Shown one piece after another: positions 1 through 64,000 of a DNA stretch of 64,000 bases. Within the stretch, counting starts at the first letter, position 1. Each line of letters opens with the position of its first letter. Under the pieces are notes generated by a model. That model searched no databases, was not told the DNA's origin, and saw only the letters and a program-made list of their open reading frames with translations. This DNA is from an uncultured beta proteobacterium (GTDB taxonomy: Bacteria; Pseudomonadota; Gammaproteobacteria; Burkholderiales; Burkholderiaceae), in assembly GCA_903846025.1 (NCBI GenBank), contig CAIMZP010000059.1:15916-79915 (forward strand), given 5' to 3'. Position numbers and translations under genes: made by a program.

Positions 1-1
1 T

Positions 2-412
2 CAGGCTACTGCGCGAATGTTCAAGTTGGTAGATGAGGCTGGTGGTTTTGATATCTCAAAAGAAGTTATCTTTAAAGAGATCGGAAAGTATGGCTTTCAG
101 TCTGGTCGAAGCACCCATCAAAACCGCCTCGATACGATCCGTGATGTCGATCATCGCTACGGCGTGATGATTGATACTCATACCGCTGACGGCGTTAAAG
201 TGGCCCGTGATCATCTGCAATCAGGTATCCCGATGATTGTGCTGGAAACAGCTTTGCCTATTAAGTTTGAAGAAACTATCAAATTGGCTCTAGGCCGTCC
301 AGCAGAATGTCCGCCTGCATTTAAAGATATCAAGTCCAAACCCCTGCGCGTTGAAAATATTAATGCTGACGTGAATGAGGTCAAAGCCTTTATTACCTCA
401 CATCTGAATTAA
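2..412 (+). CDS. thrC: Threonine synthase, C-terminal part (gene begins before the window)
   Basis: Frame is open from base 2. The motifs IDTHTADG and LETALPIKF are typical of the ThrC C-terminus. Confidence 0.9.
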   Translation, partial: QATARMFKLVDEAGGFDISKEVIFKEIGKYGFQSGRSTHQNRLDTIRDVDHRYGVMIDTHTADGVKVARDHLQSGIPMIVLETALPIKFEETIKLALGRPAECPPAFKDIKSKPLRVENINADVNEVKAFITSHLN

Positions 413-440
413 CCCTATACAAAACTCGGCCAGAAGTGCT

Positions 441-1679
441 ATGACTAAACCCCCGATGTTGACTGCTCAGCAGGCCTTAGATCATTTACTGTTGCATGCA
501 AAACCCGTGAGTGGCAGTGAGGTAGTGCCCATGCAGGCAGCATTGGGTCGGGTGTTGGCCGAAGATGTGAAAAGCTTGGTGGACGTTCCCCCGATGGACA
601 ACACCTCCATGGATGGATATGCAGTTCGGATTGCCGATTTAAATATCGCAAGCCATCTCAAAATTGCCCAGCGCATTCCAGCGGGATCCGTGGGGTCTCA
701 ATTGGAGCCTGGTACGGCTGCGCGTATTTTTACCGGTGCGCCTATTCCGCCTGGAGCAGATGCTGTAGTTATGCAAGAGGACTGCACCGTTCTCGAAGGC
801 TCGGGTGAAGATGTCCAAATTAATAGCGCCCTTAAAGTCGGCCAATGGATTCGTCGCAAAGGTGAGGATTTAACTGCAGGTAAAACTGCATTAAGCGCCA
901 GAACATTTTTACGCCCACAAGAATTGGGTGTTGCTGCCTCTGCTGGTCTGACGCATTTGAGCGTTAAGCGTCGTGTCAGGGTGGCAGCATTTTTTACTGG
1001 TGATGAGTTAGCACTTCCAGGTGAGCCTTTAAAGCCGGGTGGCATTTACAACTCTAATCGCGATACTTTGTTAGCGTGCCTAAAGGCTTTAGGATGTGAT
1101 GCTACCGATTTGGGAATTGTTCCAGATCGCTTGGATGTGACGCGTGCAACGCTCCGCGCAGCCAGCAAAGATCATGATTTGATTATCACTTCTGGCGGCG
1201 TATCAGTAGGCGAGGAGGATCACATTAAACCCGCCGTTACAGCAGAAGGGCGATTGAATTTATGGCAAATAGCCATTAAGCCTGGAAAACCTTTGGCTTT
1301 TGGCGCTGTTCGTAGATCAAATAATCCAGACGACGGCGAAGCATGGTTTATGGGATTGCCTGGTAACCCCGTTTCTAGCTTTGTCACTTTCTTGTTATTT
1401 GTTAGGCCATTCATTCTTCAATTGCAAGGGCGTGAAGCGGGCCCTCCACGATCCTACCCCATGCGCGCTGACTTTGATTGGCTCAAAGGAGATCGTCGTA
1501 ATGAATTTCTTCGTGTCAAAATTAACGATCAAGGGGGCTTGGATCTATTCCAAAACCAAAGCTCTGGGGTACTTACCAGCGCCTCATGGAGTGATGGTTT
1601 GGTAGACTGCCCCCCAGGGCAGATATTTAAAGCGGGTGATTTTGTTAAATATATCCCCCTGAGCGCTTTACTGTATTAA
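441..1679 (+). CDS. moeA: Molybdopterin molybdotransferase MoeA
   Basis: Motifs PPMDNTSMDGYA, RIFTGAPIP, TGDEL, TSGGVSVGEED and GLPGNPVS; adjacent to moaD and moaE. Confidence 0.95.
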   Translation: MTKPPMLTAQQALDHLLLHAKPVSGSEVVPMQAALGRVLAEDVKSLVDVPPMDNTSMDGYAVRIADLNIASHLKIAQRIPAGSVGSQLEPGTAARIFTGAPIPPGADAVVMQEDCTVLEGSGEDVQINSALKVGQWIRRKGEDLTAGKTALSARTFLRPQELGVAASAGLTHLSVKRRVRVAAFFTGDELALPGEPLKPGGIYNSNRDTLLACLKALGCDATDLGIVPDRLDVTRATLRAASKDHDLIITSGGVSVGEEDHIKPAVTAEGRLNLWQIAIKPGKPLAFGAVRRSNNPDDGEAWFMGLPGNPVSSFVTFLLFVRPFILQLQGREAGPPRSYPMRADFDWLKGDRRNEFLRVKINDQGGLDLFQNQSSGVLTSASWSDGLVDCPPGQIFKAGDFVKYIPLSALLY

Positions 1680-1712
1680 ACAAAACTTAGTAAATCCGAT
1701 TACGATTGTCTT

Positions 1713-1970
1713 ATGAAAATTGAATTACGATTCTTTGCTTCTTTACGTGAAGCCTTAGGTACATCTCATGAGAATATTTTAATTCCCGAATTCGTGAATA
1801 CGATTTCTGATTTGCGCAGTCATTTGATTGGACGTGGTGGTGCTTGGGCTGAAGTTCTAGAAGGAAGTAAAACAATACGCTGCGCTTTAAACCAAGAAAT
1901 GGTGAGCGAATCTACAGTATTACAAGAAGGCGCAGAAGTTGCTTTCTTTCCTCCGGTAACGGGCGGCTGA
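1713..1970 (+). CDS. moaD: Molybdopterin synthase sulfur carrier subunit
   Basis: 85 aa with FFASLRE near the N-terminus and C-terminal FFPPVTGG di-glycine. Confidence 0.95.
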   Translation: MKIELRFFASLREALGTSHENILIPEFVNTISDLRSHLIGRGGAWAEVLEGSKTIRCALNQEMVSESTVLQEGAEVAFFPPVTGG

Positions 1971-1971
1971 T

Positions 1972-2427
1972 ATGGTTATCCGCATTCAGGAGGCAGACTT
2001 TGATTTGGGCGCTGAAATCAAAGAAATTCGTAAAGGTGATTTGCAAGTGGGTGCTGTAGTTTCTTTTGTTGGCACTGTGCGAGATTTAAATGATGGCAGC
2101 CAATTGACGAGTATGACTCTTGAGCACTACCCAGGAATGACTGAAAAAGCACTGGAAGAAATTGCTGATCAAGCAAAGTCACGCTGGGATATTCGCAATA
2201 CATTAATCATCCATCGGATTGGGCCAATGTTGCCTGAAGATCAAATCGTTTTAGTGGCTGTAACAAGTGCCCATAGAAGGGAAGCATTTGCTGCGTGCGA
2301 GTTTATTATGGATTACCTTAAAACGGCAGCCCCTTTTTGGAAAAAAGAAGTGACATCAGAAGGGGGTCGTTGGGTTGATGCCCGCGTTGCTGATGAGGTT
2401 GCCATGGCACGCTGGAATAAGAGCTGA
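1972..2427 (+). CDS. moaE: Molybdopterin synthase catalytic subunit
   Basis: Motifs GAVVSFVGTVR, LEHYPGMTEK, HRIG, SAHRREAF, MDYLKTAAPFWKKE. Confidence 0.95.
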   Translation: MVIRIQEADFDLGAEIKEIRKGDLQVGAVVSFVGTVRDLNDGSQLTSMTLEHYPGMTEKALEEIADQAKSRWDIRNTLIIHRIGPMLPEDQIVLVAVTSAHRREAFAACEFIMDYLKTAAPFWKKEVTSEGGRWVDARVADEVAMARWNKS

Positions 2428-2449
2428 TCAGGGCTAGTGTTTTCTGATG

Positions 2450-2713
2450 CTACTGGTGAGTTGGGTTGCTCACCTGTTTTGATTGATAGCGCTCAATAGG
2501 CGGGCAAAGTAAATCACAAATACCCACTCCCAAAGTGCTGGATACCTTGACCAGAACTACCAATGTTGGGTTACCAAGTCCCCTCTCAATTTTACTAACA
2601 AGGGTTCTATCAATACCCGCCTGCAGTGCCAGTTTTTCTTGTGAAAGCCCCATCTCGAACCTCATTCGTTTCATGTTTGAGCTTAAGTGAGTTTGGTAGT
2701 TGTTAGAAGACAT
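2450..2713 (-). CDS. XRE/Cro-C1-type helix-turn-helix transcriptional regulator
   Basis: MGLSQEKLALQAGIDRTLVSKIERGLGNPTL is a classic HTH_3 pattern. Confidence 0.85.
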   Translation of the reverse strand: MSSNNYQTHLSSNMKRMRFEMGLSQEKLALQAGIDRTLVSKIERGLGNPTLVVLVKVSSTLGVGICDLLCPPIERYQSKQVSNPTHQ

Positions 2714-2871
2714 GTCTCATTATCACCTAAGAGCTACTGTTAATAGGCTTCTAGTCTATTTTATGGACACCATATTGACTGTAGTTTATAAGCCGTGGAA
2801 TAAAGCCTACAATGAGTAATGAAACTTTTCCCCCCAAAGACTCTCGCACTGTCAATATTTAAAGCTTCACA

Positions 2872-3192
2872 TTGATTGCTGAAATAGCCCCCAAACGGGC
2901 TATAGCTGCGTTGGTTGCAATATTCATGTTTCCCGCCATGTTTTCTTTAGATGCGCATGCCTCTAAAGAGGATGCGGTTGCCTGTTATAAGACGGCTATC
3001 AAAGAGCCATTAACTTTTTATGGCAATCGTGGTGATATTTTCATTTTGTATGACGGCTCTAAGTGGAAGGTGGTTTCAGGAGCGCAATATGAATATATTC
3101 CCTTTCGTTATAGAGATGTCATTATTTGCCCGATCATAGAAAAGTTAATGATTGGCGATAAAACTCTTTCAGTATTGCAACTCGATAAATAA
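2872..3192 (+). CDS. Hypothetical exported protein
   Basis: TTG start (uncertain), hydrophobic N-terminus ending in AHA (signal-peptidase-like site), small beta-rich mature part with two Cys. Confidence 0.6.
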   Translation: MIAEIAPKRAIAALVAIFMFPAMFSLDAHASKEDAVACYKTAIKEPLTFYGNRGDIFILYDGSKWKVVSGAQYEYIPFRYRDVIICPIIEKLMIGDKTLSVLQLDK

Positions 3193-3202
3193 AAAGAAAG
3201 CT

Positions 3203-3520
3203 ATGATCACAACCCCCTACCGCCGCTTTATTGCTAAAGAAGAAAAAATATGGGGCGGAATGCCTTCACGAGAAAGACAAATTTTAAAGATTATCTTAGG
3301 GCGTAAGCTTGATTCCCCACTAAGAGTGATGGGTATCATTGAAGACCAACAGTTTGGTTCGCGTGCAACAGCTCATGCGGCTCTTAATAGACTTCTGTCC
3401 TCTAACTTTTTACAATATAAAGAATGTGGGCAAAAAGACAGAAGCAAATTCATTGTTTTATCCTCTAAGGGTGCAGGCTTGTTTAAGCGACTTGAAAAAC
3501 TATTTTTAGCTAGCGCTTAA
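3203..3520 (+). CDS. MarR-like winged-helix DNA-binding protein
   Basis: SRATAHAALNRLL helix followed by DRSKFIVLSSKG wing. ATG at 3203 is preferred to the track start at 3152, which overlaps the upstream gene. Confidence 0.6.
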   Translation: MITTPYRRFIAKEEKIWGGMPSRERQILKIILGRKLDSPLRVMGIIEDQQFGSRATAHAALNRLLSSNFLQYKECGQKDRSKFIVLSSKGAGLFKRLEKLFLASA

Positions 3521-3670
3521 GAAGCCAGTTCAGTTAGTTGGGGTTTTAGTTCCTCTAGCAAAGAGTAATTAAAATTCGGACCTTTGTTTTTTTGCGCTCC
3601 ATAGATTCTGAGGAATGGCCTGCTATTGGCTTATGCTAGACTTTTCATTATTTTCTAGCCAGGTTCTGCA

Positions 3671-5332
3671 ATGAAGACAATCGTATTGCTGTTATTAAGT
3701 GCCATGATATTTAATGTGCATGCTCAAGATCAGCGACCTGAAGTGCAAACTGAGGCTGGACGGTTGCAAGGTATCACCGAGCGCAATATGCAAGTTTTTA
3801 AGGGTATTCCTTATGCGGCGCCGCCCGTTGGCGATCTTCGGTGGAGACCCCCTCAAGCCGCCATTCCTTGGAGCGGAACGCGAGATGCGAGTCAATTTGG
3901 TGATTCTTGCCCTCAACCTTATATTAAAAACCTAAGCAATGGCTTGACTCTGCCCGGGAATGAAGATTGCTTAAAGTTAAACGTATTTACACCAAAAAAA
4001 TTAGCTCAGAATTTGCCCGTCATGGTGTGGATTCATGGGGGTGGTTTATTTGTTGATGGCAGTAAAGATGCCCAGTTCATCCCGATTAATCTAATTAAGA
4101 ATGGTGTCATTGTTGTGACCTTTGATTATCGCTTGGGTACGCTTGGATTCTTTGCGCCTCATGAATTGATTAATGAGGCCAAGTCGAGGGGCGAGCCTGT
4201 TGGAAATTATGGTGTGATGGATCAAATTGCGGTACTTCAATGGGTCAAAAAAAACATTCAAGAATTTGGTGGAGATCCAAATAATGTGACTATTTTCGGT
4301 GAATCTGCTGGTGGTCGGAGCGTCACTTGGCTGATGGTGTCTGATGCTGCTAAGGGGCTATTCCACAAGGCTATTGCTGAAAGCGCGCAACAGAGTCCCC
4401 TACGTGGTATGACAGAAAAACGGTTTGGTTCTGCTCCCGAAGTAGATGTAGACGCAAAATATATGGCCACTATCGGAGCTAAGTCTTTAAAGGAATTAAG
4501 AAGTCTTCCTGCACAAAATCTGGTGCTAAGTCCAGCTAACTTTGAAGAAGGGGAGTTTGGCGGGCCATTTGTTGATGGCCAGATCTTGAAAGGAGACCCT
4601 CTTGCTTTATTTGCAGCGGGCCAGCAGGCCAAGGTTCCTTTTATGATAGGTACCAACTCATGGGATTCGAGCTTTCTTGTGCCTGGTCAACCACCGCTTG
4701 ATGCTTTTCTAAAAAAGGTAGACGAAGATCCTAAAACTATTAAAAAACTTTATGCGCAAAATAAAGACCCGTGTATTTTGTCTTCGAACGTAATGGGTGA
4801 TATGTTGTATCGAGCGAGTACGAAGATGCTGGCCAATAATATGAATGGGGTAGCGCCTGGATATGCCTATTATTTTGATTACTTAAGTAAGAACATCCGC
4901 CCGGCTTATCCGGGTGCACCACATACCTTCGAGATCGCTTATGTTTTTGGTAGCTTGGACTCCATGCCTCAAGCTCCAAATCTACCCGAGTCAGGCACTG
5001 ACAAATGCGCACGCATTAAAAATGCGACAACAGACCTAAAGGAAAAAGGCGTTTGGTCAAAGTACTGGTATCCGATTGTGGATAAGAATAGTGCACAAGA
5101 TAAGGCGATGTCCGAGAAGATGTCTCAGAGTTGGGCGGCTTTTGCTAGGACAGGCAATCCCAATGTTTCTGGGCAGGTTCATTGGCCAGTTTATAACTTG
5201 AAGGCAGATGTGATGAGGAATTTTTCTTATGATAAAGAGCTCATTAAAGAGCTGAGAAAAGATAAGATTGATTATCAGATTTTCCATTTAAAGGAAATTT
5301 TTGGCATTGAATACATCAAAGATTCCCTTTAG
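3671..5332 (+). CDS. Secreted type-B carboxylesterase (COesterase family)
   Basis: Signal peptide, FKGIPYAAPPVGDLRWRPP, EDCLKLNV, WIHGGG, GESAGG nucleophile elbow, GAPHTFEIAYVFG. Confidence 0.9.
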   Translation: MKTIVLLLLSAMIFNVHAQDQRPEVQTEAGRLQGITERNMQVFKGIPYAAPPVGDLRWRPPQAAIPWSGTRDASQFGDSCPQPYIKNLSNGLTLPGNEDCLKLNVFTPKKLAQNLPVMVWIHGGGLFVDGSKDAQFIPINLIKNGVIVVTFDYRLGTLGFFAPHELINEAKSRGEPVGNYGVMDQIAVLQWVKKNIQEFGGDPNNVTIFGESAGGRSVTWLMVSDAAKGLFHKAIAESAQQSPLRGMTEKRFGSAPEVDVDAKYMATIGAKSLKELRSLPAQNLVLSPANFEEGEFGGPFVDGQILKGDPLALFAAGQQAKVPFMIGTNSWDSSFLVPGQPPLDAFLKKVDEDPKTIKKLYAQNKDPCILSSNVMGDMLYRASTKMLANNMNGVAPGYAYYFDYLSKNIRPAYPGAPHTFEIAYVFGSLDSMPQAPNLPESGTDKCARIKNATTDLKEKGVWSKYWYPIVDKNSAQDKAMSEKMSQSWAAFARTGNPNVSGQVHWPVYNLKADVMRNFSYDKELIKELRKDKIDYQIFHLKEIFGIEYIKDSL

Positions 5333-5357
5333 TAAGGCGCATTTACTAGCATTTTTT

Positions 5358-5379
5358 TAAGCTCATTTAGGTGAGCTTA
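5358..5379. terminator. Possible terminator hairpin between convergent esterase and GIY-YIG genes
   Basis: TAAGCTCA-TTTAGG-TGAGCTTA perfect 8-bp stem; the following U-tract is weak. Confidence 0.35.
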
Positions 5380-5516
5380 TTGCTGCTTATAAATTATCGA
5401 TTCCTATGCGGCGATGCTTAAAGCCAGTTATTGGTTCAAGTGGTGCAGAGGAGTCGGTAGGATTCGTGTAAATGTCAAAGACATCCTAGGAGATCCCTTA
5501 TTTCATCTTCAATGAT

Positions 5517-5822
5517 TTAAATCTTAAAAAATCCCAATTTTTCTGATCGCTGCAAACGCTTTAGCCTAGCTTCCGCTTTAGAGGCCTCAGATCGATCTGG
5601 GTGCTCCTGGGTAGCCAAGAGGATTACTGGTCTACGAGAGCGGGTATATCGTGCGCCTTGACCAGTGTTATGGGCCTGTAGCCGATGTTCAAGCCTGTTG
5701 GTAATCCCAGCATAGAAGCTACCGTCGGAACATTCTAGAAGATAAACAAGCCAGGTCAAAATAGGGCGTCTTAGGGTTAAAAGATCCTTAAAGATCTTGA
5801 AAGATAACGATTTCGCCTTCAT
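5517..5822 (-). CDS. GIY-YIG nuclease family protein (UPF0213/YhbQ-like); true start probably downstream of 5822
   Basis: WLVYLLECSDGSFYAGITNRLEHRLQAHNTGQGARYTRSRRP and SEASKAEARLK motifs. Confidence 0.85.
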   Translation of the reverse strand: MKAKSLSFKIFKDLLTLRRPILTWLVYLLECSDGSFYAGITNRLEHRLQAHNTGQGARYTRSRRPVILLATQEHPDRSEASKAEARLKRLQRSEKLGFFKI

Positions 5823-5872
5823 ATTCTACATATATATAGGTCACTTGAAGTTATACCCTCTATTATTATAAT
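5796..5872 (+). promoter_or_regulatory. Candidate clpB promoters (sigma32-like and sigma70-like)
   Basis: CTTGAA (5796-5801) followed after about 15 nt by CTTCATAT, and TTGAAG (5845-5850)-N16-TATAAT (5867-5872). Confidence 0.4.
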
Positions 5873-5913
5873 TAGTAGAAGTGTTCATTCAGATTTTGTA
5901 AATTAGGTAAAAA

Positions 5914-8508
5914 ATGAGAATAGATAAATTAACGACCAAATTTCAAGAAGCATTGAGTGAGGCGCAAAGTCTTGCTTTAACTAAAGATAATCAATATATA
6001 GAACCAGCCCATTTGCTACTAGCAATGCTGCATGATTCTGATGGCGGTGCCAAGAGCCTCTTAACGAGGGCTGGCGTTAATGTTCCTGGCCTTGAAAAGG
6101 GGGCGGAAAAGCTCATTAGTCATTTACCTGAAGTTCAGGGCACTAGCGGTGAAGTTCAGGTTGGTCGCGATTTAAGTAATTGGTTAAACCTGACTGAAAA
6201 AGAAGCAAATAAGCGTGGTGATCAATTTATTGCGGGTGAGCTATTTTTATTGGTCATGTCTGAAGATAAAGGTGAGCTGGGAAAAATTGCTCGTGAGAAT
6301 GGGTTAAGCCGTAAGTCGTTAGAGGCTGCTATTAATTTAGTGCGTGGAGGAGAGTCAGTGAATAGTGCGGATGCTGAAGGCCAACGTGAAGCGTTGAAAA
6401 AATATACATTGGATCTTACGGAGCGTGCTCGTATGGGCAAGCTAGATCCTGTTATCGGTCGTGATGATGAAATTCGTCGCACTATTCAGATTTTGCAACG
6501 CCGTGGCAAAAATAATCCTGTATTAATTGGTGAGCCAGGTGTTGGCAAGACGGCAATCGTCGAGGGGTTGGCGCAGCGTATTGTCAATGGTGAGGTCCCA
6601 GAAACCCTTAAAGACAAGCGTGTATTGGTTTTGGATATGGCTTTACTCTTGGCTGGCGCTAAATACCGTGGTGAGTTTGAGGAGCGTCTTAAGGCGGTCC
6701 TAAGTGACGTAGCCAAAGACGAAGGTCGCACCATTATTTTTATCGATGAGATTCATACGATGGTAGGTGCCGGTAAGGGTGAGGGGGCAATGGACGCTGG
6801 AAATATGCTTAAACCTGCTTTAGCGCGTGGAGAATTACATTGCATCGGCGCTACCACTCTAGATGAATACCGTAAGTACATCGAAAAAGATGCTGCACTT
6901 GAGCGTCGCTTTCAAAAGGTAATGGTTGAAGAGCCTAGCGTAGAAGCTACTATTGCTATCTTACGTGGCTTGCAGGAGCGATATGAGCTTCACCATGGTA
7001 TTGAGATCACTGATCCCGCCATCGTGGCTGCGGCTGAGTTATCGCATCGCTATATTACGGATCGTTTTTTGCCAGATAAAGCGATTGATTTAATCGATGA
7101 AGCTGGCTCTCGTATTCGGATGGAGATTGACTCTAAACCCGAGGTCATGGATAAGTTGGAACGTCGCCTTATTCAGCTAAAAATTGAACGTGAGGCCGTT
7201 AAAAAAGAAAAAGATGAGGCCTCACAAAAACGCCTAGGATTAATTGAGGATGAGATAAAACGTCTTGGCGCTGAATATGCTGATTTGGAGGAAATCTGGA
7301 AAGCAGAAAAAGGTGCCGTTCTTGGTGTGGCCCACGTAAAAGAAGAGATTGAAAAAATTAGGGCTGATATTGTGAAATTTCAGCGCGAAGGTAAGTTGGA
7401 AAAAGTGGCTGAATTGCAATATGGTCAACTGCCCGAATTAGAGGCTAAGCTAAAGTCCGCCACAGCTGCTGAAGCTAAAGGTAGCAAAGGTGGCCCAGTT
7501 AAAAATAAACTCTTGCGAACTCAAGTAGGTGCCGAAGAGATTGCTGAAGTAGTTTCTCGTGCGACTGGTATCCCGGTATCAAAGATGATGGAGGGTGAGC
7601 GCGATAAATTACTTAAGATGGAGGATTTATTGCACAAGCGTGTGGTTGGCCAAGAAGAGGCTATTCGCGCGGTTTCTGATGCGATTCGCCGTTCTCGCGC
7701 TGGTCTTGCTGAAGAGCATCGTCCATATGGCTCATTCTTATTTTTGGGACCTACGGGCGTTGGTAAGACCGAGCTTTGTAAGGCTTTGGCTGGTTTCTTA
7801 TTCGATAGTGAAGAGCACTTAATCCGAATAGATATGAGTGAGTTTATGGAGAAGCATAGTGTTGCGCGTTTGATCGGCGCGCCTCCAGGCTACGTAGGCT
7901 ACGAAGAAGGTGGGTACCTTACAGAGAAAGTGCGTCGCCATCCTTACTGTGTCATTCTGTTTGATGAAATCGAGAAGGCACATCCAGATGTCTTTAATGT
8001 CCTCTTGCAAGTCCTCGATGATGGCCGTTTAACGGATGGTCAAGGTCGTACCGTAGACTTTAAGAACACAGTGATTGTGATGACCAGTAATATTGGATCC
8101 CATCTTATTCAGTCAATGGTTGGCAAGAAACAGCTCGAAATTAAAGAGGCAGTATTCGCAGAGTTAAAAAATCACTTCCGCCCTGAGTTTCTAAACAGAA
8201 TTGATGAGATTGTCGTATTCCATGGCTTGGATAAAGCAAATATTGCCAATATTGCCAAGATTCTTCTTAAGAATCTTTCTGATCGTTTGGCAAAACTGGA
8301 TATGCAAATGGAAGTCAGTGATGCCGCACTTAATAAAATTGCTGAAGTGGGCTTTGATCCTATTTATGGCGCAAGACCACTCAAGCGAGCGATTCAGCAA
8401 TATATCGAGAACCCGGTGTCCAAGATGATTTTAGAAGGCAAGTTTGGTCCTAAGGACACCGTTCCTATTGGTATTGATAAGGATGGGGGCTTTAGCTTTA
8501 CTAAGTAA
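5914..8508 (+). CDS. clpB: ATP-dependent chaperone ClpB
   Basis: 864 aa, two AAA+ modules ([16 protein letters not shown]), middle coiled-coil domain, GARPLKR. Confidence 0.98.
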
Positions 8509-8557
8509 AGTTCGGGCAAAATCAGCAGCAATTATCCTGCGCCAGTAAACTCGTTAG

Positions 8558-9793
8558 ATGACTGATACGCAAAGCAGGCGCGCCAGTGATGTACGGCTTG
8601 TTGGTCTGATTAGCCTAGCTCACGGCAGCTCCCATTTCTTTCACTTAATTCTTCCGCCTATGTTTCCATGGCTGAAGGCGGAGTTTGGCTACAACTATGC
8701 CGAGTTAGGTTTGCTCATGACCATCTTTTTTGTGGTCTCTTGCCTAGTACAAGCAGCATCTGGGTTTTTGGTGGATCACATCGGTGCGCGCCCTGTCTTG
8801 TTTGCGGGGGTGGGTCTGCTGGCACTTGCAGCGCTGACTTATTCGCAGAGCAACAGCTACGCTTTGTTAGTTTTAGGGGCCGTCATTGCCGGTTGCGGTA
8901 ATGGGATCTTTCATCCAGTTGATTACACTTTAATCAATCACAAAATATCATCACCCAATTTGTCTTATGCTTATTCTATTCATGGTGTTACTGGCTATCT
9001 TGGTTGGGCTGCTGCGCCAGCTTTTATGGTTTCCATTGCAACTCTGACGGACTGGCGTATTGCCTTCTTATCTGCATCATTTCTCGAAGCAATCATCCTT
9101 CTTATTTTATGGATAAATCGAGATCGCTTAATCGATAATGTGAAGGATCGCCGTGCCCAATCTATTGCTACTCATGTAGCTGCAAATCCCGGAGTTAAGC
9201 CTGCAGGTACTTTTGCTTTTTTAAAACTTCGAGCTGTCTGGCTTTGTTGGATTTTCTTTTTCTTTAGTATGGCCGCCACTACCGGATTGCAATCTTTTGC
9301 CCCAAGTGCCCTTTATGAAATGTATGGCCTATCAGTTAGTTCTGGTAATTATTTTTTAACTTTGATGTCATTGGGTGGTGCTACTGGAATGTTGCTAGGC
9401 GGTTATCTCGCTAAACACTTTATGTACCCCGAGCGCATTATTACTACTTGCTTTGGGGTGAGCATTTCAATGAGCTTGTTGATAGCTACCGGATGGGTGC
9501 CAGTTGACGCCATTGTTGTTCTGTTTGTGGTGATAGGTGCCGGCTTGGGTATTGCAGCGCCTTCGCGGGATTTAATGATCCGTTCTGCGACCCCAGCAGG
9601 TGTATCGGGCAGGGTATATGGAGTCGTGTATTCAGGGATCGATCTAGGCGCCGCTATTGGCCCGCTCATCTTTGCGATCTTTTTAGATATTGACTTACCA
9701 AAACTCTTATTTGTGGGCGTTGCATTATTTCAATTGATGATCATTCTGACGGCTTTTAAGGTCTCCGATGCCCCATCAACAAGACCCATTTGA
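8558..9793 (+). CDS. MFS transporter (Fsr-like)
   Basis: About 12 hydrophobic segments, GFLVDHIGAR loop motif, GIFHP. Confidence 0.85.
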   Translation: MTDTQSRRASDVRLVGLISLAHGSSHFFHLILPPMFPWLKAEFGYNYAELGLLMTIFFVVSCLVQAASGFLVDHIGARPVLFAGVGLLALAALTYSQSNSYALLVLGAVIAGCGNGIFHPVDYTLINHKISSPNLSYAYSIHGVTGYLGWAAAPAFMVSIATLTDWRIAFLSASFLEAIILLILWINRDRLIDNVKDRRAQSIATHVAANPGVKPAGTFAFLKLRAVWLCWIFFFFSMAATTGLQSFAPSALYEMYGLSVSSGNYFLTLMSLGGATGMLLGGYLAKHFMYPERIITTCFGVSISMSLLIATGWVPVDAIVVLFVVIGAGLGIAAPSRDLMIRSATPAGVSGRVYGVVYSGIDLGAAIGPLIFAIFLDIDLPKLLFVGVALFQLMIILTAFKVSDAPSTRPI

Positions 9794-9987
9794 ATATCTT
9801 GTATTATTTCATAATGTGAAACGTCATTACGATACGTAAAATGCAGTGCAGCAATTCAATAAAAATGTACCTCCACAGGGTGAATATCCATTTTACATTA
9901 CGAAAATTAATGCTTAAGTCATTGAATTTATAGATTTAATTAATTTATAAATAATGATACAAAGTTCTTGCTTGGTTTTTTGAAGTA

Positions 9988-10013
9988 TCTAAACTCTTAT
10001 ATAAGACATAAGA
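9988..10013. promoter_or_regulatory. Candidate operator upstream of aceA (SdhR/GntR-type palindrome)
   Basis: TCTAAACTCTTATATAAGACATAAGA contains the perfect core TCTTATATAAGA. It matches 23/26 positions of the palindrome TCTTATGTCTTATATAAGACATAAGA that I recall as predicted for TCA genes in Burkholderiales. Confidence 0.5.
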
Positions 10014-10072
10014 CTTGAATGTCTCAATATTTCACAGTTTTAGAGGTACTTGCTTAACTTAGGGAGATAAAC

Positions 10073-11371
10073 ATGGCAGATCGCAAAGCAGAAATTGCAG
10101 CAATTCAAAAGGATTGGGATACCAATCCACGTTGGAAAGGTATTACCCGTGGCTACACAGCAGAAGATGTTGTTCGTCTTCGTGGCTCGCTAAAGATTGA
10201 GCATACTTTGGCCAAACATGGAGCTGAAAGACTTTGGGACTTAGTAAACAGCGAAGCTTACGTTAATTGTTTGGGTGCTTTGACTGGCGGGCAAGCAATG
10301 CAACAAGTGAAAGCAGGTGTTCAGGCTATTTATTTATCAGGCTGGCAGGTAGCTGCTGACGGCAACTCCTCTGCAGCAATGTATCCAGATCAATCCTTAT
10401 ACCCAGTTGATTCGGTGCCAAAGATGGTTGAGCGTATTAATAACTCATTCCAACGCGCTGATGAAATTCAAACTTCCAAAGGAATTAATAAAGGCGACGC
10501 TGGATATATTGAGTACTACGCCCCAATCGTTGCTGATGCTGAAGCGGGGTTTGGCGGTGTATTAAACGCATTTGAATTAAGTAAAGCTTTAATTAAGCAA
10601 GGTGCTGCTGGCGTCCACTTTGAAGACCAATTATCTTCAGTTAAAAAATGTGGCCACTTAGGTGGAAAAGTATTGCTACCAACAGCCGAGTCTGTACAAA
10701 AATTGATTTCCGCCCGTTTGGCTGCTGACGTGATGGGGGTATCTACGATTATCTTAGCTCGTACAGATGCTGAAGCTGCAGACTTATTGACATCTGATTA
10801 TGATGAAAATGACAAACCATTTTTGACAGGCGAGCGTACTCCAGAAGGTTTCTACAAAACACGTAAGGGCTTGGATCAAGCAATATCTCGTGGTGTGGCA
10901 TACGCTGCTTATGCTGATATGGTTTGGTGTGAAACAGGCACCCCTGATCTTGAGTTTGCACGTCAATTTGCGGAAGCAATTCGTTCGAAGTTTCCAGGTA
11001 AGATGCTTGCATATAACTGTTCGCCATCTTTTAACTGGAAGAAAAATTTAGATGATGCAACGATCGCTAAGTTTCAGCGTGAGCTAGGCGCAATGGGTTA
11101 CAAATATCAATTTATTACCCTCGCTGGTATTCATTCTATGTGGTACAACATGTTCGACTTGGCGCAAGATTATATGCAGCGTGGTATGACTGCCTATATC
11201 GAAAAAGTACAAGAACCAGAATTTGCTGCTCGTGATCGAGGTTATACATTCGTATCTCACCAGCAAGAGGTTGGCACGGGCTACTTTGATGATGTCACTA
11301 CCGTAATCCAGGGTGGCAAGTCATCAGTAACCGCTTTGACGGGATCTACAGAGGAAGAGCAGTTCCACTAA
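10073..11371 (+). CDS. aceA: Isocitrate lyase
   Basis: KKCGHLGGK active-site motif, [22 protein letters not shown]. Confidence 0.98.
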
Positions 11372-11418
11372 GCCAAACTCCTAAGTAGTTAGTGTTAGCA
11401 GTAATACCAATGCTGCCG

Positions 11419-11461
11419 CGGCGTCTAAATTACCTCATAAGGGTGACTTAGGTGCCGTTTT
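11419..11461 (+). terminator. Rho-independent terminator of aceA
   Basis: Long stem CGGCGTCTAAATTACC / GGTGACTTAGGTGCCG (with G-U pairs) followed by TTTTCGTTT. Confidence 0.6.
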
Positions 11462-11477
11462 CGTTTACATTTATTCC

Positions 11478-11918
11478 ATGGCCAATTGCATACTCTGTGA
11501 AGAAGAAGTCAAACCCCCTGAGGGGCAGTTGATTTGGCGTGGAGATGACTGCCGAGTCATTCTTGTTGATGACCAAGATTTGCCTGGTTTTTGCAGAATC
11601 ATTTGGAATCGTCACGTAGCTGAAATGACTGATCTTGGTTATAGTGAGCGTGATCACCTCATGAACTTGGTCTTTGTTGTCGAAGAGGTTATCCGTCGTG
11701 TCATGCAGGCAGATAAGATCAATATCGCCGCCTTGGGCAATATGGTTAGCCATCTGCACTGGCATGTCATTCCTAGATATCAAGATGATGCTTTCTTTCC
11801 AGGGTCGGTTTGGTCTGCGAGAACGCAAGAAACGCCGACCGCCTTGATCATTGCTCGCAAAGAAAAAGCCAAAGAATTGCCTGCCGCTATTAAAGCTGCA
11901 ATCACTGCACTTTCCTGA
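11478..11918 (+). CDS. HIT family hydrolase
   Basis: N-terminal CILC and NMVSHLHWHVIPR histidine triad. Confidence 0.9.
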   Translation: MANCILCEEEVKPPEGQLIWRGDDCRVILVDDQDLPGFCRIIWNRHVAEMTDLGYSERDHLMNLVFVVEEVIRRVMQADKINIAALGNMVSHLHWHVIPRYQDDAFFPGSVWSARTQETPTALIIARKEKAKELPAAIKAAITALS

Positions 11919-12107
11919 GCATCTCTATCAAGTTAGGTTTGGTACCTGCTTTCAATTTTGATTTCCACTGCTCAATACACCAACCATAATGGGCGCAGCT
12001 TCTGGTTTATATTAAACCTTGGTATATTCTTTCAAAAGACCTTGGAGCTGCTTTAGCCTTTTACTAAAACTATTGCCCTAGAGTTAAACCATAAGAGGGG
12101 GCGGAAA

Positions 12108-12533
12108 ATGAAAATTAAGCTACTAATTACTGCTTTAAGCTTTATTCCGGCGATAGCGTTGGCGCAAGCGGGTTCAGATATGAAAGACGCTGGGCATGCA
12201 CCAACTGCGGTCTCTACAGTGGCACCAATGGGGGCTGAGACAACCACCCATCCTCTTAGTTCCACGCTCACAAGAACTGCCAATGGCATGGCGCTTGGCC
12301 CTGAACGTGCAATCATGGGCGGTCCCCAAGTCGTTGTTTACGATGGCCGCTCTGGACAGTTGGTTCAAGCACTAGCGCCGATAATTCCTTTACCTAAAAT
12401 TGCTGATCGATTGCCTACTGTTAGCTCTCTTGTAAAACCCCCACCTCCAGCAACAACATTAGAGGTTGCCCCGCCACCCGAAACCGTACCTCCCCCTGCC
12501 ATCCTATACAAATATGAAGAGAAAATTCATTAA
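12108..12533 (+). CDS. Hypothetical exported Pro/Thr-rich protein
   Basis: SD GAGGGG, signal peptide ending ALA-Q, Pro-rich C-terminal half. Confidence 0.65.
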   Translation: MKIKLLITALSFIPAIALAQAGSDMKDAGHAPTAVSTVAPMGAETTTHPLSSTLTRTANGMALGPERAIMGGPQVVVYDGRSGQLVQALAPIIPLPKIADRLPTVSSLVKPPPPATTLEVAPPPETVPPPAILYKYEEKIH

Positions 12534-12551
12534 CCGTAACATCCAGGCCCA

Positions 12552-13088
12552 ATGAAAATAAAATTAGTATTACTATTTTTTGGACTCATGCCTATGTTGG
12601 CTTTGGGTGAACAAGGGTCAAATTTTTATAGTGGTCAAGATCTATACGGTCGGACCAATACATTTCGCGATCCAATAACTACTTCAGTAGCGCCAAATAA
12701 GCAGCCTCCATCATTGCAGTCCACAGTTGGATCGTCTTCTGCATCAGGAGGGAATGGTGGTTTGATATTTGGTAATGGAGGCGCTGAAAGTGGTGGAGGG
12801 GCAGCGCAGCCAACAATGATCCCGATTGGTGTTGAGACAAATGCAAAAACTTCTGGCGCTCCAGAAGCAAGCCCCCCGACTCAATCATTAGATCTCACCC
12901 CGAGGGTGCCACAGGAGGTCAATGAGGCAGTAATTTCCCCCATAGCAGCGGAGAACCCCCAATCTGGATTATTGGTTACTAATGGGGCAAAGAATGATTC
13001 CAATCACAAGGCTATAAATAACAATAATGTATTCCAGAATGTACGTCGTAACGTCGATGTTCCGTGGCAAGAGATCCCCTCACAATGA
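12552..13088 (+). CDS. Hypothetical exported low-complexity (G/S/P/N-rich) protein
   Basis: Signal peptide ending ALG-E; its stop overlaps the next start (ATGA). Confidence 0.65.
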   Translation: MKIKLVLLFFGLMPMLALGEQGSNFYSGQDLYGRTNTFRDPITTSVAPNKQPPSLQSTVGSSSASGGNGGLIFGNGGAESGGGAAQPTMIPIGVETNAKTSGAPEASPPTQSLDLTPRVPQEVNEAVISPIAAENPQSGLLVTNGAKNDSNHKAINNNNVFQNVRRNVDVPWQEIPSQ

Positions 13089-14311
13089 ATTACATTAAAT
13101 TCATAGCTTTAGCAGTCTGTCTTGCAAGCTCAGTGCCGAGCCTTTCTTTTGCCCAAACACCAACATCGAGTCTTCGAGAGTACGCGCCTATTTCTCTGAT
13201 GCAATATCTCGAAGTGGTTAAAGGGAATAACGCCATCATTGGCAATAAGAGATTGGGGAAAGAAACCGCTGCTGCCATCAAAGAATCGCTATCCCTTTAC
13301 CAATTTAGACCGAGCGTGAGTTATACGAAGGGAACTTATTATCAACAGGTTCCATACGCCCCCTACACAACTCCTACATCGAATACCTATGGTCTTAATT
13401 TTAATGTTGAGGGCTGGGGTAAGCGTGCTGCTCGTGCAGAGTACGGTGATGCAGAGATTAGTAGGAGTAGCATTGATTATCAAGCTACTGAGGCGGATGT
13501 TCAAACAGCTGCAACTTTAGGCTTTATCGATACGTTAAGAAATCGGCTGCTATTTAATTCCTATTCTGAGGCAGCTAAAAAGATTGGCGCATTGCCAAAG
13601 ACTGCGCAAACCATTGATTCGGATCGCTTCTTAATATATTACGAAAATGCATCTGCAAGGGACCTTCAGTTCACGTCGCTTAGTCTGCTCAACTACTCGG
13701 GTGGCGTATTGAAAAATCTTCCACTTCCCACTGGCAATCTAAACATTTCTCCCCAGCAGTTTGACCCAGATAAATTGGTCGAACAAGCTATGAATAACCG
13801 CACTGATATTTTAGCTTTGCGAGCGGCTATTAACTCTTCAGAAAAGAATGTCAGCATGACAAAGGAGAATCGGAGTTGGGATGTTCAGCCTTATGTTTCT
13901 TACACAACAACACCTCAGTACCAATCCAGTGGGTACACTTATACGCCGCAAAATGGATTTTCTGCGGGTATCTTAATACCAATCCCAGTGAACAACTATT
14001 TACAAAATGCTGATATTGTTCAAGCCGCTAACCAAAAACTCGGCTTTGAAATGCAATTGACAGATTTAAAGGCTCAAGTAGAGGTGCAGGTCATCCAATC
14101 GCTGTTGCAGTATGAGGCCGCTAAAACAATTTTGAGTCAAGCAAGGGATGCTTTAAGTAGCATCTCTAAAACTGCCAATCAAAATACTCCTAAGGACATA
14201 ATGGGTCTACGTGACAAAGAGGGCGCTCTCATTGATGCTCAGACTAACCATGTAAAGGCCCTGGTCAATGTATACCGACAGAGCGGTAACTACAGCACCC
14301 CACAAATATGA
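13085..14311 (+). CDS. TolC/outer-membrane efflux family protein, atypical
   Basis: Signal peptide and two-fold internal repeat of helix-beta-beta-helix (RPSVSY...NVEGWGKRAAR; NRTDILALRAAI...DVQPYVSY...IPIPV). ATG at 13085 overlaps the upstream TGA. Confidence 0.75.
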   Translation: MNYIKFIALAVCLASSVPSLSFAQTPTSSLREYAPISLMQYLEVVKGNNAIIGNKRLGKETAAAIKESLSLYQFRPSVSYTKGTYYQQVPYAPYTTPTSNTYGLNFNVEGWGKRAARAEYGDAEISRSSIDYQATEADVQTAATLGFIDTLRNRLLFNSYSEAAKKIGALPKTAQTIDSDRFLIYYENASARDLQFTSLSLLNYSGGVLKNLPLPTGNLNISPQQFDPDKLVEQAMNNRTDILALRAAINSSEKNVSMTKENRSWDVQPYVSYTTTPQYQSSGYTYTPQNGFSAGILIPIPVNNYLQNADIVQAANQKLGFEMQLTDLKAQVEVQVIQSLLQYEAAKTILSQARDALSSISKTANQNTPKDIMGLRDKEGALIDAQTNHVKALVNVYRQSGNYSTPQI

Positions 14312-14817
14312 AGAGGTTGGTACTGCTGCTCTTATTCTGCAGTATCGGTGTACTGGCTGCGCCACCAATTGTAGGGCCGCGCGGCCTAACTCCTGGGGAG
14401 GCTATCGCACAGCGTCAGGGCGCACTCTTTGTTGATGCGCGCCAAGGTATCTCTCAAAATACTCTCGGATCAAGGTTGGACGAGTTCTCATTGTTAAACC
14501 CGGGTTCACTGCAGTCAAGGTTTTTATTTAATAGCACTGTGCTTGCTGCTAACCAAAGTTCACCACAGATTGGCTATCTTTCTAGCAATAATTTAAATGC
14601 TGCCTATAAAAAATTTCTGGCAACTCAGCATGAATTTCTGATTGCAGAGCAATCAAAACCATTTGCATCTACTATTGCAAAAAGTCAAGTGCAAGGGATG
14701 GTGTTTATAAAAGCCACTCCTAGTGGCAATCAAGTGGTGGGACCAGCAACAGACCTAATTTATCGAAGTACCATTTCTTTGCCGAATTCTAAATCAGTAG
14801 CAAATGATCCTAATTAA
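14308..14817 (+). CDS. Hypothetical exported protein
   Basis: Signal peptide MKRLVLLLLFCSIGVLA-A; ATGA overlap with the TolC-like gene. Confidence 0.65.
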   Translation: MKRLVLLLLFCSIGVLAAPPIVGPRGLTPGEAIAQRQGALFVDARQGISQNTLGSRLDEFSLLNPGSLQSRFLFNSTVLAANQSSPQIGYLSSNNLNAAYKKFLATQHEFLIAEQSKPFASTIAKSQVQGMVFIKATPSGNQVVGPATDLIYRSTISLPNSKSVANDPN

Positions 14818-14836
14818 AGCAGTGCTGGATTGGGTG

Positions 14837-14863
14837 GAAGCCCTGCTGTAATTGCAGGGCTTC
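14837..14863. terminator. Hairpin between convergent operons (likely terminator)
   Basis: GAAGCCCTGC-TGTAATT-GCAGGGCTTC perfect 10-bp stem. Confidence 0.55.
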
Positions 14864-14905
14864 TGAGATATTAAATGACGATTAAAAAGGGGTAGTTTTT
14901 AGGGT

Positions 14906-15337
14906 TTAGCCCAACCTCTTCAGGGCCTCAAGATATTTTTCGGGGCTTAGTTGTTCGCCTTCGCGCTGCGCTTCCCACATAGCTCGGCCTAGGCACTCCA
15001 TCATGAGGTGATGAGCTTCATGTTCAGAGGCTAATTTCTTAGTCAGTTTCTCGGCAATCTCTTTGATACCAGTCGGTTGATTGATAGAGATCTGTTCGCT
15101 AATGGATAAGTGCATTGAGAGATGCAAGAAAGGGTTAGTTTCACCGCGTTCTGGTGCGTAGTCTTGCTCTAATGCACCCTCAGGATCCATTAATTGGGAA
15201 TGATATTCGGGGTGTTGCGCCATCCAGTCGCCAGCTAGTATTTCCATTGGAGTGAGAATATGCTTCTCAGTTTTTTTCTTCCAGGTATCGCAGAAAAAGC
15301 GACGCACTTCTTCACGGGTTGGATTAAATATCGCCAC
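14906..15337 (-). CDS. DUF1841 family protein
   Basis: AIFNPTREEVRRFF, HPEYH, TNPFLHLSMHLSISEQISINQP and HHLMMECL. GTG start at 15337 is preferred to the track start at 15517, which lies deep inside nth. Confidence 0.8.
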   Translation of the reverse strand: MAIFNPTREEVRRFFCDTWKKKTEKHILTPMEILAGDWMAQHPEYHSQLMDPEGALEQDYAPERGETNPFLHLSMHLSISEQISINQPTGIKEIAEKLTKKLASEHEAHHLMMECLGRAMWEAQREGEQLSPEKYLEALKRLG

Positions 15338-15980
15338 GAACCTTGCCTTTGCTAGTTTTTTGTTTAAAGCTACAGAGTGGCTCAACAATGCATTGAGCGC
15401 ACTCAGGATTGCGCGCCTTACAGGTATATCTACCATGCAGAATAAGCCAGTGATGAGCATCTTGTAAAAATTCTTTGGGAACGCGTTTAAGCAATTTCTC
15501 CTCAACCTCGACAACATCCTTTCCAGATGCCAGACCAGTTCGGTTGGATACTCGAAAGATGTGGGTGTCTACTGCAATGGTTGCTTGACCAAAAGCGGTA
15601 TTTAAAATCACGTTGGCAGTTTTTCTACCAACTCCTGGCAAGGACTCCAGGCCTTCACGATGTTGCGGGACATTACCGCCATGCTTATCAATGAGTAGGC
15701 GACACGTCTCTTGAATGTGACGACCCTTTGAATTGAATAATCCAATATGCTGAATATAGGGCCTCACCCCTTCTTCACCCAGATTTAGTAGTGCTTGTGG
15801 CGTGTTGGCGATCTTAAACAGCTCACGGGTGCCTTTATTTACGGAGACATCCGTAGCTTGCGCTGATAGCAATACGGCAATCAATAGCTCAAATGGTGAG
15901 CTGTACTCCAGTTCAGTTTCTGGATTAGGGTTGTTTTCTTTGAGTAACTCAAAGAAAGCTTGACGCTTTTCTAAGTTCAT
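15324..15980 (-). CDS. nth: Endonuclease III
   Basis: LLSAQATD, HhH motif LPGVGRKTANV, 4Fe-4S motif CKARNPECAQCIVEPLC. Confidence 0.97.
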   Translation of the reverse strand: MNLEKRQAFFELLKENNPNPETELEYSSPFELLIAVLLSAQATDVSVNKGTRELFKIANTPQALLNLGEEGVRPYIQHIGLFNSKGRHIQETCRLLIDKHGGNVPQHREGLESLPGVGRKTANVILNTAFGQATIAVDTHIFRVSNRTGLASGKDVVEVEEKLLKRVPKEFLQDAHHWLILHGRYTCKARNPECAQCIVEPLCSFKQKTSKGKVRGDI

Positions 15981-16672
15981 GATTTTTTCTGTTGAGCTCT
16001 TGCCATAGCGGCGGCAATGATTGACCGCTTTCTTTCCTGTTCTTTTTTTGCTTCTTCGGAGGTTGGATCTTCTGCGTTAATCGCAGCTAATTTTACCGAT
16101 GCCTTTTTTGCTAGCCGATCTGCATTGTCGCGATCCTCTCGGTCCAACCTCTGATCGCGTGTGTGATAGCGCATTCTCGCGACATTTGCCAAATCGATTG
16201 TCCAGGCATCCCAGCCTGTTTGCTGATCAGTTATTTCTAGCATGCTAATGCAATCAACCGGGCAGGGTGGAATGCAAAGATCACAGCCTGTACACCAATC
16301 GCCCAGAATAACGTGCATTTGTTTTGATGCACCAACAATGGCATCTACAGGGCAGGCCTGAATGCATAGAGTGCAGCCAATGCATCTATTGGGGTCAATA
16401 AATGCCACCGATCTAGGGCGCTCAAAACCACATTCTGGATCAATAGTGGGGTGAAGTTCATAGGCATCCTGAGGGTAGATTGAGATCAGGATTGCACTTA
16501 ATCTTTTGATGCCTTCTGTTCCGCCAGGAGGGCAACGATTAGGAAGGGCCTTGCCGCTCGCTAGGGCTTGCGCATAACCATGGCAATCAGGATAGCCACA
16601 TTTAGTACATTGCGTCTGAGGAAGGGCGTCTTCCAGGAGATCAGTAAGTTGGTTCGCCTGGAAGGGATTCAT
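15977..16672 (-). CDS. rsxB: RnfB/RsxB-like ferredoxin (no N-terminal membrane anchor)
   Basis: LPQTQCTKCGYPDC...CPPGG FeS domain plus two CxxCxxCxxxCP motifs. Confidence 0.85.
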   Translation of the reverse strand: MNPFQANQLTDLLEDALPQTQCTKCGYPDCHGYAQALASGKALPNRCPPGGTEGIKRLSAILISIYPQDAYELHPTIDPECGFERPRSVAFIDPNRCIGCTLCIQACPVDAIVGASKQMHVILGDWCTGCDLCIPPCPVDCISMLEITDQQTGWDAWTIDLANVARMRYHTRDQRLDREDRDNADRLAKKASVKLAAINAEDPTSEEAKKEQERKRSIIAAAMARAQQKKS

Positions 16673-16726
16673 TACATTACAAAACGCTGAAAATTACGAG
16701 CGCTATTGGCTAATAATTTGAGCGTA

Positions 16727-18016
16727 TTACTTTGCGGCCAATTTAGGTAATCTTGCCTGAGTCTTTCTTTGCGCAGGTTGATGTTCGCGAATGAAGGATT
16801 TAATTTTTGGGTAAACCTTTTCACGCCAGCGACGACCAGCAAAAATGCCATAGTGACCAGCGCCAGCTACCTCATAGTGATCTTTATTCACCTTCGGAAT
16901 GTTAAGGCAAAGGTCATGTGCAGCACGGGTTTGGCCGCTACCAGAGATATCGTCTAACTCCCCTTCAATAGTGAGGAGGGCAGTTTTTTTAATATCCTCA
17001 GGTTTGACTAAGTCACCGGCCACCGCCCATGTGCCATTGGGTAAGGAGTAGTCTTGGAATACTGTTTTAATGGTATCTAAATAGTATTTAGCATCCATAT
17101 CCAATACTGCGTTGTACTCATCGTAAAAGCGAATATGGGACTCTGCATCTTGCTCGTCACCGCGCACTAAGTTTTGAAAGAAATCCCAATGTGACTGCAT
17201 ATGGTTTTGTGGGTTCATGGCAATGAAGCCGGTATGTTGCAAGAAGCCTGGATAGACTCGACGACCAGCACCTGGATAGGTTGGCGGAACCTTATAAACA
17301 ACATGACTTTCAAACCAGTTATAAGATTTTTGTTCAGCGAGATTGTTTACGGCTGTGGGGGATTTACGGGCATCAATAGGGCCGCCCATCATGATCATGG
17401 AGGCAGGTGTTTTTTCACCAGCAGAGGCCATCAAAGAAATTGCACCCAAAGTAGGAACTGTTGGCTGACATACAGAAATCACATGCAGATTTTCTGCGCC
17501 GATGGATCTAATAAAATCTTGGATGTAATGGACGTAGTCATCCAAACTAAAATCGCCATCTTCAAGCGGTACAAGGCGAGCATCAATCCAGTCGGTAATG
17601 TATACCTTGTGATCTTGCAGTAGCGTACGCACGGTATCGCGCAGTAAGGTGGAGTGGTGACCAGATAGTGGCGCAACCACCAACACAACAGGATCATCTT
17701 TTAACTTCTGAATGATTTTGACGTCATCGGAAAAGCGTTTAAAGCGAATCAGATTACAAAATGGCTTAGCTAAAGAAATTCTTTCGTGAATCGCAACCTC
17801 ATGACCATCTACTTCAACGGAGCGAATTCCAAATTCCGGTTTCTTATAGTTTTTACCTAAACGGTAAAGTAACTCATAGCTAGCAGCTAAACGCTCAGAT
17901 CCTGGCACCTTAGAAGCTGGATTGGATGCATTAATAAAAGCTTCAGAAGCTGCGTGAGCCCATGAACTGACTGGTTGAAGTAGGGCTTTTTGAAATTCAT
18001 GTAACTGATATAGCAT
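16727..18016 (-). CDS. phaZ: Intracellular polyhydroxyalkanoate depolymerase
   Basis: MLYQLHEF start, APLSGHHSTLLRDTV, SVCQP nucleophile, EGELDDISG, GHYGIF. Confidence 0.92.
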   Translation of the reverse strand: MLYQLHEFQKALLQPVSSWAHAASEAFINASNPASKVPGSERLAASYELLYRLGKNYKKPEFGIRSVEVDGHEVAIHERISLAKPFCNLIRFKRFSDDVKIIQKLKDDPVVLVVAPLSGHHSTLLRDTVRTLLQDHKVYITDWIDARLVPLEDGDFSLDDYVHYIQDFIRSIGAENLHVISVCQPTVPTLGAISLMASAGEKTPASMIMMGGPIDARKSPTAVNNLAEQKSYNWFESHVVYKVPPTYPGAGRRVYPGFLQHTGFIAMNPQNHMQSHWDFFQNLVRGDEQDAESHIRFYDEYNAVLDMDAKYYLDTIKTVFQDYSLPNGTWAVAGDLVKPEDIKKTALLTIEGELDDISGSGQTRAAHDLCLNIPKVNKDHYEVAGAGHYGIFAGRRWREKVYPKIKSFIREHQPAQRKTQARLPKLAAK

Positions 18017-18047
18017 GATGCCTCCAGAAAAACGGTGTAACCGCTTG

Positions 18048-19247
18048 TTACGCTAATACGCGGGCGATCGCAGTAGCTACCTTATCAATATTTTTGGTAT
18101 TGAGAGCAGCTACACAAATACGACCAGTGGAGAGGGCATAAATGCCATCCTCTTTTTGTAAACGTTCAACTTGCTGAGGTGTTAAACCTGAATATGAAAA
18201 CATCCCCCGTTGAGCGTTAATAAACGCAAAATCTTGTTTGGTGCCAGCGGCAGCCAATTTGGATACAAGAGCCTCACGCATAGACTTAATGCGTTCGCGC
18301 ATTTGGGCCAGCTCATCTTCCCAAAGCTTTCTGAGTTCTGGTGAATTAAGTACTGCCGCTGTGATCGCTGCGCCATGGGTTGGGGGATTTGAGTAGTTGG
18401 TACGAATGACACGTTTGAGTTGAGACATCACGCGAGTAGATTCTTCTTTGCTTTCTGTAACGATGGATAAGGCTCCAACACGTTCACCATATAGCGAAAA
18501 AGATTTAGAAAAGGAGCTGGATACAAAAAAGGACATGCCTGATTGTGCAAACAAGCGAACAGCTATGCCGTCTTGTTCAATGCCGTCGGCAAAACCTTGA
18601 TAAGCCATATCCAGGAAAGGTATGAGTTTTTTGGTTTTACAGATATCAATTACCTGTGACCATTGAGTTTCAGTAATATCTGCGCCGGTAGGGTTATGAC
18701 AGCAAGCATGTAGTAAAACAGTTGTGAACTGAGGGAATGACTCTAAGGATTTCACCATTCCATCAAAATCTACGCCACGAGTCTTGGCGTCAAAGTAGCT
18801 GTACTCGATGACTTCAAAGCCAGCGGATTCAAAAATACCGCGATGATTTTCCCAGGTGGGATTGCTGATTGCAGCGGGCGCATTCAAATTGAGGCGCTTA
18901 ATGAAATCAGCACCAACACGAAGCGCACCGGTACCACCAATACATTCTGCAGTTACTACGCGACCATCTTTGATCAGGCTAGATTCTGCGCCAAATAACA
19001 GTGTTTGCACTGCTAAGTTATATGGGTTTGGACCTTCAATAGGAATGTAGCCTCGAGGGGAATGCTTAGCAACCAAATCTTCTTCCGCCTTAATTACCGC
19101 CTTTAAAAGAGGAATTTTTCCTTCATCTGTGTAATAAACGCCAACACCGAGGTTTACCTTATCCGCCCGTTGATCGGCAACATAGGCTTCTGTGAGGCCA
19201 AAAATAGGGTCTTTGGGGGCTAATTGAACGGAAGTAAAAAGGGTCAT
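18048..19247 (-). CDS. tyrB: Aromatic amino acid/aspartate aminotransferase (class I)
   Basis: NLGVGVY, GGTGAL, HACCHNPTG, DMAYQGF, SFSKSFSLYGERVG. TyrB versus AspC is not resolvable from sequence alone. Confidence 0.85.
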   Translation of the reverse strand: MTLFTSVQLAPKDPIFGLTEAYVADQRADKVNLGVGVYYTDEGKIPLLKAVIKAEEDLVAKHSPRGYIPIEGPNPYNLAVQTLLFGAESSLIKDGRVVTAECIGGTGALRVGADFIKRLNLNAPAAISNPTWENHRGIFESAGFEVIEYSYFDAKTRGVDFDGMVKSLESFPQFTTVLLHACCHNPTGADITETQWSQVIDICKTKKLIPFLDMAYQGFADGIEQDGIAVRLFAQSGMSFFVSSSFSKSFSLYGERVGALSIVTESKEESTRVMSQLKRVIRTNYSNPPTHGAAITAAVLNSPELRKLWEDELAQMRERIKSMREALVSKLAAAGTKQDFAFINAQRGMFSYSGLTPQQVERLQKEDGIYALSTGRICVAALNTKNIDKVATAIARVLA

Positions 19248-19414
19248 TTGGGGGTCGGGAGGATGATTTAAGGGTGGTTTCTGCGGTAATGGACGTTAAA
19301 TTCAGTTAAATTTGGCTTAATTGACCTTTTGGATGTCAGATTCAACTATTTCCCAATAAAAGAGCAAAATCAATGTCTGTACAAAATTCGCTGTGAATAA
19401 AACTCACAGATGAA

Positions 19415-21568
19415 ATGATAGCCGAGATGCCCACTAAGTTACCTAAAAATTCATCAAATTCCATAGTTGCCGAAGTCCAAAAAGGCCCAGTGGCTGATCC
19501 GCTAGGCGAGGCTGGCCACGATTTAGACCCTGCTAAATTTGTGTCCTTCCCAGATTCTCCTTTTCACCTCTATCAACCGTTTGCCCCAGCTGGGGATCAG
19601 CCAGCAGCAATTGAGGCTCTGGTGGCCGGTGTTGACGATGGCTTGACGTTTCAGACGCTGTTAGGTGTAACGGGCTCCGGAAAGACCTTTACGATGGCCA
19701 ATGTCATCGCTAGAACTGGGCGCCCAGCGATTATTTTTGCCCCTAATAAGACTTTGGCTGCTCAACTGTACAGCGAATTTAGAGAGTTTTTTCCGCGTAA
19801 TGCGGTTGAGTATTTTGTTAGTTACTACGACTATTACCAACCAGAAGCCTACGTACCTCAGCGTGATTTATTTATTGAAAAAGATTCATCTATCAATGAA
19901 CACATTGAGCAAATGCGACTCTCTGCAACGAAAAGCTTATTGGAGCGTCGTGATGTCATTATCGTAGCAACTGTTTCGGCAATTTACGGTATCGGCAATC
20001 CTGGCGATTACCACAGCATGGTGATGACTTTGCGTCCAGGCGACAAAATGAGTCAACGCGATATTTTGATGCGCCTTATTGCCATGCAATACGATCGCAA
20101 TGAAACTGATTTTAAGCGTGGAGTTTTTCGTGTTCGCGGTGACACTATCGATATCTTTCCGGCTGAGCATAATGAATTAGCAGTACGTGTTGAATTATTT
20201 GATGATGAGATTGAGAGTTTGCAATTTTTTGATCCCTTGACTGGGCGCATTCGTCAAAAGATTCCCCGCTTCACGGTTTACCCTAGCTCACATTACGTCA
20301 CACCTCGAGAGACTGTGCTCAAGGCGATCGAAACAATCAAGATAGAGTTACGCAATCGTTTGGATCAGTTTGTTAAGGATGGCAAATTAGTAGAGGCTCA
20401 GCGCTTAGAGCAGCGCACCCGTTTTGACTTAGAGATGCTCAACGAATTAGGGTTTTGTAAGGGCATTGAAAACTACTCCCGTCATCTTTCTGGTGCCATG
20501 CCAGGCGATGCCCCTCCAACTCTTGTGGATTATCTTCCGAACGACGCATTGATGTTTTTGGATGAAAGTCATGTCCTGATTGGTCAATTAAATGCGATGT
20601 ATAACGGTGATAAATCGCGTAAACATACCTTGGTGGAGTTTGGCTTTCGCTTGCCTTCAGCGATGGATAACCGCCCACTCAAATTCAGTGAATTTGAAAC
20701 CAAAATGCGACAAACTATTTTTGTTTCCGCTACACCTGCTGATTATGAAAAAACTCATACTGGACAGGTGGTGGAGCAAGTGGCAAGACCTACTGGACTC
20801 GTAGATCCAGAAATCGAAGTTCTCCCAGCTAGCACTCAAGTGGATGATTTACTCGGCCAGATTCATGAACGAGTAAAAGTTCATGAGCGCGTATTGGTAA
20901 CGGTATTGACCAAACGTATGGCAGAGCAGTTAACGGATTATTTATCAGACCATGGTGTGAAGGTGCGCTATGTCCACTCCGATATTGATACGGTCGAGCG
21001 TGTGGAAATTTTGCGAGATTTGCGCCTAGGTGTATTTGATGTCTTGGTAGGCATTAATTTATTGCGCGAAGGTTTAGACATTCCAGAAGTCTCTCTCGTG
21101 GCCATTTTGGACGCTGATAAAGAAGGCTTCTTACGCTCCGAACGCAGTCTGATACAGACTATCGGTAGGGCGGCTCGAAACATTAGAGGCAAGGCGATTT
21201 TGTATGCAGATAGGATTACTGATTCGATGAAGCGTGCGATGAGTGAAACCGATCGCCGCAGAACCAAGCAAATTGCCTTTAATAAGGCCAATGGGATTGT
21301 CCCCAGAGGAGTTCAGAAGCGGATTAAAGACATTATTGATGGGGTCTACGACGTCAAAGAGAAGCGCTCAGAGATGCAGATAGAACAAGAGCGGGCTCGG
21401 TATGAGGATATGAGCGAGAAAGACCTGGCGAGTGAAATCAAGCGCTTAGAAAAGCAAATGAACTCCGAGGCGAAGAATTTGGAGTTTGAGAAAGCCGCCG
21501 CTACTCGGGATAGGCTCACGAAAGTCAAGGAAATGGCTTTTGGGGCTCGATCTAGAGACTCCGTTTGA
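19415..21568 (+). CDS. uvrB: Excinuclease ABC subunit B
   Basis: [53 protein letters not shown]-terminal UVR domain. Confidence 0.98.
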
Positions 21569-21613
21569 TTATTCCCGTTTTTTTGAATGCAATCCCCTCA
21601 GTTTGTTGGGATA

Positions 21614-21668
21614 ATTCCTGAGCAGATTGGTTGGGTATATGGTAAAGTTGAGTGAAATGGTTGGGTAT
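21614..21668 (+). promoter_or_regulatory. Two tandem IscR type-1-like operator sites
   Basis: ATTCCTGAGCAGATTGGTTGGGTAT (21614-21638) and AAAGTTGAGTGAAATGGTTGGGTAT (21644-21668), 30 bp apart, directly upstream of iscR. They resemble the 25-bp autoregulatory sites of E. coli iscR. Confidence 0.6.
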
Positions 21669-21718
21669 TACCCGCCCAACTATAAGTTGTCCATAACAAT
21701 CCATTATCAAGGTGACAT

Positions 21719-22282
21719 ATGAGACTTACCACCAAAGGTCGTTTTGCCGTAACCGCAATGATTGATTTAGCCCTGCGTGAAACTCATGGCCCCGTGACTT
21801 TGGCTGGAATTAGCCAAAGACAAAAAATTTCACTTTCCTATCTGGAGCAGTTGTTTGGTAAATTGCGCCGCTTCAATGTTGTCGAGAGCACTCGCGGTCC
21901 TGGCGGGGGGTATACCCTTGCTCGAAAATCGGAAGACATCAGTGTTGCTGACATCATTATTGCTGTTGACGAACCCTTAGATGCTACCCAGTGTGGTGGC
22001 AAGGGCAACTGCCATACTGACGAAGATAATTATGGCCGTTGTATGACGCATGATCTTTGGACTAATCTCAATACCAAAATGGTTGAGTATCTCAGTTCAG
22101 TTTCTTTGCGCGACTTGGCCCAGCAGCAAGAAGGGCGCGGTATGGTTGTTCACGATTTACGCCATAAGAAAATTAAGGTTGAGAGCAGTAAAGCTGAAAA
22201 GCCAACAACTGCAATTGCCGCAAAAAAAGAGCTCGCCCCTAAGCGCCCGCTCGTGAATTCTGTTTTTAATCTAGCTCAATAA
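21719..22282 (+). CDS. iscR: Fe-S cluster assembly transcriptional regulator IscR
   Basis: MRLTTKGRFAV, SYLEQLF, RGPGGGY, cluster ligands in QCGGKGNC...RCMTH. Confidence 0.95.
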   Translation: MRLTTKGRFAVTAMIDLALRETHGPVTLAGISQRQKISLSYLEQLFGKLRRFNVVESTRGPGGGYTLARKSEDISVADIIIAVDEPLDATQCGGKGNCHTDEDNYGRCMTHDLWTNLNTKMVEYLSSVSLRDLAQQQEGRGMVVHDLRHKKIKVESSKAEKPTTAIAAKKELAPKRPLVNSVFNLAQ

Positions 22283-22305
22283 CTTAACTCATTGATAAGC
22301 AAACC

Positions 22306-23565
22306 ATGAACGCTCCACAAGCTATTCCAACACAACCGGTATCCATGTTTAGTCCTAAGCACTTTCCGGTGTACATGGACTACTCTGCAACCACCCCCAT
22401 TGACCCTCGCGTCGTAGATAAAATGCTGCCTTATTTGCGTGAGCAGTTTGGTAATGCCGCCTCCCGTAGCCACGCATATGGCTGGGCTGCAGAAGAGGCT
22501 GTCGAGTGGGCGCGCTCAGAGGTTGCTCAACTAGTTCACGCTGATCCAAGAGAGATTGTTTTTACTAGTGGCGCTACAGAAAGTATTAATTTGGCACTTA
22601 AAGGCGCTGCACATTTTTACAAAGACCGTGGCAATCATATTATTACCGTTAAGACTGAACACAAGGCGACGCTAGATACTTGCCGTGAGCTTGAGCGTGA
22701 AGGTTATGAGGTGACATATTTAGATGTATTACCCAATGGTTTAATCGACTTTGCCCAGCTGGAAGCCGCAATGAAGCCGGGCACTATTTTGGCTTCGGTA
22801 ATGTATGTTAATAATGAAATTGGTGTAGTGCAGGATATTCCTCAAATTGGAGAACTGTGTCGTTCACGTGGTGTGATTTTGCATGTGGATGCGGCGCAAG
22901 CTACTGGTAAAGTAGAAATTGATTTAGAAAAAATCAAAGTGGATTTAATGAGCTTTTCTGCTCACAAGACCTATGGTCCTAAAGGAATTGGAGCTTTGTT
23001 TGTTCGTCGTAAGCCACGCATTCGGATTGAAGCGCAGATTCATGGTGGCGGTCATGAGCGCGGTATGCGTTCTGGCACATTGGCGGTTCATCAAATTGTT
23101 GGTATGGGTGAAGCCTTTCGCATTGCTCGCATTGAAATGGTTGAAGAGAATACGCGCATTCGTGCATTGCGCGATCGTTTATTGGCCGGCCTCAAGGATA
23201 TCGAAGAGGTTTATGTGAATGGCGATATGGACCAACGCGTTCCTCATAATCTGAATATTAGTTTTAACTATGTCGAAGGTGAATCGATGTTGATGGCCCT
23301 CAAAGATCTAGCGATCTCATCTGGCTCGGCTTGTACCTCAGCCTCCCTGGAGCCATCTTATGTATTGCGTGCCCTAGGGCGTAACGATGAATTAGCGCAT
23401 AGCTCCATTCGTTTTACCCTTGGTCGATTCACCACTGAAGAAGAAGTGGATTTCACAATCGCTCTAGTGAAAGAAAAGATAGCTAAGTTACGTGAACTAT
23501 CACCATTGTGGGAAATGTTTAAAGATGGTATTGATATCAGCACAATTGAATGGGCAGCACACTAA
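22306..23565 (+). CDS. iscS: Cysteine desulfurase IscS
   Basis: [31 protein letters not shown] end. Confidence 0.98.
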
Positions 23566-23594
23566 GTATTATTGAAAGGTAAAGAGAAAAAATC

Positions 23595-23984
23595 ATGGCA
23601 TATAGCGAAAAAGTAATTGACCACTATGAAAACCCCCGAAATGTGGGCTCCTTTGCAAAGACTGACGATAACGTCGGTACTGGCATGGTTGGTGCTCCCG
23701 CATGTGGAGATGTAATGAAATTACAAATCCGTGTAAATGATCAAGGCATTATTGAAGATGCAAAGTTCAAGACTTATGGTTGTGGCTCTGCCATCGCTTC
23801 ATCTTCGTTAGTTACCGAGTGGGTTAAAGGTAAAACCCTCGATCAAGCGCTGGAGATTAAGAATTCATTAATCGCCGAGGAATTGGCTTTACCACCCGTA
23901 AAAATTCATTGCTCCATTTTGGCTGAAGACGCCATCAAGGCAGCGGTAAAGGATTACAAAGAAAAGCATCCAGCTAAGCAATAA
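23595..23984 (+). CDS. iscU: Fe-S scaffold IscU
   Basis: GAPACGDVM, YGCGSAIA, LPPVKIHCS. Confidence 0.98.
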   Translation: MAYSEKVIDHYENPRNVGSFAKTDDNVGTGMVGAPACGDVMKLQIRVNDQGIIEDAKFKTYGCGSAIASSSLVTEWVKGKTLDQALEIKNSLIAEELALPPVKIHCSILAEDAIKAAVKDYKEKHPAKQ

Positions 23985-24014
23985 AGAATATAGGGAAGAA
24001 GAGGTAGATAAATC

Positions 24015-24338
24015 ATGGCAATTACCTTAACTGATAAAGCAGCAGCTCACGTTAACCGCAATCTTGAAAAGCGTGGCAAGGGCTGTGGCTTACGCTTGGG
24101 CGTTCGTACCACGGGTTGCTCTGGCCTAGCTTATCAACTGGAATATGTTGATGAGGCTGCGCCTGAAGACACCATGTTTGAGTCTAATGGCATTAAAGTA
24201 TTTATAGACCCTAAGAGCTTGGCTTATTTGGACGGTACTGAATTGGATTTTGTACGTGAAGGATTGAACGAGGGCTTTAAGTTTCAAAATCCAAACGTAA
24301 AAGACGAGTGTGGTTGTGGCGAATCTTTCCGCGTCTGA
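24015..24338 (+). CDS. iscA: Fe-S assembly protein IscA
   Basis: TTGCSG and CGCGESF. Confidence 0.97.
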
Positions 24339-24843
24339 CGATTACTTTCGTTTTTTTGGGTTAGATCAGCAATTCCAGATTGACTTGTCTGCTTTAGATC
24401 GAGCATATTTAGCTGTTCAAAGGGAAGTACACCCAGATCGTCATGCGCGTGGCAGTGACTCTGAGAAGCGCATTGCCATGCAAATGGCAATCTTATCTAA
24501 TACCGCCCTCCAAACACTGAAAAATCCAATTACGCGCGGACTTTACCTTTGTAAATTACATGGCGTCGATGCTCGTTTAGAGACTAATACGGCCATGCCT
24601 ACAGCTTTTTTGATGAAGCAAATGGACTGGCGCGAAAGCCTCGATGAGCATGCCGAGGATCTCTCTTCTTTGGAGGTTTTGGTTGAAGAGGTCAACCAAT
24701 CGAAACAAGAGACTTTGACTGAAGTTATCCAAGCAATCGATGGGGCTAAGAACTATGAGCGCGCAGCAGAATTGCTGCGGGGCTTGCTTTTCATTGATAA
24801 GTTTGCAATTGAGCTCGATGATGCCATTTCGGCTTTGTTATAG
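24310..24843 (+). CDS. hscB: Co-chaperone HscB
   Basis: J-domain HPD motif, [11 protein letters not shown]; position in the isc operon. Exact start uncertain (overlaps iscA). Confidence 0.92.
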
Positions 24844-24860
24844 CTTTACACTCTAAGCCC

Positions 24861-26726
24861 ATGGCCTTATTACAAATCTCCGAACCCGGTAAATCACTTG
24901 CCCCTCATCAGCGACGCATTGCCGTTGGCATTGACTTAGGGACCACCAATTCTTTAGTGGCGATTGTGAAAGACGCTCTTCCGAAGGTGCTTCCCGATTC
25001 CAAAGGGCGCGAACTTCTACCTTCAGTAGTTCGCTTTCTCCCCAATGGCCAAACCCAAGCTGGTTTTGAAGCTCTGGAGAGCGTTGTTTCTGATCCAAAA
25101 AATACGATAGTTTCTGTAAAGCGCTTTATGGGACGAGGCATTGTGGATGTAGATCATATAGAAAATGCCCCATATGACTTTGTAGATGAGCCGGGCATGT
25201 TGAAATTGAGAACAGTCGCAGGTGACAAGAGTCCTATTGAAGTTTCCGCGGAAATTTTAGCGCGCTTACGTCAGTTGGCGGAAGACTCCGTGAATGATGA
25301 GATTGTTGGCGCAGTGATTACTGTTCCGGCATATTTTGATGATGCGCAACGTCAGGCAACCAAAGATGCCGCTAAGCTGGCGGGCATCGAAGTGTTGCGT
25401 TTGCTGAATGAGCCAACGGCTGCGGCAATTGCATACGGGCTGGATAATGCTACCGAAGGTATTTATGCGGTGTATGACTTAGGCGGCGGTACCTTTGATA
25501 TTTCTATATTGCGCATGAGTAGAGGTGTCTTTGAAGTTCTTTCCACTGGCGGTGATTCTGCCTTAGGAGGGGATGATTTTGACCATCGACTGTATTGCTG
25601 GGTGATTGAGCAGGCTAAATTGCCACCACTATCGCTTCAGGACCATCGCAAATTACTACTCTCTTGTACGCATGCAAAAGAGCAACTGAGTCACAATCCT
25701 TTGGCGCGCGTTCACGAAACCCTAACTGATGGCACTGTTGTAAATGTTGGCATTAGTCAGGCGCAGTTTTTTGAGATCACCCAAAATCTCGTTGCCAAAA
25801 CCTTGGTAGCGGTCAAGAAGGCGTTGCGTGATGCGAGCCTTAAGCCCGAGGAGGTAAAGGGTGTTGTGATGGTAGGTGGCGCCACGCGGATGCCTCATGT
25901 TCAACGTGCGGTCGGCGACCTATTTGGTAGCAAGCCCTTAAATAACCTGAACCCCGATCAAGTCGTTGCTTTAGGCGCGGCAATGCAAGCTGATTTGCTT
26001 GCGGGAAATCAAAGTAAAGATGATGAATGGTTATTGCTAGATGTCATCCCTCTTTCCTTGGGCGTTGAAACTATGGGCGGACTAGTCGAGAAAATTATTC
26101 CGCGTAACACTCCAATTCCGGTTGCACGTGCCCAGGATTTCACAACATTTAAAGATGGTCAGACCGCATTAGCCATTCAAGTAGTGCAGGGTGAGCGTGA
26201 GTTGGCCCAATACTGCCGTTCTTTAGGCAGGTTTGAGCTACGTGGCATCCCACCAATGGCTGCCGGGGCAGCACGCATTCGAGTTACTTTCCAGGTGGAT
26301 GCAGATGGCTTGCTCTCAGTGAGCGCAATGGAGCAAGGCTCAGGCGTTCAGGCCTCTATTGATATCAAACCTTCTTATGGCCTAACGGATGCCGAAATTA
26401 CTCGCATGCTACAAGATGGTTTTGCTTCAGCCAAAGTGGATTTATTGGCAAGATCTTTGCGCGAAGAACAGGTTAATGCTCAGCGTCTATTAGATGCAGT
26501 TCAAACCGCCTTAAATAGCGATCAATCATTGCTGAGTGATCAAGAGCGGGTTGCGGTAGAGCAGGAAATGAAAATCTTAAAAGAAGTTCTGAATGAAGAA
26601 ACAGAGAGTGCCATTCTGCGTAAAGCTGTAGACCATGCGGCTAAAGCAACGGACGAGTTCGCACAAAGGCGAATGAATGCCAGCATTCAGAAAGCATTAG
26701 CCGGTAAGAGTGTTGCCGAAATCTAA
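24861..26726 (+). CDS. hscA: Fe-S chaperone HscA (Hsp70 family)
   Basis: MALLQISEP start, [38 protein letters not shown]. Confidence 0.97.
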
Positions 26727-26780
26727 GTAATTAAAAAAGCAAGAACGTTAAAAATATATAGAAACCCAAAAAGATTGCAT

Positions 26781-27119
26781 ATGACCCAAATCGTCGTTCT
26801 TCCCCATAGCGAGTATTGTCCAGAGGGTGCTGTAGTCGAGGTTGCTCCCGGCACTTCAATTTGTGAGGCATTGCTGGAGAACGATATTCCTATTGAGCAC
26901 GCCTGCGATATGGTGTGTGCCTGCACGACTTGTCACGTCATCGTTAAAGAGGGGTACCAAAGCTTAAATGCCCCCGATGAAAACGAAGAGGATTTACTCG
27001 ATCGTGCCTGGGGTCTCAATCCCCAATCACGTCTCTCCTGCCAGGCTATTGTTGCGCGAGAAAATTTAGTCATTGAAATACCCAAGTATTCAATTAATCA
27101 CGCCAAAGAAAATCATTAA
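26781..27119 (+). CDS. fdx: ISC 2Fe-2S ferredoxin
   Basis: HACDMVCACTTCHV and SRLSCQA. ATG at 26781. Confidence 0.96.
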   Translation: MTQIVVLPHSEYCPEGAVVEVAPGTSICEALLENDIPIEHACDMVCACTTCHVIVKEGYQSLNAPDENEEDLLDRAWGLNPQSRLSCQAIVARENLVIEIPKYSINHAKENH

Positions 27120-27146
27120 GACTACGTTGGTATTTTTGGAGTCAGC

Positions 27147-27830
27147 ATGTACAAATTAATAGCCTTTGATGCTTATGGAACTTTATTTGATGTTTACTCC
27201 ATGGGGCAGCTGGCAGATGAACTTTATCCAGGTCATGGTCAGGCGCTTGCGCTCATGTGGCGCGATCGACAGATTGAATATACTCGCTTAGTTACTATGA
27301 GTGATCCTAGCCCCAGTGGGAGTAAATATTACTTGCCATTTTGGGAGCTCACCATTCGATCTCTTCGCTATGTCTGTAAGCGGATGGGTTTAGAGCTCTC
27401 TCTTGAAAATGAGCAGCGCCTAATGAATCAATATGCCAAGCTTACGAGTTTCGAAGATAGTCTTAGGGTTCTTATGGCCATCAAAGATCATGGTATCTCT
27501 ACCGCAATTTTATCCAATGGCAGCAGAGAAATGCTCAACACAGTGGTTCAAAGCAATGGCTTGCATCCTTATTTAGATCAGGTAGTCACGATTGAGGATG
27601 TACGACTCTTTAAAACTGCACCGCAAGCTTATGAATTATTGCTTAAAGCCTTTCCAGTAAAAAAAGAGGAAATTCTGTTTGTCTCAAGTAATGCCTGGGA
27701 TGCATTAGCAGCGAAGTGGTATGGTTTCGATGTGTTTTGGGTAAACCGTCTTGGGCATCCTTATGAAGAAATAGGTATGCAACCTAACTATGTTGGGGAT
27801 TCATTGAGCAAAGTCTTAGATGTGGTTTGA
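27147..27830 (+). CDS. Haloacid dehalogenase type II (L-2-haloacid dehalogenase-like HAD)
   Basis: FDAYGTLFDV, WRDRQIEY, ILSNG, FKTAP, FVSSNAWD. Confidence 0.9.
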   Translation: MYKLIAFDAYGTLFDVYSMGQLADELYPGHGQALALMWRDRQIEYTRLVTMSDPSPSGSKYYLPFWELTIRSLRYVCKRMGLELSLENEQRLMNQYAKLTSFEDSLRVLMAIKDHGISTAILSNGSREMLNTVVQSNGLHPYLDQVVTIEDVRLFKTAPQAYELLLKAFPVKKEEILFVSSNAWDALAAKWYGFDVFWVNRLGHPYEEIGMQPNYVGDSLSKVLDVV

Positions 27831-27979
27831 GCGGCGAAAGCGTATTAGGTCCATATGTGCACTAAATCAGAGCATAAATCCCCAATTTAATGCTATCCCA
27901 GAGTTAATTTTGCCACTCAGACGTTAATATGAATTTGTTGTTCATTTTTTAGGTAGCACCTCCATAGCATTTCTTTCAG

Positions 27980-28002
27980 GCCATCCTTCGGGATGGCTTT
28001 TT
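27980..28002 (+). terminator. Rho-independent terminator (isc-HAD transcript or sRNA)
   Basis: GCCATCC-TTCG-GGATGGC followed by TTTTT. Confidence 0.8.
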
Positions 28003-28020
28003 CTTGAATGATGTCAAAAG

Positions 28021-28045
28021 AAAAAGCCCCGCGCTAGCGAGGCTT
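28021..28045 (-). terminator. Rho-independent terminator after cysN
   Basis: Minus strand reads AAGCCTCGC-TAGC-GCGGGGCTT then TTT. Confidence 0.75.
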
Positions 28046-28069
28046 CATCATTTCATTCCTTAATATGAA

Positions 28070-29425
28070 TTACTGAGCAATTGCTTCTCGAATCATCCCA
28101 GCTGCAACCGTATGATTGGTCGCTTCATCAATAAGAATAAATGCCCCAGTGCGTTGAGACTGATCAAATAAATCAGCTGCAATGGGTTTTTGTAAGACAA
28201 AGTCGATTCTACCAATCTCATTGATGGTTAGGGCATGGGTATCACCAGCCTGAGACAGGGTCTGTACGTCTAATACCCTTTGGATAGATTTCACCTTAGC
28301 GCTGACGGTATTGCTGGTATGGCGTAATGCATATTTACGACTCAAGGAGAGTGGCTCGCTATCCAACCAGCATAAATCAGCAGAGATCTGTTTGCTGAGG
28401 ATTGGCGGTGCAACATCATCGGCGCTAATGAAGAGGCTGCCTCTGGAGACATCGATATCTTCTGCCAACTGAATTGCTATCGCTTGGCCGGTCACAGCAA
28501 AATCTACTGCATTGTAGTTATCAGTTTGTTCGCGATGTGAGCCATTACCCAGATAAATCTCAGCAACTGTAGCTTCTGAGTTTCCTGGCAAAACTTTAAT
28601 TTTTTGGCCTTTGCGAATGCTACCCGATTCAATTTGACCGAGGTACCCACGGAAGTCATCTGAGGCACTACCATCTTGACGCGCAACGTATTGCACTGGA
28701 AAACGCAAAGCTGTTTTTTCTGATTGAGGACTAGTATCCAAGTCTTCAAGCCACTGCAATAAGGTTGGTCCGCTATACCATGGCGTATCTTTGCTAGCAG
28801 CGACAACGTTTGCGCCAGACAGGGCAGAAATTGGAATCAAAAAAGGTTTTGGTAGACCAATCTTTTGACACGAATCTGCAATCGAGGTCTGAATGGTATT
28901 AAAAATATTTTCATCAAAGTCTAGGAGATCCATCTTGTTTACGGCAAAAACTATGTGTCGCAGACCTAACAAATGAACAATGACCGAATGGCGTTTAGTT
29001 TGCGCCAATAGTGTTGCTGGAGTGGTACTCAAGTCAACGCGTGTAGCATCAACCAAGATAACGGCGACATCTGACTGAGAAGCGCCAGTGACTAAGTTGC
29101 GGGTGTATTGCTCATGGCCTGGCGCATCAGCAACAATAAATTTTCGCTTTGGTGTGGAGAAATAACGGTATGCAACATCAATAGTGATGCCTTGCTCGCG
29201 TTCAGCCTCCAAACCATCCGTTAAGAGAGCCAAATCTACGCCTGCATCAGATGAAGTAACGCGTGCATGTTTAGTTTTAGATAGCGCCTCAAGTTGGTCT
29301 ACCAAAATCGATTTGGTATCGTAAAGTAAACGACCAATTAAAGTGCTTTTACCGTCATCGACGCTGCCAGCGGTAATAAAGCGGACAACATTCTGATGAA
29401 TGGGATGCTTAATTTCTTTATTCAT
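28070..29425 (-). CDS. cysN: Sulfate adenylyltransferase subunit 1 (GTPase), without a fused APS kinase
   Basis: GSVDDGKSTLIGRLL, EREQGITIDVAYRYF, DAPGHEQY, NKMD, TGAFILID. Confidence 0.95.
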   Translation of the reverse strand: MNKEIKHPIHQNVVRFITAGSVDDGKSTLIGRLLYDTKSILVDQLEALSKTKHARVTSSDAGVDLALLTDGLEAEREQGITIDVAYRYFSTPKRKFIVADAPGHEQYTRNLVTGASQSDVAVILVDATRVDLSTTPATLLAQTKRHSVIVHLLGLRHIVFAVNKMDLLDFDENIFNTIQTSIADSCQKIGLPKPFLIPISALSGANVVAASKDTPWYSGPTLLQWLEDLDTSPQSEKTALRFPVQYVARQDGSASDDFRGYLGQIESGSIRKGQKIKVLPGNSEATVAEIYLGNGSHREQTDNYNAVDFAVTGQAIAIQLAEDIDVSRGSLFISADDVAPPILSKQISADLCWLDSEPLSLSRKYALRHTSNTVSAKVKSIQRVLDVQTLSQAGDTHALTINEIGRIDFVLQKPIAADLFDQSQRTGAFILIDEATNHTVAAGMIREAIAQ

Positions 29426-30348
29426 TAGAAGTAGCCCTCTTTCTTGCGGCGCTCCATAGAGGCCTCATTAGTTTGATCGTCCATACGAGTGGCACCACGT
29501 TCAGTAATATCCGTAATAGCAGTTTCCGCAATGATATCGATGGGATTGGCGGCCGTACTCAGAACGGGGCAGGTGCAACTAATGTCACCTACAGTTCTAA
29601 AGCGAACGCTCAGGATCTCACTTACATCACCCAAAGCTTTTGGTGTGATATTGGTCACGGGAACCAGTAAGTTATTTTTTCTCACAACCTCACGCTGGTG
29701 CGTGTAGTAAATACTAGGTAGTTCTAATTTTTCGCGTGCTATGTATTGCCAGATATCGAGCTCGGTCCAGTTGGAAATTGGAAAGACGCGCATATTTTCA
29801 CCTTGGGAGATTCGGGCGTTATACAAATTCCAGAGCTCTGGACGTTGCGCCTTGGGATCCCATTGACCAAATTCATCGCGGAAAGAAAAAATGCGCTCTT
29901 TAGCGCGAGCCTTTTCTTCGTCACGACGTGCGCCCCCCATCAGGGCATCGAATCCATATTGAGCGATCGCTTCAAGCAAGGTTACTGCTTGGGCTGCATT
30001 GCGTGAATCCGTTGCTTTACGTAAACGTACGGTGCCTTTTTTAATAGAGTCTTCTACATGGCCAATAATCAACTTGACACCGGTGTCTTTAACAACCTGA
30101 TCACGATATGCAATCACCTCAGGGTAATTGTGACCAGTGTCAATATGCAAAATAGGAAAGGGGACCCTAACAGGTCGATCGCCGAATTGAAAAGCTTTAC
30201 GTGCCAAATGAAACATGACTATAGAGTCTTTTCCGCCGGAGAAGAGCATGGCGGGGTTGGCGCACTGCGCCACTACTTCCCGAATGATGTAGATTGACTC
30301 AGCTTCTAGCCAGTCTAAGTGGTCATCTAATAATTTTTGTTCTTGCAT
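29425..30348 (-). CDS. cysD: Sulfate adenylyltransferase subunit 2
   Basis: LFSGGKDS, GARRDEEKARAKER, RVFPISNWTE, RFRTVGD, MERRKKEGYF. Confidence 0.97.
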   Translation of the reverse strand: MQEQKLLDDHLDWLEAESIYIIREVVAQCANPAMLFSGGKDSIVMFHLARKAFQFGDRPVRVPFPILHIDTGHNYPEVIAYRDQVVKDTGVKLIIGHVEDSIKKGTVRLRKATDSRNAAQAVTLLEAIAQYGFDALMGGARRDEEKARAKERIFSFRDEFGQWDPKAQRPELWNLYNARISQGENMRVFPISNWTELDIWQYIAREKLELPSIYYTHQREVVRKNNLLVPVTNITPKALGDVSEILSVRFRTVGDISCTCPVLSTAANPIDIIAETAITDITERGATRMDDQTNEASMERRKKEGYF

Positions 30349-30399
30349 TGGGTAATTCGTTCTTTAGTATGTTTTTAATTCGTAGATCGGTAAGTTCAA

Positions 30400-31128
30400 T
30401 TATTGATTGACGTGCAGTCCACACTCTTTACTATCGCTTTGCAGCCACCACCAGCGACCTGCGCGAATATCCTCACCTTTTTTTACTTGACGAGTGCAGG
30501 GCTCGCAACCAATGCTGGGATAGCCCTTTAGATGTAAAGGATGAATGGGGACATTTTCATTTTTAATATATGCCCAGACATCAGATTCGGTCCAATCAAA
30601 CAAAGGGTTGAATTTAGTAATGCCTCTAGCATCATCTAACTCTTCATGATTGAGCTCAGTACGCGTAGTAGATTGCTCACGTCTTTGACCTGTGAGCCAT
30701 GCATCAGCACCAAGCAAAGCAGTATTAAGTGGCTTAATCTTTCGAGCGCCACAACAGGCTTTCTTAGGCTCCTCACCATCATAAAAACCATTCATGCCAT
30801 ATTTCGCTATAAAAGCCTGAACATCACTTTCCTCTGGGTAAGCTTTTATGATGGTTATGCCGTAATGATCTTCTGTTGTCTTAGTCATATCAATTGTCTC
30901 TTGGTGAAGACGACCAGTGGCTAAGGTAAAAAATTGGATATTGGCTTTTGCTTTAACTATTGCATCCGTAATCACCATATCTTCTGCAGCCAAACTTGTA
31001 GCAAAACGAACATCAGAAAAACGTTCAACAATTTCAGATAAACGCTTCTGAAGTGTGACAGCCTTGTCGGCTAATTTTTCTGGAGTGAGGTCGCTAGGTG
31101 GAATTGACCAGAATTGAGGAGTCATCAT
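30400..31128 (-). CDS. cysH: APS/PAPS reductase (Fe-S type)
   Basis: ACCGARK, GQRREQS, FNPL, YPSIGCEPCT, RAGRW, ECGLH. Confidence 0.93.
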   Translation of the reverse strand: MMTPQFWSIPPSDLTPEKLADKAVTLQKRLSEIVERFSDVRFATSLAAEDMVITDAIVKAKANIQFFTLATGRLHQETIDMTKTTEDHYGITIIKAYPEESDVQAFIAKYGMNGFYDGEEPKKACCGARKIKPLNTALLGADAWLTGQRREQSTTRTELNHEELDDARGITKFNPLFDWTESDVWAYIKNENVPIHPLHLKGYPSIGCEPCTRQVKKGEDIRAGRWWWLQSDSKECGLHVNQ

Positions 31129-31919
31129 GAGGAGATTAATTTAAGGCCTACGAGGAATAAAGTTCCAGCAAGGGTTGCTCTCGTAGCGCGCTCAGAAAGC
31201 ACGCTAGATAATTTTGCGCCTAACCAAATCGCTGGCACAGACCCAAGCAATAAGCCAAACAATAAATCAAAGTGAACATTGCCTAACCACCAATGGCCTA
31301 AGCCTGCGAGTGCAGTAAGAGGGACTGCATAGGCAATATCCGTACCTGCAACTTCAGCAGCCTTAAGGTGTGGATACAACAGGAGAATCAAAGTAGCACC
31401 AATGGCTCCAGCCCCAATGGAAGATACGGTCACAAGTACACCAATTACAGCCCCCACCAATATAGTTGCTATCTTTAATGCCCCTCCTTTTGGAAGGCGC
31501 TTGGGATTTGATTGTACCCATTGTAGGATTTTGGCCCTAAAGAGAAGGGAAGCAGCTGTCAATAAAACAGAAACGCCGATGGAAAGGCTGATAACGTGAT
31601 TCCAGTCTTTCGAGACGGGGCCAACGTACTTCAATACCAAAATAGAAAGGATGGCTGTGGTTAAGCTACCAATACAAAGCAGCTTAACGATGTTCCAGCG
31701 AACGTTGCCATGTAGGCGATGTGCAGCTGTACCAAATCCCTTGGTAATGGCAGCAAAGGCAAGATCAGTTCCTACTGCGGTTGTTGGTGCAATACCAAAA
31801 ATAATGGTTAATAGAGGCGTCATTAATGATCCGCCGCCAACACCAGTCATGCCTACTAGCAGGCCGACTAGTGCGCCCGAAATAATGAATTGAGAGGAGT
31901 CTAGGAAAAATTGCAACAT
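31125..31919 (-). CDS. TauE/SafE (TSUP) family membrane protein
   Basis: GMTGVGGGSLMTP, AVGTDL, SSIGAGAIG, AGTDIAYAVP. Confidence 0.9.
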   Translation of the reverse strand: MLQFFLDSSQFIISGALVGLLVGMTGVGGGSLMTPLLTIIFGIAPTTAVGTDLAFAAITKGFGTAAHRLHGNVRWNIVKLLCIGSLTTAILSILVLKYVGPVSKDWNHVISLSIGVSVLLTAASLLFRAKILQWVQSNPKRLPKGGALKIATILVGAVIGVLVTVSSIGAGAIGATLILLLYPHLKAAEVAGTDIAYAVPLTALAGLGHWWLGNVHFDLLFGLLLGSVPAIWLGAKLSSVLSERATRATLAGTLFLVGLKLISS

Positions 31920-31938
31920 GATTTATCTTATGTTCGGA

Positions 31939-32103
31939 TTAAGTGAAGGAGGATTCATATTCTTCTAACTTAATTGTGTTCATTAGAAAAATAATTCTGC
32001 GTTGAAAGCTTTTACGTTCATCAATCTTGTCATGAGGAAGGCAATCGTGTTCACGTAAGAGCTTGCTAATGAGGGGGTTGTAGTACTCCCGAACCGGTGA
32101 CAT
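31939..32103 (-). CDS. Small hypothetical protein, 54 aa (below the ORF-track cutoff)
   Basis: My translation: MSPVREYYNPLISKLLREHDCLPHDKIDERKSFQRRIIFLMNTIKLEEYESSFT. SD AAGGA 7 nt before the ATG; stops 19 nt before the tauE start. Confidence 0.55.
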   Translation of the reverse strand: MSPVREYYNPLISKLLREHDCLPHDKIDERKSFQRRIIFLMNTIKLEEYESSFT

Positions 32104-32216
32104 CGCAGATTCCTTGGTAAATATTTTGGTAGGATCAATTTACCAAGGTGTTTATATATCCACAAGAAATATATAGCGATATCTAAATTACTTTTAAATC
32201 TATAAGATTCGTTAGG

Positions 32217-32993
32217 TCACTTCTCTACGAAAGCGCGTTCGAAAACGTAATCACCGAGCTGACCTAGGCTAGGCGAGACCTTGAAGCCTTTGGCATCGAG
32301 CATTTCAGCAGTCTCTTTGAGCATCGAAGGGCTACCGCAAATCATGGCCCGATCAACTGCAGGGTCTAAAGGGGGAAGGCCAATGTCTTTAAAGAGTTGA
32401 CCTGATTCAATCGCGGTTGTTAGGCGACCGGTGTGCTTGAATGCTTCGCGAGTTACCGTTGGGTAGTAGATCAATTTTTCACGAATGATCTCGCCCAAGA
32501 ATTCATCTTGGCTTAATTCGTCCCGAATGTAATCGCCGTAAGCTAATTCGCTTACTAAGCGCACACCATGAATGAGAACTACCTTATCAAACTTGTCATA
32601 GGTTTCAGGGTCACGAATGATGCTCATGAATGGCGCTAATCCTGTGCCAGTGCTAAATAGATAAAGATGCTTGCCAGGGTTTAAGTCATCAATGACTAAT
32701 GTGCCAACCGACTTCTCGCTAACTAATATGGGGTCACCCACTTGAATCTTTTGAAGACGCGAGGTGAGGGGGCCGTCTTGTACCTTGATACTCAAGAACT
32801 CCAAATGCTCTTCGTAATTTGGGCTTGCTACGCTATAGGCTCTGACCAAGGGCTTACCATCGACTTCAAGACCAATCATCAAGAAGTGACCGCTACGAAA
32901 GCGTAAGCCCTTATTGCGAGTGGTGGTGAAGCTAAATAGAGTGTCGTTCCAATGATGAACAGTGAGGACGGTTTCGGTGTTATATGCGGCCAT
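32217..32993 (-). CDS. fpr: Ferredoxin--NADP(+) reductase
   Basis: RAYSVAS, GPLTSRL, STGTGLAPF, MICGSPSM, ERAFVEK. Confidence 0.95.
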   Translation of the reverse strand: MAAYNTETVLTVHHWNDTLFSFTTTRNKGLRFRSGHFLMIGLEVDGKPLVRAYSVASPNYEEHLEFLSIKVQDGPLTSRLQKIQVGDPILVSEKSVGTLVIDDLNPGKHLYLFSTGTGLAPFMSIIRDPETYDKFDKVVLIHGVRLVSELAYGDYIRDELSQDEFLGEIIREKLIYYPTVTREAFKHTGRLTTAIESGQLFKDIGLPPLDPAVDRAMICGSPSMLKETAEMLDAKGFKVSPSLGQLGDYVFERAFVEK

Positions 32994-33154
32994 AAGTGCT
33001 TATTAAATAAGGGCAAAGCGATGATTATCCCATTCTCTGAGCCCAGAAACTTATGAAATTCACCAAAAAACAGGATTGAGTAGTGATATGGATCATATTT
33101 TTAGTAATAAAGCATGGTTCACTTTTACTAATGAGGGCAAGTTATGATTGGATA

Positions 33155-33631
33155 ATGACATCCACACGCTATCTTTTAATGGCCCTGTTTAGTTTAGGGC
33201 TAGTAATTTTCGCAGTTATTTTGCAACAGGTCGGCTATCAAGGGGTGAGCTTCTTGCCCTGTCCTTTATGCATCTTGCAAAGGGTCGGGTACATTGGAAT
33301 TGCCATATTTTGTTTGTTGGCGGCAGGCATTAACCCCTTGCGAAAATTCTTTCACGGTTTGGCAATATTGGCAGCTACTTATGGGTTATCAGTAGCGGGA
33401 CGCCAAGTCTGGCTCTTGTCTCATCCCGAGTCTTCCTGTGGCATTGATCCAATCGAAACATGGATTAACCAATTTCAGCTGGCGCAGACCCTGCCTTGGA
33501 TATTTAAAGCCGACGGCCTTTGCTCTGCCAAGTTGCCGGCGATTCTCGGCTTACAGGTGCCAGAGTGGTCTTTATTCTGGTTTGCAGTCTTATTTATTGC
33601 TTTAATCATAACTTTTTTCAAGAAGTCATGA
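33155..33631 (+). CDS. dsbB: Disulfide bond formation protein B
   Basis: PCPLCILQR, second Cys pair (SCG...LCS), four TM segments. ATG at 33155 is preferred to the GTG at 33083. Confidence 0.88.
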   Translation: MTSTRYLLMALFSLGLVIFAVILQQVGYQGVSFLPCPLCILQRVGYIGIAIFCLLAAGINPLRKFFHGLAILAATYGLSVAGRQVWLLSHPESSCGIDPIETWINQFQLAQTLPWIFKADGLCSAKLPAILGLQVPEWSLFWFAVLFIALIITFFKKS

Positions 33632-33742
33632 TCCTAAGTTTTCGATAGATTTTTTAGTTCTGACCTTATGACAAGAGTTTGTTTTACAAAAGCAGTCTTA
33701 TCCCATAGCATCAGACTTGAATATACCTACTTGGTTTAAGGA

Positions 33743-34723
33743 ATGATGATGACTTACTTTGCTGATAACTCCCAAACAATTGGCCGCACACCACTGGTTC
33801 GCTTAAATCGCGTTACCGATGGTGCAAATGCAACAGTCCTAGCGAAGATCGAAGGTCGAAATCCAGCCTTCTCGGTGAAGTGTAGGATTGGCGTGTCCAT
33901 GATCAATGACGCCCAGGGAAAAGGATTGCTGGGTGCTGGCAAGGAAATTATTGAGCCGACTAGCGGTAATACTGGTATCGCTTTAGCTTTTGTGGCGGCT
34001 GCACGTGGCATCCCATTAACGTTAACCATGCCTGAAACAATGAGTATTGAGCGGCGTAAGTTGCTTACTGCTTTAGGTGCAAAAATTATCCTAACGGAAG
34101 GCCCTAAGGGGATGAGCGGGGCCATTGCGCGAGCAAAGGAAATTGCCAACTCTGACCCGAGTAAGTATGTATTACTTCAGCAATTTAGCAACCCTTCCAA
34201 CCCTGCTATTCATGAAGCAACTACTGGTCCTGAAATTTGGGAGGATACTGATGGAGAAATTGATGTTTTCGTGGCTGGGGTTGGTACAGGTGGAACAATT
34301 ACTGGTGTGGGTCGCTATATTAAGAACGCCAAACACAAGGCTATTGAGGTTGTAGCAGTAGAGCCTAGCGCTAGTCCAGTAATTACTCAAACACTCAATG
34401 GCGAACCAATTAAACCTGGACCACATAAGATTCAAGGTATTGGTGCTGGCTTTATTCCAGACAATTTGGATTTATCCATCGTCGATAAAGTGGAGCAGGT
34501 ATCAAACGAGGAGGCGATTGAGTTTGCCCGCAGAATTGCTAAGGAAGAGGGGATCTTGGTTGGCATCTCTTGCGGCGCAGCAGCAGCAGTTGCAGTACGC
34601 TTGGCTAAACGTCCTGAATATGCTGGAAAAACAATTGTCGTAGTCTTGCCCGATGCTGCTGAACGCTACTTAAGCTCACCTTTGTTCGAGGGGGTCTTTG
34701 ATGACAAGGGCTTACCCGTTTAA
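33743..34723 (+). CDS. cysK: Cysteine synthase A
   Basis: [52 protein letters not shown]. Confidence 0.96.
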
Positions 34724-34744
34724 AAGACCTTTATAACTACCAAT

Positions 34745-34778
34745 AAAAAGGCACGAAAGTGAACTAGCGTGCCTTTTT
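34745..34778. terminator. Bidirectional terminator between cysK and lysS
   Basis: AAAAAGGCACG...CGTGCCTTTTT inverted repeat with A/T tracts on both sides. Confidence 0.8.
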
Positions 34779-34802
34779 TCTCTTTTCAGAAAAGAGCTTG
34801 AA

Positions 34803-36347
34803 TTACTCTTCTTCGCGACGTAAATGCGGGAATAAAATCACATCACGAATATTGGGTGAGTCTGTTAAGAGCATCACTAAGCGATCAATACCAATTCCGC
34901 AACCACCAGTTGGGGGCATGCCGTATTCTAAGGCGCGAATAAAATCGTGATCGAAATACATGGCCTCTTCATCGCCCGCTTCTTTTTGTTCTACCTGTTT
35001 GCGGAATCGATTGGCTTGATCTTCGGCATCGTTTAATTCGGAAAAGCCATTGGCAATCTCACGGCCTGTAATAAATAATTCAAAGCGCTCAGTTATGCCT
35101 GGGCGCGTATCAGACTCCCGGGCGAGGGGGCTTACTTCAATTGGGTAATCAATAATGTAGGTTGGTTCCCAGAGGTGCTCTTCAGCAACTAGTTCAAATA
35201 AAGCCAATTGCAAAGCACCAATACCAGCATTCTTCAAGGTGGGACTATCTGGATTTTCGCCACCCTTTTTTAATTCAGTGCGGATAAAGTCAGCATCTTC
35301 AAGTTGTATAGCTTGGTAAGCTTTATTCGATTGAGGCCCATATTTTAAAATTGCCTCAGTAATGGTGAGGCGCTGGAATGGTTTACTCAAATCCAGATCT
35401 CGACCCTGATGGGTTAATGATGCGGTGCCTTGCGCATCTACTGCGGCCGCTCGGATCATGCCTTCAGTAAAGTCCATGAGCCAATGGTAATCAGTATAGG
35501 CCGCATAGAATTCCATCATGGTGAACTCGGGATTGTGTCGCGGGCTCACACCTTCATTACGAAAGTTTCGGTTAATTTCAAAAACGCGTTCAAAGCCCCC
35601 CACAACTAAGCGCTTTAAATAGAGTTCTGGAGCGATACGCAAGAACATCTGCATATCTAGCGCGTTATGGTGCGTGATAAATGGCTTAGCTGTTGCGCCT
35701 CCAGGGATGGGGTGCAACATCGGTGTTTCTACTTCCATAAAGTTTGCGTCAAGCATATGACGACGTAACGAAGCAATCGCATTACTGCGCGCCCTAAAAG
35801 TATTACGACTCTCGGGGTTTACGATCAGGTCAACATAGCGTTGTCGATATTTAGTCTCTAAATCTGACAGGCCGTGGAACTTGTCTGGTAAAGGACGCAA
35901 GGATTTAGTCAGCAAGCGCAAATTACTACATTCAACGGAGAGTTCACCCTTGTTGGTTTTAAATAAATTACCTTCAGCCGCAATGAAGTCCCCCATGTCC
36001 CAATGCTTAAATGCCCCATGGATAGCGGTACCGCTAATCTCATCGTTAATATAAAACTGAATCTGGCCGCTACGGTCTTGAATAGTGGCGAAGCTTGCTT
36101 TACCCATAACGCGTTTGAGAACCATGCGGCCCGCTACTTTAACGCGAACTTTTTTCTCGGCCAATTCCTCTTTAGTCAGACTGTCGTAGTGTGTATGTAG
36201 ATCTACCGCTAAGTGCGTAGGTACAAAGTCGTTTGGGAAGGCTATGCCATCCACCCGGAGTTGGGCTAACTTTTCACGGCGCTCCGCAATAATGTGATTT
36301 TCATCAGCAGCTTCGGTAGCGGGGACTTGAGTAGCTTTATTGTTCAT
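34803..36347 (-). CDS. lysS: Lysine--tRNA ligase
   Basis: [62 protein letters not shown]. Confidence 0.98.
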
Positions 36348-36372
36348 ATCTTTAGGTATCGCAGGAATGGGT

Positions 36373-37477
36373 TTATACGCATTGTTTTAGGCTGGCTTCA
36401 ATAAAGGCATCAAGATCGCCATCCAATACTTTTTGTGTATTTGAAATCTCGACGTTAGTACGTAAATCTTTGATACGACTTTGATCCAAAACGTAGGAGC
36501 GAATCTGGTGCCCCCAACCTACATCCGTTTTGCTGGCCTCTAACTTATCCTGCTCAACACGGCGTTTTTGCATTTCATGTTCATACAAGCGGGATTTGAG
36601 CATGGTCATTGCTTCGGCACGGTTGCGGTGCTGGCTTCTATCATTCTGACACTGCACAACAATTCCCGTGGGTAAGTGGGTTAAACGCACAGCCGAATCC
36701 GTTTTATTGATATGCTGCCCACCTGCACCAGAGGCGCGATAGGTATCCGTACGAATATCCGCTGGATTGACATCAATCTCAATGGAGTCATCAATTTCTG
36801 GATAGACATAAATACTAGCGAAAGAAGTGTGACGACCATTGGATGAATCAAAAGGAGACTTTCGCACTAAACGGTGAACGCCCGTTTCTGAGCGTAGATG
36901 GCCATAGGCGTATTCACCATCGACTTTGATGGTGGCACTTTTAATGCCGGCAACATCACCATCCGACTCTTCCAAGATCTCTGTTTTGTAGCCTTTGCGT
37001 TCGCAATACTTAAGGTATTGCCGAAAGAGCATGCTAGCCCAATCACAGGCTTCTGTTCCTCCAGCGCCCGCTTGAATATCAATAAAGCAATTGCACGGAT
37101 CCATCTCATTGTGGAACATTCGGCGAAATTCCAAATCACCAATGATCTTGCTATAACCCTCTACGTCTGACTCAATCGCAGCAATGGTCTCAAAATCACC
37201 TTCTTCTTTAGCCATATCGAATAATTCAATGGCGCTATGAATATTGGTATTTAAATCGGTGAGGGTGGCAACAACACCATCGAGCATTTTTTTCTCTTTG
37301 CCCAAAGCTTGCGCTTTCTTTTGATCGTCCCAAATAGCGGGATCTTCAAGAATCGAGTTAACTTCAGTAAGACGTCGCGACTTTACTTCGAAGTCAAAGA
37401 TACCCCCGAAGAGCCTGCTCACGGGTGTGCAGATCAGATAGGGTATTAGAAATAGTATTTAGTTGTTCAGCTTCCAT
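36373..37477 (-). CDS. prfB: Peptide chain release factor 2 with programmed +1 frameshift
   Basis: ATG at 37477 gives [27 protein letters not shown], then CTT TGA C (37399-37393), then the +1 frame DFEVK... SPF and GGQ motifs present. Confidence 0.96.
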
Positions 37478-37512
37478 GTGTTGATTATAAGGGGGTTGTT
37501 GGGCTTAAGCCT

Positions 37513-39276
37513 TCAAGCTGGTGATGGCTCGTCATGAGCCTCAATCATCAGCTGGACACGAGCCTGGCCTTGATAGCGGTCTGTCACTAAGCGATAGGCT
37601 AATTTGGCTCTAGCTGGAAGTGGCGCAGTACGATTAAACCAAACACCAGTAAAGGGTTTGCTGGCCAACTGCCCATCACTCAAAGGGCGCAATTGCAGGC
37701 GCAGATGTTTTTCCTTCATGAGGCTTTGCTGGACGATCTCAAACTCCCCATAAAAAATAGGTTGAGGAAAGCCTTGTCCCCAAATCTCTTCAGCAAGCAA
37801 GTCGCCAGTTTCTGGGGTGAATTCAGAAAGGGTTAAGGTGCCATCATGAATATGGCGCCGTTCAAGAAGTTCATCGTTAAGCAAGTCGTCAGCTACCTTT
37901 TGGAAAAGGGCGTCAAACTTTTCAAAATCAGCTTTTCTGATGGTAAGGCCAGCGGCCATAGCATGACCACCAAATTTGAGGATAAGCCCAGGCTCACGTT
38001 TCGAAACAATGTCTAGGGCATCCCTAAGATGAAAGCCCGCCAGAGACCTGCCTGAGCCACGAAGCTCATCCTCAGTTGCACCTAAAGTGCTATCGGCAGG
38101 AGCAAAAACAATTGCTGGACGATTAAATCGTTCCTTAAGGCGGGATGCCACGATACCGACGACTCCCTGGTGCCATTCTGGACTCCAAAGGCATATGCTA
38201 TTTCGATCAGCCATCGTTCCGGCCAGTTGATATTCGGCCAAGTGAGCCAAAGCCGTTTCTTGCATGCCAGTTTCAATGACGCGGCGCTCGCGATTAATAC
38301 GATCGAGTTCTTGGGCTAGTTCTATAGCGTGGTCTTGTTGATTGGTAAGCAATAAGCGAATGCCCAAACTCATATCGGCCAACCTTCCAGCAGCGTTTAA
38401 TCTAGGGCCGATGGCAAAACCCAAGTCAAAGGTATTTGCTTGGCGAGGGTCTCGAGTCGCCACCTGAAAGAGCGCTTGAATACCTGCTTGGGAAATGCCA
38501 GCACGAATACGCTTTAAGCCATTAAAAACCAAGATACGATTATTACGGTCAAGTTGGGCCACATCTGCAACAGTGCCCAATGCAACTAAGTCCAATAGAT
38601 TTTCAATCTTGGGCTGTGACTCGGAGGTAAATTTTCCTCGTTTGCGTAGCTCAGCACGTAGCGCTACTAAAAGATAAAACATGACACCAACGCCAGCCAG
38701 TGCCTTGCTAGGAAAAGTGCAGCCAGGTTGATTGGGATTCACGATCGCGAGTGCTGCAGGCAGGCTGTCACCTGGGAGGTGATGATCTGTCACTATAACT
38801 TCCATGCCCAATTCTCGGGCGCGATCTACGCCAGCCTCACTGGCAATACCGTTATCGACGGTAATTAGATACTTTGGTTTGGGATTTTGTTGGGCGGCTA
38901 ATTCAACTACTTCAGGAGTAAGCCCATAGCCCATCGTAAAGCGGTTAGGCACTAAAAATTGAATAGCCACATCGGAGCCGCCCAACATTTTTAATCCTCG
39001 TACAGCTACCGCACAAGCAGTGGCGCCATCACAGTCATAGTCAGCCACTACCAGCATAGGGTCTTGGCGCTCCAAAATGTCAGCCAGAAGAGCGGCTGTG
39101 GAGAGGCAACTCTTCAAATCTGCTGGTGATAGCAGTTTTTTTAGGTCAAGGGATAACTCATCGGGTGAAGTAACGCCCCGGGCAGCAAATAATCGAGCTA
39201 GTAGTGGATGCAAACCGCTTTGCTGCAACCAAGCGACAGTACGATCGGAAAATGGGCGTTGAGAAAATAAACTCAT
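37513..39276 (-). CDS. recJ: Single-stranded-DNA exonuclease RecJ
   Basis: DYDCDG, TVDNG, TDHH, ALGTVAD, GPRLNAAGRL, FGGHAMAAG. Confidence 0.97.
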   Translation of the reverse strand: MSLFSQRPFSDRTVAWLQQSGLHPLLARLFAARGVTSPDELSLDLKKLLSPADLKSCLSTAALLADILERQDPMLVVADYDCDGATACAVAVRGLKMLGGSDVAIQFLVPNRFTMGYGLTPEVVELAAQQNPKPKYLITVDNGIASEAGVDRARELGMEVIVTDHHLPGDSLPAALAIVNPNQPGCTFPSKALAGVGVMFYLLVALRAELRKRGKFTSESQPKIENLLDLVALGTVADVAQLDRNNRILVFNGLKRIRAGISQAGIQALFQVATRDPRQANTFDLGFAIGPRLNAAGRLADMSLGIRLLLTNQQDHAIELAQELDRINRERRVIETGMQETALAHLAEYQLAGTMADRNSICLWSPEWHQGVVGIVASRLKERFNRPAIVFAPADSTLGATEDELRGSGRSLAGFHLRDALDIVSKREPGLILKFGGHAMAAGLTIRKADFEKFDALFQKVADDLLNDELLERRHIHDGTLTLSEFTPETGDLLAEEIWGQGFPQPIFYGEFEIVQQSLMKEKHLRLQLRPLSDGQLASKPFTGVWFNRTAPLPARAKLAYRLVTDRYQGQARVQLMIEAHDEPSPA

Positions 39277-39303
39277 TTAGATGGGTAGTTGATCAAATGA
39301 TGA

Positions 39304-40254
39304 TCAAGCAATTTCTTTCCAGGTTAAGGGCTCTGATTTTTTCCAAAATAGCCAAGATTTTTTGTACAAATCTTTTGCAGTCAAACAACGCCGTCGGATT
39401 TTTCCTTTTGGAAAGTCGATGATTTCTACTTCCAGTAGGCGTTTTTCTGCTAAGGCTTTGCTTAGGCTTTCCCAAAGGCTTACAGGGTCTATTACCCAGG
39501 CAAACCCATTATCTGCTTGGGTAAGGTCTACGGAGTTTTGATGGGGAATATTCAAGTATCGAGCTAGGCCAACAAGAAGAGGGTGTTCGCCATAAATACG
39601 ATTACTCTGTTTTAAGACTTCCGGCACACGCACATCTTCGAGCTTGCCAATGCCACTAATCCATAAGGAGTTAATGCTAGGTAGGCCACGTTGTTCACGC
39701 TCCTGATTACTTGAGTCAATATGCCAGAGCATCTGAATTTCATTTTGGAGCTTGCGCCAACGTTTGGCTAATCCTGCAGTTTGAGCATCGCGTGGCATCC
39801 ACCAGTCAATATTGCGACCGTGGGCTTGGTCAATAGAGTGGGTTGCTAGGCTTGAAAAAGGGCCTGCGGGAATGAACCAATCGTGCTGCCCCTGAAATAA
39901 GACGGCGTTTTGAAAATCTTCCTCAATATAAGGAAGGGCTACTTTGAGCAGGTGTGCGGATTGCTCTGAGCTCAGGTCAATTTGACTTTGAGACATTAAA
40001 ATTAAATGATCACGGGTAGCGTGAAGATGAACGGGCTGTAAGCAGGCAATTATTTCACTTGGCTCTAATGCTTGTTTAGATTGACCCAAGAGCAATATTG
40101 GGGCGATGGGCAGGCTTTCTCCTAAAAGAAAGCGCTCATGAGGCAAACCACTTGGGGGGCTGGATGTCCCGGCTTTATCGGCATCCATATCAAAAACATC
40201 TTCCCCTGAGAGCATTAGGGTGAAGCGTTTGGAGGGGGTAGAGTTCGCAGTCAT
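39304..40254 (-). CDS. Conserved hypothetical protein upstream of recJ (degenerate phosphoglycerate-mutase-like family)
   Basis: Motifs CLQPVHLHATRDHL, AHGRNIDWWMP, KLQNEIQMLWH, NSLWISG. ATG at 40254 follows the SD AGGGGA. Family assignment from recollection. Confidence 0.6.
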   Translation of the reverse strand: MTANSTPSKRFTLMLSGEDVFDMDADKAGTSSPPSGLPHERFLLGESLPIAPILLLGQSKQALEPSEIIACLQPVHLHATRDHLILMSQSQIDLSSEQSAHLLKVALPYIEEDFQNAVLFQGQHDWFIPAGPFSSLATHSIDQAHGRNIDWWMPRDAQTAGLAKRWRKLQNEIQMLWHIDSSNQEREQRGLPSINSLWISGIGKLEDVRVPEVLKQSNRIYGEHPLLVGLARYLNIPHQNSVDLTQADNGFAWVIDPVSLWESLSKALAEKRLLEVEIIDFPKGKIRRRCLTAKDLYKKSWLFWKKSEPLTWKEIA

Positions 40255-40321
40255 TCCCCTGATTTTAGGTGGCATTTAAGGAATCCATCAGTTTGTCTTC
40301 GCGATTGTCTAAACTGTAACT

Positions 40322-41584
40322 ATGTTAAGACTTCCTATTGAGCTAGAAATTGGCTTGCGTTACACCCGATCTAAGCGTCGTAAGGCTGTAGGTAAGCGTG
40401 ATGGCTTCCTCTCCTTTATTTCTGGGATCTCCACCGCTGGCATTGCCTTAGGGGTTGCCTCCCTAATTGTGGTGCTCTCGGTCATGAATGGCTTTCAGAA
40501 AGACGTGCGTGATCGTATGCTTTCTGTGCTGTCACATGTGGAAATTTCTGCCCCCGATGGTTTGGCCAATTGGGAGCCCCTTTCTCTCAAGGTTGCTGCA
40601 CAGCCCCATGTGATTGGTGTAGCCCCAATGGTGAGCTCGCAAGGTTTGCTGAGCCGTGAGAACGTAATGCGAGGCGTCACTATCCGAGGGGTGTTACCTA
40701 GTGAAGAGGGTAAAGTTTCCGACCTTCCCAAACAATTTGTAGCGGGTAGTATTGATGATCTCAAGCCGGGTGGCTTCGGAGTCGCTCTTGGTGCGCAGTT
40801 GGCTAATATGGTTGGTGCACGGGTGGGTGATCGCATTAATCTGATTGTTCCGGAAAGTGACCTCACTCCGGCAGGCGCTATGCCTAGAATGCGAACACTT
40901 CAGGTCGTGGGTATTGTCGATAGCGGCCATTATGAATTTGATAGTTCTTTAGCCATCATGCATTGGAGGGATGCCGCAGCTCTATTGCGCTTACAAGACC
41001 CTTCGGGCCTTCGTGTAAAAGTCGATGATATGCAGCGCGCCCCTGAGGTTGCTGCCGAGTTAGCGCAAGTGGTTCCACAAGGGCTCTGGGTGACGGATTG
41101 GTCTCGATCTAATCGCAATTGGTTCGCTGCCGTGCAGACTGAAAAGAAAATGATGTTCATTATCTTGACCCTAATTATTGCTGTCGCTGCTTTTAATTTA
41201 GTATCCACCTTGGTAATGACCGTCAATGAAAAGCAAGCAGATATTGCCATATTAAGAACTATGGGCGCTAGCCCAGGATTGATTCAAAGAATTTTTTTGG
41301 TGCAGGGTCTTGCCATTGGATTTCTGGGTTCTTTGGCTGGTGTGAGCTTGGGTTTATTAATTGCGCTCAATATCGATGTCATTGTGCCCACTATTGAAGC
41401 TATTTTTCGAGTACGCTTCTTGCCAAGAGATGTGTATTTTATAAGCGAACTTCCTTCGGATGTTCGCTTATCAGATGTTCTTACTGTAGGCTTAATGGCT
41501 TTTGGACTCTCTGTTTTAGCTACTTTATATCCCAGTCGTCGTGCAGCTCAAGTTCAACCTGCGGAGGCCTTGCGCTATGAGTGA
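40322..41584 (+). CDS. lolC: Lipoprotein-releasing ABC transporter permease (LolC/E family)
   Basis: [45 protein letters not shown]. Confidence 0.92.
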
Positions 41585-42272
41585 CATAACAAATTTAGTT
41601 CTCAAGGCACAGGGTTTGACAAAGACTTATGGCAAAGGGCCAACCGCTGTTGAAGTTCTCAAGGGTATTGATCTTGAAGTGGCGCCTTCAGAGAAGGTAG
41701 CAATTGTTGGCTCATCGGGATCTGGCAAGAGCACTTTATTGCATTTATTGGGGGGCTTAGATACTCCTAGCGCTGGTTCAGTTCTTTTAGTTGGAGAAAA
41801 TCTCAATCATTTGCCGGTGGCAAAGTTAGATCAACTACGCAATCGCAGTCTAGGCTTTATTTATCAGTTTCACCATCTGCTAGATGAATTTAGCGCCGTT
41901 GAAAACGTGGCTTTGTTATTACGTATTCGAGGTTTAGATAATGACGAATCTATGGAGCGGGCTAGTAAGATTTTGCGCTCAGTAGGCTTGGCCAATCGTG
42001 AGCTTCATACTCCTGGGGAATTATCAGGGGGAGAGCGTCAACGGGTAGCCGTTGCACGCGCCCTAGTTGGTAACCCAGCCTGCGTCTTGGCAGATGAGCC
42101 TACTGGTAATCTGGATACTGAAACTGCTGACGGTGTTTTTAATCTAATGCTTGATGTTGCTCGCGAGCAAGGCACCGCCTTTATTATCGTAACCCATGAT
42201 CCAGTCCGCGCTAAACGTTGTGATCGTATTTTGCATTTAGAGCGTGGAGTGCTAAAGACTTTTGCTCAATGA
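41577..42272 (+). CDS. lolD: Lipoprotein-releasing ABC transporter ATPase
   Basis: [41 protein letters not shown] at 41577. Confidence 0.95.
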
Positions 42273-43120
42273 GTGAAAATTTCTCATGGGTAGATACCCA
42301 TTGCCACTTAGACGCGCCAGAATTTGCAGGCACGCTACCGCAAATCGTTGCTAATTCAGTGGAGCAGGGTGTAAAAGCTATTCTTTTGCCAGCCGTGAAG
42401 GTATCTGATTGTGAGCACGTTAGAACACTTGCCAATCTTTATGGTAAAAAAATTCCCGGCCTGGTGTACACACTTGGCATACATCCTTTATTTATCAATG
42501 AAGTAAAAGAGGGTGATATTGCTACGCTAAAAAACCAGATAGAAAAATCTTTAATTGATCCACGTTTTGTTGGGATTGGTGAGATTGGTTTAGATTATTT
42601 TGTTGAAGGTTTAGATCATCAAAAGCAAGAGCAATTTTTTCATGCTCAATTAGACCTGGCAGATGAATTTCAGTTACCGGTTGTTCTGCATGTCAGACGC
42701 TCGCAAGATGCAATTCTCAAAGCCTTGCGACGTCGCAAGGTGCCTGGCGGGATAGCCCATGCATTTAACGGTAGCTTTCAGCAGGCTGAGCAATTTATTG
42801 AACTCGGTTTTAAGCTGGGGTTTGGCGGTGCCGCTACATATGACCGCGCCCTACAAATCCGCCGTCTTTTAAACGAGTTGCCCATTGAAAGCATTGTTAC
42901 TGAAACCGATGCGCCAGATATTCCGCCAGCTTGGTTGAAGGAAGTGGGTACTAAGTTAAATGAGCCCGCCTTTCTCCCTAGAATCACTAGGCAATTGGCC
43001 TCTATACGTGGCATAGATGAAGCTGTATTTTTATCTGCAGTGTGGCGTAATGCCATGGAGGCACTTCCTCGTTGGTCAGCTTTAACAACCAATCTTTTTC
43101 AAACTCCAAAAGGCTTATAA
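42269..43120 (+). CDS. tatD: TatD family metal-dependent nuclease
   Basis: DTHCHLD, GIHP, GEIGLD, LHVR, HAF, TETDAP. Confidence 0.92.
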
Positions 43121-43163
43121 GCGCTTTCGCTTCGACTGTCATCTGAAACCCATAACTTTTGGG

Positions 43164-43565
43164 TTATGACGTTTTTTTTACTCGTTTTACAGTCATTGGG
43201 CAGGTAGATCTAAACATCTCAGTTTTTACAAAAATGGGTCCATTGGTCGATTGATCAATGCCAATAATGACTGATACTTCGCTTAGGGAATAATCGCCCG
43301 TGTTGTAGGTTAACTGAAGTTTTTCTCTTTGAGAGTTACTGAGAGCCACCTCTTTATAGCAGTTGAAAGAATTTCCTTGAAGAGAGCAATTTCTACCCTT
43401 CATTTCACCGCTATTAATTTCATAACTTCTTTGCGCATTACTCACAGTCGTTACTGAGTTAACTACCTGCACCAATTGACCATTACACCTTAATGAATAA
43501 GAGGTTTCGCTATCGTTTGTGCAGGCACTGAGTAAAAATATGCATAGCAGCAGCAGTTTGTTCAT
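43164..43565 (-). CDS. Hypothetical lipoprotein
   Basis: MNKLLLLCIFLLSA-C lipobox (ATG at 43565) and four further Cys. Confidence 0.65.
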   Translation of the reverse strand: MNKLLLLCIFLLSACTNDSETSYSLRCNGQLVQVVNSVTTVSNAQRSYEINSGEMKGRNCSLQGNSFNCYKEVALSNSQREKLQLTYNTGDYSLSEVSVIIGIDQSTNGPIFVKTEMFRSTCPMTVKRVKKTS

Positions 43566-43676
43566 GTAGGCCTTCATTCCACTGGATTAATTACCATCTG
43601 ATCACTATTTTTACATCCCCATAGTATCTGAAATGAGTGCTATAAAAGTGGTAAGAATGCTTCTCTACCGCAAATA

Positions 43677-43702
43677 GAAAAGGGATACGAAAGTATCCCT
43701 TT
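43677..43702 (-). terminator. Terminator downstream of tRNA-fMet
   Basis: AAAGGGATAC-(4 nt)-GTATCCCTTT stem; the minus strand continues TTTTCTATTT. Confidence 0.75.
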
Positions 43703-43719
43703 GTTCTATAAAGCATATT

Positions 43720-43796
<77 letters not shown>

Positions 43797-43808
43797 TCTG
43801 TGTCTAAC

Positions 43809-43838
43809 ATTCTAGCATTTTTTTGACCCATCTGTCGA
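43809..43838 (-). promoter_or_regulatory. Sigma70 promoter of tRNA-fMet
   Basis: Minus strand TCGACA-N18-TAGAAT with extended -10 TG, 12 nt upstream of the tRNA. Confidence 0.6.
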
Positions 43839-43951
43839 GATATCCTTTGAAATAAATCAAAATAGGGGGTTTGAAAGGGGGAAAAGGAGCGCTAAGGCAG
43901 TCTGTATAGGGAGTAATATATTGCCACGCAACATTGAGATAGGGACTATTT

Positions 43952-45895
43952 ATGTCTGTTAGTAATCCGGAATTTTCAGAATCCTCGCTATTAAGACCAG
44001 TTGAGATATCTCGACAAGAGCAAGTGCATAAAAAAGGAGCGTCCCTTTCACTCATGTTGGCCGCCATTGGTGTGGTGTTTGGTGACATCGGAACGAGTCC
44101 TTTATATGCGCTTAAGGAGTGCTTTAGCCCTGATCACGGCATTCCATTTTCAACAGATGCTGTTTATGGAGTGATCTCCATGGTCTTTTGGGCGTTCTCG
44201 ATTGTGGTCTCATTGAAGTATGTTTTGTTCGTTATGCGCGCCAATAACCATGGTGAGGGTGGAATATTGGCCTTAATGGCCCTAGCTTTGCGCACCGCGC
44301 CAAACGGCTCAAAGAGAGCTTTGTTAATCATCATGGCAGGTGTCTTTGGTGCGTGCATGTTTTATGGCGATGCGATTATTACCCCCGCTATCTCAGTGCT
44401 ATCAGCAGTAGAGGGTATGGAAGTAATTTCTAGTGATTTCACTCGCTTTGTCATTCCAGTAACTATTTTTATTTTAGCAATTCTGTTTTTTATTCAAAAA
44501 AGAGGCACCGCAGTCGTAGGTAACCTTTTCGGACCTGTAATGCTAGTTTGGTTTGCGGTAATTGGTTTAATGGGCTTGAATCAGGTCGCACAACATCCCG
44601 CTATTTTTGCGGCTGTTAACCCTTTATATGCGATTCAATTTTTAGATCAACATGCGCTTCAAGGATTTATTGTGCTTGGGGCGGTCTTTTTAGTGTTAAC
44701 TGGAGCTGAAGCGCTTTACGCGGACATGGGTCACTTCGGTGTTAAACCTATTCGAATGGGTTGGTTTTTTATTGTGATGCCTTGCCTTATCTTGAACTAC
44801 TTTGGGCAAGGTGCGATGTTTTTAAATAATCCAGAGACTATTGCCAACCCTTTCTTTTTAATGGTCCCTGAGGCTTTTGTATTTCCTCTAGTAATTCTGG
44901 CAACGGTCGCTACAGTCATTGCTTCTCAGGCAGTCATTTCCGGCGCATTTTCCATGACAAGCCAGGCTATATTGTTGGGCTTTCTGCCGCGCATGAAAAT
45001 CCGCCACACTTCCGACAGGGAGATTGGCCAAATCTACATGCCTTTGGTCAATTGGACCTTGCTAGTCTTAGTGGTGGCTGTAGTTCTCGCTTTTAAGAAG
45101 TCCGAAAATTTAGCCGCTGCTTACGGTATTGCAGTGACCACCACAATGATTGCAACGACATTCCTAGCGGCCATTGTGATGCGAGTTGTTTGGAAGTGGA
45201 GTGCGGTATTGGTTAGCATTGTGATTGGCGCATTCTTAATTGTTGATTTTGCCTTCTTAGCCGCCAATTTATTAAAAATAATGGAGGGCGGTTGGTTCCC
45301 CTTGCTTTTAGGGGCGGTCTGTTTCTTGTTCTTGATGACTTGGTATCAAGGGCGGCATTTACTTCGTCAACGGGCGGTGGATGAGGGTATTGAGTTAAAG
45401 GGCTTTATTGACGCTTTGATGATCAATCCTCCGCATCGAGTGGAAGGTACGGCAATCTTCCTAACGGCTCATGTTGATTATTTGCCAGTTTCTTTTTTGC
45501 ATAACTTAAAACATAACCATGTTCTCCATGAAAGAGTGTTTTTCTTAAAGGTAAGTATTTGGGATGTACCTTATGTAAAAGAAGAAGAGCGTATTACTTT
45601 GCGAGATTTGGGAAATAATATTTTTATCGTAAGAGCTGTATATGGTTTCAATGAAACTCCAGATATGGGTAATATCATTGAGTTAATTGAAAAATCGTCA
45701 GGTCTCAAGTTTAATTTGATGGAAACTTCATTCTTTCTATCGCGAGACACTATTGTGTCCACGGAAATTCCAGGAATGGCTTTATGGCGCGAACGATTAT
45801 TCTCTTGGATGTATCAAAATGCCGCTCGCCAATCAGATTTCTTTAGGATTCCCGCAAACCGTTTGGTGGAACTTGGTGCAAAGGTGGAGATTTGA
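43952..45895 (+). CDS. kup: Potassium uptake protein Kup
   Basis: [64 protein letters not shown]. Confidence 0.96.
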
Positions 45896-46401
45896 GCAGG
45901 TTTTTTTCTACGCGGGTACTTCTGGCGCTGTGGGGATTTTTGCTGATTGGCCCATGGGCCAATCCTGTCTTTGCTACACCCGCTGAAGAGGCGGAGTTGG
46001 CGCAATTAGATAAGATCGATCAAGAGCTTGAATTGCAACGCGATTGGGCAAAGTATCGCTGGGAAAAAACTTCTGCTGAGTGCTATCAACAGTACTGGGT
46101 TAATCGTTGTTTAAGTAACTCGCGTGCTGAGTATCGCAAAGAAATTGATTCTATTCGCCAGCAAGAAGTCGAGCTCCATGAAGTGCAACGCAAACTTCGC
46201 GCGAGCCTAAAAGATCAGCGTGATGCGAAGAAAATTGCCGAACGCGCGTCCCCAGAAAAAGCAATAGAGCGTGCAGCCAACCAAAAAGAATACGAAGAAA
46301 AGCAAAAGGATGCGGCCGCTCGTGCAGCTGATCTTGAGCAGCGTCGTAAGGATGCCCCTAAACGCGCGCAAGAAAATAAAGCGGGCACTCAGCTCGACTA
46401 A
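45892..46401 (+). CDS. Hypothetical exported coiled-coil protein
   Basis: TTG start overlapping the kup stop, signal peptide, [11 protein letters not shown] Cys pair, long charged helix. Confidence 0.7.
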
Positions 46402-46407
46402 TCTCCA

Positions 46408-47772
46408 TTGGCAAAAGTTAAATCAATCTATACCTGCCAGTCCTGCGGTGGAACTTCGGCTAAATGGCAAGGCCAGTGCCCATCCTGTCAGGCGTGGAAT
46501 ACGATGGAAGAAGGCTTGTCTGAGGTTGGCTCTAACACGCGTTTCCAGGGCCTAGCTCAGTCGTTGCCGAGACAAAAACTATCCGCTATTACTGCAGAAG
46601 ATCTTCCTCGCTTTAGTACTGGAGTTGAGGAGTTCGATCGCGTACTGGGTGGTGGTTTAGTTCCTGGTGGGGTTGTACTTTTGGGTGGGGATCCTGGCAT
46701 TGGTAAATCCACATTACTTTTGCAAGCCTCTGCAGAAATGAGTTTTGCCGGCATGAGCGTGCTTTATAGTAGTGGCGAAGAATCTGCATCGCAAATTGCA
46801 TTAAGGGCAAAAAGAATAGCCTTAAATGCTCCTCAATTAGAGGTGCTTGCAGAAATTCAGTTAGAAAAACTGCTATCCATTATGGATACCGTCAAGCCTC
46901 AAGTATTAATAGTGGACTCGATTCAGACACTGTATTCAGACGCTTTAAGTTCGGCTCCAGGTTCTGTGGCTCAAGTTAGAGAATGTACAGCACAGCTTAC
47001 TAGAGCAGCTAAATCAAGTGGTATCTGCGTGTTGTTGGTGGGGCATGTAACCAAGGATGGTCAATTAGCTGGTCCAAGGGTACTTGAGCATATTGTGGAT
47101 ACCGTTTTGTATTTTGAAGGTGATACTCATTCTTCTTTCCGCCTGGTGCGCTCAATTAAGAATCGCTTTGGCGCTGTAAATGAATTAGGTGTTTTTGCCA
47201 TGACGGAAAAAGGCTTACGTGGTGTCGCCAATCCATCAGCCATCTTTTTATCTCAACATGCAGAAATGGTCCCGGGAGCTTGTGTGCTGGTAACTCAAGA
47301 GGGCAGTCGCCCGCTTTTAGTGGAAATACAAGCATTAGTAGATACAGCGCATATCCCTAACCCCAGAAGGTTGGCGGTAGGGCTAGAGCAGCATCGTCTT
47401 GCTATGCTCTTAGCGGTATTACATCGACATGCAGGAGTGGCTTGCTTTGATCAAGATGTATTTTTAAATGCAGTTGGTGGCGTAAAGATTTCGGAGCCAG
47501 CTGCTGACTTAGCGGTATTGCTAGCGATTCAGTCTTCGATACGCAACAAGGCATTACCAAAAGAACTGATTGTTTTTGGAGAGGTAGGCTTGGCCGGAGA
47601 GATTCGGCCGTGCCCACGCGGTCAGGAGCGATTAAAAGAGGCCGCTAAGCTGGGTTTTACTATCGCTATTATTCCTAAGGCCAATATGCCAAAGAGCAAG
47701 ATCCCAGGATTAAGGGTTATACCAGTTGAGCGCATTGATCAGGCCATACAAGCTGCCGCAGAATTAGGCTAG
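46408..47772 (+). CDS. radA: DNA repair protein RadA/Sms
   Basis: CQSC...CPSC zinc finger, GDPGIGKST, KNRFG, GEVGLAGEIR. Confidence 0.97.
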   Translation: MAKVKSIYTCQSCGGTSAKWQGQCPSCQAWNTMEEGLSEVGSNTRFQGLAQSLPRQKLSAITAEDLPRFSTGVEEFDRVLGGGLVPGGVVLLGGDPGIGKSTLLLQASAEMSFAGMSVLYSSGEESASQIALRAKRIALNAPQLEVLAEIQLEKLLSIMDTVKPQVLIVDSIQTLYSDALSSAPGSVAQVRECTAQLTRAAKSSGICVLLVGHVTKDGQLAGPRVLEHIVDTVLYFEGDTHSSFRLVRSIKNRFGAVNELGVFAMTEKGLRGVANPSAIFLSQHAEMVPGACVLVTQEGSRPLLVEIQALVDTAHIPNPRRLAVGLEQHRLAMLLAVLHRHAGVACFDQDVFLNAVGGVKISEPAADLAVLLAIQSSIRNKALPKELIVFGEVGLAGEIRPCPRGQERLKEAAKLGFTIAIIPKANMPKSKIPGLRVIPVERIDQAIQAAAELG

Positions 47773-47781
47773 AGCCTTGAT

Positions 47782-48708
47782 TTAGTGCAAGTCTTCCGCT
47801 TGAATTAAAAGCACTTGTTGGTCGCCAGCAGACACCTCCATCCAGATGGCAGGAATTTGAGGAAAAGCTTTTTTAAAGTGCTCATATTCATTGCCAATCT
47901 CAATCAAAATAGCCCCACGCTCTGAAAGATAGTCTGGAGCGGCAGAGATAATTTTGCGAATTAGATCCATGCCGTCATCGCCCCCCGCTAGGGCTAAGGC
48001 AGGCTCCGCATGATATTCGGCCGGAAGCGCACTCATGGAGTCGGCATTGACATAAGGGGGGTTGCAAATAATGAGATCAAAGCGATTGTCATCATTAGGC
48101 TCGGGAAGGGCATCCCACAAGTCACCATTAAATAACTCTACCTGTGAGCTAAGACTATGACGATCTAAATTTCGAGATGCCAAGGCAAGGGCCGGTAGGC
48201 TAATGTCACAGGCGCTCACATGAATATCTGGGCAGGATAAGGCGAGCAAGATAGCTAAAGAGCCATTGCCTGTACAGAGATCCAGGGCCTTACCGTCAGC
48301 GGGTAACCACGGCTCAAGAGAGCCATCCACAATCAATTCTGCAATCCAAGACCGCGGCACGATACTTTGTTCGCTACTATAAAACGGCACGCCCATTAAC
48401 CAAGCTTCACCTAAGATATAAGCCAAAGGCTTACGAGTGCCAATACGAATGTTGGCAAGCGCTATGGCATTTTCGTATCGCTCGGTGCTCATAGGTTCAT
48501 CTAAAGATTCAAGAGCATCAGCCGGGCTGAGATTCATTTGTTTACTACAGATCCATAGCGCCTCGCTTCGGGCATCAATAGCACCATGACCATAATGCAA
48601 ATTAGCGGTAGCTAGTTTTTGTGCAAGTTGTTCAATGCACTGTTCTAAGATGAGATTTTTTGGGTCTTGAGGCTCTGGGACCATGAATTTTTCGTGCTTG
48701 CTAATCAA
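47782..48708 (-). CDS. prmB: 50S ribosomal protein L3 N(5)-glutamine methyltransferase
   Basis: [41 protein letters not shown]. Confidence 0.93.
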
Positions 48709-49856
48709 GAAACTAATTGTTCGAGAGTCTTGCGATAAATATTCTTCAGTGGCTCTACGTCATCGACAATCACGGACTCATTGATCTTATGGCTGGTGGC
48801 ATTTAATGGGCCAAACTCCACCACTTCTTTGCAGATTTTGGCGATAAAGCGACCATCACTAGTGCCGCCTGTGGTCGAGAGCTTTGTATCTATGGCAGTC
48901 TCTGTTTTAATGGAGTTACGTAGGGCATCAGCAAGAGCGCCATCCCCAGTAATAAATGGACTACCGCCTAAAACCCAATCAATCTCAAAGTTGAGGTTGG
49001 CGCTGGTAAGAATCTGCTCAAGGCGAGCGCGCAATTCTTCTGGTTTGCTTTCGGTTGAGAAGCGGAAGTTGAAGTCGATCGTGAGCTCGCCTGGAATAAT
49101 ATTGTTAGCTCCAGTACCGGCATGAATATTAGAAATCTGAAAGCTGGTTGGCTGGAAATAATGGTTACCCTTATCCCACTCGGTCTGAACAAGCGCCTCA
49201 ATAGCAGATGCCGACAAGTGAATGGGGTTGGCGCCTAGGTGGGGATAGGCAATGTGTGCCTGAACCCCTTTTATCTTTAGTTTTCCAGACAGGGATCCAC
49301 GTCTGCCGTTTTTAATCATGTCGCCTAACTGGTCAACGGACGTAGGCTCGCCGATAACGCAATAATCAAGGCGCTGCCCCTGCTTTTGCAAGCGCTCACA
49401 CATGATGACGGTTCCATCATCAGCTGGACCCTCTTCATCGCTTGTAATTAAAAAAGCAATTGTGCCCGCATGATCTGGATGGGTAACAACAAATTCTTCA
49501 GCAGCAACTACAAATGCGGCTAGGGAGGTTTTCATATCGGCAGCGCCTCGACCGTATAAATAGCCGTCACGAATAGTTGGAGTAAAGGGGTCGCTAGCCC
49601 ATTTCTCTAGAGGACCCGTAGGGACTACATCGGTATGACCAGCAAACATGAGAACCTTGCCTTGATCGCCAGCGAGCCCTTTTTTGATAGCCCAAAGATT
49701 GGTGACCTGGAAATTATCTGGACCGCTAACAACACTCTCAGTATGAAAACCCATTGCCTGCAATCTTTTGGCAATGAGCTCTTGACATCCGCCATCCGCA
49801 GGAGTCACCGAGCGGCAGGCAATGAGAGCTTCAGTCAGGTCAAGGGTCGCACTCAT
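48705..49856 (-). CDS. dapE: Succinyl-diaminopimelate desuccinylase
   Basis: [40 protein letters not shown]. Confidence 0.96.
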
Positions 49857-49868
49857 ATTTAATTTTTC

Positions 49869-50696
49869 TTAGTCGCGCAGGAGTTCGTTGATAGCAGTTT
49901 TCGCTCTTGTCTTAGCATCTACTTTTTTCACAATAATGGCTGCGTAGAGACTGTACTTGCCACAAGCAGATGGTAGGGAGCCTGGAACTACTACTGAGCC
50001 AGCGGGAACGCGGCCGTAATGTACTTCGCCCGTTTCACGATCGTAAATTTTGGTGCTTTGACCAATATAGACACCCATGGAGAGTACGGCATTTTCTTCA
50101 ATAATTACACCTTCAACTACCTCAGAGCGAGCGCCAATAAAGCAGTTATCTTCAATAATGACTGGGCCAGCCTGAATTGGTTCCAAAACTCCACCAATGC
50201 CTACTCCACCTGAAAGGTGTACATTTTTGCCAATTTGGGCGCATGAACCGACTGTCGCCCAAGTATCGACCATGGAGCCTTCGCCAACATAGGCGCCAAT
50301 ATTGACATAGGATGGCATCAGAACGACATTCTTGCCGATAAAGGAGCCACGACGAGCCATTGCAGGGGGAACTACTCTGAAGCCACCCCTAGCAAAGTCC
50401 TCTGCCGTATAGTTTTCAAATTTGCTAGGCACCTTGTCGTAAAACTGGGTATACCCACCAGCCGCCATGGGTTTGTTGTCCTCTAGACGAAAAGACAGCA
50501 AAACCGCCTTCTTAACCCATTGGTTTACTTCCCATTTGCCAACGCTAAGGCGTTCTGCTACGCGAATTTCCCCTGAATTTAGACCTTCTAGGACTAAATT
50601 AACGGCATTTCGGATTTCCGTAGAAACGGACTCAGGGGACAAGTTAGCGCGGTTTTCCCAGGCTTGTTCGATGATGCTTTGTGGTGATTGGCTCAT
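49869..50696 (-). CDS. dapD: Tetrahydrodipicolinate N-succinyltransferase
   Basis: [44 protein letters not shown]. Confidence 0.97.
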
Positions 50697-50753
50697 ACTT
50701 TTTAGTTAACTATCAGATTGTTAAGGGGTTTTGACCCTGGATGTAGATTTATC

Positions 50754-50805
50754 ATTATATCGATGGGGCAAAAACCCGTGCAAAGCATCCTAAGCTTGCT
50801 ATCAT
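50754..50805. promoter_or_regulatory. Overlapping divergent sigma70 promoters for dapD (minus) and smc (plus)
   Basis: Minus strand: TTGCAC (50783-50778)-N18-TATAAT (50759-50754). Plus strand: extended -10 TGcTATCAT (50797-50805). Confidence 0.5.
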
Positions 50806-50870
50806 CTTCCCACTTTAGTTTTAATTTTTACCCAATTATTTGAACCCCTTTTTTCCCTGCAAAGTACGCC

Positions 50871-53800
50871 GTGCAACTGAAATCCATCAAACTTTCCGGC
50901 TTTAAGTCTTTCGTCGACCCAACTCATTTTGAAATGCCAGGTCAATTGATCGGCGTTGTGGGTCCTAATGGATGCGGAAAGTCGAACATTATTGACGCCG
51001 TCCGTTGGGTTTTAGGCGAATCCCGCGCGAGTGAGTTGCGTGGCGAATCCATGCAGGATGTTATTTTTAACGGCTCTGGCTTACGCAAGCCATCGGGCCG
51101 TGCTAGTGTCGAACTCATTTTTGATAATACTGACGGGCGTGCACAGGGTCAGTGGAGTGTATTTACTGAGTTGTCAGTTAAGCGTGTATTAACTCGTGAT
51201 GGTAACTCTAGTTACTACGTGAATAATCAAGTTGTTCGCCGTAAGGACATTCAAGATATTTTCTTGGGAACCGGAATGGGTCCAAGAGGCTACGCAATTA
51301 TTGGGCAAGGCACCATTAACCGTATTTTGGAAGCCAAGCCAGAAGAGCTGCGCATCTTTTTGGAAGAGGCGGCTGGTGTATCTAAATATAAAGAGCGCCG
51401 TAAAGAAACGGCTTCTCGTCTTGAGGATACTAAAGAGAACTTAGTACGTGTTGAAGATATTGTGCGTGAGCTTGACCAGCAACTTACACGTCTAGAGAAG
51501 CAAGCTACTGTTGCTGAGCGCCATGCTGAACTATCTATAGAGATGAAGGCTCAGCAGCAGCTACTTTGGTTTGTCCGTCAGACAGAGGCCGGTAAAGAGC
51601 AAGAGCGCCATGCCAATGGGATTCGGGACACTCAAGTGAGTCTGGAAGAGCAAACTGCCAAAATGCGTCATGCAGAAACCGAGCTCGAGACTATGCGTAC
51701 GCAGCAGTACGCATTGCAAGACAAAGTTTCTCAAGCGCAAGGTGATTTGTACCAAACTAACTCTGATGTCAGCCAGGTAGAGTCACAAATACGTTATGTG
51801 CAGGAAGCGCGTCAACGTTTACAGCAACAGACCCAAGAACTGCATGCGCAGCTACAACGCTGGACTGTGCAAGAAACAGATGCCGCGCAGGCGCAACGCA
51901 CTACAGAGCATGAGCTGAGTTTAGCCTCTGAAAAAGAGCGAGCTTTACTGACGGATTTGACGGATTTACAAGGGCAACTGCCTAGTCGTGATGAGGCTTA
52001 CCAAATTAATGCGCGCGAATTAAATAATGCACGTGATGGATTGGCAGTAATCGAACAGCGTTTAGCTAGCTTAGGTGAACGTGTGAGATCCATGATTGCG
52101 CAGGTCGAAGAAATTAAAGGTCGTGAGACACGTTTAAGCAGTGAGTTTGATGGTTTACGTAAGCCAGACGCTGAAGCCTTGCAAACAGCACTTGATCGTC
52201 ATGCAATGGCCGTACGTAAGGTTGATGAAGCAAAACAAAAAGCAGGGGAGGCGCAGCAACGTGTGCCCGCAGCCGACGAGGCTCGCAATATTGCCCAACA
52301 AAATATTCAAGCGGCAAATCAAGACTTAGCTCAAACTGAGGCTAAGTTAACTGCACTAACCGCATTGCAGGCCAGCGTTCAGGCGCAGGGCAAGATTGGT
52401 CCCTGGCTTGAGAGCAAGGGATTAAAGGAAAGTAAGCGTCTTTGGCAGGAGCTCAAAGTAGAGAGCGGATGGGAGGCTGCCCTAGAGTCTGTGTTGCGTG
52501 AACGCTTGGCCGCGGTAACTTCTAAGAGTGTTCAAGAAACATTGTCATTGGCACAGGATGCGCCACCAAGTCGTTTAGCTATTTTGTTGACTGAAGACAT
52601 TTCGCCTGCGCATACTGCTGCTCCAGCCGATTTCATACCATTGCTCACCCGCGTGCAAAGTGCGGGGGCGCCACGCATATCTTCAGTTCTGCAGGAGTGG
52701 CTCGACAACATTTATATCGCCGATGGTTTAGAGGATGCACTACAACGGCGAGAAAAATTACCTGCTGGTGGAGCATTGGTGACTCAACAGGGGCATTTAG
52801 TCAGCCGCGTTGGCGTCCAGTTGTATGCGGCAGACTCAGAGCAGGCTGGTATGTTGGCTCGTGCTCAAGAGATGGAGAGTCTTGAGAAGCAGTTGCGTGC
52901 GCAACGCTTAATTCAAAATGAGTTACAAAGTGAATTAGATCAATGTGCGTCGAATTATCAGGCTGCACACCAAGCTGCAGAGCAGACGCGGATCTATGCA
53001 GAACAAGCGGTGCAGGAAGTGCATGGCTTTGAAGTGGAGAGAATGCAACTAACTCAAGCACAAGAGCAATATAGCCAACGTGCCGCACAAATTCAGAGTG
53101 AGTTAAGCGAGTTACGTGAGCAAATGGAGCAATTGAACTTCACGCACGAACAATCCACGACCGAATTGGCGCAATCTGAAGAAGAAAAACAAGGCAGTCA
53201 AGAAACTCTGGCAATTGCACTGGAAAAATTAGAATTTGCCACCCAAGAACGTGATCGCTTACGCGAGGCTTTGCGTGCTGCAGAGTTATCGGCGCAAGAG
53301 GCTGCTTTTGCCACCCGCTCTTTGCAGCAGCGGATTGCTGATCTTCAGCGCGACCAAAGTACTGCACGTACTCAGATCATGGAAATCCAAGATAAACAGG
53401 CCTTGGCAGAACAAGAACTTGAGGTCTTAAGTGACGCCGAGGCCCAAGAGAAGCTACAGGATTTACTAGTAGCCCGTAGCGAGCGGGAATCCTTGTTGGC
53501 AAATGCACGTACCGAGCAAGATGCTTTACTGCATCAATTACGTGAAGCCGATGAGGTCCGCATGCAAATAGAGCGCGGCTTACAGCCTATGCGTGACAAA
53601 GTGGTTGATTTGCAATTGCGTGAACAAGCAGCCCGCTTGAATTTTGAACAATTCGCCACCTTACTATCCGATGCAGAGGCCGATCTAATTGCGCTAGAAG
53701 CCAACTTTCATCCCGACCTTAAAGTAGGCGCACTACAGAGTGATGTGACTCGTTTGGGTACTGAGATTCAATCTTTAGGCCCAGTTAATATGGCCGCTTT

Positions 53801-54392
53801 GGATGAGTTGTCCAGCTCGCGTGAACGCAAATCTTTCTTGGATGCTCAGTCGGCCGATTTGAATGAGGCAATGCAAACCTTAACCGATGCGATTGCAAAG
53901 ATCGATGCTGAAACGCGCGATTTATTGCAAGGTACTTTCGATGAGGTTAATAAGCACTTTGGGATACTTTTCCCTGAATTGTTTGGTGGCGGTCATGCTG
54001 AGCTAGTAATGACAGGTGAAGAGATCTTAGATGCCGGTGTCCAAGTAATGGCTCAGCCCCCAGGGAAGAAGAACACCACCATTTACTTGCTTTCTGGAGG
54101 TGAAAAGGCCTTAACAGCTATCGCTTTAGTGTTCTCGCTATTCCTCCTAAATCCAGCACCATTTTGCTTGCTTGATGAGGTCGATGCCCCCTTAGATGAT
54201 GCAAACACCTTGCGCTATGCGCAGATGGTGGCCAAAATGTCAGATAAGACCCAGTTTGTATTCATCTCACATAATAAGATCACTATGGAAATCGCACATC
54301 AGCTGATTGGTGTGACCATGCAAGAGCAGGGCGTTTCCCGTATTGTTGCGGTGGATATTTCATCCGCTGTCTCTATGGTGGAGGCAGCTTAA
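50871..54392 (+). CDS. smc: Chromosome segregation protein SMC
   Basis: GFKSF, GPNGCGKSN Walker A, long coiled coils with hinge, LSGGE signature, LLDEVDAPLD. Confidence 0.98.
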   Translation: MQLKSIKLSGFKSFVDPTHFEMPGQLIGVVGPNGCGKSNIIDAVRWVLGESRASELRGESMQDVIFNGSGLRKPSGRASVELIFDNTDGRAQGQWSVFTELSVKRVLTRDGNSSYYVNNQVVRRKDIQDIFLGTGMGPRGYAIIGQGTINRILEAKPEELRIFLEEAAGVSKYKERRKETASRLEDTKENLVRVEDIVRELDQQLTRLEKQATVAERHAELSIEMKAQQQLLWFVRQTEAGKEQERHANGIRDTQVSLEEQTAKMRHAETELETMRTQQYALQDKVSQAQGDLYQTNSDVSQVESQIRYVQEARQRLQQQTQELHAQLQRWTVQETDAAQAQRTTEHELSLASEKERALLTDLTDLQGQLPSRDEAYQINARELNNARDGLAVIEQRLASLGERVRSMIAQVEEIKGRETRLSSEFDGLRKPDAEALQTALDRHAMAVRKVDEAKQKAGEAQQRVPAADEARNIAQQNIQAANQDLAQTEAKLTALTALQASVQAQGKIGPWLESKGLKESKRLWQELKVESGWEAALESVLRERLAAVTSKSVQETLSLAQDAPPSRLAILLTEDISPAHTAAPADFIPLLTRVQSAGAPRISSVLQEWLDNIYIADGLEDALQRREKLPAGGALVTQQGHLVSRVGVQLYAADSEQAGMLARAQEMESLEKQLRAQRLIQNELQSELDQCASNYQAAHQAAEQTRIYAEQAVQEVHGFEVERMQLTQAQEQYSQRAAQIQSELSELREQMEQLNFTHEQSTTELAQSEEEKQGSQETLAIALEKLEFATQERDRLREALRAAELSAQEAAFATRSLQQRIADLQRDQSTARTQIMEIQDKQALAEQELEVLSDAEAQEKLQDLLVARSERESLLANARTEQDALLHQLREADEVRMQIERGLQPMRDKVVDLQLREQAARLNFEQFATLLSDAEADLIALEANFHPDLKVGALQSDVTRLGTEIQSLGPVNMAALDELSSSRERKSFLDAQSADLNEAMQTLTDAIAKIDAETRDLLQGTFDEVNKHFGILFPELFGGGHAELVMTGEEILDAGVQVMAQPPGKKNTTIYLLSGGEKALTAIALVFSLFLLNPAPFCLLDEVDAPLDDANTLRYAQMVAKMSDKTQFVFISHNKITMEIAHQLIGVTMQEQGVSRIVAVDISSAVSMVEAA

Positions 54393-55469
54393 GTGAATTT
54401 TGAGCAAATCATGGCTACTCTAGGGTTATCTGAGTTGCAATTTGCTCTACTTGTGATTGGCTTCTTAATTTTGCTATTGGTTGCCATCCTAAATTTTAAA
54501 TATGCGCGTGCTCGTCATAAGGCGAGAGTGGCTGGTGTGTTTGTAGCGGATGATCCATTTGCTCGGGAACCTCATTTTGGGCATACTTTTTCAGACAATA
54601 GTAATGGCGATCGTTCCGAGCCTAGCTTTGGTGAAAAATTTATGCCTACAATCGCCGAGCCAGTTAACTTCTCGATTGATCCTAGGATTGACTGCGTCAT
54701 TACACTTCGCTTTGATGAGGGTATTGGCGGCGCAGAAATTTTAGAAGAAATTAATACTTGGACAGATTTGCAAGCTCAAGCGACCACCCCTTGGATGTGT
54801 GAAGGCTTGAATGCTGATATTGATGCTGCCGAAGACTGGGAGAAATTACGCGCTGAAGCTTCTTATGCCGAACTTCAATTAGCTATTCAATTGGCAGGCC
54901 GTCGCGGTCCAATTGGGGTGCTCGAGCTATCCGATTTTTGTTCTCGTGCGCAAACGCTTGCAGAAACGTTGGGCTCTCAAATCGATATGCCAAGCGTAAA
55001 TACGATGCTAGAAGGGGCTAAAGAGTTGGATGTAATGGCTGTTGAGAGCGATATTCAGCTGAGTATTAATGTGCTTTTTGACGAGCCATGCCCATGGGGA
55101 AACTTTGATGCCTTGATGCGTCAACGTGGATTTAAATTAGCTCGTAACGGCAGGCAATATGAGTATTTTAGTAATAACACCTTAATCTTTAACAGTGCAG
55201 AACTGAATCCTAATCAAGCCATTACTCAGCTAACCCTTCTTTTGGAGGTGCCTTTGGTTCCGCAGGAGGAGCGCGCATTTGAACGCATGCTTGGTGAGGG
55301 AGTTGAGTTAGCCAAAATTGCACATGGTCGCTTGGTGGACGATGGCGGCATCAATCTGACTGGAGCGGCAGTGACTAGCATCCGTCAACATCTGGATGTG
55401 CTTTATGCTAATCTTGAAAAGAACGGTGTTCCAGCAGGATCTTCCACTGCTAGCAGACTTTTTAGCTAA
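54393..55469 (+). CDS. zipA: ZipA-like cell division protein (N-terminal TM, C-terminal FtsZ-binding domain)
   Basis: N-terminal TM helix, LQLAIQLAGRRG, LLLEVP, GRLVDD; smc-zipA-ligA synteny. Confidence 0.8.
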   Translation: MNFEQIMATLGLSELQFALLVIGFLILLLVAILNFKYARARHKARVAGVFVADDPFAREPHFGHTFSDNSNGDRSEPSFGEKFMPTIAEPVNFSIDPRIDCVITLRFDEGIGGAEILEEINTWTDLQAQATTPWMCEGLNADIDAAEDWEKLRAEASYAELQLAIQLAGRRGPIGVLELSDFCSRAQTLAETLGSQIDMPSVNTMLEGAKELDVMAVESDIQLSINVLFDEPCPWGNFDALMRQRGFKLARNGRQYEYFSNNTLIFNSAELNPNQAITQLTLLLEVPLVPQEERAFERMLGEGVELAKIAHGRLVDDGGINLTGAAVTSIRQHLDVLYANLEKNGVPAGSSTASRLFS

Positions 55470-57494
<2,025 letters not shown>

Positions 57495-57502
57495 GTGGTT
57501 AA

Positions 57503-60106
57503 TTAAACCCCAAGAACCTCGAGTAATTCTGTCTCCAGCAAGATTTGGAGTTTAGGATTTTTGCTTAGGTTCGCAGCATCTAGGAGAAGTACATCCTCCA
57601 CTCTTTCGCCCAAAGTATTAATACGCGCCGTGTGTAGTGAGACGTGATGCTTTGCTAAAACTCGTGAGATTGCATACAACAAACCCGTTCGATCGCTTGC
57701 TGACAGAGAGAGTGCATAGTAGTGCCCACGTTCATCGGGTATGACGTGTACACGAGCCTGAATCGGAAAGGTGCGGGACTGCCGAGAGAGTCTGCCCATG
57801 CTTGGAGGGGGTAGGGCATCGGTATTTTGTAGGGCAGCAGTCAGTTCATATTCAACCAACTGAATAAGGTCTCTATAGCTACCGCCCTCATCAACCAAAT
57901 TGCTGCCGGAAATTTGGAAGGTATCAAGAGCATAACCATGGCGGGTAGTATGAATGCGAGCATCCCAAATGGAGAAGCCGTGCCGCTCAAAGTAGGCGCA
58001 GATTCTGGAGAATAAATCCGATTGGTCTTTAACGTAGACTGCAATTTGCAAGCCTTCACCAATGGGGGAAAGTCTTGCACGTACGATAGGCTCTACGCTA
58101 TCGACCTTATTAAATAGATGACGTGTTAACCAAGCAATCTCACCGGCATCTTGCCTTAAATAGAAGGCAACATCGAGTTGATTCCAGAGATTCTCATAAG
58201 CAGAGTCCTCAATGCCATAAAGGCGTAACTTGGCGCGAGATTCTTCTTGATGCTGGGCTAATTCAGATGAGGCGTCAGGCTTGGCGCCACCCAAAACCCT
58301 TAGCGTGGCTCGATAAAGGTCTTCTAGTAACTTACCTTTCCAAGCATTCCACACTTTTGGACTGGTGCCACGTACATCGGCTACAGTAAGCAAATATAAA
58401 GCCGTTAGGTGGCGCTCATCACCAACTTTTTTTGCAAAATCTTTCACTACATCAGGATCAGTAATGTCTTGTTTTTGCGCAACCTGACTCATATTGAGAT
58501 GTTCTGCTACTAACCATACTACAAGCTCGGTATCTGACTTGTCTAGATTATGATCTTTCGCAAACTTCCGCATATCGGCTTTACCCAACTGGGAGTGGTC
58601 GCCACCACGACCTTTGGCGATATCGTGAAATAGTGCGGCAATGACGAGAAGCCAGGGTTTTTCAAAGTGTGCGATTAATCTACTGCAGAAAGGAAATTCG
58701 TGGGTGTGTTCAATCACCATAAAGCGCCGAATATTCCGCAACACCATTAAAATATGCTGGTCAACCGTGTAAACATGAAAAAGATCATGCTGCATTTGCC
58801 CGACAATTTTCCTAAATGCTGGTAAATATCGACCAAGCACGCTACTACGGTTCATTAATTGAAACGCGCGACTTACGCCCTCGGGTTGTTTCAATATTTC
58901 AATAAAGAGCGCACGGTTAATTGGGTTGGAGCGCCACTTGCTATCCATATTCTGCCTAGCGTTATAAAGCGCTCTGAAAATGGTTGCAGACAAACTTTTC
59001 ACATTAGTGGTTTGTGCGAAAACTAAAAAAGTTCTCAGAATTTGCTCTGGATCTTTTTGATAGAGTTGTGGATCAGTAATATCTAAAACACCCTGACGCT
59101 CAATAAAGCATTCGTTACCTTCACCAGGAATGGGATGTGTTGTTTTAGATTCCTGAGGGAACAATAGGGCTTCAATATTTTGCAAAAGCACATCATTTAA
59201 TTGAGTGACTGCTTTGGCGGCCCAGTAATACTTTCTCATAATGGCTTCACTCGCAATACGTGAGGATTCCTCAGTAATCCCCATTGATTTTGCTAATGCG
59301 GCCTGTAAATCAAAGGCTAATACATCTTGTCTACGCCCCGCTATCAAATGCAGGTTGGCGCGAATAGTTTCCAAAAGTCGTTGATTGCGGTTCAACTCAG
59401 TTAATTCACGCTTTGTGACTAGACCTGCTTCATTCAAGTCTTTAAAAGTATTACCTAAGAGTGCTGCCTTGCTAACCCATAAGATCACTTGCAGATCACG
59501 TAAGCCACCAGGACTTTCTTTGCAATTGGGCTCTAAGGAGTAAGGGGTGTTTTGATATTTATAGTGACGCTGAATTTGTTCCGCAAGTTTCGCCTGAAAA
59601 AACGATTTTGGATCAAGCGTTTTTTCGTAAGCGGATGTAAATTCTTTGAAGAGGGCTCGCTTGCCACAAATGAGACGTGACTCCAATAAAGAGGTCCGCA
59701 CTGTAATATCTTGTTCAGCCTCCGAAATACATTCCGCTACCGTTCGCACTGATGAGCCTATCTCTAAACCAGTATCCCAGCATTGCGCTACAAATTTTTC
59801 AATCTTGCCGGTGAGCACTTGCTCAACAAACTTTTTGTCGCTGGGCAATAAAATGAGAATATCGATATCAGAATAGGGAAACAGTGCTCCTCGGCCAAAC
59901 CCTCCAACAGCAACGAGTGCAGCATCGGCATTAAGATCGCAGGCATTCCAAAGGCTAATTAATAACTCATCACTTAACTTGCTTAATTGCTTAGTAAGTT
60001 GACCAACTTGTTGATTGGCGTGAAACCTTGAATAAGCCACTTCGCGCTCAGCTCGAAGAGTGGCGATATCCGTAATTCGCTGAGTGCTAAGGTCAATGCA
60101 GTCCAT
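57503..60106 (-). CDS. glnD: [Protein-PII] uridylyltransferase
   Basis: AVGGFGRG...SDIDIL, GGLRDL, HVYTVDQH, LFHDIAKGRGGDHS, two ACT domains. Confidence 0.96.
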   Translation of the reverse strand: MDCIDLSTQRITDIATLRAEREVAYSRFHANQQVGQLTKQLSKLSDELLISLWNACDLNADAALVAVGGFGRGALFPYSDIDILILLPSDKKFVEQVLTGKIEKFVAQCWDTGLEIGSSVRTVAECISEAEQDITVRTSLLESRLICGKRALFKEFTSAYEKTLDPKSFFQAKLAEQIQRHYKYQNTPYSLEPNCKESPGGLRDLQVILWVSKAALLGNTFKDLNEAGLVTKRELTELNRNQRLLETIRANLHLIAGRRQDVLAFDLQAALAKSMGITEESSRIASEAIMRKYYWAAKAVTQLNDVLLQNIEALLFPQESKTTHPIPGEGNECFIERQGVLDITDPQLYQKDPEQILRTFLVFAQTTNVKSLSATIFRALYNARQNMDSKWRSNPINRALFIEILKQPEGVSRAFQLMNRSSVLGRYLPAFRKIVGQMQHDLFHVYTVDQHILMVLRNIRRFMVIEHTHEFPFCSRLIAHFEKPWLLVIAALFHDIAKGRGGDHSQLGKADMRKFAKDHNLDKSDTELVVWLVAEHLNMSQVAQKQDITDPDVVKDFAKKVGDERHLTALYLLTVADVRGTSPKVWNAWKGKLLEDLYRATLRVLGGAKPDASSELAQHQEESRAKLRLYGIEDSAYENLWNQLDVAFYLRQDAGEIAWLTRHLFNKVDSVEPIVRARLSPIGEGLQIAVYVKDQSDLFSRICAYFERHGFSIWDARIHTTRHGYALDTFQISGSNLVDEGGSYRDLIQLVEYELTAALQNTDALPPPSMGRLSRQSRTFPIQARVHVIPDERGHYYALSLSASDRTGLLYAISRVLAKHHVSLHTARINTLGERVEDVLLLDAANLSKNPKLQILLETELLEVLGV

Positions 60107-60109
60107 AGC

Positions 60110-60946
60110 CTAGGTGTTAACTGGAGTGGGCCTAAAGGAAAGGTCTTTAACACAATCTGGGGGTGGATTACTCCCTTCTGACCATGTAAGCACTTCCACG
60201 CCAGTTGGCGTAACTAGAAGGGTATGCTCCCATTGCGCAGAAAGACTACGATCTTTTGTTTTGACCGTCCATTGATCTGACATTGTTCGAATTTCACGGC
60301 GACCTGCATTAATCATGGGTTCGATGGTGAAAGTCATGCCGGCTTCTAATTTTTCACCTGTACCAGCTCGCCCATAGTGAAGAATTTGTGGGTCTTGATG
60401 AAATACTTTGCCAATCCCGTGGCCGCAGTATTCCCTAACAACGGAGTAGCCCGCATTTTCAGCGTGTGTTTGAATAACATGGCCTATGTCGCCTAAGGTG
60501 GCGCCTGGTTTGACTTTGGCAATTCCAAGCCAAAGGCACTCAAAGGTAATTTGAGTGAGGCGCTTAGCCATAACGGAGACCTCGCCCACCATAAACATGC
60601 GACTGGTATCGCCGTAATAGCCATCGGGAGTAATGACGGTGATATCTAAATTCACAACATCACCCGTTTTGAGGATCTTTTCCCCTGGAATGCCATGGCA
60701 GATCACATCATTGACTGAGGTGCAAATTGATCCTGGAAATGGTGGGTAACCGGGTGGCTGGTAATTGAGTGGCGCAGGTATGGTCTTTTGAACATCGCGC
60801 ATGTACTCATGGCAAATACGATCTAATTCCCCTGTGCTGACTCCTGCCTTGACATGGGGGGCGACATGGTCAATAACTTCACTGGCTAAGCGACCAGCTT
60901 CACGCATCCCTTGGATGTCTTTTTCTGCGGTAAATAAACTATTCAT
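60110..60946 (-). CDS. map: Methionine aminopeptidase (type I)
   Basis: CHGIP, DITV...GDTSR, YCGHGIG, FTIEPM, SAQWEHT. Confidence 0.97.
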   Translation of the reverse strand: MNSLFTAEKDIQGMREAGRLASEVIDHVAPHVKAGVSTGELDRICHEYMRDVQKTIPAPLNYQPPGYPPFPGSICTSVNDVICHGIPGEKILKTGDVVNLDITVITPDGYYGDTSRMFMVGEVSVMAKRLTQITFECLWLGIAKVKPGATLGDIGHVIQTHAENAGYSVVREYCGHGIGKVFHQDPQILHYGRAGTGEKLEAGMTFTIEPMINAGRREIRTMSDQWTVKTKDRSLSAQWEHTLLVTPTGVEVLTWSEGSNPPPDCVKDLSFRPTPVNT

Positions 60947-61124
60947 ACCGCGATTATCGGTGACTTGGTAGTTTTTAGCTGATGACTATTTCCTAAATAT
61001 TGAGCTATGCGCTCTATATTGGTGCTAAACGAAGTTTCTTGTTGGACATAAAAGCGCAGGAGTTGGGTGCTAGATGACTGATATTTAAGCTATAATTTCG
61101 GTCTCAGGTCAATTTTTGATTTGA

Positions 61125-61205
61125 AATCGCGGGTTGAGCCTTCCAGGGTGGCGTTTTTTAGCGCAGCTAGGGCCCAATCTTAGAACACAACCCTTAGGAG
61201 AAGTT
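61125..61205 (+). promoter_or_regulatory. rpsB 5' leader (S2 autoregulatory RNA element)
   Basis: Follows TATAAT at 61091-61096. Stem TTGAGCC/GGCCCAA, with GGGT (61146-61149) complementary to the ACCC of AACCC (61189-61193) next to the SD, as in the known rpsB leader. Confidence 0.5.
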
Positions 61206-61955
61206 ATGTCAGTAACAATGCGTCAGATGCTAGAAGCCGGTTGCCATTTTGGACACCAAACACGTTTCTGGTCCCCAAAGATGGCCCCATATATTTTCGG
61301 CCATCGTAATAAAATCCACATTATCAACCTGGAAAAAACATTGCCAATGTTTCAGGACGCCCTGAAATTTTCCAAGCAAATTGCCGCTAATCGTGGAACT
61401 ATTTTATTTGTAGGCACTAAGCGCCAGTCGCGCGAGATTATTGCCGAAGAAGCGACTCGTGCAGGAATGCCTTACATCGACAGCCGTTGGTTAGGCGGCA
61501 CGCTCACCAACTTTAAAACAGTTAAAGGCTCTCTCAAACGTTTGAAAGATATGGCTGTTGCTAAAGAAGCTGGCGACTGGGAAAAACTCTCGAAGAAAGA
61601 GGCTTTAACTAACGATCGCGATCTAGACAAGTTGCAAAAAGCACTTGGCGGTATTCAAGATTTAAATGGTGTTCCTGATGCTATATTTGTAGTCGATGTT
61701 GGCTATCACAAAATTGCTATTACTGAAGCCAATAAACTTGGCATCCCTGTAATTGCTGTAGTAGATACCAATCACTCACCTGAGGGAATTGATTACATCA
61801 TTCCTGGTAACGACGACTCCAGCAAAGCGGTCCTTCTATATGCGCGCGGTATTGCTGATGCAATCCTTGAAGGTAAATCAAGTTCAGTTCAAGAAATCTT
61901 GACCGCCGTTAAAGAAGGTGAAGAAGAGTTTGTTGAAGAAGGGAAGGCTGAATAA
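61206..61955 (+). CDS. rpsB: 30S ribosomal protein S2
   Basis: [50 protein letters not shown] supports ATG at 61206. Confidence 0.98.
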
Positions 61956-62836
61956 TGGCCGTTATTACTGCTGCAATGGTTGGTGAGTTACGCGCCAAGA
62001 CTGACGCCCCAATGATGGAGTGCAAAAAAGCACTAACCGAAGCTGATGGCGATATGGCGAGAGCCGAAGAAATTCTGCGCGTCAAGTTGGGTAGCAAAGC
62101 CGGTAAAGCCGCATCCCGTGTGACCGCTGAAGGTGTTATAGCTGCATTTATCAACGGAAGTACAGGCGCCTTGCTTGAGGTAAATTGCGAAACGGATTTC
62201 GTTTCAAAGAATGATGACTTTCTGGCTTTCACACAAGACTGCGTGAAGTTGGTTGCTGAGAAGAACCCAGCTGATGTAGCGGCTTTGCTAGCATTGCCAC
62301 TAAATGGCTCTACTGTAGACGCTGTACGCGCTGAGATAATCGGTCGTATAGGTGAAAATGTAATGCCACGCCGTTTCCAACGTTTTGCAGGTAGCAGTAA
62401 ATTGGTTTCTTATCTTCATGACACCCGTATTGGCGTGATGGTTGAGTATGAGGGTGATGACACTGCGGCTAAAGACGTTGCCATGCATATTGCCGCAATG
62501 AAGCCGGTTGCTTTATCTATGGATGATGTACCTGCTGCAGCTATTGCTATTGAGCGCAATGTTGCTGTTCAAAAAGCAGCAGAATCTGGCAAGCCACCAG
62601 AAATTGTTGCAAAAATGGTTGAAGGTTCTGTACAGAAATACCTCAAAGAGGTTTCTTTGCTGAACCAAACTTTCGTTAAAAACGACAAGCAATCCGTTGA
62701 GCAAATGCTTAAGGCTGCCAATACAGTGGTTAAGGGCTTCAAGATGTATGTTGTGGGCGAGGGTATTGAGAAGCGTCACGACGACTTTGCGGCTGAAGTA
62801 GCTGCTCAGGTTGCCGCAGCTCAAGCTACCACTTAA
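61955..62836 (+). CDS. tsf: Elongation factor Ts
   Basis: [37 protein letters not shown]. Confidence 0.98.
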
Positions 62837-62884
62837 TCAACCTGCTAGTAGCTGGAGGAGTATCTCGGCCATCCCGCAATCCTC

Positions 62885-62920
62885 AAAAGGGCATAGAAAC
62901 CTCGGTTTTTATGCCCTTTT
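62885..62920 (+). terminator. Rho-independent terminator after tsf
   Basis: AAAAGGGCATAGAAAC-CTCG-GTTTTTATGCCCTTTT. Confidence 0.8.
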
Positions 62921-63026
62921 GTTTGATCTCCTCCCAACCCTTATAATTACGCAAAGAAATTAAAAATAACTCAAGCTAAATAAGCTAAGTAATTGAATTA
63001 CTTAACAAATTACGGAAAATGAAACG

Positions 63027-63737
63027 ATGCCAGCCTATAAACGTGTTCTTTTAAAACTTTCTGGTGAAGCTTTGATGGGGGAGGATGCTTTTGGTATCAA
63101 TCCCATAACCATTGATTCAATGGTCAAAGAAATTGCTGAGGTGGTCAATAGCGGTGTTCAATTGGCAATTGTCATCGGCGGCGGTAATATTTTTCGCGGG
63201 GTTGCAGGTGGTGCTGCTGGTATGGATCGTGCAACAGCGGATTACATGGGAATGTTGGCTACGATCATGAACTCTTTGGCACTGCAAGATGCGCTGCGTC
63301 AAAAAGGGGTTGAGGCTCGTGTGCAATCTGCCTTGAGAGTGGATCAGGTAGTTGAGCCTTATATTCGCCCTCGTGCGATTCGTGCGCTGAGTGAAGGCAA
63401 AGTAGTGATCTTTGCAGCAGGTACTGGCAATCCATTTTTCACAACCGATACCGCAGCTGCTTTACGCGGAGCGGAAATGGGTGTTGAGATCATGCTAAAG
63501 GCCACCAAGGTAGATGGTATTTACAGCGCAGATCCACATAAAGATTCTAGCGCTACTTTATATAAAACTATTACGTTTGATGAGGCTTTAATTAAAAATT
63601 TACAGGTGATGGATGCAACTGCTTTTGCATTGTGCCGTGACCGAAAATTACCAGTCAAAGTATTTTCGATACTGAAGCCAGGCGCTTTAATGCGAGTGGT
63701 TCGAGGTGAATCTGAAGGTACCTTAGTACACGTTTAA
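63027..63737 (+). CDS. pyrH: Uridylate kinase
   Basis: [40 protein letters not shown]. Confidence 0.98.
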
Positions 63738-63748
63738 TAGGAGGCCTA

Positions 63749-64000
63749 ATGTCTGCAGTAGAAATAAAAAATAATACCGATCAAAAGATGCAAAAGTCTC
63801 TTGATGCGTTAAAAACAAACTTGGCGAAGATTCGCTCGGGTCGTGCTAACCCAGGAATTCTGGAGCACATTCAAGTGGATTACTATGGCAACCCAACACC
63901 CTTAAGTCAGGTGGCTAGTTTGGGTTTGGCTGATGCTAGAACTATTAACGTGCAGCCTTTTGAAAAAAATATGGTTGGCGCTATCGAAAAGGCGATTCGT
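63749..64000 (+). CDS. frr: Ribosome recycling factor (partial, runs off the window)
   Basis: My translation: [56 protein letters not shown]...; SD AGGAGG. Confidence 0.95.

What the first reader, a model, noticed from the sequence alone, without database searches (positions are those of the whole stretch)
12108..14817. Four-gene all-exported operon built around an orphan TolC-like channel (best candidate undescribed system)
Seen: four co-oriented genes, each with a Sec signal peptide. Two junctions are ATGA overlaps (13085-13088, 14308-14311), one gap is 18 bp, and a strong hairpin closes the unit. The operon encodes no MFP adaptor, ABC/RND transporter or enzyme. The two upstream proteins are low-complexity and probably disordered (Pro/Thr-rich; Gly/Ser/Asn-rich). 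Established: TolC-family channels normally work in tripartite pumps, while Sec-dependent substrates plus a dedicated outer-membrane pore is the logic of curli (CsgG) and Fap (FapF) export. Inference: a Sec-then-pore export system for small surface or matrix proteins, or a stand-alone channel with periplasmic gating partners.
Basis: partly seen in the sequence, partly recalled or inferred. Interest (0 to 1): 0.7.

Follow-up and report, generated by a model that had tools for sequence, protein, structure and literature searches.

The report
Orphan TolC-like channel with disordered partners
A freshwater Polynucleobacter carries an accessory four-gene cassette in which a very divergent TolC-type outer-membrane channel is always paired with a floppy, exported partner protein and never with a pump, which points to an undescribed envelope or export module whose function is still untested.

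Summary
Four co-oriented genes (12108-14817) have signal-peptide-like N-termini, two ATGA overlaps, an 18-bp gap and a closing 11-bp hairpin. Only O3 matches a known family.

O3 is a real but extreme TolC-family protein. Its AlphaFold model has pLDDT 88 and matches TolC and OprM at TM 0.6-0.66. The family profile finds no solved structure by sequence, and only 265 proteins among 1.84 billion.

The family occurs in 30 of 241 Polynucleobacter species genomes and one other Burkholderiales genus. In all 16 genomes checked, the nearest membrane-fusion-protein gene lies at least 28 kb away.

A Sec-exported, low-complexity partner follows every such gene where downstream sequence exists, often overlapping it. 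This O4 family has no confident predicted fold but carries two short conserved motifs.

O1 and O2 belong to a leader-defined family of hypervariable exported proteins, present in 0-7 copies per locus. Metatranscriptome contigs span the O1-O2 and O2-O3 junctions.

The cassette sits in a hypervariable hot spot.

Export itself remains an inference. My best reading (about 0.4) is a pump-independent channel-plus-docking-partner module that handles disordered exported proteins.

The parts
11919..14905 (.). Accessory insert between the conserved HIT-family gene (11478-11918) and the conserved 203-aa gene (14906-15517, minus strand). This is a hypervariable hot spot.
   Evidence: The backbone ICL-HIT-[gap]-p203-nth is conserved across the genus. 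The gap is 11 bp in two species (L063, L065). Other species carry unrelated cargo there. Another species (L029) carries a different TolC-like cassette at this spot, inverted. In lake metagenomes the operon's contig depth is only 2-12% of the flank depth.
11962..11990 (+). Sigma-70-like promoter candidate (TTTCCA-17-CATAAT)
   Evidence: Consensus scan, 9 of 12 matches. The count is no better than in shuffled sequence, so this is weak evidence.
12108..12533 (+). O1: Sec-exported Pro/Ala/Thr-rich protein of 141 aa, a member of the leader-defined small-protein family
   Evidence: ORF. No family match. Its leader MKIKLLITALSFIPAIALAQA matches small proteins at orthologous loci in other species (tblastn E 3e-5; 13 of 21 identical by my own count). 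No other N-terminus in the own genome exceeds 10 of 21. An RNA contig covers 12158-12310.
12552..13088 (+). O2: Sec-exported Gly/Ser/Asn-rich protein of 178 aa with a GGNGGLIFGNGG motif; same leader family
   Evidence: ORF. Composition. The same Gly-Asn motif (GATGGNGGNGGLMIGNGGNGG) occurs in several paralogues downstream of the P. asymbioticus channel gene. RNA contigs span 12458-12719 and 12831-13081.
13085..14311 (+). O3: divergent, compact TolC-family outer-membrane channel of 408 aa
   Evidence: Pfam OEP 54 bits. AlphaFold pLDDT 87.9 with a TolC topology. Foldseek matches TolC, ST50 and OprM at E 5e-16, TM 0.6-0.66, 12-14% identity. No PDB match by profile. The long helices are 56 and 59 residues, against 67 in OprM (PMC8277102).
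14308..14817 (+). O4: Sec-exported partner of 169 aa, overlapping the channel gene; mostly without a confident fold, with two short conserved motifs (NPGSLQ..F.N at about 64-75; KSQVQGMVFIKATP at about 125-138)
   Evidence: Conserved position and motifs in every clade. AlphaFold pLDDT 60.8, pTM 0.27. 26 homologous clusters, all from freshwater or Polynucleobacter sources where a source name is given, and none with an assigned function.
14836..14864 (.). Hairpin with an 11-bp stem and 7-nt loop between the convergent O4 and 203-aa genes
   Evidence: RNAfold of 14818-14905 gives -23.6 kcal/mol. No U tract on either strand. Not called by the terminator scan.

Best explanation
The cassette is a self-contained envelope module that works without a tripartite pump. 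It has three parts.

1. O3 is a TolC-fold channel in the outer membrane, presumably a trimer. Its periplasmic tunnel is about 12-16 A shorter than in TolC, and its tips are poorly conserved.
2. O4 is an obligatory partner, often translationally coupled to O3. The Sec system exports it to the periplasm. It stays largely unfolded and docks on the channel through two short linear motifs: N-P-x-S-(L/F)...hydrophobic...(N/R), and hydrophobic-hydrophobic-x-(P/T)-S-P near the C-terminus. There it acts as adaptor, gate or plug.
3. O1 and O2 are members of a family with a conserved leader and a hypervariable, cysteine-free, low-complexity mature part. They are the likely clients. After Sec export they would thread unfolded through the channel and be released or displayed on the cell surface.

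What is shown: the fold, the lack of a nearby adaptor gene, the conserved pairing, the motifs, the leader family, the accessory hot-spot location and transcription.

What is inferred: docking of O4 on O3, passage of O1 and O2 through O3, and surface exposure.
For: Fold and divergence:
- O3 has a TolC fold but is an outlier.
- The family profile finds only 265 proteins at E<=1e-3 among 1.84 billion representatives.

Independence from pumps:
- The own genome already has 7 canonical two-repeat OEP genes, 3 of them beside adaptor genes.
- No adaptor gene lies within 28 kb of the channel gene in 16 of 16 genomes.
- No transporter appears in any inspected neighbourhood.
- The periplasmic tips, where pump adaptors dock in canonical channels, are the least conserved parts (0.44 and 0.53). 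The EGWGKR junction (0.89) and helix H8 (0.76-0.83) are the most conserved.

Partner:
- It follows the channel gene in every clade, including a distant AMIN-fused clade. The junction is a 4-bp overlap (ATGA in the window) in most subfamily A loci and in the AMIN-fused locus, and a 4-42 bp gap in subfamily B.
- The C-terminal motif occurs in 23 of 32 partners, against 1.8% of long ORFs in the own genome.
- The partner evolves much faster than the channel: 37-46% against 69-76% identity.
- It has no confident fold.

Leader family:
- Copy number varies from 0 to 7 per locus.
- Leader similarity is well above the genome background.
- In the window the leader-family genes come first in the operon and dominate the RNA contigs.

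Location: the cassette is accessory and sits in a hot spot. In my judgement this fits surface-exposed products under diversifying selection.

Precedent: Sec-exported proteins leaving the cell through a TolC homologue are known from Aat/CexE and from heat-stable enterotoxin via MacAB-TolC (PMC7943197).
Against: - No experiment or co-fold shows that O4 binds O3, or that O1 and O2 leave the periplasm.
- Known passage of periplasmic proteins through TolC homologues needs an energised inner-membrane partner (PMC7943197). None is evident here.
- Subfamily B loci have the channel and partner but no leader-family genes. The putative clients are therefore not part of the conserved core.
- Translational coupling suggests a stoichiometric subunit, not bulk cargo.
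- The P. asymbioticus partner has a hydrophobic stretch after motif 2. That would fit an inner-membrane tether rather than a soluble gate.
- The nearest outgroup proteins are annotated as CzcC-type metal-efflux channels.
- RNA evidence comes from assembled metatranscriptome contigs at low depth, and DNA carry-over cannot be excluded.
Confidence: 0.4

Rival explanations
1. The module is a stand-alone gated diffusion channel. O3 would be a pump-independent duct for small solutes, in uptake or release. O4 would be its periplasmic plug or gate. O1 and O2 would be unrelated periplasmic or outer-membrane-associated proteins that merely travel in the same island.
For: The conserved core is only the channel plus partner. 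Subfamily B has no leader-family genes. The entrance-proximal helix H8 is highly conserved. The partner carries short docking-type motifs and has no confident fold.
Against: Leader-family genes recur beside the channel in many independent subfamily A loci. In the window they are co-transcribed with it. There is no precedent that I know of for a TolC-family protein acting as a general porin.
Confidence: 0.2
2. O3 is an ordinary outer-membrane factor for a tripartite pump encoded elsewhere, for example a metal-efflux (Czc-like) or ABC system. The small proteins would be periplasmic accessories.
For: The nearest outgroup proteins are annotated as cobalt-zinc-cadmium efflux outer-membrane proteins. 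There is a weak NCBIfam hit to the metal exporter subunit IhpA. At least one adaptor gene in the own genome (contig C142) has no adjacent OEP gene. E. coli tolC itself is unlinked to its pumps (my own knowledge).
Against: The family is in only 12% of Polynucleobacter species. Adaptor-gene counts in carrier genomes look ordinary, at 2-7. Seven canonical OEP genes are already present. The tips are the least conserved region. The tunnel is shorter than normal. The exported partner is strictly linked to the channel, which no known pump requires.
Confidence: 0.15
3. The module has a structural role in the envelope. The TolC-like trimer and its disordered partner would tether or space the outer membrane and the peptidoglycan. 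The low-complexity proteins would form a periplasmic matrix rather than being exported.
For: A related clade fuses a peptidoglycan-associated AMIN domain to the N-terminus of the channel. Pro-rich segments occur in O1 and its paralogues. One long partner has a possible membrane anchor.
Against: The cassette is accessory, patchy and located in a hot spot, which is unusual for core envelope architecture. One species carries a broken channel gene. AMIN domains also occur on true export channels such as PilQ secretins (my own knowledge).
Confidence: 0.1

Closest known systems
TolC / outer-membrane factor family (E. coli TolC 1EK9, OprM, CusC; nearest by sequence: CzcC-type metal-efflux channels)
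   Same: The fold is the same: an internal duplication, four beta-strands and long alpha-hairpins per protomer. Pfam OEP matches above its cut-off, and Foldseek gives TM 0.6-0.66. O3 has a Sec signal peptide and no conserved lipobox cysteine, as in TolC.
   Different: Identity to solved structures is 12-14%, with no PDB hit by profile. Only the second repeat is detected strongly. The long helices are 56 and 59 residues against 67 (PMC8277102). The tips are poorly conserved. There is no linked adaptor or transporter. An exported disordered partner is obligatory.
Aat system of enteroaggregative and enterotoxigenic E. coli (AatA with Aap/CexE; PMC7943197)
   Same: A small Sec-exported protein leaves the periplasm through a TolC homologue and coats the cell surface.
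   Different: Aat needs AatB (periplasmic adaptor), AatPC (MacB/LolCD-like ABC transporter) and AatD (acyltransferase). None of these is encoded at or near the locus. No N-terminal glycine rule is conserved among the small proteins.
Curli (CsgG/CsgE/CsgF with CsgA/B) and Fap (FapF) export
   Same: The logic matches what is proposed here: unfolded Sec substrates, a dedicated outer-membrane pore, a small periplasmic accessory, and no inner-membrane energiser.
   Different: There is no homology. The pore here is TolC-fold, not CsgG or FapF. O1 and O2 gave no Pfam match of any kind. Amyloid formation was not tested.
LapA retained in its TolC-like pore LapE (bioRxiv 10.1101/198937)
   Same: The shared idea is a protein held in a TolC-like pore by a short retention element while the rest is displayed outside. 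This is one possible role for the O4 motifs.
   Different: LapA is a giant adhesin exported by a type I system in one step from the cytoplasm, with an ABC transporter and an adaptor. Here the proteins are small and Sec-dependent, and no type I secretion genes are present.
TolC-YbjP complex (PDB 9v52, 9tg4, listed)
   Same: It is a precedent for a small exported accessory protein that binds a TolC-family channel directly.
   Different: YbjP is a lipoprotein of a working AcrAB-TolC pump. O4 has no conserved lipobox and no confident fold.

Membership tests
TolC / OMF (Pfam OEP, PF02321) | Sequence match to the OEP repeat above the curated cut-off | tested here: met
   54.1 bits against a cut-off of 22. 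Two stretches, the best at residues 229-390. The score is much weaker than for the genome's 7 canonical OEP genes.
TolC / OMF (Pfam OEP, PF02321) | TolC protomer fold: duplicated unit of two beta-strands, one long helix and two stacked shorter helices, plus an equatorial domain | tested here: met
   AlphaFold model pLDDT 87.9 with strands at 77-82, 100-105, 267-276 and 289-297, and helices at 113-168, 174-205, 305-363 and 369-400. Foldseek top hits are all TolC, OprM, CusC or VceC.
TolC / OMF (Pfam OEP, PF02321) | Works with a periplasmic adaptor (MFP) and an inner-membrane transporter | tested here: not met
   This was tested by gene context only. No adaptor or transporter appears in any neighbourhood. 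The nearest HlyD_D23 gene is at least 28 kb away in 16 of 16 genomes. A partner encoded elsewhere cannot be excluded.
TolC / OMF (Pfam OEP, PF02321) | Conserved periplasmic tip and gate elements used for adaptor docking | tested here: inconclusive
   The tip loops are the least conserved regions of the family (0.44 and 0.53). The H8 segment MxxRDxEGxLxDxxxNH just above tip 2 is nearly invariant. No trimer model was made.
TolC / OMF (Pfam OEP, PF02321) | Homotrimeric channel in the outer membrane | not testable with these tools
   Only a monomer could be predicted.
Type I secretion system | ABC transporter plus MFP at the locus; substrates lack Sec signals and carry a C-terminal secretion signal or RTX repeats | tested here: not met
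   No ABC or MFP domains. O1, O2 and O4 have N-terminal signal-peptide features.
Aat-type lipoprotein secretion system | AatP/AatC (MacB/LolCD-like), AatB adaptor and AatD acyltransferase together with a TolC-like AatA | tested here: not met
   None of these is encoded in the operon or in related loci. System definition from PMC7943197.
Curli / Fap functional-amyloid export | CsgG- or FapF-type pore and repeat-bearing amyloid subunits | tested here: not met
   No Pfam or NCBIfam match of any kind for O1, O2 or O4. The pore is TolC-fold. Amyloid propensity was not tested.
Chaperone-usher pili | Usher and periplasmic chaperone domains, and pilin-fold subunits | tested here: not met
   No such Pfam domains. 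Only the gene order (subunits, then channel, then a minor protein) is reminiscent.

The most novel reading that the evidence does not exclude
This would be a previously unrecognised two-step protein export or surface-display pathway. Sec-delivered, intrinsically disordered low-complexity proteins would cross the outer membrane through a pump-independent TolC-fold channel. The channel would be opened or occupied by a disordered partner through short linear motifs. The result would be a hypervariable polypeptide coat on planktonic freshwater bacteria, plausibly under phage or grazer selection.
Probability: 0.3. Interest if true: 0.85.

Novelty: new variant of a known kind. Interest (0 to 1): 0.62.

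Why it matters
TolC-family proteins are textbook exit ducts that work only when an adaptor and an energised inner-membrane transporter open them. This family breaks that pattern. It is never linked to such genes, it has a shortened tunnel with variable tips, and it is strictly paired with an exported, disordered, motif-bearing protein.

If the pairing is functional, there are two possibilities:
- a new way of gating a TolC channel, by a short peptide motif;
- a new energy-independent export or display route for unfolded proteins.

Either would extend the repertoire of Gram-negative secretion. It would also give a small, tractable two-gene system for study.

The cassette also matters for ecology. 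Polynucleobacter is among the most abundant freshwater bacteria. The module is accessory, lies in a hot spot, and carries fast-evolving low-complexity exported proteins. That profile fits strain-level cell-surface diversity shaped by phages and grazers.

Tried and rejected
Searches that found nothing:
- Pfam, NCBIfam, PADLOC and PHROGs gave no family for O1, O2 or O4.
- A PDB sequence search with the family profile gave zero hits.
- The first genome-contig scan, with the single protein, found nothing. The profile scan worked.
- Literature searches for Polynucleobacter plus TolC, and for Sec-dependent TolC-like export, found no description of this module.
- Earlier scan notes gave only analogies, plus one note on the same gene.

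Analyses that were uninformative:
- The AlphaFold model of O4 was of low confidence, so no fold search was attempted.
- A charge-hydropathy (Uversky) estimate was uninformative for these low-charge polar proteins.
- Population variants from metagenome contigs (12 differences in 3.9 kb) were spread evenly and showed no hot region.

Ideas rejected:
- Phage or defence origin: no matches.
- A link to a giant adhesin or type I system: a 3948-aa gene lies near the channel in only one locus (L009).
- A lasso-peptide-like link: the 189-aa and 375-aa genes lie upstream only in P. arcticus, and the Asn_synthase hit is weak.
- A lipoprotein channel: the Cys in the O3 leader is not conserved.

Full report
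**1. What is in the window**

ORF listing confirms four co-oriented genes on the + strand:
- O1 12108-12533 (141 aa)
- O2 12552-13088 (178 aa)
- O3 13085-14311 (408 aa, from the ATG that overlaps the O2 stop)
- O4 14308-14817 (169 aa)

Both ATGA overlaps, the 18-bp O1-O2 gap and a GAGGGGG ribosome-binding site before O1 can be read directly from the sequence. A hairpin with an 11-bp stem and a 7-nt loop lies at 14836-14864, between O4 and the convergent 203-aa gene. It has no U tract and was not called by the consensus terminator scan.

All four N-termini have the charge, hydrophobic core and small residues at -3 and -1 expected of signal-peptidase-I substrates. This rests on my reading of the sequence, because no predictor was available.

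Mature O1 is Pro/Ala/Thr-rich, O2 is Gly/Ser/Asn-rich, and O4 is Ser/Ala/Leu/Gln-rich. None has a cysteine. Their fraction of G, S, T, N, Q, P and A is in the top 0.2-2% of the organism's long ORFs.

Only O3 matches any family (Pfam OEP, 2.3e-14). Pfam, NCBIfam, PADLOC and PHROGs are otherwise silent.

Assembled metatranscriptome contigs from two lake studies cover O1, the O1-O2 junction, O2 and the O2-O3 junction. This argues for transcription as one unit, with the caveats of low depth and possible DNA carry-over.

**2. The organism and the locus**

Named homologues are all Polynucleobacter. The genome is a 1.97-Mb assembly in 162 contigs.

The flanking backbone, isocitrate lyase-HIT-[gap]-203-aa protein-endonuclease III, is conserved across the genus, but the gap is not:
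- It is 11 bp in two species.
- It holds unrelated cargo (binding proteins, CoA-transferase, permeases, a methyltransferase) in others.
- It holds this 3-kb cassette in the window.
- Another species carries a different TolC-like cassette at the same spot in the opposite orientation (L029).

In lake metagenomes the contig depth over the cassette is roughly 2-12% of the depth over the conserved flanks. The cassette is therefore accessory cargo of a hot spot.

**3. The channel**

An AlphaFold model built on 68 family members is confident (pLDDT 87.9). It has the TolC protomer topology. Foldseek returns only TolC-family structures at the top: TolC, ST50, OprM, CusC and VceC, with E down to 5e-16, TM 0.6-0.66 and 12-14% identity.

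The family is nevertheless an outlier:
- Its profile finds no solved structure by sequence.
- It finds only 265 proteins at E<=1e-3, and 21 at E<=1e-30, among 1.84 billion representatives.
- The protein does not detect the canonical channels of 16 other Burkholderiales genomes at E<=1e-3, apart from one marginal hit at 1.2e-4.
- The nearest outgroup proteins are annotated as CzcC-type metal-efflux channels.

The long helices are 56 and 59 residues, and the stacked pairs are 20+32 and 22+32. In OprM the figures are 67 and 23+36 (PMC8277102). The predicted tunnel is therefore about 12-16 A shorter.

Within the family the two periplasmic tip loops are the least conserved regions (majority fractions 0.44 and 0.53). 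The most conserved are the EGWGKR junction under the barrel (0.89), upper H7 (0.83) and H8 (0.76-0.83). H8 includes the nearly invariant segment M..RD.EG.L.D...NH just above tip 2. This agrees in part with another first-stage note on the same gene.

**4. Distribution and context**

The family is present in 30 of 241 Polynucleobacter species genomes. Among 401 Burkholderiales genomes from 167 genera, it occurs in only one further genus.

It has two main clades in Polynucleobacter:
- Subfamily A (45% identity or more to O3, about 10 genomes) sits at variable positions.
- Subfamily B (28-38% identity to O3, about 20 genomes) sits at a fixed position: a DUF4118 gene on the opposite strand, then an alpha/beta-hydrolase gene, the channel gene, an exported low-complexity protein gene and a tRNA gene. 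The window's own genome has a copy on another contig.

The own genome also has seven canonical two-repeat OEP genes, three of them next to adaptor genes.

None of the inspected neighbourhoods contains an adaptor or an ABC, RND or MFS transporter. In 16 of 16 genomes the nearest HlyD-type adaptor gene lies 28-670 kb from the channel gene.

**5. The partner (O4 family)**

In 38 non-redundant loci, an exported low-complexity ORF follows the channel gene wherever downstream sequence exists. It overlaps the channel gene by 4 bp in most subfamily A loci and lies 4-42 bp downstream in subfamily B.

Alignment shows almost no conservation except two short motifs:
- N-P-G-S-x-Q..hydrophobic..N
- K-S-x-x-Q-G-hydrophobic-x-F-hydrophobic, followed by (P/T)-S-P

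Subfamily B partners, and the partners of a distant clade whose channel carries an N-terminal AMIN domain, end in the same kind of motif. Examples are GNYVNTSPT, SFINPSPF, VQLVRPSPL, VLVSPSPT and LLAPSPT. The AMIN-clade partners also keep a motif-1-like NPxS(F/L)...M.R.

A simple pattern for the C-terminal motif hits 23 of 32 partners, against 1.8% of long ORFs in the own genome.

The partner evolves far faster than the channel: 37-46% against 69-76% identity for the same species pairs. AlphaFold gives no confident fold for it (pLDDT 60.8, pTM 0.27). Its best-supported element is a helix over motif 1.

In one species the partner is extended to 471 aa, with a hydrophobic stretch after motif 2.

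Only 26 homologous clusters exist in 5.8 billion clusters. None has an assigned function, and every source name given is freshwater or Polynucleobacter.

I read O4 as a conserved binding partner built from short linear motifs. I do not read it as bulk cargo.

**6. The small upstream proteins (O1 and O2)**

Their mature parts have no detectable homologues. Their leaders are a different matter.

The leader consensus is MK(I/F/T)K(L/S)L(I/L)..L.(F/L)(I/V)P....AQ. It recurs on small, low-complexity exported proteins beside subfamily A channel genes in other species, in 0 to 7 copies, upstream or downstream. tblastn picks up the O1 leader at an orthologous locus (E 3e-5). That is 13 of 21 identical positions by my own count. 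No other N-terminus among about 40,000 candidate starts in the own genome exceeds 10 of 21.

The O2 motif GGNGGLIFGNGG matches GATGGNGGNGGLMIGNGGNGG in several P. asymbioticus paralogues.

A conserved leader with a hypervariable, cysteine-free, low-complexity mature part fits secreted or surface products under diversifying selection. This is an inference.

**7. Interpretation**

I consider the following firmly supported (about 0.75): the conserved unit is a pump-independent pair of a TolC-fold channel and a motif-bearing disordered partner, and subfamily A cassettes add leader-family proteins to it.

How it works is inferred. My preferred model (0.4 overall) runs as follows:
- Sec exports all components.
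- O3 forms the outer-membrane duct.
- O4 docks at or in the periplasmic entrance through its motifs, as adaptor, gate or retention element.
- O1/O2-type proteins pass through unfolded and are released or displayed.

The logic resembles curli and Fap export, and the Sec-then-TolC-homologue route of Aat/CexE (PMC7943197). It differs from them in having no homologous parts and no inner-membrane energiser.

The rivals are:
- a gated solute channel in which O1 and O2 are bystanders (0.2);
- an ordinary channel for a pump encoded elsewhere, given the CzcC-like ancestry (0.15);
- a structural tether between outer membrane and cell wall, hinted at by the AMIN fusion and the Pro-rich segments (0.1).

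**8. Novelty and verdict**

I found no paper or curated family describing this module. The channel belongs to a known superfamily, so I class the finding as a new variant of a known kind. There is a real chance (about 0.3) that it is a new export or display route.

Interest is 0.62.

Noticed in passing
window 11919-14905 and loci L057-L067: The intergenic space between the HIT-family gene and the 203-aa gene is a hypervariable hot spot in Polynucleobacter. It is empty (11 bp) in two species and filled with unrelated cargo in others: TctC-type and other binding proteins, CoA-transferase subunits, an EamA permease, a TRAP component and a methyltransferase.
   Followed up: partly
L082 6001-8846 (metagenome scaffold; protein P0315/P0151): A 598-aa relative of the channel carries an N-terminal AMIN domain (Pfam E 8e-7) and a Ser-rich linker. 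Two exported low-complexity proteins follow it, ending in VLVSPSPTKPTL and LLAPSPTR. This is the same partner motif as in Polynucleobacter.
   Followed up: partly
own genome contig C112 (L007 43-3064): A second, paralogous cassette (34% identity to O3) lies in the same genome: a DUF4118 membrane protein on the opposite strand, then an alpha/beta hydrolase, a TolC-like protein and a Pro-rich exported protein ending SFINPPPVNN, with a tRNA-like stretch just downstream. This arrangement is fixed in about 20 Polynucleobacter species. The role of the cytoplasmic-looking hydrolase is unexplained.
   Followed up: partly
L010 600-4932 and 8638-10556 (P. arcticus CP028940): Upstream of the channel module lie a histidine kinase, a GerE-type response regulator, a 189-aa protein and a 375-aa protein with an SGGLDS PP-loop (weak Asn_synthase hit). 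Downstream, an rve-type insertion sequence is followed by a partial duplicate of the 375-aa gene.
   Followed up: no
L015 / L038 (G133:C1:21172-22346): In one species the subfamily A channel gene is broken by three TAA stops, while the O4-like gene and a 356-aa exported protein downstream remain open. This looks like cassette decay.
   Followed up: no
L008 7224-8639 (P. asymbioticus CP061297): The partner is extended to 471 aa. A hydrophobic segment of about 35 residues (about 167-205) follows the conserved motif, and further hydrophobic stretches follow. It may be a membrane-anchored version of the partner. Six or more leader-family paralogues follow it.
   Followed up: partly
window 14906-15980, minus strand: The listed 203-aa ORF (14906-15517) overlaps the endonuclease III ORF (15324-15980) by about 190 nt on the same strand. 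Orthologues are 176-184 aa, so the true start of the 203-aa gene is probably further downstream.
   Followed up: no
L009 9720-13278 (Polynucleobacter sp. MWH-Creno-3A4): A gene for a 3948-aa protein with a signal-like N-terminus starts 2.5 kb downstream of the channel module. This was seen in this one locus only.
   Followed up: no
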